Of a stretch of DNA of 64,000 bases, positions 1 to 64,000 are shown one piece after another (the first letter of the stretch is position 1; each line of letters opens with the position of its first letter). Under the pieces are notes generated by a model. The model was not told the DNA's origin. It searched no databases and was given only the letters and a program-made list of their open reading frames with translations. Source of the DNA: Macrostomum hystrix. Taxonomy: Eukaryota; Animalia; Platyhelminthes. The DNA lies in the NCBI GenBank assembly GCA_950097015.1, contig CATNEN010000038.1, positions 15,748,001 to 15,812,000 on the forward strand. Reading direction: 5' to 3'. Made by a program: the position numbers and the translations under genes.

Positions 1-2964
1 GATCACACTCGAACTTCAGATCACACTCAAGCTTCAGATCACACTCAAACTTCAGATCACACTCAAACTTCAGATCACACTCAAACTTCAGATCACACTC
101 GAACTTCAGATCACACTCAAGCTTCAGATCACACTCAAACTTCAGATCACACTCAAACTTCAGATCACACTCAAACTTCAGATCACACTCAAGCTTCAGA
201 TCACACTCAAGCTTCAGATCACACTCAAACTTCAGATCACACTCAAGCTTCAGATCACACTCAAGCTTCAGATCACACTCAAGCCTCAGATCACACTCAA
301 GCTTCAGATCACACTCAAGCTTCAGATCACACTCAAGCTTCAGATCACACTCAAACTCAGATCACACTCAAACTTCAGATCACACTCAAACTCAGATCAC
401 ACTCAAACTTCAGATCACACTCAAACTTCAGATCACACTCAAACTCAGATCACACTCAAGCTTCAGATCACACTCAAACTTCAGATCACACTCAAACTTC
501 AGATCACACTCAAGCTTCAGATCACACTCAAGCCTCAGATCACACTCAAGCCTCAGATCACACTCAATTTCAGATCACACTCAAACTTCAGATCACACTC
601 AAACTCAGATCACACTCAAACTTCAGATCACACTCAAGCTTCAGATCACACTCAAACTCAGATCACACTCAAGCTTCAGATCACACTCAAACTTCAGATC
701 ACACTCAAACTTCAGATCACACTCAAACTTCAGATCACACTCAAACTCAGATCACACTCAAACTTCAGATCAGATTCACACTCAAGCCTCAGATCACACT
801 CAAGCTTCAGATCACACTCAAGCTTCAGATCACACTCAAGCTTCAGATCACACTCAAACTTCAGATCACACTCAAACTTCAGATCACACTCAAACTCAGA
901 TCACACTCAAACTTCAGATCACACTCAAACTTCAGATCACACTCAAACTTCAGATCACACTCAAGCTTCAGATCACACTCAAACTTCAGATCACACTCAA
1001 ACTTCAGATCACACTCAAAGCTTCAGATCACACTCAAGCCTCAGATCACACTCAAGCCTCAGATCACACTCAATCTTCAGATCACACTCAAACTTCAGAT
1101 CACACTCAAACTCAGATCACACTCAAACTTCAGATCACACTCAAGCTTCAGATCACACTCAAACTCAGATCACACTCAAGCTTCAGATCACACTCAAACT
1201 TCAGATCACACTCAAACTTCAGATCACACTCAAACTTCAGATCACACTCAAACTCAGATCACACTCAAACTTCAGATCACACTCAAGCCTCAGATCACAC
1301 TCAAGCCTCAGATCACACTCAAACTTCAGATCACACTCAAACTTCAGATCACACTCAAACTTCAGATCACACTCAAACTTCAGATCACACTCAAACTTCA
1401 GATCACACTCAAACTTCAGATCACACTCAAACTTCAGATCACACTCAAACTTCAGATCACACTCAAACTTCAGATCACACTCAAACTTCAGATCACACTC
1501 AAGCTTCAGATCACACTCAAGCTTCAGATCACACTCAAACTTCAGATCACACTCAAGCCTCAGATCACACTCAAGCTCAGATCACACTCAAGCCTTCAGA
1601 TCACACTCAAGCTTCAGATCACACTCAAACTTCAGATCACACTCAAACTTCAGATCACACTCAATTTCAGATCACACTCAAACTTCAGATCACACTCAAG
1701 CTTCAGATCACACTCAAGCTTCAGATCACACTCAAGCTTCAGATCACACTCAAGCCTCAGATCACACTCAAGCCTCAGATCACACTCAAGCCTCAGATCA
1801 CACTCAAGCCTCAGATCACACTCGAACTTCAGATCACACTCAAGCCTCAGATCACACTCAAGCTTCAGATCACACTCAAGCTTCAGATCACACTCAAGCT
1901 TCAGATCACACTCGAACTTCAGATCACACTCAAGCTTCAGATCACACTCAAGCTTCAGATCACACTCAAGCTTCAGATCACACTCAAACTCAGATCACAC
2001 TCAAGCTTCAGATCACACTCAAACTTCAGATCACACTCAAACTTCAGATCACACTCAAACTTCAGATCACACTCAAACTCAGATCACACTCAAACTTCAG
2101 ATCACACTCAAGCCTCAGATCACACTCAAGCCTCAGATCACACTCAAACTTCAGATCACACTCAAACTTCAGATCACACTCAAACTCAGATCACACTCAA
2201 ACTTCAGATCACACTCAAACTTCAGATCACACTCAAACTTCAGATCACACTCAAACTTCAGATCACACTCAAACTTCAGATCACACTCAAGCCTCAGATC
2301 ACACTCAAGCCTCAGATCACACTCAAGCCTCAGATCACACTCAAGCTTCAGATCACACTCAAACTTCAGATCACACTCAAACTTCAGATCACACTCAATT
2401 TCAGATCACACTCAAACTTCAGATCACACTCAAGCTTCAGATCACACTCAAGCTTCAGATCACACTCAAGCTTCAGATCACACTCAAGCCTCAGATCACA
2501 CTCAAGCCTCAGATCACACTCAAGCCTCAGATCACACTCAAGCCTCAGATCACACTCAAGCCTCAGATCACACTCAAGCTTCAGATCACACTCAAGCTTC
2601 AGATCACACTCAAGCTTCAGATCACACTCGAACTTCAGATCACACTCAAGCTTCAGATCACACTCAAGCTTCAGATCACACTCAAGCTTCAGATCACACT
2701 CAAGCTTCAGATCACACTCAAGCTTCAGATCACACTCGAACTTCAGATCACACTCAAGCTTCAGATCACACTCAAGCTTCAGATCACACTCAAGCTTCAG
2801 ATCACACTCAAACTCAGATCACACTCAAGCTTCAGATCACACTCAAGCTTCAGATCACACTCAAACTCAGATCACACTCAAGCTTCAGATCACACTCAAG
2901 CTTCAGATCACACTCAAACTTCAGATCACACTCAAGCTTCAGATCACACTCAAACTTCAGATCA
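1..2964. repeat. 18-bp tandem satellite (GATCACACTCAA[A/G]CTTCA)n, runs off the window start
   Basis: Directly visible; about 165 near-identical units with 1-nt indel variants. Ends ~40 bp before the protocadherin acceptor at 3002. Confidence 0.98.
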
Positions 2965-3029
2965 TTAAGTGATTAAGAATCATATTAAAACCAATTTTGT
3001 AGGTGAAGCCTGTCGAGGAAGCCTACGAA

Positions 3030-6000
3030 ATGCGGCATCTACTTTTCTCCATGGCAACAGTTGCTATGGCACTGATGCTAAATGCAATTATCACCGTGGC
3101 CTACTCGCCGCAGGCCACCTTTCAGCTAGACGAAGAGCTTCCGGCAGGCGCCTCGGTTGGCAGCATCCGGGATGCCCTGCGACACAGCCTGACTGCGGAA
3201 GAATTGGCAAATATCAGCGTGCGACTTTACCTGCCTGAGGATCCTTTGGCCCGCCTGTTTCAGGTTTGAATTGCAGTGCAGCCTAGCTGAACTGGTTGAG
3301 AAACTATACCTGTAAACTTATTTTTCAAATCACTGTCTAATCAAGAATTAGAACTGGGGTCGGCAAACTTATTAGCTGGCGGACCAAAGAGAGAACCTAA
3401 AATACTACAGCGGGCTGCATTGACTGTAGAAATATGAGATAGGGGAGAGATAAGACATGGGAGAGATAAGACAGGCGAGAGATAAGACAGGGGAGAGATG
3501 AGACACGAGAGATGAGACAGGGGAGAGATAAGACAGGGGAGAGATAAGAGATAAGACAGGGGAGAGATGAGACACGAGAGATGAGACAGGGGAGAGATAA
3601 GACAGGGGAGAGATAAGACAGGGGAGAGATGAGACACGAGAGATGAGACAGGGGAGAGATGAGACAGGGGAGAGATGAGACACGAGAGATGAGACAGGGG
3701 AGAAATGAGACACGGGAGATATAAGACACGGGAGAGATGAGACACGAGAGAGATGAGACACGGGATAGATAAGACACGGGAGAGATGAGACACGGGAGAG
3801 ATGAGACACGGGAGGGATGAGGCACGGGAGAGATGAGACACGGGAGGAATGAGACACGGGAGGAATGAGACAGGGAAGAGATGAGACAGGGGAGAGATGA
3901 GACACGGGAGAGATGAGACACGAGAGAGATGAGACACGGGATGGATAAGACACGGGAGAGATGAGACACGGGATGGATAAGACACGGGAGGGATGAGGCA
4001 CGGGAGAGATGAGACACGGGAGGAATGAGACACGGGAGAGATAAGACAGGGGAGAGATGAGACAGAAGAAAGAGGAGACAGAGGAAAGATGAGACAGGAA
4101 AGATGAGACAGGAAAGATGAGACAGGATACTGTTGGTGTTCGAAGGGGCAACGGGCCGGATTTGGAAGTTTCTAGTGCCGCAACTTGCCCGCGGGCCGGA
4201 GTTTGCCGACCCCCCTGAATTAAAGCGAAGTATCGACACTGAAAACCACATTCCAGGTGTTGCCGAACGGTTCAGTTTTCACCAGCCAGCAGATCGATCG
4301 CGATCGTCTCTGCGAGCGTCGAAGCCTCTGCTGCGATCGGGACATGCGGCAGACTAGCTCGACGGGCGGGCCGCCGCCCCACTGCCTGTTGAAATTTGAT
4401 GTGTCAGTCACAACAATTGTTAATAGGCGCTTCCTGATGCCGACTGTTGACATTCAGCTGACGGACCTCAATGATAACCAGCCAGTGTTCCCACGGTCTA
4501 GGTAACAAAAAAAATTCTGTGGGGAAAAAACTTAGAGAGAAGGAAGTCCTTTCCAACCGTAGAAAAAAGATTTTTCCAGGAGGGTTGGGTGCAGTGGCAC
4601 ATCATTTGGTGACCAGCGAGGAGGCAATTCTGATCATTCCGCTGACTCCTGAACATACACATCACACATACCTGGGGAGATGCAGGCAGGTTTGGCCCTC
4701 AAGGGCGTAAATTGCAGGACAAGCCTCCGAGTTTTCTCTTGTTTTTACCTCTCGCACCAAGGTCCTGAGCTCGATTCCACGGCGAGGCCACATTAAATTT
4801 AGGCGAAGCTGCGAAGTGAAGGCTTGGGGGCCAACCTCAAAGGCACAGTGAAGTGTACACTGCCGGACGATAAGATACCAAGGGCTGATGTACACACCTT
4901 TGTGAGAGTGCGTATTTGTGCGTAAAGTATCTGTGTGCGGGTGTGCTCAGGAGTCAGCGAAATGGGCAGAATTGCCTCCTCGCTGGCTGCGGGTCTAGTT
5001 TCACCAAATGATGTGCCATTGCTACAGCCCTCCAGCAATTAATGTTATTATATTATTATTATTGTGACCTCTTCGCAGATTCGAGCTCAGGAACGCGTAG
5101 AACTTTCTGCCACCCAGCCCACCGTTTTGCCTTCTGCCTTCAATCTCACTGCAGGTACACCGTGCACTTCAAAGAGACCGACAAGATTGGCTCAGCCGTG
5201 GCTCTACCGATGGCTGAGGACGCCGATTGGGGTCGCAACGGCGTCGTTTCTTATCGCCTGGCCAGCACGGACGACGAAATCGGCAGCTCTCGGTTCGAAC
5301 TTCGAGAGGTTCGCGACAATTCGGACTCTTCGGGCTCCGCGCTGTCCTGGCGCAGTCTGGAACTGCTGAACCGAATGGCCATCGACAGGGAGGCGAAGTC
5401 CTGGTACGAGTTCAGCCTCACGGCGGAAGACGGCGGAGGCAAAGTCGGCCGGACGCTGCTCAACGTCACAATCGACGACGTGAACGATTGCAGTCCTGAG
5501 TTTGTGAACGCCAGCAGCGGTGCGAAACTGCGGGTTGACGTGCCAGAAGACACGAGAGCGCATTCAATCATCTTTAGTCTCAAGGCTGTTGATCGGGACG
5601 AAGGGCTTAACGGCCGAGTTGTGTACAGCCTGAGGCCCGGTAGGCGGCATCAGCACGCCACTGGCCTGTTTGGCGTTGATCCTTACTCCGGTCGGGTGTC
5701 TCTGAACAGCCAGCTGGTTTACCGGCGCGGAGAGATTAACTCTTACGACGTCTACGTGACTGCGCACGATTCTGGAACACCGAGAAGGTCCACTGAGATC
5801 TTTGTCGAGGTGAGTTAAAAGTTTTACCACAGACTCGACGCTTCGAAAGAAAATGAACGAAATGAAAAATACCCTTTCAGATTAATGTGCTGGACGTTAA
5901 CGATCACCGACCGATCATTCGAGTTCAGGGCCTGAGCAATGGTGCTGGTTTTAACGGCGTTCGAGTCAAGGAAAACTTCGAATACACTCGCCAGGAGGTC

Positions 6001-9000
6001 ATCGCCACGCTGCAGGCCGGCGACCTAGACGACGGCGAGAACGGCCGAGTGGCCTGCAAGCTGGCCTCCGGCGAGGAAAAGTTCGGCTTGCATTTTGTCA
6101 AAGCACAGGATGCTGGCACCGGCATCGTCTACTCGCTGTTCGCTGTGGGCACATTCGACCGCGAGAGCCAGCCAACAGTCAGCCTGACTGTGCAGTGCTG
6201 GGACCACGGCGCCAACCCTATACGCAGCGAGGCCGCCATTCGAGTCGAAGTCGAGGACATCAACGACTCGCCGCCGGTGTGGCGCCAGCCGGAGTACTCC
6301 TTCTCGATCCGAGAGAACCAGCCTGCCGGGAGTCACATTGGTCGGGTTTTGGCCGACGACGCCGACGCTCCGCCGAACGACGTCATCCGATACAGCATCG
6401 CGGAGGATGGGCCGTCCGCCAGGCGAGCGGTGAAAGTGAACGAAGCCACTGGCCAGCTGCTGACCACCGATGCGCTTGACAGGGAAGAGAGAAGCAGCTA
6501 CAGTTTCAAGGTTGTGGCCGCGAATACGGAGGCTCCGCACTTTTCTGCCACAGTCGGAGTCACCCTGCTGGTGCTCGATGTCAACGACAACGATCCGCGG
6601 TTTGACCAGGCCACGCCCTCCCAGGTCCTGGTGATGGAGGACGCATCGCCGATGACTCTGGTGGCGATGATCAACGTCACGGATGCCGATGAGCCGGGCG
6701 TCAAGAAGTTTCGCTTCTCAGTTGACAGCGAACACAGAAGACGAGCTTCTAAATTCAGAATCAGTGACCTCGGGGAGCTGATGCTGGTCGGCGGGCTCGA
6801 CCGAGAGGTGGACAGGGAGCACCGACTTCGCATCACCGTCACCGACAACGGCCTGCCGTCGAGATCCAGTTCCCTCAGCCTGACGGTGCTGGTTGGCGAT
6901 GTAAACGACACTCCGCCAACTTTTATCTTCCCGGATGGCCAGCGCGAGTTCAGTCAGGTGAAATCAATTATTCGGTTTTTGTTTTTTGATATTTTCGAAG
7001 TCGTTCAATTATCACCCTCTACCCCCACAATGTCCGCAGGTGAACATCTCGAACTCGCTGACACCCAACAGTCTGATTGCAAGCGTTCGGGCAAGAGACG
7101 AAGACGAAGGCCCCAACGGCAATGTCACCTACAGCCTGCTGTTTCCTTCGGCTGGCGACGAGACCGCCGAGCTGCGCCGCTACTTCCGCTTGGATCCAAT
7201 CACTGGCTACCTGTGGCTGCGTGCCAGCCTAGCCCACCTGGCCAATCCGACCGTTTTCTCTTTGAGATTGCGCGCCGCCGACTCCGGCCTAGAGAGGCAG
7301 GAGAAACGTGACGCATTGCTGAAGATTCTGGTCACTCCAGACTCTGGCAATGGCGTCAGCGGCGGTGGCGGCGGCAGCCGCGACGTCGATAATGGCGGCG
7401 GACGCGGCGGGGCCGGACCTCGCCAGGCAGTGTCGGACTCGCATCCTGTGCTGCTCATTGTGCTGCTGGCTGCCGGGCTGGCCGTCCTGCTTCTCCTGGT
7501 GCTGTTTCTGCTGGCTGTGTACTCAGTGTCAGCTCGGCGCCGCGGGCTGGCGGCCTCTGCGGCTCGCGGCTGCGATCTTGGCGGCGGCCTTTCAACTGCG
7601 GGTAAGGGGTAGGAGAACAGAGGGGTAGGAGAACAGGGGGTAGGAGAACAGAGGGGTAAGAGAGCAGAGGGACAGAGAATGAGGAATATGAGCAACAATT
7701 TCGTTAAATTGATTCTTTCAACTTGCTTGCAATCAAAGTCCAGTCTGTTTAATCAGCTAATTGCTTAAACTGATTAGATTAATTCTAATAATTTTTCTAC
7801 TTTTTCAGCAAAAATCTGAATTTCAGGCTTCTAATACATCTAAAAGCACTTGCTTTAAAAAGTAGCTTAATCAAGTTTTGTTGCCTAGCACGATAGTTGT
7901 TTCATTTGTTCAATAATATAATTGCCGTGTTTGCTTTTTTAGTCTGAAAAAAATTAAGCTCTTCTTTGGTAACGAATTTCGTTTGATTAATTTTGTTAAC
8001 ACTGATTTTTCACCAAATCTGACGGAAAATAAGTTTTTTAAAGTCACGGATGCAGAACAGGATTCACCGAGTTCATTTACCTCGCAGGCCAAAATATTTA
8101 TATAGCCAACCGCAGCAAGTCAGATTGAAATAGGGGCTTAAGAAGCGATCAGACATGTAGAGATGAGACACGGGAGAGATGAGACATGGGAGAGATGAGA
8201 CAAGGGAGAGATGAGACATGGGAGAGATGAGACACGGGAGAGATGAGACACGGGAGAGATGAGATATGGGAGAGATGAGACACGGGAGAGATGAGACACG
8301 GGAGAGATGAGACACGGGAGAGATGAGACACGGGAGAGATGAGACATGGGAGAGATGAGACACGGGAGAGATGAGACACGGGAGAGATGAGACACGGGAG
8401 AGATGAGACACGGGAGAGATGAGACACGGGAGAGATGAGACACGGGAGAGATGAGACACGGGAGAGATGAGACACGGGAGAGATGAGACACGGGAGAGAT
8501 GAGACACGGGAGAGATGAGACATGGGAGAGATGAGACACGGGAGAGATGAGACACGGGATTGTTGTTGAATCCAGCTTGATTCCAGCCTGAGTTTTCTGA
8601 CCCATGAAAATGGATGGCAAACAGCAACACAGCAGCTTGTCAGTTCCGATGTCGGCCCTGTGACATAGTCAAGCACAATAACAACTCAATCATAGTGAGC
8701 TGCTTGTTAATGGGAAGCCGGTGTTTTGGAAACAATGAGTATCACCATCTCACTGAGCTATCAGTTTTCCAGCCGGTGTAAACCTCTGCGTGACGACTGA
8801 CGTCTGTCATCTGCTTCATCTGTGCTCTTGCTTTAGCGAAAAAAAACACTAGAAAAAAGCTGAAAGAGATTGATGCAGAGGGAGATGAAGAGAGTTGTGT
8901 CGATACAGTTTTTTGGTAAGGTGATTTCGGAGAGTGATTTAGCTAATTTTGGTCGCCTCTAATGCACACAATACAATTGAGTTTTGTTGAGTGCATGCAT

Positions 9001-10724
9001 GCTTTACAGGCACTGATCTGAAACGGTTTTTTCCGAAATTCCCCCCATAGCAATACAAAAAACAACAGAAGAGACAAAAGCTTTAGAATCTTGCCTAATG
9101 TTTAGCCATGCCTAATTGTGAATATAGAAATTGTGCACAATTTACCAATTCTTAATTACTCAACACTTGAATTAGGTAATACCGGGACATGCCAAACGTT
9201 GCCAAAGACTGGCTCACAAACCTACGATTCACTGATGACGAAAGGGCGATTAGACCCAGCTGGTCAGGGCGTCACAACTGCTGGACAGTTCATTGTGAGT
9301 TGTGGGGTTTAGTAGGATCGTTTAGAGTACGTTTGTGTAGCTATTTGCCTCTCGCACCAAGGTCCCTGAGCTCGATTCCGCGGCGAGGCCACATTCATTT
9401 GAGGCGCTGCCGCGGAGAGAAGGCTTGGGGGCTTGTCGTACAATTTACGCCCTTGAGGGCCAACCTTCAAGGCAACAGTGAGTGTACACTGCCTGACGAT
9501 GAGCAAGTCAGGGCTGATGTACACACCTGTGTGAGCGTGTACCTGCGTACGGTATCTGTGTGCGTGTGTGTTTAGGAATCAGCGAAATTGGCAGAATTGC
9601 CTCCTGGCTGGCTGCTGGTATAGTGTCACCAAATGATGTGCCATTGTCCGCAGCCCGTACTATTATAAAAATAATTATATGTGTTAGTATTTTGCCAGTA
9701 CGAGGTATCGTACGAGTCAGAACGAATCGATTTCTAATCTCTCCCTACAATTATTCAAAATAAATGTACTTGAGGCAGTGTTATAATTATCTATTTATAA
9801 AACTCCATACTTTTCAGCCTATGGCAGTGACGAAAAATCGACGACAAAAGACCATAGACATGTTTGAGTTGGATAGCGCCGAGGAAATGCTGCACGGAGA
9901 CGGCGAGTTTGGTAAATAATGGGATTTTATACAGGAATTATGTTTTTTGAAAAAGTACAAGAATTTAACTTTGTGAAAAGCGTTACTTTATAAAGTTACT
10001 TTTCTCAGTACACTGCTGCTTTTTCAAGCAAAAGCAGTTTTTAGAAAGATTTCAATTTATGAGTCTGTATTAACAGAAATCGAAATAAATTTTTGTTGAA
10101 CTTAATTCTTATTACATTGATAGATAACAATGATTAGGAACTAAAATATTTCCTACTGGTTAGAGCGTCTGACTCATGACTTCGGAGGTCGAAGGTCGGA
10201 GGTTCGATTCCCGACACCACTAGAAAACTTGCGTCCTTTAGCAAGACTTTTAACTCTGCATTGCTTCAGTTGACCCAGCTGTTAAATGGGTGCCAGCATT
10301 AGCTGGGATGTAATTGAAGGTGGGCGTGGCGTCTCCCCAGTCCATGGACTGAACAGCCGTACGCAGCCTTCCGATGCACCGCGCAATAGCTGCGGCTGTG
10401 CTGTCGGCTGCACATCTAGTGTTGATATTAGAAAAATAACGACAAAAAAGGTTTTAACGACTCGTTTCTTTTTAGTTACTTGCTTACCAGTAAACTTAAT
10501 TATACTTGACTTTCCAAGCTCGACCATCCGCCTGCCACTCGGAGTCTGACCTGGCGGGCGGAGCTGCGCTGGACAGCAAGTCGCGACATAACCGGCGTCG
10601 TTTTGAAGATGCCGACGATGCTGACGACGATAGTTACAGCGGTCCGGGAGAAATGCACCAGAAACGGCATCATTACACAGCTGGTCCACCGGTGTGCTAC
10701 ACGCCATTGTGCACTAACAGATCT

Positions 10725-10770
<46 letters not shown>

Positions 10771-10874
10771 ACTCGAGGCGGCACTACGTGGTGTCTTCAT
10801 CAACCATCGCTGTAGTTTCACCGCCGGTTGATAAGCGACTGCGGGCTCCGTATGATAATATTAGCGATGTCTAG
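3030..10874 (+). CDS. Protocadherin (about 6 cadherin repeats, TM, cytoplasmic tail), 8 coding exons
   Basis: Exons 3030-3263, 4257-4501, 5155-5809, 5881-6957, 7040-7601, 9176-9294, 9818-9911, 10519-10874; all GT-AG and phase-consistent. Signal peptide MRHLLFSMATVAMALML. Cadherin Ca-binding motifs DLNDNQP, DVNDCSP, DVNDHRP, DINDSPP, DVNDNDP, DVNDTPP, plus LDRE and AxDxDxGxNG. TM segment LLIVLLAAGLAVLLLLVLFLLAV. The three cytoplasmic exons are less certain. Confidence 0.92.
3354..4217. mobile_element. hAT-like MITE (copy 1) with internal 16-bp minisatellite, in protocadherin intron 1
   Basis: TIRs CTGGGGTCGGCAAACT ... AGTTTGCCGACCCCCCTG. Imperfect 8-bp flanks AATTAGAA / AATTAAAG. Subterminal sequence is shared with the copy at 29693. 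Interior 3435-4125 is (GGAGAGATGAGACACG)n variants. Confidence 0.85.
4578..4715 (-). mobile_element. SINE family A, degenerate 3' fragment (antisense)
   Basis: Reverse complement matches the SINE A body/tail (GAATTGCCTCCTCGCTGG...CACCAAATGATGTGCCA; TTTACGCCCTTGAGGGCCAA). Confidence 0.75.
4745..5062 (+). mobile_element. SINE family A (tRNA-derived), 5'-truncated copy
   Basis: CTCTCGCACCAAGGTCCTGAGCTCGATTCC head (B-box-like); body shared with copies at 9.3, 15.5, 42.5 and 58.1 kb; (ATT)n tail. Confidence 0.85.
8160..8558. repeat. 16-bp minisatellite (CACGGGAGAGATGAGA)n
   Basis: Directly visible; same unit as the MITE interior but without TIRs. Confidence 0.95.
9303..9680 (+). mobile_element. 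SINE family A copy
   Basis: Aligns along its length with the copy at 42510-42866. Confidence 0.85.
10158..10418 (+). mobile_element. CORE-type SINE (family B) copy
   Basis: tRNA-like head (TGGTTAGAGCG ... GGTTCGATTCCC), then GTCCTTTAGCAAGACTTTTAACTCTGCATTGCTTCAGTTGACCCAGCTGTTAAATGGG. Homologous to the copy at 61970. Confidence 0.85.
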
Positions 10875-10924
10875 ACAATGCGATGTATCACTTATCCTAT
10901 CATTGCTTATGTAACTTATTCGAT

Positions 10925-13900
10925 TAAGGAATTGAATAGATTGCTAATCTATTCCTATTCGATAAAGGAATAGAATGTATTGCTAATCTATTCCTATTCG
11001 ATAAAGGGATAGAATGGATTGCTAATCTATTCCTATTCGATAAAGAAATAGAATGGATTGCTAATCTATTCCTATTCGATAAAGGAATAGAATGGATTGC
11101 TAATCTATTCCTATTCGATAAAGGAATAGAATGGATTGCTAATCTATTCCTATTCGATAAAGGAATAGAATGGATTGCTAATCTATTCCTATTCGATAAA
11201 GGAATAGAATGTATTGCTAATCTATTCCTATTCGATAAAGAAATAGAATGGATTGCTAATCTATTCCTATTCGATAAAGGAATAGAATGGATTGCTAATC
11301 TATTCCTATTCGATAAAGGAATAGAATGTATTGCTAATCTATTCCTATTCGATAAATGAATAGAATGGATTGCTAATCTATTCCTATTCGATAAAGAAAT
11401 AGAATGGATTGCTAATCTATTCCTATTCGATAAAGAAATAGAATGTATTGCTAATCTATTCCTATTCGATAAAGGAATAGAATGGATTGCTAATCTATTC
11501 CCATTCGATAAAGGAATAGAATGTATTGCTAATCTATTGCCATTCGATAAAGAAATAGAATGGATTGCTAATCTATTCCTATTCGATAAAGGAATAGAAT
11601 GTATTGCTAATCTATTGCCATTCGATAAAGAAATAGAATGGATTGCTAATCTATTGCCATTCGATAAGTAATAGAATGGATTGCTAATCTATTCCTATTC
11701 GATAAAGGAATAGAATGGATTGCTAATCTATTGCCATTCGATAAAGGAATAGAATGGATTGCTAATCTATTCCTATTCGATAAAGGAATAGAATGGATTG
11801 CTAATCTATTCCTATTCGATAAAGGAATAGAATGGATTGCTAATCTATTCCCATTCGATAAAGGAATAGAATGGATTGCTAATCTATTCCTATTCGATAA
11901 AGGAATAGAATGGATTGCTAATCTATTCCCATTCGATAAAGGAATAGAATGTATTGCTAATCTATTCCTATTCGATAAAGGAATAGAATGGATTGCTAAT
12001 CTATTCCTATTCGATAAAGGAGAAGAATTGATTGCTAATCTATTCCTATTCGATAAAGGAATAGAATGGATTGCTAATCTATTCCTATTCGATAAAGGAG
12101 AAGAATGGATTGCTAATCTATTCCTATTCGATAAAGGAGAAGAATGGATTGCTAATCTATTCCTATTCGATAAAGGAATAGAATGTATTGCTAATCTATT
12201 GCCATTCGATAAAGGAATAGAATGGATTGCTAATCTATTCCTATTCGATAAAGGAGAAGAATGGATTGCTAATCTATTCCTATTCGATAAAGGAATAGAA
12301 TGGATTGCTAATCTATTCCTATTCGATAAAGGAATAGAATGGATTGCTAATCTATTGCCATTCGATAAAGTAATAGAATGGATTGCTAATCTATTCCTAT
12401 TCGATAAAGGAATAGAATGTATTGCTAATCTATTCCCATTCGATAAAGAAATAGAATGTATTGCTAATCTATTCCTATTCGATAAAGGAATAGAATGGAT
12501 TGCTAATCTATTGCCATTCGATAAAGAAATAGAATGGATTGCTAATCTATTCCTATTCGATAAAGGAATAGAATGTATTGCTAATCTATTCCTATTCGAT
12601 AAAGGAATAGAATGGATTGCTAATCTATTCCCATTCGATAAAGGAATAGAATGGATTGCTAATCTATTCCTATTCGATAAAGGAATAGAATGGATTGCTA
12701 ATCTATTCCTATTCGATAAAGGAATAGAATGGATTGCTAATCTATTCCTATTCGATAAAGGAATAGAATGGATTGCTAATCTATTCCCATTCGATAAAGG
12801 AATAGAATGGATTGCTAATCTATTCCTATTCGATAAAGGAATAGAATGGATTGCTTATCTATTCCCATTCGATAAAGGAATAGAATGTATTGCTAATCTA
12901 TTCCTATTCGATAAAGGAATAGAATGGATTGCTAATCTATTCCTATTCGATAAAGGAGAAGAATTGATTGCTAATCTATTCCTATTCGATAAAGGAATAG
13001 AATGGATTGCTAATCTATTCCTATTCGATAAAGGAATAGAATGGATTGCTAATCTATTCCTATTCGATAAAGGAGAAGAATGGATTGCTAATCTATTCCT
13101 ATTCGATAAAGGAGAAGAATGGATTGCTAATCTATTCCTATTCGATAAAGAAATAGAATGGATTGCTAATCTATTCCTATTCGATAAAGGAATAGAATGT
13201 ATTGCTAATCTATTGCCATTCGATAAAGTAATAGAATGGATTGCTAATCTATTCCTATTCGATAAAGGAATAGAATGGATTGCTAATCTATTCCTATTCG
13301 ATAAAGAAATAGAATGGATTGCTAATCTATTCCTATTCGATAAAGGGATAGAATGGATTGCTAATCTATTCCTATTCGATAAAGGAATAGAATGGATTGC
13401 TAATCTATTCCTATTCGATAAAGGAGAAGAATGGATTGCTAATCTATTCCTATTCGATAAAGGAATAGAATGGATTGCTAATCTATTCCTATTCGATAAA
13501 GGAGAAGAATGGATTGCTAATCTATTCCTATTCGATAAAGGGATAGAATGGATTGCTAATCTATTCCTATTCGATAAAGGAGAAGAATGGATTGCTAATC
13601 TATTCCTATTCGATAAAGGAATAGAATGGATTGCTAATCTATTCCTATTCGATAAAGGAGAAGAATGGATTGCTAATCTATTCCTATTCGATAAAGGAAT
13701 AGAATGGATTGCTAATCTATTCCTATTCGATAAAGGAGAAGAATGGATTGCTAATCTATTCCTATTCGATAAAGGGATAGAATGGATTGCTAATCTATTC
13801 CTATTCGATAAAGGAATAGAATGTATTGCTAATCTATTCCCATTCGATAAAGGAATAGAATGGATTGCTAATCTATTCCTATTCGATAAAGGAATAGAAT

Positions 13901-14577
13901 GTATTGCTAATCTATTCCTATTCGATAAAGAAATAGAATGTATTGCTAATCTATTCCCATTCGATAAAGGAATAGAATGGATTGCTAATCTATTCCCATT
14001 CGATAAAGGAATAGAATGTATTGCTAATCTATTCCTATTCGATAAAGGGATAGAATGGATTGCTAATCTATTCCTATTCGATAAAGGAATAGAATGTATT
14101 GCTAATCTAGTCCTATTCGATAAAGGAATAGAATGGATTGCTAATCTATTCCTATTCGATAAAGGGATAGAATGGATTGCTAATCTATTCCTATTCGATA
14201 AAGGAATAGAATGTATTGCTAATCTAGTCCTATTCGATAAAGGAATAGAATGGATTGCTAATCTATTCCCATTCGATAAAGGAATAGAATGTATTGCTAA
14301 TCTATTCCTATTCGATAAAGGAATAGAATGGATTGCTAATCTATTCCTATTCGATAAAGGAATAGAATGTATTGCTAATCTATTCCTATTCGATAAAGGA
14401 ATAGAATGGATTGCTAATCTATTCCTATTCGATAAAGGAATAGAATGGATTGCTAATCTATTCCTATTCGATAAAGGAATAGAATGGATTGCTAATCTAT
14501 TCCCATTCGATAAAGGAATAGAATGGATTGCTAATCTATTCCTATTCGATAAAGGAATAGAATGGATTGCTAATCTG
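10925..14577. repeat. 39-bp palindromic tandem satellite (TTCGATAAAGGAATAGAATGGATTGCTAATCTATTCCTA)n
   Basis: Directly visible, about 93 units. Each unit has the inverted arms CTATTCCT/AGGAATAG. Confidence 0.98.
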
Positions 14578-15287
14578 ATCTGCTAGACAATGGTATCCAA
14601 TGGATTGCTAAACCATTCTCCTTCGATGAAGAAAACGCTATTTTAATTCTTATAAATCAGTTGCATTAAAATTCGAGTTATGAAGACGAAAAGTTTTTAT
14701 CCTACGTTAAAAATGTTATGCTTTCTTTGTTGTAATAAGCAAAGCTTGTTTTGATTTGGCATAACATTATATGAAATTTGTTATTTTGCTAATTATATTG
14801 CTAATTATATTGCTAATTATTTATTTACTGCAGTTGTCTTCATTTGTTCAGCTTTACATTTTTTAACATGTTTTTAACCAAGTTAATTAATAATTAAAAT
14901 GCAATAATTATATTTATATGGCATTGGCGTGTATTGTTACACTGTAAAACTGCGTGTTGAGTATACAAATTATATATTTAAGAGTTCATTAAGAACTATA
15001 ATCGGAAATGTCACTCGGTGCAAATATTTCTCTACCAGCTGACTTGAAAGGTTATCGCGTATCGCATGCAGTAATAAACTTCACTAAAACTGTTTACGCA
15101 TAGGTATGTAAAAGAATTGAAAGCAATGACTATTACGTAACTTGAGTTCATGTATTACGTAACAGAACAGAAATAGTATATTTAATCTGGTGGAGCAGCC
15201 AATGTGCTAATAGTCTAGCTGTATTTTCGTAAGCAACAGACAACAACAGAATTACAATCGAAAACAGTTCAATAAGGAGATTGTGCA

Positions 15288-18200
15288 ATGCCAAGGAGTG
15301 TGTGCGTTGTAGGCGCCGGCCCGAGTGGTTTAGCCAGCATAAAAAGCTGCTTGGAACAGGGACTGGACTGTACTTGCTACGAGCTGAGTGACGATATTGG
15401 TGAGTTTGAATATTCTTAACACCAGAACACACCTGTGTAACATGTGACCGAAGACTATCTCATATCATTTAACAGCCAGCTAAAAGCATTTTCTACACAA
15501 TGTCAGTATTTTGTAAGTTAGTATAATATTAACAATTATAATAATTTCAGGAGGGCTGCGGGCAATGGCACATCATTTAGTGACACTGGACCCGCATCCA
15601 GTGAGGAGGCAATTCTGCCCATTTCGCTGACTCCTGAGCACACGAACCCAGTTACCTTACGCAGGCACACGCTTGTACACGCTGTGTTCATCTGCACTGA
15701 CTTTCTCATTGTCAGGCAGTGTACACTTTCACTGTGTCTTGGAGGTTGGCCCTCAAGGGCGTAAATTGCACAACATGCCACCCAAGCCTTCTCTCCGCGG
15801 CTGCGCCCCAAATAAATGTGGCCTCGCCGCGGAATCGAGCTCAGGGACCTTGGTGCGAGAGACAAACGCGTTAACCGCTCTGCCACCGACCCCCTGCTAG
15901 GTGGCATCTGGAACGCTGCAAATCCATCAACCAACGCCTCCGTGTACACTAGCTGCACAATGATCAGCAGCAAGCAGATGTCTTGCTTCAGCGATTTTCC
16001 TGCGCCAACTTTAGCGCCAACTTTCATGCATCACCGATGGGTGCTGCTCTACCTGCGACTCTACGCTGAACAGTTTCAGCTGACCTGTCGCATTGTGTTC
16101 GGCGCCAGGGTGCTGTCTGTGAAGCCAGCCGACCCACTGGATGATGACACGAAATGGATTGTTGAAGTCAGTTTGCGGTGAGACAAAAATATTTATTAGA
16201 TAAATCATTTCTTATTGATAATAGTATGATTTCAGACAATTCTAATTATCACAATCAATGAGCTACGCTACCAAATAGCCGATTCATGGAAAAGTTTTCC
16301 GGAAAAAACTGAAATTTTTGGAAAGTGACAACAGAGGAAACTAAATTGTGGGAAAGTAAAACTTCTGTCTGGAGAACTTAATTTCAGGATTGACCACTTT
16401 TAAAAGCTAAATTTCAGCAAATCAACTTGAGATTTCTAGAAAGTGAGATTTCGGGAAAGTGAGATTTCGGGAAAGCTAACTTTTGGGAGATCGAGACGAG
16501 ACGTCTTATGGAACGCATCGAACCCTGACCTGAAGTTTCAATCGATTGAGCTTCACAAAACCGTCCACATCATCGCCAGCTCCGAGAACGGCGCCACCAC
16601 GGAGCTTCGAACCTTCGACGCAGTCTTGGCGTGCAGCGGGCATCACTGGCGGGCCAGCCAGCCGGACATCCCCGGCGTTGACGCCTTCCCAGGCCAGGTG
16701 AGGCACTCTAGCGACTACGCCAGTTATCAGTCATTCGCCGGGCAGCGAGTTCTGGTGGTTGGACTTGGCAACTCGGCAGCCGATATCGCCTGCGAGCTCA
16801 GCTGGCACTGCCGCTCCGTGCTGATCAGCTGCCGCGCTGGCGGCGCATGGATTGTCGGCAAAACCGGACCCTTCGGCTGGCCCATGGACGCCCTGGCGAC
16901 CACCCGACTGGCGAAGCTGCTGCTGCCAGACTGGCTGCTGGAGGCGGCCGTCAAGGTGTTCGCCAACTTCAAGCACTGCCACCGGCGTCTGGGGCTGGAG
17001 CCGCAGTACGGGTGCGTTCAATGGGACGTTGTGTCCTTTCGGAATTTCATTCCTGTTACTTTCATATATTCAACATATTAACAATCCTCGTCGGTGTGTA
17101 CGGTGGCATAAGCCACAAATATGGGCATGAGTTTTCTGCTCACAAAGTGTCATCATGTAACCATGTCGGCTTTTATAGTTGATTAATGTATTACTCGTAC
17201 TGAAACAAAATGGAATTGCCATAGAGGCTTATGAAGAGCAGTGTCCTTGTCACCAGGGTCTTGCCCCTAGGGGGAAATTGGTACTTCTATAGTTACTAAA
17301 GCAAGTTGGTTCATACAGTGTCGATGTCGATGAACTGCTCAAAACTCGCAGGGTTCTCTCGGCCCACCCGACCATCCATGATCAGCTGCAGTATCGCATC
17401 GCTGACGGATTCGTGTCTGTCAAGCCGGGACTAGTACGCTTGGAATCGGACGGTCGGGCGGTGTTCGCTGACGGCACCGGAGCCCCTATCGATGCGGTGA
17501 TCTTTGCCACCGGCTATCGGCCCGAGATGCCGTTCCTGTCGCCAGGTGTGCTTCATGTCGAGTCGGATGGTTGGACTGGCCTGTACAAGTTCACTTTTCA
17601 CAGGCGTTACAACACCTTCGCTGTGGTGGGACTGTTGCAGGTGCGTCAATTAAAGGACGCGTTTATAACTCAATTCGCATGCTATGCTCAAAGTGTTAAA
17701 TATAAATCCCCAGATAATCGGCGCTTTCTTCCCAGTACTTGAGGCTCAGGCCAGGTGGGCCGCAAAGGTGTTCGCTGACCGGAAGAAACGCGCGTCGCTT
17801 CCACCAGCCGAGGTGCGAGATGCTGAGATTGCTTCTCGAAGAAGCAAAATCAAGACCAAATTTCGTCGAACTGCCCGGCACGCAATGGAGGTCGTAAAAT
17901 GCTGCGGATTAGGGATTAGGGATAAGTCAGGAGACATCCCCAATCACTGGATTAGGGATTAGTCAGGAGACATCCCCAATCACTGGATTAGGGATAAGTC
18001 AGGAGACATCCCGAATCACTGGATTAGGGATAAGTCAGGAGACATCCCCAATCACTGGATTAGGGATAAGTCAGGAGACATCCCCAATCACTGGATTAGG
18101 GATTAGTCAGGAGACATCCCCAATCACTGGATTAGGGATAAGTCAGGAGACATCCCCAATCACTGGATTAGGGATTAGTCAGGAGACATCCCCAATCACT

Positions 18201-19727
18201 GGATTAGGGATAAGTCAGGAGACATCCCCAATCACTGGATTAGGGATAAGTCAGGAGACATCCCCAATCACTGGATTAGGGATAAGTCAGGAGACATCCC
18301 CAATCACTGGATTAGGGATTAGTCAGGAGACATCCCCAATCACTGGATTAGGGATAAGTCAGGAGACATCCCCAATCACTGGATTAGGGATAAGTCAGGA
18401 GACATCCCCAATCACTGGATTAGGGATAAGTCAGGAGACATCCCCAATCACTGGATTAGGGATAAGTCAGGAGACATCCCCAATCACTGGATTAGGGATT
18501 AGTCAGGAGACATCCCCAATCACTGGATTAGGGATTAGTCAGGAGACATCCCCAATCACTGGATTAGGGATTAGTCAGGAGACATCCCCAATCACTGGAT
18601 TAGGGATAAGTCAGGAGACATCCCCAATCACTGGATTAGGGATTAGTCAGGAGACATCCCCAATCACTGGATTAGGGATTAGTCAGGAGACATCCCCAAT
18701 CACTGGATTAGGGATAAGTCAGGAGACATCCCCAATCACTGGATTAGGGATTAGTCAGGAGACATCCCCAATCACTGGATTAGGGATTAGTCAGGAGACA
18801 TCCCCAATCACTGGATTAGGGATTAGTCAGGAGACATCCCCAATCACTGGATTAGGGATTAGTCAGGAGACATCCCCAATCACTGGATTAGGGATTAGTC
18901 AGGAGACATCCCCAATCACTGGATTAGGGATTAGTCAGGAGACATCCCCAATCACTGGATAAGGGATAAGTCAGGAGACATCCCCAATCACTGGATTAGG
19001 GATTAGTCAGGAGACATCCCCAATCACTGGATTAGGGATTAGTCAGGAGACATCCCCAATCACTGGATTAGGGATAAGTCAGGAGACATCCCCAATCACT
19101 GGATTAGGGATTAGTCAGGAGACATCCCCAATCACTGGATTAGGGATTAGTCAGGAGACATCCCCAATCACTGGATTAGGGATTAGTCAGGAGACATCCC
19201 CAATCACTGGATTAGGGATTAGTCAGGAGACATCCCCAATCACTGGATTAGGGATTAGTCAGGAGACATCCCCAATCACTGGATTAGGGATTAGTCAGGA
19301 GACACCCCCAATCACTGGATTAGGGATTAGTCAGGAGACACCCCAGATCCTGCCTATTCAGTTCAATCGCCATTTGTATTTTTAAACCATTCAGACACAC
19401 TGGCTGGACGTTATGGACATGTTGGCCGACGAGATCGGTTGCCGGCCGACTCTGTTGTCGTTATTGTTCAGCCTGAGATCACCTGGTCTGGCACTCCGCT
19501 GCTGGTGCCAACCCTGCCTGCCGGCGCAGTACCGCCTGCTGGGCCCCCACCCCTGGCCGGAGGCTGTGAGCTTCATCAACAACGGTTGGCTTGGCGAAAA
19601 AAGAAAGAAAAATGTTCGCACTGCCACTGAAAGTAGTGCAGTTAGGACGAATGAAGGTTATAACTGGATTCTGCTCGCAATGGCTGGACTGGCGCTGGCT
19701 GTGTCCCTGCTAATGGGGTCTTTTTAA
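15288..19727 (+). CDS. FMO: Flavin-containing monooxygenase (dimethylaniline monooxygenase, FMO family), 6 exons
   Basis: Exons 15288-15399, 15901-16177, 16580-17011, 17352-17640, 17714-17890, 19395-19727; phase-consistent. FAD motif [15 protein letters not shown] signature [16 protein letters not shown] motif [19 protein letters not shown], and a C-terminal membrane anchor. Confidence 0.95.
15540..15894 (-). mobile_element. SINE family A, full-length antisense copy in FMO intron 1
   Basis: Reverse complement starts GGGGTCGGTGGCAGAGCGGTTAACGCG (A box) ... GAGCTCGATTCC (B-box-like) and ends in AATTATTAT. Confidence 0.88.
17905..19346. repeat. 36-bp minisatellite (GGATTAGGGAT[A/T]AGTCAGGAGACATCCCCAATCACT)n filling FMO intron 5
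   Basis: Directly visible, about 39 units. Confidence 0.98.
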
Positions 19728-19940
19728 AGATTTTTAATCGTAGACGTTACTAGATCATTGGATATTTATGTAATAAATATATTACAATCCAATGAAGTTA
19801 TTGATTTATTTATAAACCATCTGAGCTAAAGTACCTACTGTGGTAGTCTAGTTTTTATACTTAGGATTTTTTTTGTTTTTTTGAAGTCAAGAAATGAGTT
19901 TTTTGGATTCTAACAAACTGCACTTTTGATTGATGGAGAT

Positions 19941-21420
19941 TGGAAACTGTGAGGTACGGAATGTGAGTAATGGAAACTTTGAGTAATGGAAACTGAGAGT
20001 AATGGAAACTTTGAGTAATGGAAACTGTGAGTAATGTAAACTTTGAGTAATGGAAGCTGTGAGTAATGGAAACTGTGAGTAATGGAAACTGTGAGTAATG
20101 TAAACTTTGAGTAATGGAAGCTGTGAGTAATGGAAACTGTGAGTAATGGAAACTGTGAGTAATGGAAACTGTGAGTAATGTAAACTTTGAGTAATGGAAA
20201 CTGTGAGTAATGGAAACTGTGAGTAATGGAAACTGTGAGTAATGTAAACTTTGAGTAATGGAAGCTGTGAGTAATGTAAACTTTGAGTAATGGAAACTGT
20301 GAGTAACGGAAACTGTGAGTAATGTAAACTTTGAGTAATGTAAACTGTGAGTAATGGAAACTGTGAGTAATGGAAACTTTGAGTAATGGAAACTTTGAGT
20401 AATGTAAACTTTGAGTAATGGAAACTGTGAGTAATGGAAACTGTGAGTAATGGAAACTGTGAGTAATGGAAACTGTGAGTAATGTAAACTTTGAGTAATG
20501 GAAGCTGTGAGTAATGGAAACTGTGAGTAATGGAAACTGTGAGTAATGGAAACTGTGAGTAATGTAAACTTTGAGTAATGGAAACTGTGAGTAATGGAAA
20601 CTGTGAGTAATGGAAACTGTGAGTAATGTAAACTTTGAGTAATGGAAGCTGTGAGTAATGTAAACTTTGAGTAATGGAAACTGTGAGTAACGGAAACTGT
20701 GAGTAATGTAAACTTTGAGTAATGTAAACTGTGAGTAATGGAAACTGTGAGTAATGGAAACTTTGAGTAATGGAAACTTTGAGTAATGTAAACTTTGAGT
20801 AATGGAAACTGTGAGTAATGGAAACTGTGAGTAATGGAAACTGTGAGTAATGTAAACTTTGAGTAATGGAAGCTGTGAGTAATGGAAACTGTGAGTAATG
20901 GAAACTGTGAGTAATGGAAACTGTGAGTAATGTAAACTTTGAGTAATGGAAACTGTGAGTAATGGAAGCTGTGAGTAATGGAAACTGTGAGTAATGGAAA
21001 CTTTGAGTAATGTAAACTGTGAGTAATGTAAACTTTGAGTAATGGAAACTTTGAGTAATGGAAACTTTGAGTAATGTAAACTGTGAGTAATGGAAACTGT
21101 GAGTAATGGAAACTTTGAGTAATGGAAACTTTGAGTAATGTAAACTTTGAGTAATGGAAACTGTGAATAATGGAAACTTTGAGTAATGGAAACTGTGAGT
21201 AATGGAAACTTTGAGTAATGGAAACTGTGAGTAAAGGAAACTTTGAGTAATGGAAACTGTGAGTAATGTAAACTTTGAGTAATGGAAGCTGTGAGTAATG
21301 GAAACTGTGAGTAATGGAAGCTGTGAGTAATGGAAACTGTGAGTAATGGAAACTTTGAGTAATGTAAACTGTGAGTAATGGAAACTGTGAGTAATGGAAA
21401 CTTTGAGTAATGGAAACTTT
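19941..21420. repeat. 16-bp satellite (GAGTAATGGAAACTGT)n
   Basis: Directly visible. Confidence 0.98.
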
Positions 21421-21835
21421 ATGAAATCAAAACTTGCCAAAACGAGCCATGTAAACTTGAGGTTTGGAAATTTTGGAGAAATGTCAAGCTCTTTGATTAA
21501 ACATTAGAAACTTTAAAGAATTGAACCTTTGAAGAATGGAACATTGATGGAATTTTCCAATCACGTCGTCTCGAAAACGTGCTGTTAAATGATTTTTAGT
21601 AAATTCATATAATTTTACAATTACAATACAAAAATACAAAAATTTTAATATAAAATGAGAACATTGAAGCCCAAGAATACTAGTTTTGTCTATGGTAAAA
21701 ATGCACTTTAATTATAAAACAGTATAAGAGAATACCAGTAAGCAGATTCAAGGCAGACAGTTTGTTCTACAAAAAAATTCTGCGACAAAGCACTTGCCAC
21801 TCAAAATTCTGCATCTGAGCAAACAAGCACTTCAG

Positions 21836-24800
21836 ATGGGGCCACGTCCACACTCCTCAGTCAACATCGCCATCATCGTCAGTCTCGGTCTGGTGGCTGC
21901 AGTCAGCTGCAGATGCTCCTACCAGATCTTCGGCCAAATGTCAGACGTCAGACGGGACGCCTTCCTGCTGACTGAGGGCGAGGGTCTTCGACTGTCCTGC
22001 GGCGTCTGCGGCATCTGCCTGCCGGCCTCGCATTCGGGCTGCTCAAATCCCACTAGCCAACTCTGGATGTCCGTGTCCGAAATGGAGAAGGCCCAGATAC
22101 GAAGCCGAACCAAGCTAAAGTACACCTATGACCCGATGGAAGGAAAATATAAGAGCAAGTGAGGCGCCATTCGGTCATGCATTCGGTCTAACAGGAATAT
22201 TCAGTGTCTAACAGGTTCATTTAGTGTCTAACAGGTTTATTTAGTGTCTAACAGAATATTCGATGTTTAACATGAATATTCTGTGTCTAACAGGAATATT
22301 TTGTGTCTAACAGGTTTAATTAGTGTCTAACAGGAACATTCTGTGTCTAAGAAGTTTATTCCGTGTCTAACAGGTATATTTAATGTCTCACCGGCATATT
22401 AAGTGTCTAACAGGTTTAATTAGTGTCTGTCTAACAGGTTTATTCAGTTTCTAACAGGAATATTCAGTGTCTAACAGGTTTAATTAGTGTCTAACAGGTA
22501 TATACAGTGTCTAACAGCTAGATGATCTTGTCTAACAGCTAGATGATCGTGTTAAACAGCTAGATGATCATGTCTAACAGCTAGATGATCGTGTTTAACA
22601 GCTAGATGATCATGTCTAACAGCTAGATGATCGTGTTTAACAGCTAGATGATCTTGTCTAACAGCTAGATGATCGTGTTTAACAGCTAGATGATCATGTC
22701 TAACAGCTAGATGATCGTGTTTAACAGCTAGATGATCATGTCTAACAGCTAGATGATCGTGTTTAACAGCTAGATGATCATGTCTAACAGCTAGATGATC
22801 GTGTTTAACAGCTAGATGATCATGTCTAACAGCTAGATGATCGTGTTTAACAGCTAGATGATCATGTCTAACATCTAGATGATCGTGTTTAACAGCTAGA
22901 TGATGGTGTCTAACATTTTTGAAGCGCAAAAATGAAAATCCGACAACTCGCAGGCGTCAGAGATTCCGCGCTTTCTTGCGGCGGACAAAGGAGCGCCTGG
23001 TGCGTTTTAAGCAGAGGGTGAAGAAGGTCTTCCTGACAGCCAAACGCCACATGGCCAATGCGGTACAGCGTTTCGACAGGCTCAAACGACTGTTCGTGGA
23101 TTCCGATAACGGAGCCGGCTCGTTAAGGGAGGTCTGGTCACCGAAAGAGAACGAAGCTCATCTGCAGTGGTTTGTAGAAAGGGCCAACGGAAAGGTGTCA
23201 AAGGTTAGTGTGAAGTTTTTTTCTAACTATTTCCTTGATCTTTTTAGACAATCAAAAACTTTTTTTCCTAGAATTTTCTTTCTATTTTTTTAATAATCCA
23301 AAAAATTCTTAATAAGCAGTATAGCTATTAACACATTGATTTATTACTTCCAGAAATCATTTTCTTTAGGCTTCTTTTCTAAAAATCGGCTTCTCGTTTT
23401 TTTCCTGGAAATCTCCCTCGTTTATTAATAATCTACGTACGTAAAAGCTGACTCAACGGTTTTTTCTAAGAAATCAGACTACTTAATTTATTTTTTTTAA
23501 CTCTTTCATTCTGGTTTAATTATAGAAGTCTTACTTCGATTATTTGTATTTTTATTTGTATTTAGTATTAGTATTAGATAGTATTAGTATTAGTATTTCA
23601 TATTAGTATTAGTATTAGTATTAGTATAGTATATATTTATATATTATATATACAAATAAATTAGTATATTTGTATTTATTATTCGTATTAGTATTTCATA
23701 TTTGTATTTGTATCTAGTATTAGTATTAGTATTAGTATAGTATTAGTATTAGTATTTCATATTAGTATTAATATTTGTAAAGAAACGGAAAAGAAAAAAA
23801 GAAGTGATTATCGGAGAGTGACTCTGAATGCGGACTATACTATCTGAGAGTGACTCTGAATTTTTTTTTTTTTGTAAAGAAACGGATTCTTCTAATTTAG
23901 TTCTTAGAAAGCGGATGGCAAGAAATTCCCTAGAAATCGTATTTCGAAATCGAAAAGGAATGGAAACCTTTCCTTAGGGACTCTTCTCTTAAATAAAACT
24001 AAACAACGTAAAACCGTCAAAAAAACAACACGGAAAAATGATAAAAAAGCATTTTTTCTCCTCAGATCAAGCACGAATCAGCCGGCAGAATTCTGCTCTA
24101 CGACCTGCTGATTATTGGCCGGTCCTCGGTTGGCAACACCGGTGTGTACACCTGCCGATGGCAGGGCATTACCATGGCTCGCTATGTTGTCACGGTTGTG
24201 GAAGGCGGCGTCGAGCCTTACAGAGAGTTTGAGCCCTCCGTTGGTCGAAGCCTGCAGCCCAAGCTGCTTTCTAAGGCTAATCTCGAGGTCTACACTCGGT
24301 GGATGAACCAGACGCGGTGAGAACACAGAGGATTATCTGCGAGTGGCTCTGAATGGGGGATGATCTGAGAGTGACTCTGAATGGGGACTATCTGAGAGTG
24401 ACTCTGAATGGGGACTATCTGAGAGTGACTCTGAATGGGGACTATCGGAGAGTGACTCTGAATGGGGATTATCGGAGAGTGACTCTGAATGGGGACTATC
24501 TGAGAGTGACTCTGAATGGGGATTATCTGAGAGTGACTCTGAATGGGGGATTATCGGAGAGTGACTCTGAATGGGGATTATCGGAGAGTGACTCTGAATG
24601 GGGATTATCTGAGAGTGACTCTGAATGGGGACTATCTGAGAGTGACTCTGAATGGGGATTATCTGAGAGTGACTCTGAATGGGGACTATCGGAGAGTGAC
24701 TCTGAATGGGGACTATCTGAGGGTGACTCTGAATGGGGACTATATGAGGGTGACTCTGAATGGGGACTATCTGAGGGTGACTCTGAATGGGGACTATCTG

Positions 24801-27800
24801 AGGGTGACTCTGAATGGGGACTATCTGAGAGTGACTCTGAATGGGGGATTATCGGAGAGTGACTCTGAATGGGGATTATCGGAGAGTGACTCTGAATGGG
24901 GATTATCTGAGAGTGACTCTGAATGGGGACTATCTGAGAGTGACTCTGAATGGGGATTATCTGAGAGTGACTCTGAATGGGGATTATCTGAGAGTGACTC
25001 TGAATGGGGATTATCTGAGAGTGACTCTGAATGGGGACTATCGGAGAGTGACTCTGAATGGGGACTATCTGAGGGTGACTCTGAATGGGGACTATATGAG
25101 GGTGACTCTGAATGGGGACTATCTGAGGGTGACTCTGAATGGGGACTATCTGAGGGTGACTCTGAATGGGGACTATCTGAGAGTGACTCTGAATGGGGGA
25201 TTATCTGAGAGTGGTTCTGAATGGGGGATTATCGGAGAGTGACTCTGAATGGGGACTATCTGAGAGTGACTCTGAATGGGGACTATCGGAGAGTGACTCT
25301 GAATGGGGATTATCTGAGAGTGACTCTGAATGGGGATTATCTGAGAGTGACTCTGAATGGGGACTATCGGAGAGTGACTCTGAATGGGGACTATCGGAGA
25401 GTGACTCTGAATGGGGACTATCGGAGAGTGACTCTGAATGGGGACTTATCGGAGAGTGACTCTGAATGGGGGATTATCGGAGAGTGACTCTGAATGGGGG
25501 ATTATCGGAGAGTGATTCTGAATGAGGGATTATCGGAGAGTGACTCTGAATGGGGAATTATCGGAGAGTGACTCTGAATGGGGACTATCTGAGAATGGTT
25601 CTGAATGGGGGATTATCGGAGAGTGACTCTGAATGGGGGATTATCGGAGAGCGACTCTGAATGGGGATTTATCGGAGAGTGACTCTGAATGGGGACTATC
25701 TGAGAATGGTTCTGAATGGGGGATTATCGGAGAGTGACTCTGAATGGGGACTATCTGAGAGTGACTCTGAATGGGGACTATCTGAGAGTGACTCTGAATG
25801 GGGACTATCTGAGAGTGACTCTGAATGGGGACTATCTGAGAGTGACTCTGAATCGGGACTATCGGAGAGTGACTCTGAGATGAGGATTATCGGAGAGTCA
25901 GTCACTATGGCGGATTATCGTAGAGTGACTGAGTGTAGGATTATCGAATAGAGACTGATAGAATTAAACTTTATTAGTTTGAGCATGATGCAGCAACAGG
26001 TATCATCGCTCGCATCCTCTGTTTGCAGATCCGTTTTGGTTAAAGTTCGAAACAGCACCATGGTTAAGGGTACAGTGTTGGCCCATAACATTAGCATCAC
26101 CTGGGGCGTCTGCTATGTGAAGCAGCTGGACGCGGATAGGCCGGTAATACCAGAGGGCAGTCCAATGCTCAAACTCATTCCACACGGCCTGCCGTGCCGT
26201 TCGCACCTGCTGCCAATGAGCATTCGATCGCTGCGAACCATAATTAAACGACCCAGCGAGGCCAAAATTGTTCGGGTTAGAATGCGAGTGACGGCTGTGC
26301 AGTTTGGCTTCGGTCTGATGCCTGCTGAATTCATTTCAACCAGCCCGCCGCCTGTTTCTGTGGAAGCCAGCCTGATCAAGAGGAGCTTTATGATTGCCAA
26401 ACAGGTGATGGGTGACAGGTGATGGGTGACAGGTGATATGTGACAGGTGACAGGTGACAGGTGATGGGTGACAGGTGATGGGTAACAGGTGATGGGTGAC
26501 AGGTGATGGGTAACAGGTGATGGGTGACAGGTGATGGGTGACAGGTGATGCGTGACAGGTGACAGGTGATTGGTGACAGCTGATGTGTGACAGCTGATGG
26601 GTGACAGCTGATGGGTGACAGCTGATGGGTGCTGAGAGATAAGACACGGGATGGATATGACACAGGAGAGATGAGACACGGGATGGATAAGACACAGGAG
26701 AGATGAGACACGGGATGGATAAGACACAGGACACGGCAGAGATGAGACACGGGAGAGATGGGACATGGGAGATTCGAGGGCCGCATCTGGACGTCGAACC
26801 GGAGGTACGAGTAGCTGACCATGCGAGTAAAACTCCGTCAAGCAGGGTGATGATTTCAACATTCCCTACCCATGTTAACCCCACTACAACTTGTCTAGGG
26901 TGGATTCGTCAGCCTATTTTGCCCACTGAGTCGCACTGTGCGCACCTTGATCGTCTGGTTCAAACTGCCAAACGACACTGAACGGCTGTTAATTCGCACG
27001 CAAGACATTGTGGATGGCACAATGGATCCGTTCAGCATGCGAGATGACAGCCGCGGAAGGGTGAGCAGAGATTAATTGTCAGTGTGCACTTTACAGTTAG
27101 CGAATCGCTGTATGAGCATCCGTTGATTGAAAAAGAATGACAACGCTAGGGGTAGTTGAAGAATGAGTGAAGAGATGTGGGAGAGAGTGAATGGGAGTGG
27201 GAAAGTGAAGGGTAGCGGGAGAGTGAAGGGGAGTGGGAGAGTGAAGGGTAGCGGGAGAGTGAAGAGATGTGGGAGAGAGTGAATGGGATGTCGGAGAGAG
27301 TGAATGGGAGTGGGAGAAAGAGTGAAGGGTAGCGGGAGAGTGAAGGGGAGTGGGAGAGTGAAGGGGAGTAGGAGAGTGAAGGGTAGCGGGAGAGTGAAGG
27401 GGAGTGGGAGAGTGAAGGGGAGTAGGAGAGTGAAGGGTAGCGGGAGAGTGAAGGGGAGTAGGAGAGTGAAGGGTAGCGGGAGAGTGAAGGGGAGTGGGAG
27501 AGTGAAGGGGAGTGGGAGAGTGAAGGGGAGTAGGAGAGTGAAGGGTAGCGGGAGAGTGAAGGGGAGTGGGAGATTGAAGGTTTAGTGGGAGCAAAATTCA
27601 CGAGTTTAATGAAGCAAGTTAATTCCTAAATTTATTTTTTCAACCCTTTAACCAATGCAGATATTTACAGATCCCGGCGGCAATTTAAACATAGCGAACG
27701 TCACCAAGGCAACCGATCACCGAAAGTTTTTTTGCCTTCACAAGGGCCGCATTATTGGCTATATCAAACTGATTGTTCGGAACACCGAAGAGGATAGCAA

Positions 27801-27930
27801 GGCAATGAATAGCCTGGAGCTAATCATGAATACAATGCTTGTGGCCTCTCCTCTGATTGTCACGGCTAGCATTCTCTTCCTGACGCTGATCGCCGCATCG
27901 AGCCTGCATGAGCCGCACGTGCCGTGGTGA
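21836..27930 (+). CDS. FAM187A: FAM187A-like Ig-domain single-pass membrane protein, 6 exons
   Basis: Exons 21836-22158, 22954-23203, 24066-24316, 26029-26404, 26899-27060, 27661-27930; phase-consistent. Signal peptide; Ig motif NTGVYTCRW; VYTRW..GVCYVK..GLPCRSHLLP; second Ig domain SLFCP..IVWF..IFTDPGGNLNI..FFC; C-terminal TM. The architecture matches my recollection of FAM187A. Confidence 0.75.
22180..22915. repeat. 20/21-bp minisatellites sharing a GTCTAACAG core; the distal part alternates as a 42-bp dimer
   Basis: Directly visible. Confidence 0.93.
23560..23780. repeat. (TATTAG)n AT-rich microsatellite
   Basis: Directly visible. Confidence 0.85.
24328..25945. repeat. 27-bp minisatellite (GAGAGTGACTCTGAATGGGGACTATCT)n
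   Basis: Directly visible; two stray units at 23805-23860. Confidence 0.97.
26401..26630. repeat. 14-bp minisatellite (ACAGGTGATGGGTG)n starting at a splice donor
   Basis: Directly visible. Confidence 0.9.
26635..26806 (+). mobile_element. Degenerate right-end fragment of the hAT-like MITE
   Basis: GAGATGAGACACGG units followed by GATTCGAGGGCCGCATCTGG..CCGGAGG, which resembles MITE subterminal sequence at 30118-30152. Confidence 0.6.
27160..27580. repeat. 18-bp purine-rich minisatellite (GGGAGAGTGAAGGGGAGT)n
   Basis: Directly visible. Confidence 0.93.
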
Positions 27931-28899
27931 CAAATATAAGCTATCTGTGAACATTTCTATAGGGTGTGAGCTACGTAGTTAAATTTTATTTAACGAGGCC
28001 AACTTTGTTTTGCGCTGGAAAAAATAATTTTGAATACTTATATAGGACTATTTATATACATAATATTTTTTGTTATTTTAATAACCGCCTTTAATTATTG
28101 AACAATACGAGCGGATACAGGGATATTTCAAATACCCATGCACTGTCAACTCTCATTCGTTCTTTCATGTCGACTACTTTACAATGTACTGCCCACAGCA
28201 TTTTCAGGACGTCCTGCTTGTAGAGTGACATTTTGTTCATTTTTTAATAATATTTTAATATTGTAATGCGCTGTAGATACTATTGTGTTTTTTAGTTTTT
28301 TAGACACATGTTGAGTACGAAGTACACGTGAACAATGTGCTGTAAATGAGGCTAGACATTAATTAAATTCTTATTTGCTTCTGTCTCTCCCAGAAGCAAT
28401 ATTCAGTGGCTCTACGCTCGAAGATGGTTGAATTAAAAGTGAGTGTGTTTGCAGTTTTCCAATCTACACAGAACAAGCTTTCATTATAGTAAAAGTTCGG
28501 ACAACTCAAGCTGTGTGCATCACCTTTTATTAGTAAAAGTGACAGACAGCTTTTAGACTGCACATAATCTTACTATTTAATTAAGTAACAGAAAGAGACG
28601 GAAAGTTTCACAGGTAGGCCGTTCATGAGGTGGTGCAGCTTATTTAATCAATTTTTTTTCTTCGCGGCTAGAGAAAAGCTGTTTTGGTATTCCAACCAAG
28701 GCGATGCACAAATGCACACTGCATGCGGCGCCAATGACATTTAAGTCGTCAGTCGGCTGCGGGGGCGCCCACCGCGCTTTATAGCATCAAGAGAGGCGTT
28801 ACTGAGCCTGCGCTGGTAGACCTTGCCAGATAAGATTAGCAATTAAAATATGCCTTAGCGCTCAGCCTAGTTGACAAACTCAAACACAATTCAACACAC

Positions 28900-29457
28900 A
28901 TGGCTCAGAAGAGCACAGTAGGTTTCAACCTGCCATCGTCGGGCGATTCAACAACCGCGACAGGCAGGCAGCGGAAGTCAAAGCAGGCGACTACTGCACA
29001 AATACCGGCTAGCGATTATCATCGCCTAGTTTTTCTGCGGGACTGCGGCACAACCTATCACTGCAGCAGGCGTCGATCCTTGTTTAGCGACCAAGATCCA
29101 ATTCCAATTCGCGTGTCGATCGACACTGTCGAAATCATCCCAGTTGGTCTGCTGTCATCGCCCAGAATGCTGGTTCAGCAGTCACTGGCTGCAGCCAGCT
29201 TGGCCCTAGAAACTGCGGCGAGCAACAAGTCCAAACGTCGCATTGTTAACAAGCGAAGCGATCTGAGCAGCGATTACTCTGCGACGAGACCAGGCAAGTT
29301 CAGCGACAAGAAGTCGGTGTCGTTTCACCCGACAGTCGAGCAGGTCAGCTACGCCGCCCAGAGGGCAGCAGCGAAAAGAGCAGCAGCCCGCAGTCTTTTG
29401 CCACCAATTCCAGTCAGGAGAATGCTGTCCACTGAGCAGAAGGCTGCCAAAGCCTGA
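28900..29457 (+). CDS. Single-exon hypothetical basic protein (185 aa) with a putative PP1-binding RVxF motif
   Basis: ATG-to-stop ORF in non-repetitive, GC-elevated sequence like the neighbouring exons. TATA-like TTTATAG at ~28778. No family recognised. Confidence 0.55.
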   Translation: MAQKSTVGFNLPSSGDSTTATGRQRKSKQATTAQIPASDYHRLVFLRDCGTTYHCSRRRSLFSDQDPIPIRVSIDTVEIIPVGLLSSPRMLVQQSLAAASLALETAASNKSKRRIVNKRSDLSSDYSATRPGKFSDKKSVSFHPTVEQVSYAAQRAAAKRAAARSLLPPIPVRRMLSTEQKAAKA

Positions 29458-29692
29458 CTTTTTTTACTGATTGTAGTTTTTTATGCGAAATATCAAATTT
29501 CAGATAGCCAGCCATCAAAACCGAATGACCGATCTTCACGAAAGTCAACTAAATATATCTACATTTTCCGCGCTTTTCGATTAACTAATTTTCAAAGCCG
29601 CTCGACGTCAACATCGTCGAGATATTCGGCGATTCCTATGGAAGACACTGGTGACAAGGACAACTAGCATATCCCTGTATAAGCCTCTATAG

Positions 29693-30162
29693 CAGAGGTC
29701 GGCAAACTTATTAGCTAGTGGGCCAAAAAGAGAACCTAAAAGACGATAGCGGGCCGAATTGACTGTAGAAATATGAGAAAGGGGAGAGAGAAGACTCGGG
29801 AGAGATGAGACACGGGAGGGATAAGACACGGAAGAGATGAGACAACGGAGAGATGAGACAGCGGAGAAATGAGACGCGGGAGAGATGAGACACTGGAGAG
29901 ATTAGAAGGCGGAGAGATGAGACGGTGGAGAGATAAGATAGCGGAGAGATGAGACGCGGGAGAGATGAGACGCGGGAGAGATGAGACGCGGGAGAGATGA
30001 GACGCGGGAGAGATGAGACGCGGGAGGGATAAGACACGGAATATATGAGACACGGGAGAGACGAGACAGGGGAAAGATGAAACAGGATACTGAAGGGGCA
30101 ACGGGCCGGATTTGGGAGCTTCGAGGGCCGAATCTGGCCCGCGGGCCGGAGTTTGCCGACCC
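29693..30162. mobile_element. hAT-like MITE (copy 2) with internal minisatellite
   Basis: TIRs CAGAGGTCGGCAAACT ... AGTTTGCCGACCC. Left flank CTCTATAG, right flank (C)TATAG. Colinear with the copy at 3354. Confidence 0.85.
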
Positions 30163-30542
30163 TATAGTAAATCCATTTTCGTTAAAAATTAAAATGTTGG
30201 TACTTGAAATCTGCCCTCCCCGTGGTGTTTCTACTGTTAATTAGACTCTCGGACAGAAAAGAATGAATACCTAAGAAACATGTTATTTGTATTTATTTTA
30301 GTTGTTTGTCAACACAGATGTGTCTATGACTTTATTACTTATTTTATGGCAAAATTTTATTGTATGGTAAAAGGCCATCAACAAGCAAATCAATATTTTT
30401 TGTGTACTTATGTGTAATGAAATTATAACCAACGTCTACGAGTCGAACAGTTGAAGCAAACGGAACTTAGGCTGCATTCTAGAAAACTAATTTTTTGAAA
30501 AATAAGCAAGACAATCTGCCGAGAAGCCCTATGGCCTCGTCG

Positions 30543-30875
30543 TAGAAATCTCATATAGTTTATAAAGTAGAAATCTCATCTAGAGATTATCCCATAGAAA
30601 TCTCATCTAGAGATTATCCCATAGAAATCTCACCCAGAGATTATCCCATAGAAATCTCATCCAGAGATTATCCCAATTAAATCTCACCCAGAGATTATCC
30701 CAGAGAAATCTCATCCAGATATTATCCCATAGAAATCCCACCCAGAGATTATCCCATAGAAATCTCATCCAGAGATTATTCCACAGATATCTCATTTATA
30801 GATTATCCCATAGAAATATCATCCACAGATTATCCCATAGACATCTCATCTGGAGATAGTCTAATAGAAATCTAG
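30543..30875. repeat. ~27-bp minisatellite (TAGAAATCTCATCCAGAGATTATCCCA)n
   Basis: Directly visible, just 3' of the NUDT6 stop. Confidence 0.9.
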
Positions 30876-30925
30876 AAGACCACTGGTAAAACATGAGCAT
30901 CGCAGTATCCTCAGAGTAAACGCTA

Positions 30926-32282
30926 TCAGCTGACTACATCCAACGGCCTGTGATAGAGGCTCACTCGTCTAGCTGTGTAAATTGAGAACAAATCAAAGCG
31001 ACGCATTTCAACAGATTCAAAGCCAATTTGAAGGCCCAACTTCACCAGAGGCAGAGCGGCTCGGAGCACTGGCGCCACTTCGGCCTGCGGCAGAGACTCG
31101 AGTTGCGACACAGACAGCCATTCGGCCTTAGAAATCTCGTCAGGACACGGCCTGACCAGCTGACTGTCCCGGCTGCCATTCGCCAAGCTGAGCCGGCAGA
31201 GGACGTAGAAATCTGACCGATTGAAAGCCATCGGATGCCGATGATGATGACGGAAGGCCAGCACGGATTCGAAACGCGATTGTAAACCGGTCTCTTCGGC
31301 TACTTCCCTAGTAGCGGCCTCGCCAATCTCTTCGCCTAGATCGGCAACGCCGCCTGGTAGTTTCCATGGCGACGGAGAAGAAGATTTGCCGCAATTAGTT
31401 GAAGAAGTAGAAGACGGACTGGGTCGATGCTCGCGGACGCACAGCAGAGAATCGTCGTCTATAAGGAGGCCGGCCACGCCGAGCTGGTGGGTGCCGAATC
31501 TAGGCACCTTACTGGGCCTATCCGGCCTCAGCCATTTCACCAGGCTGGCATAGTAGCCTTCGGCGTGGTGATAACGAAAGCCGTCAATTGCTAGGCTGGC
31601 GGCCAGACTGCTCAGATGCAGGGGAAGCCGCACCCAGGCGGCTGGCGCAGCCGCTGATTGTGTTGAGACGGCGTCTGAGACGATGGAGACAGAGAGGAGA
31701 TAAGCGGGCGGTTTCTAGGGCCTGTTTTTAGAGTCCAATAGGAACAGGACTGAAGGTATTATGAGGCTGCCTGAAGGAACAGGAATGAAGGTATTATGAG
31801 GCTGCCTGAAGGAACAGGAATGAAGGTATTATGAGGCTGCCTGAAGGAACAGGAATGAAGGTATTATGAGGCTGCCTGAAGGAATAGGAATGAAGGTATT
31901 ATGAGGCTGCCTGAAGGAATAGGAATGAAGGTATTATGAGGCTGCCTGAAGGAACAGGACTGAAGGTATTACGAGGCTGCCTGAAGGAATAAATGACGGA
32001 TTTAGTTTGTCAAACTAGTAGTGTCATATTTTACAACAGAATAATAAACCTCTCTGATATGCTCACAAACACACCTCTGATATGCTCAATCACCAGGTCG
32101 GGATCCGTGCCCTCATTCACAGCTGATAGGTCCAGCATCACTCCGCCGTAGCGATCTGTTGTCATAGTAACACCAGACGCGTAATTAATGAAGCGTTTCA
32201 TTTGGGCTGGCGCTGCCGTAAGCAGATGAAATTTTCCTAGAACAGCTGACGAAAATCCACAACACCGCATTAGACAGCGCAT
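30926..32282 (-). CDS. NUDT6: Nudix hydrolase 6-like, 2 exons
   Basis: Exons 32282-32075 and 31674-30926 (phase 1). Motifs DRYGGV, AAWVRLP, GFRYHHAE..LVKWL, VPRFGTHQLGVAG, Nudix box WKLPGGVADLGEEIGEAATREVAEETG, FRHHH..FNRSDFY. The start Met (MRCLMRCCGF) is inferred. Confidence 0.92.
31740..31990. repeat. 35-bp minisatellite in the NUDT6 intron
   Basis: (GGAACAGGAATGAAGGTATTATGAGGCTGCCTGAA)n, about 7 units. Confidence 0.95.
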
Positions 32283-32326
32283 TTTGGTGGGCCTGCAAAC
32301 ACACAAATCAACGAATGACATTGTTG

Positions 32327-35300
32327 ATGAGTCTCTACCAATCATAACTAACTAGTCTACTGTAGGACATTGTTGATGAGTCTCTACCAATCATAACTAA
32401 CTAGTCTACTGTAGGACATTGTTGATGAGTCTCTACCAATCATAACTAACTAGTCTACTGTAGGACATTGCTGATGAGTCTATAACAATGTTAACTAACT
32501 AGTCTACTGTAGGACATTGCTGATGAGTCTCTACCAATCATAACTAACTAGTCTACTGTAGGACATTGCTGATGAGTCTCTACCAATCATAACTAACTAG
32601 TCTACTGTAGGACATTGCTGATGAGTCTCTACCAATCATAACTAACTAGTCTACTGTAGGACATTGTTGATGAGTCTCTACCAATCATAACTAACTAGTC
32701 TACTGTAGGACATTGTTGATGAGTCTCTACCAATCATAACTAACTAGTCTACTGTAGGACATTGCTGATGAGTCTCTAACAATGTTAACTAACTAGTCTA
32801 CTGTAGGACATTGCTGATGAGTCTCTACCAATCATAACTAACTAGTCTACTGTAGGACATTGTTGATGAGTCTCTACCAATAATAACTAACTAGTCTACT
32901 GTAGGACATTGCTGATGAGTCTCTACCAATCATAACTAACTAGTCTACTGTAGGACATTGCTGATGAGTCTCTACCAATCATAACTAACTAGTCTACTGT
33001 AGGACATTGCTGATGAGTCTCTACCAATCATAACTAACTAGTCTACTGTAGGACATTGCTGATGAGTCTCTAACAATGTTAACTAACTAGTCTACTGTAG
33101 GACATTGCTGATGAGTCTCTACCAATCATAACTAACTAGTCTACTGTAGGACATTGCTGATGAGTCTCTAACAATGTTAACTAACTAGTCTACTGTAGGA
33201 CATTGCTGATGAGTCTCTACCAATCATAACTAAATAGTCTACTGTAGGACATTGCTGATGAGTCTCTACCAATCATAACTAACTAGTCTACTGTAGGACA
33301 TTGCTGATGAGTCTCTACCAATCATAACTAACTAGTCTACTGTAGGACATTGCTGATGAGTCTCTAACAATGTTAACTAACTAGTCTACTGTAGGACATT
33401 GCTGATGAGTCTCTACCAATCATAACTAACTAGTCTACTGTAGGACATTGCTGATGAGTCTCTACCAATCATAACTAAATAGTCTACTGTAGGACATTGC
33501 TGATGAGTCTCTACCAATCATAACTAACTAGTCTACTGTAGGACATTGCTGATGAGTCTCTACCAATCATAACTAACTAGTCTACTGTACGACATTGTTG
33601 ATGAGTCTCTACCAATCATAACTAACTAGTCTACTGTAGGACATTGCTGATGAGTCTCTACCAATGTTAACTAACTAGTCTACTGTAGGACATTGCTGAT
33701 GAGTCTCTAACAATCATAACTAACTAGTCTACTGTAGGACATTGCTAATGAGTCTCTAACAATGTTAACTAACTAGTCTACTGTAGGACATTGCTGATGA
33801 GTCTCTACCAATCATAACTAAATAGTCTACTGTAGGACATTGCTGATGAGTCTCTACCAATCATAACTAACTAGTCTACTGTAGGACATTGCTGATGAGT
33901 CTCTACCAATCATAACTAACTAGTCTACTGTAGGACATTGCTGATGAGTCTCTAACAATGTTAACTAACTAGTCTACTGTAGGACATTGCTGATGAGTCT
34001 CTACCAATCATAGCTAACTAGTCTACTGTACGACATTGTTGATGAGTCTCTACCAATCATAACTAACTAGTCTACTGTAGGGCATTGCTGATGAGTCTCT
34101 ACCAATCATAACTAACTAGTCTACTGTAGGACATTGCTGATGAGTCTCTAACAATGTTAACTAACTAGTCTACTGTAGGACATTGCTGATGAGTCTCTAC
34201 CAATCATAACTAACTAGTCTACTGTAGGACATTGCTGATGAGTCTCTACCAATCATAACTAACTAGTCTACTGTAGGGCATTGCTGATGAGTCTCTAACA
34301 ATGTTAACTAACTAGTCTACTGTAGGACATTGCTGATGAGTCTCTAACAATCATAACTAACTAGTCTACTGTAGGACATTGCTGATGAGTCTCTACCAAT
34401 CATAACTAACTAGTCTACTGTAGGACATTGCTGATGAGTCTCTACCAATCATAACTAACTAGTCTACTGTAGGACATTGCTGATGAGTCTCTAACAATGT
34501 TAACTAACTAGTCTACTGTAGGACATTGCTGATGAGTCTCTAACAATGTTAACTAACTAGTCTACTGTAGGACATTGCTGATGAGTCTCTAACAATGTTA
34601 ACTAACTAGTCTACTGTAGGACATTGCTGATGAGTCTCTACCGATCATAACTAACTAGTCTACTGTAGGACATTGCTGATGAGTCTCTACCGATCATAAC
34701 TAACTAGTCTACTGTAGGACATTGCTGATGAGTCTCTAACAATCATAACTAACTAGTCTACTGTAGGACATTGCTGATGAGTCTCTACCAATCATAACTA
34801 ACTAGTCTACTGTAGGACATTGCTGATGAGTCTCTACCAATCATAACTAACTAGTCTACTGTAGGACATTGCTGATGAGTCTCTACCAATCATAACTAAC
34901 TAGTCTACTGTAGGACATTGCTGATGAGTCTCTAACAATGTTAACTAACTAGTCTACTGTAGGACATTGCTGATGAGTCTCTACCAATCATAACTAACTA
35001 GTCTACTGTAGGACATTGCTGATGAGTCTCTACCAATCATAACTAACTAGTCAACTGTAGGACATTGCTGATGAGTCTCTACCAATCATAACTAACTAGT
35101 CTACTGTAGGACATTGCTAATGAGTCTCTACCAATGTTAACTAACTAGTCTACTGTAGGACATTGCTAATGAGTCTCTAACAATGTTAACTAACTAGTCT
35201 ACTGTAGGACATTGCTGATGAGTCTCTAACAATGTTAACTAACTAGTCTACTGTAGGACATTGCTGATGAGTCTCTAACAATGTTAACTAACTAGTCTAC

Positions 35301-36930
35301 TGTACTCGTAGGACATTGCTGATGAGTCTCTAACAATGTTAACTAACTAGTCTACTGTACTCGTAGGACATTGCTGATGAGTCTCTAACAATGTTAACTA
35401 ACTAGTCTACTGTACTCGTAGGACATTGCTGATGAGTCTCTAACAATGTTAACTAACTAGTCTACTGTAGGACATTGCTGATGAGTCTCTAACAATGTTA
35501 ACTAACTAGTCTACTGTAGGACATTGCTGATGAGTCTCTACCAATCATAACTAACTAGTCTACTGTAGGACATTGCTGATGAGTCTCTACCAATCATAAC
35601 TAACTAGTCTACTGTAGGACATTGCTGATGAGTCTCTACCAATCATAACTAACTAGTCTACTGTAGGACATTGCTAATGAGTCTCTACCAATGTTAACTA
35701 ACTAGTCTACTGTAGGACATTGCTGATGAGTCTCTACCAATGTTAACTAACTAGTCTACTGTAGGACATTGCTGATGAGTCTCTAACAATGTTAACTAAC
35801 TAGTCTACTGTACTCGTAGGACATTTCTGATGAGTCTCTAACAATGTTAACTAACTAGTCTACTGTACTCGTAGGACATTGCTGATGAGTCTCTAACAAT
35901 GTTAACTAACTAGTCTACTGTACTCGTAGGACATTGCTGATGAGTCTCTAACAATGTTAACTAACTAGTCTACTGTACTCGTAGGACATTGCTGATGAGT
36001 CTCTAACAATGTTAACTAACTAGTCTACTGTACTCGTAGGACATTGCTGATGAGTCTCTAACAATGTTAACTAACTAGTCTACTGTACTCGTAGGACATT
36101 GCTGATGAGTCTCTAACAATGTTAACTAACTAGTCTACTGTAGGACATTGCTGATGAGTCTCTAACAATGTTAACTAACTAGTCTACTGTAGGACATTGC
36201 TGATGAGTCTCTACCAATCATAACTAACTAGTCTACTGTAGGACATTGCTGATGAGTCTCTAACAATGTTAACTAACTAGTCTACTGTAGGACATTGCTG
36301 ATGAGTCTCTACCAATCATAACTAACTAGTCTACTGTAGGACATTGCTGATGAGTCTCTACCAATCATAACTAACTAGTCTACTGTAGGACATTGCTAAT
36401 GAGTCTCTACCAATGTTAACTAACTAGTCTACTGTAGGACATTGCTAATGAGTCTCTAACAATGTTAACTAACTAGTCTACTGTACTCGTAGGACATTGC
36501 TGATGAGTCTCTACCAATGTTAACTAACTAGTCTACTGTAGGACATTGCTGATGAGTCTCTACCAATGTTAACTAACTAGTCTACTGTAGGACATTGCTA
36601 ATGAGTCTCTACCAATGTTAACTAACTAGTCTACTGTAGGACATTGCTGATGAGTCTCTACCAATCATAACTAACTAGTCTACTGTAGGACATTGCTGAT
36701 GAGTCTCTAACAATGTTAACTAACTAGTCTACTGTAGGACATTGCTGATGAGTCTCTAACAATGTTAACTAACTAGTCTACTGTACTCGTAGGACATTGC
36801 TGATGAGTCTCTAACAATGTTAACTAACTAGTCTACTGTACTCGTAGGACATTGCTGATGAGTCTCTAACAATGTTAACTAACTAGTCTACTGTACTCGT
36901 AGGACATTGCTGATGAGTATCTACTGTAGG
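32327..36930. repeat. 49-bp satellite (GACATTGCTGATGAGTCTCTACCAATCATAACTAACTAGTCTACTGTAG)n
   Basis: Directly visible, about 92 units; a 55-bp variant (+CTCGTA) is clustered in the distal third. Confidence 0.98.
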
Positions 36931-37128
36931 ATCAGAACATTTTATTTAAAGCTATTTTCTTCAAGATTTTACCATAGACACTAAAATTATCATTTACTCT
37001 GTGGTTTAGTGAATCGACTTTAAAAGACGGAGGCATTTATTCGCTTTACAAAATAAAAAACCACTGTAAATTCATTTATTATTATTAACTCGACACTGAG
37101 CAGTTAGTAATTCAACTATTTATCCTAA

Positions 37129-37617
37129 TCATCGCCTGGACAGCCAGAGCCTAAATTGAGCAGCCAGGAGTCCCAGCAGAGCCCGATTCCACCGCCTCGT
37201 AAAATTCTGCTGGTCCGGTTTGGTCTGTTCAAGAAACCGGCGATAGAACTCAGCCATCTGGTCAGGCAACAGCTGCTCCTCGGGCGAGTAGGCCAGTTCT
37301 GTGCGTTTTATCATTGAAAATCTGTCTTTAGCCAGTTTGAATGCCCGATTATGCTCGGCCCAGTGCTGGTGGCACAGCTGCCAAGCTGCCAAGCGTCTGT
37401 CCCTGTACTCCGACGCCGTTTTATCCCCGTCGGCGTCGGCAAGCTCGATCTGCACCGGTCGAATGGACGACCGAGGATCCGATGGTCCCAGGCTTTCGTG
37501 AATGCGCTGATGCAACTCACGACATTGCAGGCAAAGACGATGATGAAACAAACGGTTTGCTATGCTGGCCGGGTTTAGTAGGGCCTGATGACAGGCTTTG
37601 AATAACTGCTGGTTAGC
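37129..37617 (-). CDS. COA8: Cytochrome c oxidase assembly factor 8 (APOPT1)-like; coding exon lacks an ATG
   Basis: LGPSDPRSSIRPV, CHQHWAEHNRAFKLAKDRF and QMAEFYRRFL..FTRRW match COA8 conserved blocks. The frame is open back to the acceptor TCCCCTTACTGCAG|GCT at 37617. Confidence 0.88.
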   Translation of the reverse strand, partial: ANQQLFKACHQALLNPASIANRLFHHRLCLQCRELHQRIHESLGPSDPRSSIRPVQIELADADGDKTASEYRDRRLAAWQLCHQHWAEHNRAFKLAKDRFSMIKRTELAYSPEEQLLPDQMAEFYRRFLEQTKPDQQNFTRRWNRALLGLLAAQFRLWLSRR

Positions 37618-37699
37618 CTGCAGTAAGGGAAGTTTGTACGTTTAACTGACACATAGCGACAACGAAACTAAAATTGTTACTCACAGGTCGTAGTGCGTG

Positions 37700-38225
37700 T
37701 CTAATGAGACATTGTGGTTGGGGTAGTGGCTGTCCAATCAGACATTGTGGTTGGGGTACTGGCTGTCCAATGAGACATTGCGGTTGTGTAGTGGCTGTCC
37801 AATCAGATATTGTGGTTGAGGTAAGTGGCTGTCCAATCAGACATTGTGGTGGAGGTAGTGGCTGTCCAATCAGACATTGTGGTTGGGGTACTGGCTGTCC
37901 AATGAGACATTGCGGTTGTGTAGTGGCTGTCCAATCAGATATTGTGGTTGAGGTAGTGGCTGTCCAACCAGACATTGTGGTTGAGGTAGGGGCTGTCCAA
38001 TCAGATATTGTGGTTGAGGTAGTGGCTGTCCAATCAGACATTGTGGTTGAGGTAGTGGCTGTCCAATCAGATTTTGTGGTTGAGGTAGTGGCTGTCCAAT
38101 CAGACATTGTGGTTGGGGTAGTGGCTGTCCAATCAGACATTGTGGTTGGGGTAGTGGCTGTCCAATCAGACATTGTGGCTGGGGTAGTGGCTGTCTAATC
38201 AGACATTGTGGTTGGGGTAGACATT
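37700..38225. repeat. 33-bp minisatellite containing CCAATCAG
   Basis: (GTGGCTGTCCAATCAGACATTGTGGTTG[A/G]GGTA)n. Confidence 0.95.
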
Positions 38226-38789
38226 CTTGGTAGGAAAAGTCATTAATAGGCTGGCTTAATTAATCATTGCGACCAGAAACAAAAACTGTACTAGTGCTAA
38301 TGAAATATCTGACTGGTAAAATTTGCATTTAAATTGAATAGAAAATTAGGTTCCTTTTCAAAATTATTTATTATACGAGCTAGATTCGTTTTACGCAAAT
38401 ACAAGCAGGCTTTTTGGCACTTGTAAAACTGTTTAAGCACACAATAATGGTTGTTAGAAAGGCTAAAATATAAAATATACAAAAGCTTTAAAAGGTCTGA
38501 AAAATATTTCACAGAGAGTTTACGTTAAAAATAATATTGTAGCAAATAACTTGCGACATATTAATTGTCAACATATAATGAACAGCCTATGGGTAAAAAG
38601 AACAATAAATACGAGTTTTGTACTTTTTGCTTTTACCGGTGTACAAAAGATATTTATAGCTTGAATTCAAAATTAAAATATTGTTTTATCTGCAAATTTT
38701 ATTTGTTAAATTTACGTCAAACGGCTACCATTATTAAAAAAATAGGAAAATTTATTGATTAACATTTAATTATTAACAGTTTATTGAAC

Positions 38790-39437
38790 TTTAAAACTCT
38801 GACGTGGCGCATCTGAACGCTGCGTACAGCTGTTCAGTCCATGGACTGGGTGGACGCCAAACCCAGCCTGAATTACCCCGGGTGATGCTGGTACCCATTT
38901 AACTGCTGAGTGAACTGAGTTAGGGTCTAAATAAAGGACATAATGGGAGTCGCCCATCGCGCCATCTGGACCCCTGGACACGGGCACCTCACACACAGCA
39001 GCAAGCCAAGAGGGGAAGGGGCGGCAGGTGGAGTGCCTCTCACCCCAGGCCCGCACACGCACAAAGCTGACCAAACCAGGGGAGGACTTAGATGCCTGAA
39101 GGGTAGGGACGAGAGGACCAAGCCACGCGCGCGGACGGCTGGTGAAACCTCGCCGCTCAGAGCACGCATGGCTGGTGCACACCCGCCCCACCCCCATACA
39201 ACGCCTCACACCCGGCCCAATGCACAAACACAAACACAAACAAGCAGGCATGCAGAAGGCAGGGGTTAAGCTATTTTAAATTTGCTTTGGTTGCACAGAA
39301 TAAGGCGCATCTCCGCAAGTCACTAGTTCGCAAACCTCCAACTAAGCCCCGAGATAATCGTGACTTGGAGGGAGGAACGAACCAGCGACCATTGGAAAGT
39401 GAGACAGCGCCACTAGCCGCTGACCCACTCACCCCCT
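38790..39437 (-). mobile_element. Long composite SINE: tRNA-like head, unrelated GC-rich middle, family B 3' part
   Basis: Reverse complement begins GGGGTGAGTGGGTCAGCGGCTAGTGGCG...GGTTCGTTCC. Its 3' end (CTCAGTTCACTCAGCAGTTAAATGGGTACC...CCAGTCCATGGACTGAACAGC..CAGATGCGCC) matches SINE B. Confidence 0.7.
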
Positions 39438-39578
39438 ATGACAGGGTTCACTGAAATAGTAAAGTTTTCCGATATTTTTCCGGGTTTTTGTCGCTAATTC
39501 AAATTTATTATTTTCAAAAAACAAGTCAATGTGAGCAGTGCAATGTCTGCAGTAGGTCAGCAACTGTGTACTGTGGTA

Positions 39579-41387
39579 TTATTTCCGAATGTGTGACCGC
39601 AGCAGCAGCAGCAGCACAGCGGTGGCTCCGAAGCCGACGCCGACGCCCAAGCCTAAGCCGGCGAAGAAGATGACAACGTGCGACTGGTGCTTAAGCTCAC
39701 GCAGCAGGCGAGCAGTAAATCTGAGAATGTGTGCTCTAGCCAGGTATACTAAGAAGTACTTGGCCAGAAGAAAGCATTGACGCTCAGGATTGGACAGGCC
39801 CTGTCTGATAATTTCGCGCATTAGACAGATGACAAAGTACTGCACTCGAACAAAGCCGTTTAGATCGTAGGTCTCGTGAAAAACCTTCTCTAGTTCGTCC
39901 TCTAGCTGATCGTAACTATAGAAGGAAATGCGAAATAAACATTTTTATTGAGAATTTATGTTTCATCCTGCATTTAGGTGAGTTCAGGTAATTTAGATGA
40001 GCTCAGGTAATCTAGGGTAGAATAGCTAATCTATTGATAAGCACAGGTAGTCTAGGTGAGCACAGGTAATCTAGGTGAGCACAGGTAATCTATAGATAAG
40101 TACAGGTAATCTAGGTGAGCACAGTTAATCTAGGTAAGCAAAGGTAATCTAGGTGAGCACAGGTAATCTATAGATAAGCACAGGTAATCTAGGTGAGCAA
40201 AGGTAATCTAGTTGAGCACAGGTAATCTAGGTGAGCAAAGGTAATCTAGTTGAGCACAGGTAATCTAGGTGAGAATAGCTAATCTATTGATAAGCACAGG
40301 TAATCTAGGTGAGCAAAGGTAATATAGTTAAGCACAGGTAATCTAGGTGAGCAAAGGTAATCTAGTTGAGCACAGGTAATCTAGGTGAGCACAGGTAATC
40401 TATAGATAAGCACAGGTAATCTAGGTGAGCACAGGTAATCTATAGATAAGCACAGGTAATCTAGGTGAGCACAGGTAATCTATAGATAAGCACAGGTAAT
40501 CTAGGTGAGCACAGGTAATCTATAGATAAGCACAGGTAATCTAGGTGAGCGCAGGTAATCTATAGATAAGCACAGGTAATCTAGGTGAGCACAGGTAATC
40601 TATAGATAAGCACAGGTAATCTAGGTGAGCACAGGTAATCTATAGATAAGCACAGGTAATCTAGGTGAGCGCAGGTAATCTATAGATAAGCACAGGTAAT
40701 CTAGGTGAGCGCAGGTAATCTATAGATAAGCACAGGTAATCTAGGTGAGCGCAGGTAATCTATAGATAAGCACAGGTAATCTAGGTGAGCGCAGGTAATC
40801 TATAGATAAGCACAGGTAATCTAGGTGAGCAAAGGTAATCTAGGTGAGCAAAGGTAATCTAGGTGAGCGCAGGTAATCTATAGATAAGCACAGGTAATCT
40901 AGGTGAGCAAAGGTAATCTAGGTGAGCACAGGAAGTCAAGGTAAGCACAAGTACTTAAAAAATAAATATTCATTACTAACTACTGATAAATTACTACTGA
41001 CTTGTTAATGCGGCCACGCCGGACGAAGTCGTCAGCAAAATTGCGCAGCGTAACAGCATTCTGCGAGGTGGCAAAACTGTTTGCAAGGTTTCTCAATGTA
41101 TTGCCAACGTCGCTACCGGTCAAGGTCTGTTGGGCTCGCTGGTCGAAATCCTGAGGCGCGTTAACCACCTGTCTAGCCGCTTCGGTGGTGATTCTGTCTC
41201 CGTTGGGCACCTCGGAGAAGGTCGCTAGAATGCCAGCAGATGCTTCAAGAACTACTCGCTCATCTGGACTGAGTTGCTCATAATCGAAACTTGGCACAGT
41301 CGGTATGTTCTCATTGTTCTGATCGGCTTCCTGTTCGCCGCGTTCGGTAAACTGCTGCTTGTCATCAGCTGCCGACTCCTCAGCCAT
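39579..41387 (-). CDS. Divergent Bcl-2-family protein 1 (BH3-like and BH1-like segments, C-terminal TM), 2 exons
   Basis: Exons 41387-41002 and 39915-39579 (phase 2). LRNLANSF / LRNFADDF (BH3-like); ELEKVFHETYDLNGFVRVQYF (BH1 position); TM tail VVIFFAGLGLGVGVGFGATAVLLLLL-RSHIRK. Paralog of the gene at 42924. Confidence 0.7.
39975..40945. repeat. 19/23-bp minisatellite (GAGCACAGGTAATCTAGGT) with a 42-bp higher-order dimer, in the Bcl-2-like 1 intron
   Basis: Directly visible. Confidence 0.95.
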
Positions 41388-41504
41388 TGTCTCATTGACT
41401 GCTGAAATGATGACGGTTCGATTCGTTTGTTAAATTGGACGAGCTGGGATGGAGCCAGACCACAATCTGGGTTTTACTCGTAGATCCCAACGCGGTGATC
41501 CCAA

Positions 41505-41650
41505 CGTGTGAGTGTGTGCCTGCGTACAGTATCTGTGTGCGTGTGTGCTCGGGAGTCAGCGAAATGGGCAGAATTGCCTCCTCGCTGGCTGCGGGTCTAG
41601 TGTCACGAAGTGAATTGCCATTGCCCGCAGCCCTACTGAAATTATATATT
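41505..41650 (+). mobile_element. SINE family A, 3' fragment
   Basis: Matches the tail of the copy at 42510. Confidence 0.82.
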
Positions 41651-42509
41651 TATTTTTTTCCAAGGATTTAACTAATCTGAAAGCATTTAGATCCCAATTA
41701 AGAGATCTATATCATAGTTGATCCTAATCTACAGATATTGACGGATGCAAATTCTGATTTTGGTAACCCTTAGAGGGACTAAATCTAAATCTGAGGATCT
41801 TGCGAAAACTCTGAAAAACCTTAATATACTAAGGTTCACGCAAACAAGAAAAAAATATTCGTATAATGCTGACTTACCAGCAAAGCAGAAAATGTACTCG
41901 CAAACGAGGCACTGATATGTCATTTTTATTTGAAAATCTCAAAAGCAGTTAAAAACAGGAGTAAGCAAAACTCGTCTTTTGTAAACAATGAGAAAAAATA
42001 ATGATCAAGCAAATCAACACTTGAATAAGCGGTATTTAGCAAAATTATGAAAAGCCTTCATTGCACAAATTTATGTCTAACAATAAAGCAGAAATACAAT
42101 GTATTTTAAATCATAAAAACTTTGAAAAAATTGGCATAACTTAAACTTAAACATTGAGCTTAAGCCCATTAGAAAAATGGAGAAATTAAGACGCCAATTT
42201 AGCCGCAATATATAAGCTCTTTGTCACATACATGACGAACCTTGAATATACGAGTAGTGTTGGCTATTAGTTAAATAAGAAAGTGTGCTTCGTAAACAAG
42301 CACTATAAGCGTTCCATTTAACAGTTCGATCTGTAAGCAGAGTTTCTTATATAATTTGACACTTACGAAATATTACTCATAGTTACGAATTAGAGTGCAC
42401 AAACAATATTTATTTAATTCGTCATACAATTTCTGCGAATCACTAGTTACTAGTCACTAACTAATCGTTAGTTACCCGCTAGTTACTATCACTAACTAGT
42501 TACTCACGT

Positions 42510-42866
42510 GGTCGGTGGCAGAGCGGTCTAACGTGTTTGCCTTTCGCACCAAGGTCCCTGAGCTCGATTCCGCGGCGGAGCCACATTCATTTGTGGCGCA
42601 GCCGCGAAGAGAAGGCTTGGGGGCCTGTCGTGCAATTTACGCCTTTGAGTGCCAACCTCCAAGGCACAGTGAGAGTGTACACTGCCTGACGATGAGAAAG
42701 TCAGGGCAGATGTACACGGCGTGTACAAGCGTGTGCCTGCGTACAGTATCTGTGTGCGTGTGTGCTCAGGAGTCAGCGAAATGGGCAGAATTGCCTCCTC
42801 GCTGGATGCGGGTCTAGTGCCACTAAGTGAATTGCCATTGCCCGCAGTGCAATTATTATTATTATT
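42510..42866 (+). mobile_element. SINE family A, full-length copy
   Basis: GGTCGGTGGCAGAGCGG (A box), GAGCTCGATTCC (B-box-like), hairpin-rich body, (ATT)n tail. Confidence 0.88.
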
Positions 42867-42923
42867 AACTAATCCCTAGTTACCCTGCTAGTTACTCGCC
42901 CAACAGACAGGGCAGCAGGCCAA

Positions 42924-44203
42924 TCACTTCCTGGACCGGAGAACAAAGAATCCCACAACGGCGCAGGCAGCGGAAGCCACAGCCAAGCCAGTCAGGAAGC
43001 TCAGAACGGCCACCCGGCGCTTCTGATCCAGGGTGCGAAACAAATTAGCCACGAACTTGATAACATTGACCAGCAGGTAAGCCAAGAAGGCGTACACCAG
43101 CTGCTTGCAGAGCTCCTTGAAGCCGGACTCACCCTGCTCACTGTAAGCTCTCTGTAGCAGCCTGGCAACAAAGTGGAACAGGGCCACAAACGATTCGATA
43201 TTGTAGCCGCTGTGGAACAGGCTCTCCAGGATGGCGGTGAAGCCGGCAGGATTAGCGGCCAGGGTCTGCAAATCGGCCTCGGCGGCCAACCGGTTGGCCT
43301 GCGTGCCCTGGCGCGAGACGCGGAATTCGTCGGCCAGCTGAAGCATGGCCTGGCCTAGGCTGCTGTTGCTCAGCTGGGACCCAGGAGTCGATCGGAGAAG
43401 CCTGTTCACCTGAGAGAGACACTTGCCCATTTACCATCTAGCATTAAACTGGTGTACATCAACCGACTGTCTTCTATCTAGCCTTCAATGCACGCATTAA
43501 TTCTCAGTATGCAATGTAAATTTCCTTACAACCGTCACTATTCAATGTGCATATGCCCTACAACCTCACTCCTCAATGTACACATGCCTACAACCCCACT
43601 CCTTAATGTACATATGCCTACAACCCCACTCCTTAATGTACATATGCCTAAAACCCCATTCCAAAATGTACATATGCCCTACAACCTCACTCCTTAATGT
43701 AGATATGCCTACAACCCCACTCCTTAATGTACATATGCCCTACAACCTCACTCCTTAATGTAAATATGCCTACAACCCCACTCCTTAATGTACATATGCC
43801 CTACAACCCCACTCCTTAATGTACATATGCCCTACAACCCCACTCCTTAATGTACACAAGGCCTAAATCCCACTCGTCAATGTACATATGGTTGATAGTC
43901 TGAATTCCAAAAGCAAAAACAACCTGGAACACGCAATCCTCTCTCTTAGTCAAGCAAACTTACTTCATTAGAATCTCCTAGAAGTTCCCTACTAGCAGTC
44001 TCGGCCTCGGCTTCCGCTTCATCATTAACACTGGGCGGCAGGGACATGCGCTCGAGATTGTAGCGCAGCAGGTCGTAGCTCAAGCCGAAGGCGGCCCTTT
44101 CCTCGGTCTGCAAGCTTTCAAAGCTGGGCACACGCGGAATGGAAGTTTCTAGAAGGGTGGCGTCACCATCGGACGAGGCCGCTGGTTTAGAGTCTTTCAC
44201 CAT
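42924..44203 (-). CDS. Divergent Bcl-2-family protein 2 (Bak/Bax-like layout), 2 exons
   Basis: Exons 44203-43964 and 43409-42924 (phase 0). LGQAMLQLADEF (BH3-like); FTAILESLFHSGYNIESFVALFHF (BH1-like); TM tail VAVLSFLTGLAVASAACAVVGFFVL-RSRK. Confidence 0.78.
43545..43890. repeat. 33/34-bp minisatellite in the Bcl-2-like 2 intron
   Basis: (AATGTACATATGCCCTACAACCCCACTCCTT)n variants. Confidence 0.92.
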
Positions 44204-44252
44204 GACTTGCCGCGGAAACTGACGCTGAAAAGAGTTTTGAATTTGCTTTTGA

Positions 44253-44306
44253 GCTGGGATTCGAACTCCGGACCTCTCGGTTAGGTGTCCGAAGCTTTAA
44301 CCACTG
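44253..44306 (-). mobile_element. Short tRNA-like SINE head fragment
   Basis: Reverse complement CAGTGGTTAAAGCTTCGGAC...GAGGTCCGGAGTTCGAATCCCAG. Similar fragments at 60211-60255 and ~58407. Confidence 0.5.
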
Positions 44307-45716
44307 GGAAAAACGTATAACTTTATTCTCCCATTAGTCATATCTTAAAATGGCAAATAAAAATTAAGCACAAGCACGCGTCAATCACATTGGCAAAATG
44401 ATATAATTAACACAAAACAGTCTTTGTAATTGTTGATGCTTAGAAACATAAAATTCAATCTTCTTCGAAATTGGCCTTTTTATGTACCAAATATAGCAAT
44501 ACAATACAGAAATCGAAACTAACTTTAATAAGTAGCTGAGCAAAAAACACGCATTTAGCTCTCGGGCAGCTATTAGTATGCTTATGAACAACCACAGTGA
44601 AAAAATACTTTTTCGTGAGGTTTTCGTCCTTTGCGAGTGTACACTGAGGAGTGACTGAGGAGTTTTGATTGGTCCAGAGCAAGAGAGCACTAAGGAGTGA
44701 GTGGGGATTGGTCCAGGGCTAGTGTACACTGACGAGTGAGTGGGGATTGGTCCAGGGCTAGTGTACACTGACGAGTTAGTGGGGATCGGTCCAGGGCGAG
44801 TGTACACTGACGAGTGAGTGGTAAAAGTGAGTAACAAAGGAGTTATATTGGATAGTTTAAGACTTAATAGGTGTTTATGGTTGCAATACGCATTTTTAGT
44901 CACTTCTTAGCTGATTTACACAGGCGAGTAAATTTGTATGATTAACAAGCACGCTATCTAGTTGCCAGGTAAAGCATAATTACATCACAGCCGGGGTAAA
45001 TCAATTATAAAATATTAAAAACCAGATAGTGTACAATCATGGCTTAATAAGAGACGTTCTTTTATTTTTTTGGATTTTTAGGATGAATTTAAAGAAACTA
45101 TGTGTCATAATAAGTTGTCATTTCTTTTTATGAAGCACCACGAAAATATTTATAACTCTTTCTAGTTCATTATAAAAAAGAGAATAGAAATCTAAAAGCA
45201 ATATTGCATATAAGAAAACATATTTTCGTGTTATAATTCTGATAACAAAGGCGAGCCTGATATGCTTATAACTAACATTTTTAACAGGTAAAGAGAAGAA
45301 ACACAATTGCTAAAAAATGGCGCCAAATTTAACCAATTTGGCAGGGAAATTTAAAGCTAAATTTAAGGTAGAAACGTCAGCATATACTAAGTTGAGGACA
45401 GTTATCAAAAGGGCAGTTTTAACAGTCCTTAGTTCCCATTTGAGCAGCCAGAATAGCCGCCGTTTGAGCAGTCTTTGAGCTGCCATTTGAGCAGTTCTTG
45501 AGCTGCCATTTGAGCAGTCCTTGAGCTGCCATTTGAGCAGTTCTTGAGCTGCCATTTGAGCAGTCATCTAAACAATCGATTAATAAGAACTAATGGACCC
45601 TTTGTGCAGCAAAAAGGCTAGGTCGTTGGAAAAAAATATGACCTGAATTCTATAGAAAAAGCAAATCATCTTCTAAACGAGTCATTCGAATTCTAAGAAA
45701 AAAACAAAACATCATT

Positions 45717-48462
45717 TCAAACGTAGCTTCCAGGCGACCAGGCACCGATCCGCGCATCGCAGGCCAGCTTAGGCGAGAACGAATGCGGCAAATCCCTGAG
45801 CTGCGGATGCAGGCGGACTCCGGACAGCACCTCGTTGAACAGCAGGTGAGAAGGCACAAAAGCGCTGATGTACAGTCGATGGCGCTGCGGGTCGCTCAGT
45901 CGCAGATGCTGCACGGCAGCTCGGAGCTGACCGGCGAGGTGTCCGACAGCGTCAGCCTCTGTCCGACAGTAGATATTCAGCACCAGGTGAAGGCCGCCCA
46001 CTGGGACTGAGGTCCAGTTGGCGATGCTCACGCCGGTCACCTCGCCAGCGGGCACTGGGCCCGGCTCCGAGAAACTGGCCATCACCTTGGAGATATTTTA
46101 TGTTTTAGTGTACCTTGTCAACTGGTTAGTTGGTTTCTGAACCCAGATAATTGTTAAGTTTGAAGATATCAAATAATTGGGTGGGGTTCAAGAGGCCAGA
46201 TAATTGGGTGGGGTTAGACAGCCTGGATAATTGGGTGGAGTTAGACAGGCAGGATAATTGGGTGGAGTTAGACAGGCAGGATAATTGGGTGGAGTTAGAC
46301 AGGCAGGATAATTGGGTGGGGTTAGAGAGGCCAAACAATAGGGTGGAGTTTAAGAGGCCAGATAATTGAGGGGGGTTTAAGAGGCCAGAAAATTGAGTGG
46401 GGTTTAAGAGGCCAGATAATTGGGTGCGGTTTAAGAAGCTAGATAATTTGGTGGGGTTTAAAAGGCCAAACAATAGGGTGGAGTTTAAGAGGCCAGATAA
46501 TTGAGTGGGGTTTAAGAGGCCAGATAATTGGGTGCGGTTTAAGAAGCTAGATAATTTGGTGGGGTTTAAAAGGCCAAACAATAGGGTGGAGTTTAAGAGG
46601 CCAGATAATTGAGTGGGGTTTAAGAGGCTGGATAATTGGGTCGGGTTCAAGAGGCCAGATAATTGGGGGGGTTTGAAAGGCCGGATAATTGGATGGGGTT
46701 TAAGAGGACAGATAATTGGGTGAATGGAGTTTGATAGGCCAGATAATTGAGTGGGGTTTAAGAGGCCAGATGGGTTAGAGAGGTGAGGTTAGAATGGGTG
46801 GTGGTTTTAAAGAGGCCAGACAACTGAGAGCAAATCAAGAGTTATCTGGCCTTTAGTGAATATTTATAACACGAGTAAATACAGACTTACCTGTTGCAAA
46901 AATCTATTCCATATTTGCAAGTTTCCCTTAGAAAATATTAGGGATTCCTTGGCTATGAGCAAGTGCTGTTCAGGTTTAAAAAGCCGATTTTCTGTGCCAC
47001 TGCAGACAGCCTCGGAGCTCAGAAAATCTACCGCGTTAGGCACTAGCTTGGGTTCATTGAGACTAGGCTTATTGTCTTCGAATTTCCTAGCCAAAGCGGC
47101 TAGATTATCCGCTGTACACTCAAATCCTAATTGTTGATTGTGTAGTACTACTTTTAGTATGCTCTGACGATTTTCAAAGAAGCGCCGAGTGTAAACTGGC
47201 AGATTGTACACGCCGCTACAGCCCGCCAAGCTGTGCAGCCTTGGCTGGAGGTGCTCAAACAGTGTTTGGGTTGCCAGGGACATTAGGCCGCAGTCGCGCA
47301 GACCGGCTATGGTGCGACCTCCGCCGAATGACAAATTTCGCCCGGCTTCATTGACGATGGCGTAGACGAAAGTCAACTGGGGTGTGTGTTTTTTAAATGG
47401 ATATTTACTTTTGTCTAGCCGTAAAATACAAAATTATTTACAAAATAAAGATGACCTATTTCTTTGCTAAAATACTAAATCTAAGTTGGGCCAAGAGGTT
47501 TCTGAATTCGGCACCATTAACACTCACAACATCTTTCGCCTGTCTAAACTCTCACCTGTCTGAACTCTCACCTGTCTGAACTCTCACCTGTCTGAACTCT
47601 CACCTGTCTGAACTCTCACCTGTCTGAACTCTCACCTGCCTGAACTCTCACCTGCCTGAACTATCACCTGTCTGAACTCTCACTTGTCTCAACTCTCACC
47701 TGTCTGAACTCTCACTTGTCTCAACTCTCACCTGTCTGAACTCTCACCTGCCTGAACTCTCACCTGCCTGAACTCTCACCTGCCTGAACTCTCACCTGTC
47801 TGAACTCTCACCTGTCTGAAATCTCACCTGTCTGAAATCTCACCTATCTCATCTCTCCCAAGTCTCGTATCCCCCCTGCCCCATATCACCCCAGTCTAAT
47901 CTCTCCCTAGTTTCATTTCTCCCTAGTCTCAACTCTCCCCCTGTCTCATCTCCTCCTAGTCTCACCTCTCTCTAGGCTCATATCTCTCTTAAGTCTGATC
48001 TCTCCTGTCTGACTCCCAATATCGTATATCTTATTTGTCTCCAATCAATGCGGCCTGTTGTCGTATCTAGACTATCTTGTTTGTTTATTTTTCTAATCCT
48101 GCCGACCACTGTATTACAGAAGTAAGACGTACCAAATAAGTCAAAGGGCTCCACTAAACCAGACTCACAATCTTATTGTTAGCTGAGTCCAAAGCTACCA
48201 GGCCGCAGCGACTATCGTGACGAACAATATCATCGTAATAGTCCTGCATATAGTCCAATCCGTAGTGAACATCCGGCTCAATTTTGAGCACCTCCGCTTT
48301 GTCTGCTAGCGTAGCCAAACGGAATTGCACATTCTCACTGGGAATAGGAAGCTTTTTTAATTTCTTTTCAGCATTGGCGTGCAAGTTAATCTGGATCACA
48401 GGTGCGCTGCGATTACCTGTGGACAAAAACCGGCGAGCGAAAACTGCCGCTAGCGATGACAT
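45717..48462 (-). CDS. NAT16: NAT16 / histidine N-acetyltransferase-like GNAT, paralog A, 3 exons
   Basis: Exons 48462-48169, 47376-46891, 46085-45717 (all phase 0). FRLATLAD..VHYGLDYMQDYY..GLVAL..KI resembles the NAT16 N-terminus (YGGLDYL); GNAT motif A GGRTIAGLRDCGL. Confidence 0.8.
46170..46830. repeat. 27-bp minisatellite (GATAATTGGGTGGGGTTTAAGAGGCCA)n
   Basis: Directly visible, intronic. Confidence 0.92.
47538..47850. repeat. 16-bp minisatellite (CTGAACTCTCACCTGT)n
   Basis: Directly visible, intronic. Confidence 0.93.
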
Positions 48463-48579
48463 ACCGATGCCTTTGCTAAATGCTGCAACTGTTTATACGG
48501 AAATAAACTACATCTAGTGGGCTGTCTGTAAGATAATTATTCATTTCATGACCTCTTTCATTTCCATTCACTCTACTGA

Positions 48580-49565
48580 CTGTGGGGTATCTAATCTACT
48601 GTCTATGGGATATCTAATCTACTGTCTATGGGATATCTAATCTACTGTCTATGGGATATCTAATCTACTGTCTATGGGATATATAATCTACTGTCTATGG
48701 GATATCTAATCTACTGTCTAAGAATATCTAATCTACTGTCTATGGGATATCTAATCTACTGTCTATGGGATATCTAATCAACTGTCTATGGGATATCTAA
48801 TCTACTGTCTATGGGATATCTAATCAACTGTCTATGGGATATCTAATCTACTGTCTATGGGATATATAATCTACTGTCTATGGGATATCTAATCTACTGT
48901 CTATGAATATCTAATCTACTGTCTATGGGATATCTAATCTACTGTCTATGAATATCTAATCTACTGTCTATGGGATATCTAATCTACTGTCTATGAATAT
49001 CTAATCTACTGTCTATGAGATATCTAATCTACAGCCTGTGGGATATCTAATCTACTGTCTATGGGATATCTAATCTACTGTCTATGAATATCGAATCTAC
49101 TGTCTATGGGATATCTAATCTACTGTCTATGGGATATCTAATCAACTGTCTATGGGATATCTAATCTACAGCCTGTGGGATATCTAATCTACTGTCTATG
49201 GGATATCTAATCAACTGTCTATGGGATATCTAATCTACTGTCTAAGGGATATCTAATCAACTGTCTATGGGATATCTAATCTACTGTCTAAGGGATATCT
49301 AATCTACTGTATATGGGATATCTAATCAACTGTCTATGGGATATCTAATCTACTGTCTATGGGATATCTAATCTACAGCCTGTGGGATATCTAATCTACT
49401 GTCTATGGGATATCTAATGTACAGACTGTGGGATATCTAATCTACTGTCTGTGGGATATATAATTAGGTGGTATCTAACCCAATGTTTTATGACTATATC
49501 AAACCAACAATGCTTTGGGATATCAAACCTACTTACTATGGGATATCTAATCTACTGTATGGGAT
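48580..49565. repeat. 23-bp minisatellite (GTCTATGGGATATCTAATCTACT)n
   Basis: Directly visible. Confidence 0.96.
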
Positions 49566-50069
49566 TTTTAACATATTGCCCTATTTTCAAATGGTGTTAA
49601 ATAATAAAATAAAGTTTCGCGCTGTAAATGAACTAAGAATTAGATTTAAAATCTTCATTATGTTTAAAAATAACAATTAAAACTGTTTTAAAGTAAAACT
49701 CACAGAGAACAATGCTGATATAGAGGAACTGTTCACATTGACACAGTAAAATTAAAGTATTCAACATGAATGTTTAAAAGAAAACAAATCATAATATTTA
49801 AAATAGAAGTAAGTCATTTAAACAAACAATTGAAACTCAATAAAAAATTCAAGCGTCTCAAGTGACAAATCAGAATATTTGAGCACAAGACCGGTAAAGA
49901 CAATAATGAGACTACAGAAAATTAGCTCTTTCAAATTTGTTTAACGGCAATCAAGTTTTATTTTCATAAAACAAAACGCATTACATTAAGTACATTAACA
50001 TCTACACATTACCTAAACTAAAACGATGTATATTTTAGTCACAGGAACTATCTACGTGTGGTCTGTGAT

Positions 50070-50270
50070 CGGCCGCTGATTGGTCAGCAACTGATTTGCA
50101 GGCATTCGATTCGTATCTGATTGGCCAGCCTTAGATCTGGCTCCGATTTGTCATTCTAACATCGGTTTGTGATTGGTCGACTACCTCATCAGGGCAACCA
50201 TTGGACAGCCTTAGTTCATTGACTTTTCATTTGAGCCTCCTCTCTCCTTCCAGCTCTCTGATTGGCTGTT
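50070..50270 (-). promoter_or_regulatory. Cluster of CCAAT boxes (putative NF-Y promoter)
   Basis: TGATTGG at ~50077, ~50118, ~50170 and ~50259, plus CATTGG at ~50199, within 200 bp of non-repetitive sequence. Confidence 0.45.
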
Positions 50271-50410
50271 AGCTGAGTGCAGCGAATTTCTTTACCCCCT
50301 TCTGTCGGGCTATCGGCTGCAGCTCCAACTCTGTAAACTTTTACTAAAGTACACAGCCAGGTTAAAAAGGAGAAAAGTATTTCCTGTCAATAAATTTTTT
50401 TCGATTCGAT

Positions 50411-52570
50411 TCAAACATAAGTACCCGGCGACCAGGCCAGGATTCGAGCATCGCAAGACAATTTTGGCGACACCGATTGCGGCAAATCCCTGAGCTGCGG
50501 ATGCAGGCGGACTCCGGAGAGCACCTCGTTGAACAGCAGGTGAGAAGGCACAAAAGCGCTGATGTACAGTCGATGGCGCTGCGGGTCGCTCAGTCGCAGA
50601 CGCTGCACGGCAGCTCGGAGCTGACCGGCGAGGTGTCCGACAGCGTCAGCCTCTGTCCGACAGTAGATATTCAGCACCAGGTGAAGGCCGCCCACTGGGA
50701 CTGAGGTCCAGTTGGCGATGCTCACGCCGGTCACCTCGCCAGCGGGCACTCGGCCCGGCTCCGAGAAACTGGCCATCACCTGGAAGATTCGCACCGAGTT
50801 GTGTGAGTCTTTTTATTTGCCTTAACTGTCCAATGACAGATTCTAAACCTGTCTAATGACCGATTTTAAACCTGTCTAATGACCGATTCTATAGCTCTCT
50901 AATGACCGATTCTATAGCTGTCTAATGACCGATTCTATAGCTGTCTAATGACCGATTCTACAGCTGTCTAATGACAAATTCTACACCTGTCTAATGACCG
51001 ATTCTATAGCTGTCTAATGACCGATTCTATAACTGTCTAATGACCGATTCTAAACCTGTCTAATGACCGATTCTATAGCTGTCTAATGACCGATTCTATA
51101 ACTGTCTAATGACCGATTCTAAACCTGTCTAATGACCGATTTTAAACCTCGCTGTCTAGGAATGTCAGCTAATGACCAATTATTTGTTTCTAATTAGGGA
51201 CTTAAAAAAGCATTTAATACATTCAAATATATTAATGTATTACTATATGATCCGATTGCCACTACTAACACTGTGTCTTGCGCAATCCTAATTTACCTGA
51301 TGCAGGTAACCACTCCAAATGAGCAGATTTCCTTTAGAAAATGTTAGCGCCTCCTTGGCAATGAGCAGGTGCTGGTCCGGCTTAAATATTCGATTCTCTG
51401 TGCTACTGCAGACGGCCTCAGAGCTGAGAAAGTCTACAGGATTAGTAACTAGATCAGGCTCGTGCAGTCTGGGAGAATCGGCTGAGAATCTGTCACCAAG
51501 GTCAGCCAGATAATCAGCCGTGCACTCGAATCCCAACTGCTGATTATGCAGTACAACTTTAGTTAATCCGCTCTGCTTTTCAAAATAGGCCCTAGTGTAA
51601 TTGGGCAGATTGTACACGCCGCAGCAGACCACGGCGGGGTGCAGGCGCGGCTTCAGCAGTTCGAATAGGGCGCGAGAGGTGCGCGCCGAGAGGCCGCGCG
51701 ACCGCATCTCCAGGCGAGTTCGACCGCCGGCGTAGGACAAGTTGCGGCCCCCCTCGTTTATGACCGCGTAGCCGAATGCCAACTGCCAGGTGGGAAATAA
51801 TGTAGCTGTTTATGAACAAAGCTTTAAGTATATTCTATGACCTAAATTTATAAGTACATTCTATGACCTAAATTTTAAAGTACATTCTGTGACCTAAATT
51901 GTTAAGTACATTCTATGACCTAATTTTTTAAAGTACATTCTATGACATTCGTTTTTAAAGTACATTCTATGGCCTCAATTTTAAAGCATATTTTATGACC
52001 TAAATTTTTTAATTACATTATTTGTGCTACATTTGCATTCTATTTCAAAATAAGAATTTTTAAAGTGCATTTCAAGTACACACTATAGCCGAAATTATAA
52101 TGATAATGAATGACTCAAACTAATCAATGCGCTGTGGAAAAAAATTTGGGGAGCAAAATGAAGACTGACAAAGTATCTATTTAGACCAAGAAAAAGTGCA
52201 AAATCCATGTGTTTTAAATACTCACAATTGTCTTGCTGACTTTATCCAGAGCAACAATACCGCACCTATGCTCACTGTTGACTATTTCTTCATAGTAGTC
52301 CTGCAGATAGTCCAAGCCATAATGAATGTTCGGCTCTATGCTGAGCACCTGCTCTTTATCAGCCAGTGCAGCGGCGCGAATCTCCAAGTTATCCTTTGGC
52401 ATCGGAAGTTGAGACCAGCGATCGTTAAGCGCATTGCGTCTTCTATTGGCCTCGATGTCAATCTGAGACTGGCCAAATGAAGCCTCGTTGGCCGCGATGC
52501 AGTACCAGTGCTGCTGACACTGGAGCAGAGAACGCAGAATCCTGCGAGACCAAAGGCTTGTGGCCGCCAT
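50411..52570 (-). CDS. NAT16: NAT16 / histidine N-acetyltransferase-like GNAT, paralog B, 3 exons
   Basis: Exons 52570-52226, 51782-51297, 50779-50411; same intron positions as paralog A. IHYGLDYLQDYY; motif A GGRTRLEMRSRGL. Confidence 0.8.
50826..51150. repeat. 23-bp minisatellite (CTGTCTAATGACCGATTCTATAG)n
   Basis: Directly visible, intronic. Confidence 0.93.
51822..52010. repeat. ~27-bp AT-rich minisatellite (AAGTACATTCTATGACCTAAATTT..)n
   Basis: Directly visible. Confidence 0.85.
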
Positions 52571-52699
52571 CTGCTTTGCACAGAAATTATTCTGAAATAA
52601 AGATTCAGCTGTTGTAATCTTTTTTGCACAATTTCCGATTCGAGATGTGAGAATGTTTTTTGCTCATTTTGCTTATGTGTGGAAGAAATTTAAGAAATA

Positions 52700-54148
52700 G
52701 TGGGGATGACACCTACGGATCTGGGAATGGTGGAAAAGACACCTGAGGATCTGGGAATGGAGGGGAAGTCAACTGAGGATCTAGGAATGTTTGAGAAGTC
52801 ACTTAAGGATCTGTGAATGGTGGAAAGACACCTGGGGATCAGAGAATGGTGGGGAAGTTAAATGGAGGATCTAGGAACGTTGAGGAGTCACCTGAGAATC
52901 TGGGAATGTTTGGGGAAGTCACCTGAGGATCTGGAAACGCAGGGGAAGTCACCTGAGGATCTGAGAATGTTTGGGAAGACACCTGAGGATCTGAGAATGT
53001 TTGGGAAGACACCTGAGGATCTGAGAATGTTTGGGAAGACACCTGAGGATCTGAGAATGTTTGGGAAGACACCTGAGGATCTGAGAATGTTTGGGAAGAC
53101 ACCTGAGGATCTGGGAATGGTGGGGGAAGACACGCGAGGATCAGAGAATGTTAGGGATGATACCTGAAGATCTGGTAATGGTGGGAGAGACACCTAGGGA
53201 TCTGGGAATGGCAGGGAAGACACCTGGGGATCTGGGAATGGTTGGGGAGACACCTGGGGATCTGGGAATGGTTGGGAGACACCTGGGGATCTGGGAATGG
53301 TTGGGAGACACCTGGGGATCTGGGAATGGTTGGGAGACACCTGGGGATCTGGGAATGGTTGGGAGACACCTGGGGATCTGGGAATGGTTGGGAGACACCT
53401 GGGGATCTGGGAATGGCAGGGAAGACACCTGGGGATCTGGGAATGGTTGGGGAGACACCTGGGGATCTGGGAATGGTTGGGAGACACCTGGGGATCTGGG
53501 AATGGTTGGGAGACACCTGGGGATCTGGGAATGGTTGGGAGACACCTGGGGATCTGGGAATGGTTGGGGAGACACCTGGGGATCTGGGAATGGTTGGGAG
53601 ACACCTGGGGATCTGGGAATGGTTGGGAGACACCTGGGGATCTGGGAATGGTTGGGAGACACCTGGGGATCTGGGAATGGTTGGGAGACACCTGGGGATC
53701 TGGGAATGGTTGGGAGACACCTGGGGATCTGGGAATGGTTGGGAGACACCTGGGGATCTGGGAATGTTTGGGAGACACCTGGGGATCTGGGAATGGTTGG
53801 GAGACACCTGGGGATCTGGGAATGGTTGGGGAGACACCTGGGGATCTGGGAATGGTTGGGAGACACCTGGGGATCTGGGAATGGTTGGGGAGACACCTGG
53901 GGATCTGGGAATGGTTGGGAGACACCTGGGGATCTGGGAATGGTTGGGAGACACCTGGGGATCTGGGAATGGTTGGGGAGACACCTGGGGTTCTGTGAAT
54001 GGTTGGGGAGACACCTGGGATCTGGGAATGGTTGGGAGACACCTGGGGATCTGGGAATGGTTGGGGAGACACCTGGGGATCTGGGAATGGTTGGGGAGAC
54101 ACCTGGGATCTGGGAATGGTTGGGGAGACACCTGGGGATCTGGGGAGT
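52700..54148. repeat. 29/30-bp minisatellite (GACACCTGGGGATCTGGGAATGGTTGGGA)n
   Basis: Directly visible; G-run rich. Confidence 0.97.
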
Positions 54149-54944
54149 GGGTTAAAAATAGTCGGAATTAAGTATCTGAGGCTCTTTCAGATTAGACGAA
54201 AAGAAAAAGCACATGGACTCTATAAAACATATTCTTTCAAACTAGTATTATTATTTTCGTTGTTGATAGGCTTTTTAATATTAAAGTCGCCATCTCACAG
54301 AAACGAAGGTTTAAATCTTCTGAAAACACCTCATACTACTGCTAGTAATAATATACAAATTGCCTTGTGACACAAAATGAAAAACTTGAACAAATACTTC
54401 AACGATACAACTAATAACTGACAAGTGAAATTTGAATCGCATGCTGTTTGATACTTGAAAAAAATGTTGCTTTAAAAAAATCTGGCAACTGTCTTTAATT
54501 CTAAGAACTCACAGCAGACATGCACAAAATGAGCGTGAAAATGTACTGAAATCGCAACAGGCAGAGTGAAGGAAAACAAGGCATGCACGGTAAATTTTAT
54601 TTCAGATATTCGATGCTGAATTTATACTATAATAAACTCACGACACAAAATACGTTTGTATTTTTAATATGAACAACCTGAATAATATAACGAATAAACA
54701 GATAGGAGAGTTTAACAGGCAAATCTGTAAAAAAAAAGAACCACAAAACGATAGTAAATTGTCATCTGCAGCTCGTTAAAACTTTAGAAGGATTAAATAT
54801 ATTCGAGAAGACTTTCTTTTTTACACGTAGAACTACAAGAATAATTATCAGCTGTCATCTGCCGCGAAGTTCATGGTTTATTAAACGAACCATAAATTCG
54901 CTATTAGTAAAAAGAGTTTAAGAGGCGAATGAAACTGCTGTGGA

Positions 54945-55528
54945 TCTGAAGTGCGTCAGCCCTTACCCCTCACCCCCTCTCCAGTCTAAAAGTGCGTCAG
55001 CCCTTACCCCTCACCCCCTCTCCAGTCTAGAAGTGCGTCAGCCCTTACCCCTCACTCCCTCTCCAGTCTAGAAGTGCGTCATTCCTTACCCCTCACTCCC
55101 TCTCCAGTCCTACAGTGCGCCACCCCTTACCCCTAACCCCCTCTCCAGTCTAGTCTCCAGTCTTACAGTGCGCCACCCCTTACCCCTAACCCCCTCTCCA
55201 GTCTAGCAGTGCGTCATTCCTTACCCCTCACCCCTTCTCCAGTCTAAAAGTGCGTCAGCCCTTACCCCTCATCCCCTCTCCAGTCTAGAAGTGCGTCATT
55301 CCTTACCCCTCACTCCCTCTCCAGTCTTACAGTGCGCCACACCTTACCCCTAACCCTCTCTTCAGTCGAGTGTCCAGTCTTACAGTGCGCAACCCCTTAC
55401 CCCTTACCCCCTCTCCAGTCTTACAGTGCGCCACCCCTTACCCCTAACCCCCTCTCCAGTCTAGTCTCCAGTCTAGCAGTGTGTAATCCTTTACCCCTCA
55501 CCCCCTCTCCAATCTTACTGTGCGTCAG
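54945..55528. repeat. ~41-bp C-rich minisatellite
   Basis: (GTGCGTCAGCCCTTACCCCTCACCCCCTCTCCAGTCTAGAA)n variants. Confidence 0.93.
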
Positions 55529-56179
55529 GTTTTAAGCCTCAACATCATTTGTATTCTCTCACTCCTCAGAACCTTTCACCGCAGCAAAAAACGTAGAATG
55601 AAACAGTGAGCGAAGCTGTCATAAGCAAGTATTGCGTTAGTGGTCATAAGAAGGGCACTATTTTTTTAAACGTCCCGAATCGGTCCATCAACCAATAATG
55701 AAAGCGCAACCATTTCACTCAGCTGTTACCAATATCTATAGTTGGTGCACGCGTTGAGCAGATTTTGCGCGTCAAATTGGGTAAAGCAACGAAAGTAAGT
55801 AAAGTGCACCTTAAAGTATGGATCAAGCAAAATTTATAACTTGTTGCGACAAAGATATTAAAAAAAAACATAAGCACGGAAAACATTTTGGTTATTAAAG
55901 AGATCACCTGTTCAAAAACTTACAAAAAACAAGTAATCTTGTAACTAAAAAAGAGAAAGCTGACAACACAATTATTCAGAGATTAAATGAACTACTAGCG
56001 CGAAAAATATTACAAAGCTATAGAACATCTGATAGATAGGTATTGTTTGAGTAACAATAAGTTAATCAACGCGTGTTAAAAAACTAGTAGGTAAAAATCT
56101 ATAGTTCAGGATATTATAACGTAAAATTGCAGTAATTAACAAGACAACACCGCAAATGAAGTTAACTTACGAAGAGTTC

Positions 56180-56812
56180 GGTTTTTCTAATCGGCTGTAC
56201 ATCAAGAAGAACGTGGAGGGTTTTCCCGCGCTCGTTAATTAGGGGTGGGTGGTGTTTTTCCATGCGCCTGTACATTCAGAACAGTGAGGGGGTTTCCACG
56301 CGCTCGCTAATTTGGGGTGGGTGGTGTTTTTCTAATCGCCTGTACATCAAGGAGAATGAGCGGGATTCCCATGCATTCCTTTATTTGGGGTGGGTGGGGT
56401 TTTTCTAATCGCCTGTACATCAAGGAGAATGAGCGGGATTCCCATGCATTCCTTTATTTGGGGTGGGTGGTGTTTTTCTAATCGCCTGTACATCAAGAAC
56501 AGTGAGGGGGATTTCCATGCGTTCCTTTATTTGGGGTGGGTTGGGTTTTTCTAATCGCCTGTACATCAAGGAGAATGAGCGGGATTTCCATGCGTTCCTT
56601 TATTTGGGGTGGGTAGGGTTTTTCTAATCGCCTGTACATCAAGGAGAATGAGCGGGATTCCCATGCATTCCTTTATTTGGGGTGGGTTGGGTTTTTCCAT
56701 GCGCGTGTACATTAAGAAGAATGAGCGGTATTTCCGTGCATTTCTATATTTGGGGTGGGTGTGGTTTTTCCAATCGCCTGTACATCAAGGAGAATGAGCG
56801 GGATTTTCGTGC
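56180..56812. repeat. ~72-bp tandem repeat
   Basis: (TTTTCTAATCGCCTGTACATCAAGGAGAATGAGCGGGATTCCCATGCATTCCTTTATTTGGGGTGGG..)n, about 8-9 units. Confidence 0.92.
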
Positions 56813-57372
56813 ATCGTGAGGAATAAGTGTTTGGTTTTTTCCAACTGTGACAAAAAATCTCGACGTGAACTACTTTACTTCAGTAAGCTCTAGCTCTACT
56901 GATACTCTATATTAATTGTAATTAAAGGCAATTTCTTTACAAAAACAAGTTAATAATGCTTACAAAAAAAATTCGTGAATAGAAAAAAGCCTTGCACAGA
57001 TTTTTTACGGCAAATAGTAGAAGGAGATTCAAAATGGTGCTTAAAACACTGATGAGAAAAAATGAGGACAACAAAAAAAGCTAAATGGATCACATGCGTA
57101 GTCTTAAGAATGTCTTTAAAAAGACTTGCTGCAGCTGATAAACTTTATTATGGGTATTAAGCGATTTAGAAATAATCAGTGCATGATTGCCGATGTGCGC
57201 TAAATGATAAAGAGTGATTTCAAAGAACAAAAGCACGTGAACGCAAAAAATGTAAAATTTAGCAACAAAAAAGATGTCTAACGCTTAGTGGCGCACACAA
57301 ACACAACGCTAGTGTCTTCGATGCCGTAAAATCATAAATCAAGTCTAAATAGAGGGCTTAAGTCTGACTAGA

Positions 57373-60300
57373 TCACAATAGTGTTGACCTTTGATCGGTA
57401 CTTGAACCAACAATGCCTGCTGCTGCTGCTGCTGAATGCCGAACCGCACCAACCGGATGCTGGTGGTGGAGGTGGTGACCCGGCGGAAGCAGCTGAATGC
57501 CGCTTCCGTTATTACCGTTCCCGCTGACACTGACGCCATTGCCGTTGCCATGGTGATAGTATTTCTTTCCAGCGGCAGCCGTATATCGGCTGGACTGCTG
57601 TTGATAAAAGCCATTGTTGTTGTTGTTGTTGTTATTGCTATTTTGGGCGTCGCAAAGCTTCGAAGCGGAGGAAACAACCCACACAACAACTTTGTCTTCC
57701 CAAACTGGCACTAGCTGATTATCGTCAACGACTTCAATGCGATTTGGCTGCTGCTGCTGCTGCTGCTGAGGTGCCTTAAAAAGGTAGCGCCATGTGACCA
57801 CTTGTCCAGTTTGCTGCTGCTGCTGCTGTTGCTGCGAAGAATTCGGCGGCAATTGAACGCAGCGCTTAACATCGGCCAGAGTTACCTGCGCGTGAGTTCG
57901 AAAGCTTTTCATAATATGCAGCAGTGAGATTGTAGCAGAGTGCTTTGGGTTTATAAGGCGTCTGGGAAGTGGCAAATGCGACTACAGACTACCTACAGAC
58001 TACCTAAACTGATGCTGCTGTTGCTCAACTGATGCTACTGATTCAAGGGGGTGAGTTTCAATGCGGTCTCGCGCCAAGCTCCCTGAGCTCGATTCCGCGG
58101 CTAGGCCACATTCATTTGTGGCGCAGCCGCGAAGAGAAGGCTTGGGTAATTGTCGTGCAATTTTCCCCCATTGAGTGCCAACCTCCAAGGTAAAGTAAGT
58201 GTGTACACTGCTTGACTGAGAAAGTCAGGGCAGATGTACACACCTGTGTGAGCGTGTGCCTGCGTACAGTATCTGTGTGCGTGTGTGCTCAGGAGTTAGC
58301 GAAACGGGCAGAATTGCCTCATCGCTGGCTGCGGGTCTAGTGTCAGCAAATGTGTGCCATTGCCCGCAGCCCTACTGCAATTATTAAAATCATTATCATA
58401 GATACAGACTCGAACTTCCGACCTCTCAGTTTATAAGAACTGCAAGTAAGCTACAAAATTCCTTTTGATTCTGTGCTTTAATAAATTCTATAATAACACA
58501 AAGTGATAAGAAAATGTATTGCAAAACACTCTCACCTGACCAATAGGTTTGGGAATATTAAGCAGGTAGGGAGCAGCACTCCTCTCAGTATAATACAAGC
58601 ATTTGGTGCTAACAGGGCCGCCACCGCTGGCAGACGAGTCCTGAACATCCAGCCGGTGAATTGGAAATCCTGCAACAGCCGACAATGGCAATCGTTTCAA
58701 TTGCATTATCTTGCGCTGCTGCTGCTGCTGCTGCTGTTGCTGACTAGCCTGGCCGCCAGCAGAAGCGGTATTAGAGGACGAGGAAGACAGTCGCATGGCG
58801 TGTTCAAGAGTGTCTAAAACAATCTGAGAGCCGCTGTCATTTGGCGGCAGTGCCAATCGCAGTCGGCTAATGCACTGAGCTGCCACCTGGGTGTCAACAT
58901 GCTGCTGATCCGTTAGCACCGATGCCGACTGAGTGTTTGAGTCTGAGCTGCTGGAGTTGTTGCGCAATCTGTCTAGCTCGCTGCTCAGTGTTGCTACGCA
59001 TTGCTGATGCTCTGCTACGAGACGGCGCAGGCGTTCATTGTCATTGCGAGCAGCTGCGGCTTCGCGTTCGGCCATTTCTCGTCGCTGCTCGCTGTAGCGC
59101 AGGGTGTACTGAAGCTCCTCCACCTTGGAATTGAAGTCATTAGGACAGGATGACAGGGCGGCTCACAATGCTCCAAACGCGGCCCATAGGCCATTTTCAA
59201 CACCGATTCTTAGCCCCTGTCTTGTCTTTTATCTCCGACATGTCATATCTCCTACCTGTTTGACCTTCCACCTGTTTAATATCTCACCTGTCTTATTTCT
59301 CAAATCTTATCTCTAATTTGTCTTATCTACCACCTGTCTTATCTACCACCTGTCTTATCTACCACCTGTCTTATCTACCACCTGTCTTATCTACCACTTG
59401 TCTAATTTACCACCACCTCTCTTACCAACCATCTGTCTTATCTATCACCGGACTTATTTCTTATCTCTTACCTATCTAATCTCTCTACTGGCTTATCTAC
59501 CACCTGTCATCTTTCTGCGATCTCAGCGGTAAGCTAATGTAGTAGACCAACATAAAATTATTTTTGCATGAAAGTAATTAAAGTGGAATCAGGGAAAATG
59601 TTACATTTTAATTAATTATTACCTTCAAGGTCAACTCATCAACAGTCTGCTGTTGCTGCTCCAGCTGTTGCTGCTGTTGCTGCAAATCCCTGCTTCCTCC
59701 GGCGCAGAAGCAGCCGTGACCGCCGCCTGAATTAACCGAATCCGAACAATTCGACTCAGCCGACATCGGCGAGGCGGCGCCAGACGACAAGGCGTCCTGC
59801 AGTCGCAGTATTAGCGAGCGCATCTCCCGCAGTTCGCTAGTGGCGTCGTCCAATTGCAGCTGAGAGTCGCCTGAAGAAGACGCCGCGGCAGATCCGGCTC
59901 CGCCGCCACCGCTGCAAAGCAGCTGAGCTGTTGGCGAGCTGGCGTGCGACCCCAGTATGGTCGGCGTGGCGCCGTGTCGCGGACTGTTACAGCCGCTAGA
60001 GAGCCACCCGCTAGCTGAAGCCGAGGTTGCCTGAACAGTTGGAGCTGCTGCTGTTGAAGATGACTCGATTGAATCGCCTGGAAGTGATGGGTGAGCGAAT
60101 TTTTATATTGAAAGTCGTAACATATGACATGACATGACCTTCATGTACTCACTTCAGCTACTGGAGAGGCTGAGCAGTCATGACCTTAATCATAAAAAGT
60201 ACTTTAGAGTCTGGGATTCGAACTTCCGACCTTTTGGTCAGAAGTCCGAAGCCTTTGCGATTGGGATATTTGCACCCTACCCACAGCAACTACTATAGAA

Positions 60301-60760
60301 TAAAACCATAGTGTGTAAGAGTACACCAACCATTGGCCAGCTTTTTCCTGGCCCTGCTCAAGGTGGCGCCCTCAGCTGCCTGTTGCTGCTGAGCAGCCTG
60401 TCTCTGGTGCCGCACCGAGGCAGGTTTATAGTGAGCAGCCAGAGCCAGGATCAGCCGCATGACGGCTTTCACATCGCCGGACATAACGCCGCGCGGTTCA
60501 ATTCGATGCATACGAATTCGGCGAGAGCGCATAAAGTCCAGCACAACTAGAATGTTCTGTTCGCGATCATAGTCATCAATTGGATACCAGATGATGTCTT
60601 CGAGTTTAACACCGGCTACTGATTCGATTAGTACGGCCAAGCTAGTGCCATTTAATATGCTGGGATCGGTGAGATCCTTCACTAGTGGATGACCTGGGCG
60701 CTTTTTTAGCTGGCTATTAACCCAGGCTGTGTAGGACGGCACCTGCTGGCTCCAGTCCAT
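57373..60760 (-). CDS. DIXDC1: Dixin (CH domain, coiled coil, DIX domain), 4 exons
   Basis: Exons 60760-60331, 60077-59623, 59123-58536, 57885-57373; phase-consistent. CH domain YTAWVNSQLKKRPG..VKDL..GDVKAVMRLILALAAHYKP. Coiled coil. DIX domain [49 protein letters not shown]. Confidence 0.92.
58066..58397 (+). mobile_element. SINE family A copy in a DIXDC1 intron
   Basis: Aligns with the copy at 42510-42866. Confidence 0.85.
59320..59510. repeat. 16-bp minisatellite (TGTCTTATCTACCACC)n
   Basis: Directly visible. Confidence 0.85.
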
Positions 60761-60874
60761 TTTTAAGAGGCCTTGTTTAGCTTGGTAGCTTTGACTGCTC
60801 TGTGCGCTGTTGTCTTAGCTCACCAGCAAGATGAGCTGAAAGTAAATGTTACAGAACTTAGTGCAATAATATCA

Positions 60875-61096
60875 GATAAGGACAATTAGCACATTAGAGA
60901 GATGAGACTGGCTGGGGTAAAGATAAGGTCAATTAGCACATTAGAGAGATGAGACTGGCTGGGGTAAAGATAAGGTCAATTAGCACATTAGAGAGATGAG
61001 ACTGGCTGGGTAAAGATAAGGTCAATTAGCACATTAGAGAGATGAGACTGGCTGGGGTAAAGATAAGGTCAATTAGCACATTAGAGAGATGAGACT
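60875..61096. repeat. 47-bp tandem repeat, about 5 units
   Basis: (GATAAGGTCAATTAGCACATTAGAGAGATGAGACTGGCTGGGGTAAA)n. Confidence 0.93.
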
Positions 61097-61969
61097 AACG
61101 AGGCTAATGAGGTAAATGAATTAATTCAAAAGCGAAAAGTAAAAAATCAGCATTGCTGTCTGCTTGATATTCTTTATGGCAGCCTTTTTAAACACAAAGA
61201 AAACCAAGCAATAATTTAGAAGAGCATCTGACACCATGTGCAATAAGTATTTAATGAAAAAAAGACAATGAAGAGTGGAGTATACAAAACTCTGCATATT
61301 TACTACTGCTAGTAGGGTAGTCAAAAAGTAGCTTAAGACAGCGAAAAAAATGACGCATCGAAGTGGAAGAATTGTACTTTAGTGGCATAGAAAGGACCTA
61401 ACATACTTAGCTAAAGTTGATCTTCAATTTAGAAATAGGTTATTTCGAAACTGAGAACTATGCACAAACCTGCAATGCACACCAAATACTTAGCTACTTT
61501 AAGTAGTTTTGACGATAAACAACTAGCGACCGGGATTAATTTAGAGGCATGCATAAACTATAAAAATCAATAGGATTCATAAATTTAAAGAAAATGACAC
61601 GATTTATCAAATAATTAACAAACATTTAGAAAAAAATTGTAAAAAAATTCACGAAAAAACTTGAACCTAACATGCCAAAGTTTAGAGGCTTAAGAGGCTA
61701 GTTAAGAAAGTTAAGACAGGCTTGCAGCAAGAACTGACCCTACACGTCACAATCATTAAGTGCATATGAAATGTTTAAATAAATACATGCAAACCAGACA
61801 GATTTACAAAAAACTAGATGCATATTTATCTGCTATAACACTGAGTTATTGGAAACAAAAGAGCATTATAGAAGGAACGGTAATAAAACTAACTTGGTGA
61901 ATTTGACTTTTTATTTAAACCAAAACTCAATGATTTAGGATATCAGTAAATTAATTATTTAGGGGATTA

Positions 61970-62296
61970 GAAGAGGTTGTAGCCTAGTAAGAGGTTGTAG
62001 CCTAGTGGTTAGGGCGTCGGACTCACGACTTGAAGGTCGGGGGTTCGATTCCCGACTCCACTGGAACAATTTGCGTCCTTTAGCAAGACACTTAACTCTG
62101 CATTGCTTCAGTTCACCCAGCTGTTAAATGGGTACCTGCATCAGCTGGGATAATTGAAGGTGGGTGTGGCGTCCCCCCAGTCCGTGGACTTAACAGCCTT
62201 ACGCAGCCTTCAGATGCGCCGCGCAATAGCTGCGGCTGTGCTGTCAGCTGCACATCTGACCCCATTGGGGCAGGTGTAATCAATTATTAATTTCAA
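61970..62296 (+). mobile_element. CORE-type SINE (family B), full length, with an 11-bp TSD
   Basis: A box TAGCCTAGTGG, B box GGTTCGATTCCC, CORE-like central domain. Direct repeat TTAGGGGATTA at 61959-61969 and 62297-62307. Confidence 0.88.
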
Positions 62297-62311
62297 TTAG
62301 GGGATTATAAC

Positions 62312-62880
62312 TCAGTGAGTTAGGATTTCAGTGAATTAGGATTTCAGTGAATTAGGATTTCAGTGAATTAGGATTTCAGTTAATCTGGATTTCAGTGAAT
62401 CAGGATTTTAGTGTATCGGGATTTCAGTGAATCGGGATTTCAGTGAATCGGGACTTTAGTGAATCAGGATTTTAGTGTTTTGGGATTTTAGTGTATCGGG
62501 ATTTTAGTGAATCGGGATTATAGTAAATCGGGATTTCAGTGAATCTGGATTTCAGTGAATCAGGATTTTAGTGAATCAGGATTTTAGTGAATCAGGATTT
62601 TAGTGAATCAGGATTTTAGTGTTTTGGGATTTTAGTGTATCGGGATTTCAGAGAATCGGGATTTTAGTGAATCGGGATTATAGTAAATCGGGACTTCAGT
62701 GAATCAGGATTTCAGTTAATCTGGATTTCAGTGATTCTGGATTTCAGTGAATCTGGATTTCAGTGAATCAGGATTTTAGTGTATCGGGATTTCCGTGAGT
62801 CGGGATTTCAGTGAATCGAGTTTTTAGTCAATAGGGATTTTATTTAATCGGGATATAAATAAAACGGGATTTCAATAAAT
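62312..62880. repeat. 16-bp minisatellite (GGATTTCAGTGAATC[A/G])n
   Basis: Directly visible. Confidence 0.93.
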
Positions 62881-63065
62881 CGAAATTTAACTTTGCCACC
62901 AAGTTTGTTAATAAAGACGTATCCTACGCATATGTTTCCATAGCAACCAAGAAGACGAATGTACACAATGAACAAATCAAATTTAGATTAAAATAATTCT
63001 GTACTGGGACAATGCACAAAATCCCGACTGAATGCTGGAAGGCAAATAAGAGAGCAGCTCAGCAT

Positions 63066-63725
63066 TCAGACTCTAACCCAGCTCTTTCCAACCGAATAGT
63101 AAATAGCGCCCAGTTTAGCGGGCTCAACCCCCAGCCTGTAGGCCAGCAGGATCAGCGCGTTGAGGCCGCAGACGGCCAGGAATCCGTGAGTAATCCAACG
63201 CCTAGGCGAAGTCATGACGGCGGCGTCGGCGATGGCCACGTGACCGAATAATTTTAATCGTTCGGAAAATTCGATATCTTCCAAGAATGGCCAATCGCGA
63301 TATCCGCCAGCCATTGTGTAATAATAGGCGTGCATGAAGAGGCCTTGGCTACCAATGGGCATCTCGTAGCGCCTGCAGCGCCAATTAGTGTGCAGCTCCA
63401 GCAGGAGGGTGCGCAGGGCCCATGGTATGTCTTTAGTGAAGCACAATTCGTTGGGCAGTTTCAGGTGAAAGGTGAACGCGCCGGCCACAATGCCCGGCTT
63501 GCTTAGTGCGTGCACTAATATTTCGTCCCAGTTCTCTGGCAACGAGCTGTCAGCGTGCAGGGCCAGGTAATAGGCGCCACGAGCGTACCGCACGCCGTAG
63601 CGAATCATGTAGCCTCGCCCAGTTGGCAGGGAGTCCGGCAGGCGACGTATTTCGATGCTAACTCGGCGCAGCTGCGACGGCGGCAGGAAGGTGCCCGCCC
63701 GGTGACGAATGAAGTCGCGAACCAC
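63066..63725 (-). CDS. Terminal exon of a GT2 glycosyltransferase resembling the TIGR04283 family; 5' exons lie outside or at the window edge
   Basis: Acceptor TTTTCTGTTCAG|GTG at 63725. Motifs GRG..YLALHADSSLP, GAFTF, MPIGSQGLF, GGYRDWPFLEDIEFSERL, VMTSPRRW, LAYRLGVEPAKLGAIYY. Confidence 0.82.
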   Translation of the reverse strand: MVRDFIRHRAGTFLPPSQLRRVSIEIRRLPDSLPTGRGYMIRYGVRYARGAYYLALHADSSLPENWDEILVHALSKPGIVAGAFTFHLKLPNELCFTKDIPWALRTLLLELHTNWRCRRYEMPIGSQGLFMHAYYYTMAGGYRDWPFLEDIEFSERLKLFGHVAIADAAVMTSPRRWITHGFLAVCGLNALILLAYRLGVEPAKLGAIYYSVGKSWVRV

Positions 63726-63817
63726 CTGAACAGAAAAGATTGATTAGAGAGATAAAAAATTGTATTTAATAAATAAACCTACTTAGTCAGTTTCTGGAGT
63801 GCTCAGAAATTTTCTGA

Positions 63818-64000
63818 TGTGCTCAGTGAGTTTCTGGTGTGCTTAGTGAGTAGCTGGTGTGCTCAGTGAGTTTCTGGTGTGCTTAGTGAGTAGCTGGTGT
63901 GCTCAGTGAGTTTCTGGTGTGCTTAGTGAGTAGCTGGTGTGCTCAGTGAGTTTCTGGTGTGCTTAGTGAGTAGCTGGTGTGCTCAGTGAGTTTCTGGTGT
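63818..64000. repeat. 20-bp minisatellite with a strict 40-bp alternation
   Basis: GCTCAGTGAGTTTCTGGTGT / GCTTAGTGAGTAGCTGGTGT. Confidence 0.93.

What the first reader, a model, noticed from the sequence alone, without database searches (positions are those of the whole stretch)
37129..37660. COA8 has no start codon of its own: candidate for an initiator AUG supplied by the spliced leader
Seen in sequence: the COA8 frame is open from 37641 to the stop at 37129. Its first in-frame ATG lies after the conserved GPxD/WxxxN blocks. A clean acceptor (TCCCCTTACTGCAG|) at 37617 opens in phase 0 onto ANQQLFKACHQALLNPASIANRLFHHRL, an acid-free segment resembling a mitochondrial presequence. The nearest upstream ATG (37654) is out of frame and would need an implausible 22-nt intron. 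Established knowledge: flatworm spliced leaders end in AUG, which can act as the initiator Met. Inference: trans-splicing completes this ORF as M-ANQQ.
Basis: partly seen in the sequence, partly recalled or inferred. Interest (0 to 1): 0.8.

Follow-up and report, generated by a model that had tools for sequence, protein, structure and literature searches.

The report
Mitochondrial gene borrows its start codon
In a Macrostomum-type flatworm, the gene for the respiratory-chain assembly factor COA8 has no usable start codon of its own, and its transcripts carry a short leader RNA spliced on in frame whose final AUG likely starts the protein, a trick known from parasitic flatworms and seen here in a free-living one.

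Summary
Confirmed at the RNA level. The single-exon COA8 frame (37617-37129, minus strand; Pfam PF10231) has its first in-frame ATG at codon 102, behind 10 of 15 conserved columns. In 4 of 4 public runs laid (2 studies), the one contig on the gene leaves the genome at the predicted acceptor (CAG ending at 37618) and continues with 13-23 nt that match the 3' end of the published Macrostomum lignano spliced leader. These letters are absent from the window. The leader's terminal AUG lands in frame and gives 44 residues before the conserved Gly (homolog median 48). Translation from that AUG and mitochondrial import are inferred, not shown. An in-frame landing alone is a one-in-three chance. No contig shows it. 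Two M. lignano copies are annotated 5'-partial at the matching place; one has its own Met. The mechanism is known from Schistosoma and Echinococcus, and this scan has raised it before on other genomes. Verdict: a well-supported new instance of a known mechanism.

The parts
37129..37617 (-). COA8 coding exon, 162 codons plus stop, without an initiator codon
   Evidence: Pfam PF10231 E 9.3e-19, 68.1 bits against cut-off 27; 59-60% identity to three M. lignano proteins
37618..37631 (-). trans-splice acceptor: pyrimidine tract and CAG; fits the [T/C]TNCAG motif of M. lignano trans-acceptors
   Evidence: contigs of 4 of 4 runs leave the genome here; motif from PMC8629364
37519..37617 (-). acid-free N-terminal 33 codons, presequence-like (predicted only)
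   Evidence: first D/E at residue 34; net charge +2 in the first 24 residues against homolog median +3 in 25; best hydrophobic moment 0.50 against median 0.54
37147..37497 (-). COA8 domain match, residues 41-157
37312..37314 (-). first in-frame ATG (codon 102), too late to give an intact COA8
   Evidence: 10 of 15 columns conserved in at least 80% of 76 homologs lie upstream of it
37036..37128 (-). 3' UTR with AATAAA at 37080 and 37041
   Evidence: contigs of X2-X4 reach 37047, 37040 and 37036; hexamers
37632..37689 (-). unique part of the presumed outron or intercistronic spacer; holds the out-of-frame ATG (37654) and the rival cis donor (37684)
   Evidence: the four COA8 contigs carry the leader in its place
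37690..38220 (.). 33-bp minisatellite, 16 copies; holds an open frame (163 codons from ATG 38173 to 37685) that is in phase with COA8 through the 37684 donor

Best explanation
The COA8 transcript is trans-spliced at 37618/37617 to the Macrostomum spliced leader, and the leader's terminal AUG, which falls in frame, likely serves as the only start codon for a full-length protein of 163 residues. Shown: the junction, the frame, and the lack of any in-frame AUG before codon 102. Inferred: scanning ribosomes initiate at the leader AUG (context G at +4, pyrimidine at -3); the product Met-ANQQ... has an acid-free N-terminus that likely acts as a mitochondrial presequence, as in human COA8; and the protein likely assists complex IV assembly. 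Also inferred: the gene may sit inside an operon (Bcl-2-like gene, COA8, Nudix gene). There trans-splicing would be obligatory, so the gene's own ATG became redundant and could be lost.
For:: one contig per run, 4 of 4 runs, 2 studies, no mismatch or gap over 171-583 aligned bases, each with the same loose end at 37618 (13 nt in X1, 23 nt in X2-X4); no joints listed; with the shared G, the 23-nt loose end equals the last 24 nt of the published 35-nt leader, which holds only that one ATG; 0 matches in the window at up to 3 mismatches; start at the leader gives 44 residues before the conserved Gly; 63 Met-starting homologs give a median of 48 (range 7-137). M. lignano P0075 and P0001 are annotated 'partial', share the C-terminus of the complete P0074, and begin at the first and second residue behind its Met. 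That annotation cut transcripts at trans-splice sites after trimming the leader (PMC5730564 passages). Precedent: more than 40 S. mansoni cDNAs need the leader AUG (Cheng 2006 as cited in PMC9851317); E. granulosus cases in PMC3510090.
Against: No ribosome or peptide data were available. In-frame landing is no more than chance by itself: 28% of S. mansoni trans-spliced transcripts are in frame (as cited). The -3 base is a pyrimidine, so some leaky scanning is possible, and in-frame near-cognate codons lie at codons 19, 23 and 30. One M. lignano record (P0074) has its own Met, so dependence on the leader is not uniform across copies, and its N-terminus is about 10 residues shorter (34 before the Gly). 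All runs are assembled contigs, which drop rare variants, and only 13-23 nt of the leader are seen. The presequence is modest in charge (+2) and was judged by simple composition measures only.
Confidence: 0.88

Rival explanations
1. The mRNA is trans-spliced as seen, but translation starts mainly at an in-frame near-cognate codon (ATA 19, TTG 23, CTG 30) after leaky scanning past the leader AUG, giving a shorter N-terminus.
For: These codons exist in frame. The leader AUG has a pyrimidine at -3. M. lignano N-termini are about 10 residues shorter, and some homologs have only 12-21 residues before the Gly.
Against: A true AUG with G at +4 lies upstream of them on a leader of 35 nt. An out-of-frame AUG follows at 37525. 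These starts would drop 18 to 29 of the 33 acid-free residues.
Confidence: 0.06
2. The start codon comes in cis: a 67-nt intron from the GTGAG donor at 37684 joins an ATG-bearing minisatellite frame in phase 0, or a 22-nt intron joins ATG 37654.
For: The 37684 donor matches the consensus GT[G/A]AG, is in phase, and the upstream frame is open for 163 codons. Flatworm acceptors are often shared between cis- and trans-splicing (PMC12582326 passage). The minisatellite itself was not covered by a read test.
Against: All 4 contigs cross the acceptor into the leader with no other 5' end. None of the 24 loose ends listed (of 98) for 38225-39974 matches the COA8 start. The 67-nt form would put a long Ser/Thr/Asp-rich repeat in front of the presequence. 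M. lignano proteins show no such extension.
Confidence: 0.04
3. The gene is transcribed and trans-spliced, but gives only the internal Met102 fragment or no useful protein, and the in-frame leader AUG is a coincidence.
For: In-frame landing has a prior of 1 in 3; no protein evidence was seen.
Against: The frame is intact and keeps all 12 columns invariant in a 16-sequence alignment, 9 of them upstream of Met102. Identity to M. lignano is 59-60%. No second copy lies in the window.
Confidence: 0.02

Closest known systems
[quoted passage not shown] 2006, PMID 16230357, seen only as cited; Echinococcus granulosus, PMC3510090; 'slORFs', PMC9851317)
   Same: A leader ending in AUG is joined directly in frame to an ORF that has no other usable AUG, and the resulting N-terminus fits that of orthologs.
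   Different: Here the host is a free-living Macrostomum-type flatworm outside the Neodermata and the target is COA8. In vivo initiation was reported for Schistosoma and is not tested here.
Macrostomum SL trans-splicing and operons (PMC8629364; PMC10468722; PMC5730564)
   Same: Same leader sequence over the 24 nt seen, same acceptor motif, and short repeat-adjusted spacers between same-strand genes.
   Different: PMC8629364 (3 of 4 parts read) does not analyse the leader AUG as a start codon. PMC10468722 calls it a translation start codon in a figure legend, without naming dependent genes in the passages read.
COA8/APOPT1 family (Pfam PF10231; human COA8, PMC6328941)
   Same: Domain match above the curated cut-off; an acid-poor N-terminal extension of similar length. 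Human COA8 has a cleaved 26-residue targeting sequence.
   Different: 63 of 69 aligned homologs begin with their own annotated Met; this gene encodes none.

Membership tests
Flatworm SL-AUG-initiated ORF | Known spliced leader joined at an AG acceptor on the mature RNA | tested here: met
   4 of 4 runs, junction at 37618/37617; match to published leader
Flatworm SL-AUG-initiated ORF | Leader not encoded upstream in cis | tested here: met
   0 matches in 64 kb at up to 3 mismatches; the rest of the genome is not held, so the SL RNA gene was not located
Flatworm SL-AUG-initiated ORF | Leader's terminal AUG in frame with the main ORF | tested here: met
   exon opens in phase 0 at 37617
Flatworm SL-AUG-initiated ORF | No alternative in-frame AUG that keeps the conserved protein | tested here: met
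   first in-frame ATG at codon 102; 10 of 15 conserved columns upstream
Flatworm SL-AUG-initiated ORF | Initiation at the leader AUG shown in vivo | not testable with these tools
   needs ribosome profiling, proteomics or a reporter
COA8/APOPT1 (PF10231) | Domain score above gathering cut-off | tested here: met
   68.1 bits against 27
COA8/APOPT1 (PF10231) | Cleavable N-terminal mitochondrial targeting sequence | tested here: inconclusive
   length, lack of acids and amphipathicity lie within the homolog range; no dedicated predictor or import test was run
COA8/APOPT1 (PF10231) | Role in cytochrome c oxidase assembly | not testable with these tools
   inferred from human and fly studies (PMC6328941 passages; PMC6742693 listing only)
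Macrostomum operon (definition of PMC8629364) | Repeat-adjusted spacer under 1 kb to an adjacent same-strand gene | tested here: met
   164 bp to the Nudix gene's putative first exon; upstream, 1430 bp from the stop codon but 174 bp from the nearest exact contig cover
Macrostomum operon (definition of PMC8629364) | Downstream neighbour is itself trans-spliced | not tested
   the acceptor at 32293 fits the motif, but no runs were laid there

The most novel reading that the evidence does not exclude
Start-codon loss at COA8 is shared across Macrostomum species and marks a large hidden class: conserved, operon-internal genes whose first codon, and so their mitochondrial targeting, exists only after trans-splicing. 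Many 5'-partial M. lignano proteins would then be complete genes. The leader's AUG would be held by selection from free-living to parasitic flatworms, and the M. lignano copies with and without their own Met would be a snapshot of the hand-over.
Probability: 0.4. Interest if true: 0.55.

Novelty: new member of a known kind. Interest (0 to 1): 0.4.

Why it matters
It is a clean, transcript-supported case of a gene whose start codon is supplied by a separate RNA, in a free-living flatworm genus that has transgenesis (M. lignano), so the leader-AUG mechanism can be tested by reporter. It extends the mechanism beyond the parasitic flatworms where it was studied. It also has a practical side: genome annotation that trims the leader will call such genes partial or start them at an internal Met, here losing 101 residues including the targeting region. 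The mechanism itself is not new.

Tried and rejected
No whole genome is held, so neither the SL RNA locus nor other COA8 copies could be sought. The run search listed no holder on record as RNA. That X2, X4 and X5 are RNA is inferred from the leader and from contigs that stop at the upstream gene's exon edge 39915 and run on. No contig lay on 37619-37689; lack of cover proves nothing. The word-index protein search gave 0 hits of 58 candidates with the window protein, and only the two M. lignano clusters among 7995 candidates with the alignment, so no further flatworm ortholog was identified. The metagenome scan gave 1 locus of 461 pattern matches; L001 looks like a bacterial transposase by eye (judged from recall) and was rejected as spurious. 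Upstream, 38803-39436 is covered by many contigs with differences, and 38803-38918 recurs twice in the window, so cover there says nothing on this locus. Cheng 2006 is not held. Supplements of PMC10468722 and PMC12582326 could not be read and may list COA8 among trans-spliced genes. The supplements of PMC5832876 had 0 hits for COA8, apoptogenic or PF10231; of 83 'apopt' hits only 2 were viewed, both the word apoptosis. No earlier scan note lies near this place. One protein of 1245 residues among the 73 hits was left out of the alignment. No structure was predicted, as it would not bear on the start codon.

Full report
Observation. On the minus strand a frame is open from 37641 to the stop at 37129. 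From the acceptor (AG ending at 37618) it holds 162 codons that match Pfam COA8 over residues 41-157 (E 9.3e-19, 68.1 bits, cut-off 27). The first in-frame ATG is codon 102 at 37314, the first acidic residue is number 34, and ATG 37654 is out of frame. The host is a Macrostomum-type flatworm: the closest proteins are M. lignano records at 59-60% identity, so it is probably not M. lignano itself.

Direct test. Five public runs hold the stretch, none on record as RNA. Four of the five were laid on 36960-37689. Each gave one contig with no mismatch or gap, aligned up to 37618 and then continuing with the same non-genomic letters: 13 nt in X1 (depth 2.5) and 23 nt in X2-X4 (depth 66-92), from two studies. 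Read on the minus strand and with the shared G at 37618, the 23-nt end equals the last 24 nt of the 35-nt M. lignano spliced leader printed in PMC8629364. These letters do not occur in the window at up to 3 mismatches. The leader's final ATG stands directly before the first exon codon, in frame. The contigs of X2-X4 end at 37047-37036, near AATAAA signals at 37080 and 37041. The acceptor fits the [T/C]TNCAG motif reported for M. lignano trans-acceptors. Limits: these are assembled contigs, which drop rare variants and give no strand, and only part of the leader is seen.

Is the leader AUG needed? In-frame landing alone is a one-in-three event; 28% was reported for S. mansoni (as cited). A run of 101 codons without Met has a chance of about 0.18 at the homologs' internal Met frequency of 1.66%. 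The case rests on need. In an alignment with 76 homologs, 10 of 15 columns conserved in at least 80% lie upstream of Met102. A start at the leader gives 44 residues before the conserved Gly, against a median of 48 (range 7-137) in the 63 of 69 aligned homologs that begin with Met. The first acid would be at 35 (median 23), net charge +2 (median +3), best hydrophobic moment 0.50 (median 0.54). This fits a presequence but does not prove one. Human COA8 has a cleaved 26-residue targeting sequence (PMC6328941).

Relatives. Four M. lignano records were found. P0074 is complete and begins Met-Ser-Val. P0075 and P0001 are annotated partial, end like P0074, and begin at the first and second residue behind its Met. 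P0002 begins further in and differs at the C-terminus. The M. lignano annotation trimmed the leader and cut transcripts at trans-splice sites before calling ORFs (PMC5730564), which would make leader-dependent genes appear 5'-partial. This suggests the dependence is shared, but their DNA could not be read here, and P0074 shows that one copy has a Met of its own. No other flatworm ortholog was identified.

Rivals. It would give a 67-nt phase-0 intron joining a frame in the 33-bp minisatellite that is open for 163 codons from ATG 38173. No contig shows this form, and none of the 24 loose ends listed, of 98, on 38225-39974 matches the COA8 start. The minisatellite was not covered by a read test, so a minor cis form stays possible. 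In-frame near-cognate codons at 19, 23 and 30 could serve after leaky scanning, since the leader AUG has a pyrimidine at -3, though it has G at +4. A dead gene is unlikely given the intact, conserved frame.

Context. Downstream on the same strand lies a Nudix gene (PF00293 and PF18290). Its putative first exon starts at 32292 behind a motif-fitting acceptor and has its own ATG at 32282. The spacer is 4743 bp, of which all but 164 bp is one 49-bp minisatellite, within the published operon criterion of 1 kb after repeat removal. Upstream, a two-exon gene ends at 39579 beside a Bcl-2-like gene (PF00452, E 4.4e-06, below cut-off). Exact, low-depth contigs cover 38323-38848 in pieces, and one stops at 38349, just behind an AATAAA at 38372. 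That is a weak hint of a long 3' UTR or polycistronic precursor ending about 200 repeat-adjusted bases before the COA8 acceptor. If COA8 is operon-internal, trans-splicing is obligatory, which would explain how its own ATG could be lost. This step is inference.

What is known. The leader AUG as initiator was described for S. mansoni by Cheng et al. 2006, which is not held and was seen only as cited in PMC9851317 (passages), PMC3510090 (passages), PMC5832876 (passages) and PMC12582326 (passages). PMC3510090 reports that 10 of 15 E. granulosus orthologs found in leader libraries would also use it. PMC6530080 marks the role with a question mark in a legend (passages). For Macrostomum, PMC10468722 notes in a legend that the leader likely contains the final ATG, called a translation start codon (passages). 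PMC8629364 (parts 1-3 of 4 read) does not analyse it. In one search, none of the 8 papers listed held both a trans-splicing term and COA8 or APOPT1; searches listed no title on Macrostomum genes that depend on the leader AUG. Two unread supplements may bear on this. The scan has raised leader-donated AUGs before on other genomes; those notes were not checked and are not counted as support.

Verdict. Real, and confirmed at the RNA junction. Most likely the spliced leader supplies the initiator codon of COA8 (0.88). It is a new member of a known kind, with interest 0.4.

Noticed in passing
window 32282-32293 and 30926-31714, minus strand: Nudix gene downstream of COA8. Its putative trans-acceptor lies 10 nt before its own ATG, so a leader AUG there would be out of frame: a contrast to COA8 next door. 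The spacer to COA8 is 164 bp once a 4.6-kb minisatellite is removed.
   Followed up: partly
window 39579-44296, minus strand: Two neighbouring genes with similar first exons (43946-44296 and 40980-41429) and last exons ending in a hydrophobic tail (42924-43430, weak Bcl-2 match E 4.4e-06; 39579-39915, no family above cut-off). They look like a diverged tandem pair of Bcl-2-like genes; the pairing is judged by eye.
   Followed up: partly
window 38323-38848: Low-depth contigs with no differences (X2, X4, X5) cover this AT-rich stretch in pieces; one ends just behind AATAAA 38372. Possible long 3' UTR, polycistronic precursor or COA8 outron; strand unknown.
   Followed up: partly
window 38803-38918 (also 10266-10383 and 62108-62223): Short dispersed repeat, 82-85% alike within the window and hit by very many transcript contigs in the runs; probably a mobile element or its remnant.
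   Followed up: no
P0074 against P0075 and P0001 (M. lignano records): One M. lignano COA8 copy is annotated with its own Met while two near-identical copies are 5'-partial at the same place: possible gain or loss of the start codon between recent duplicates.
   Followed up: partly
window 37585-37609, minus strand: Three further phase-0 CAG codons (AG ending at 37609, 37606, 37585) could act as alternative acceptors and would also put the leader AUG in frame, giving shorter presequences. None is seen in the contigs.
   Followed up: partly
window 45717-48492 and 50411-52689, minus strand: Tandem duplicate of a multi-exon gene with closely similar exons; not identified.
   Followed up: no
whole window: Many spacers between coding stretches are filled with long minisatellites (76 Tandem Repeats Finder rows, arrays up to 4.6 kb).
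   Followed up: no
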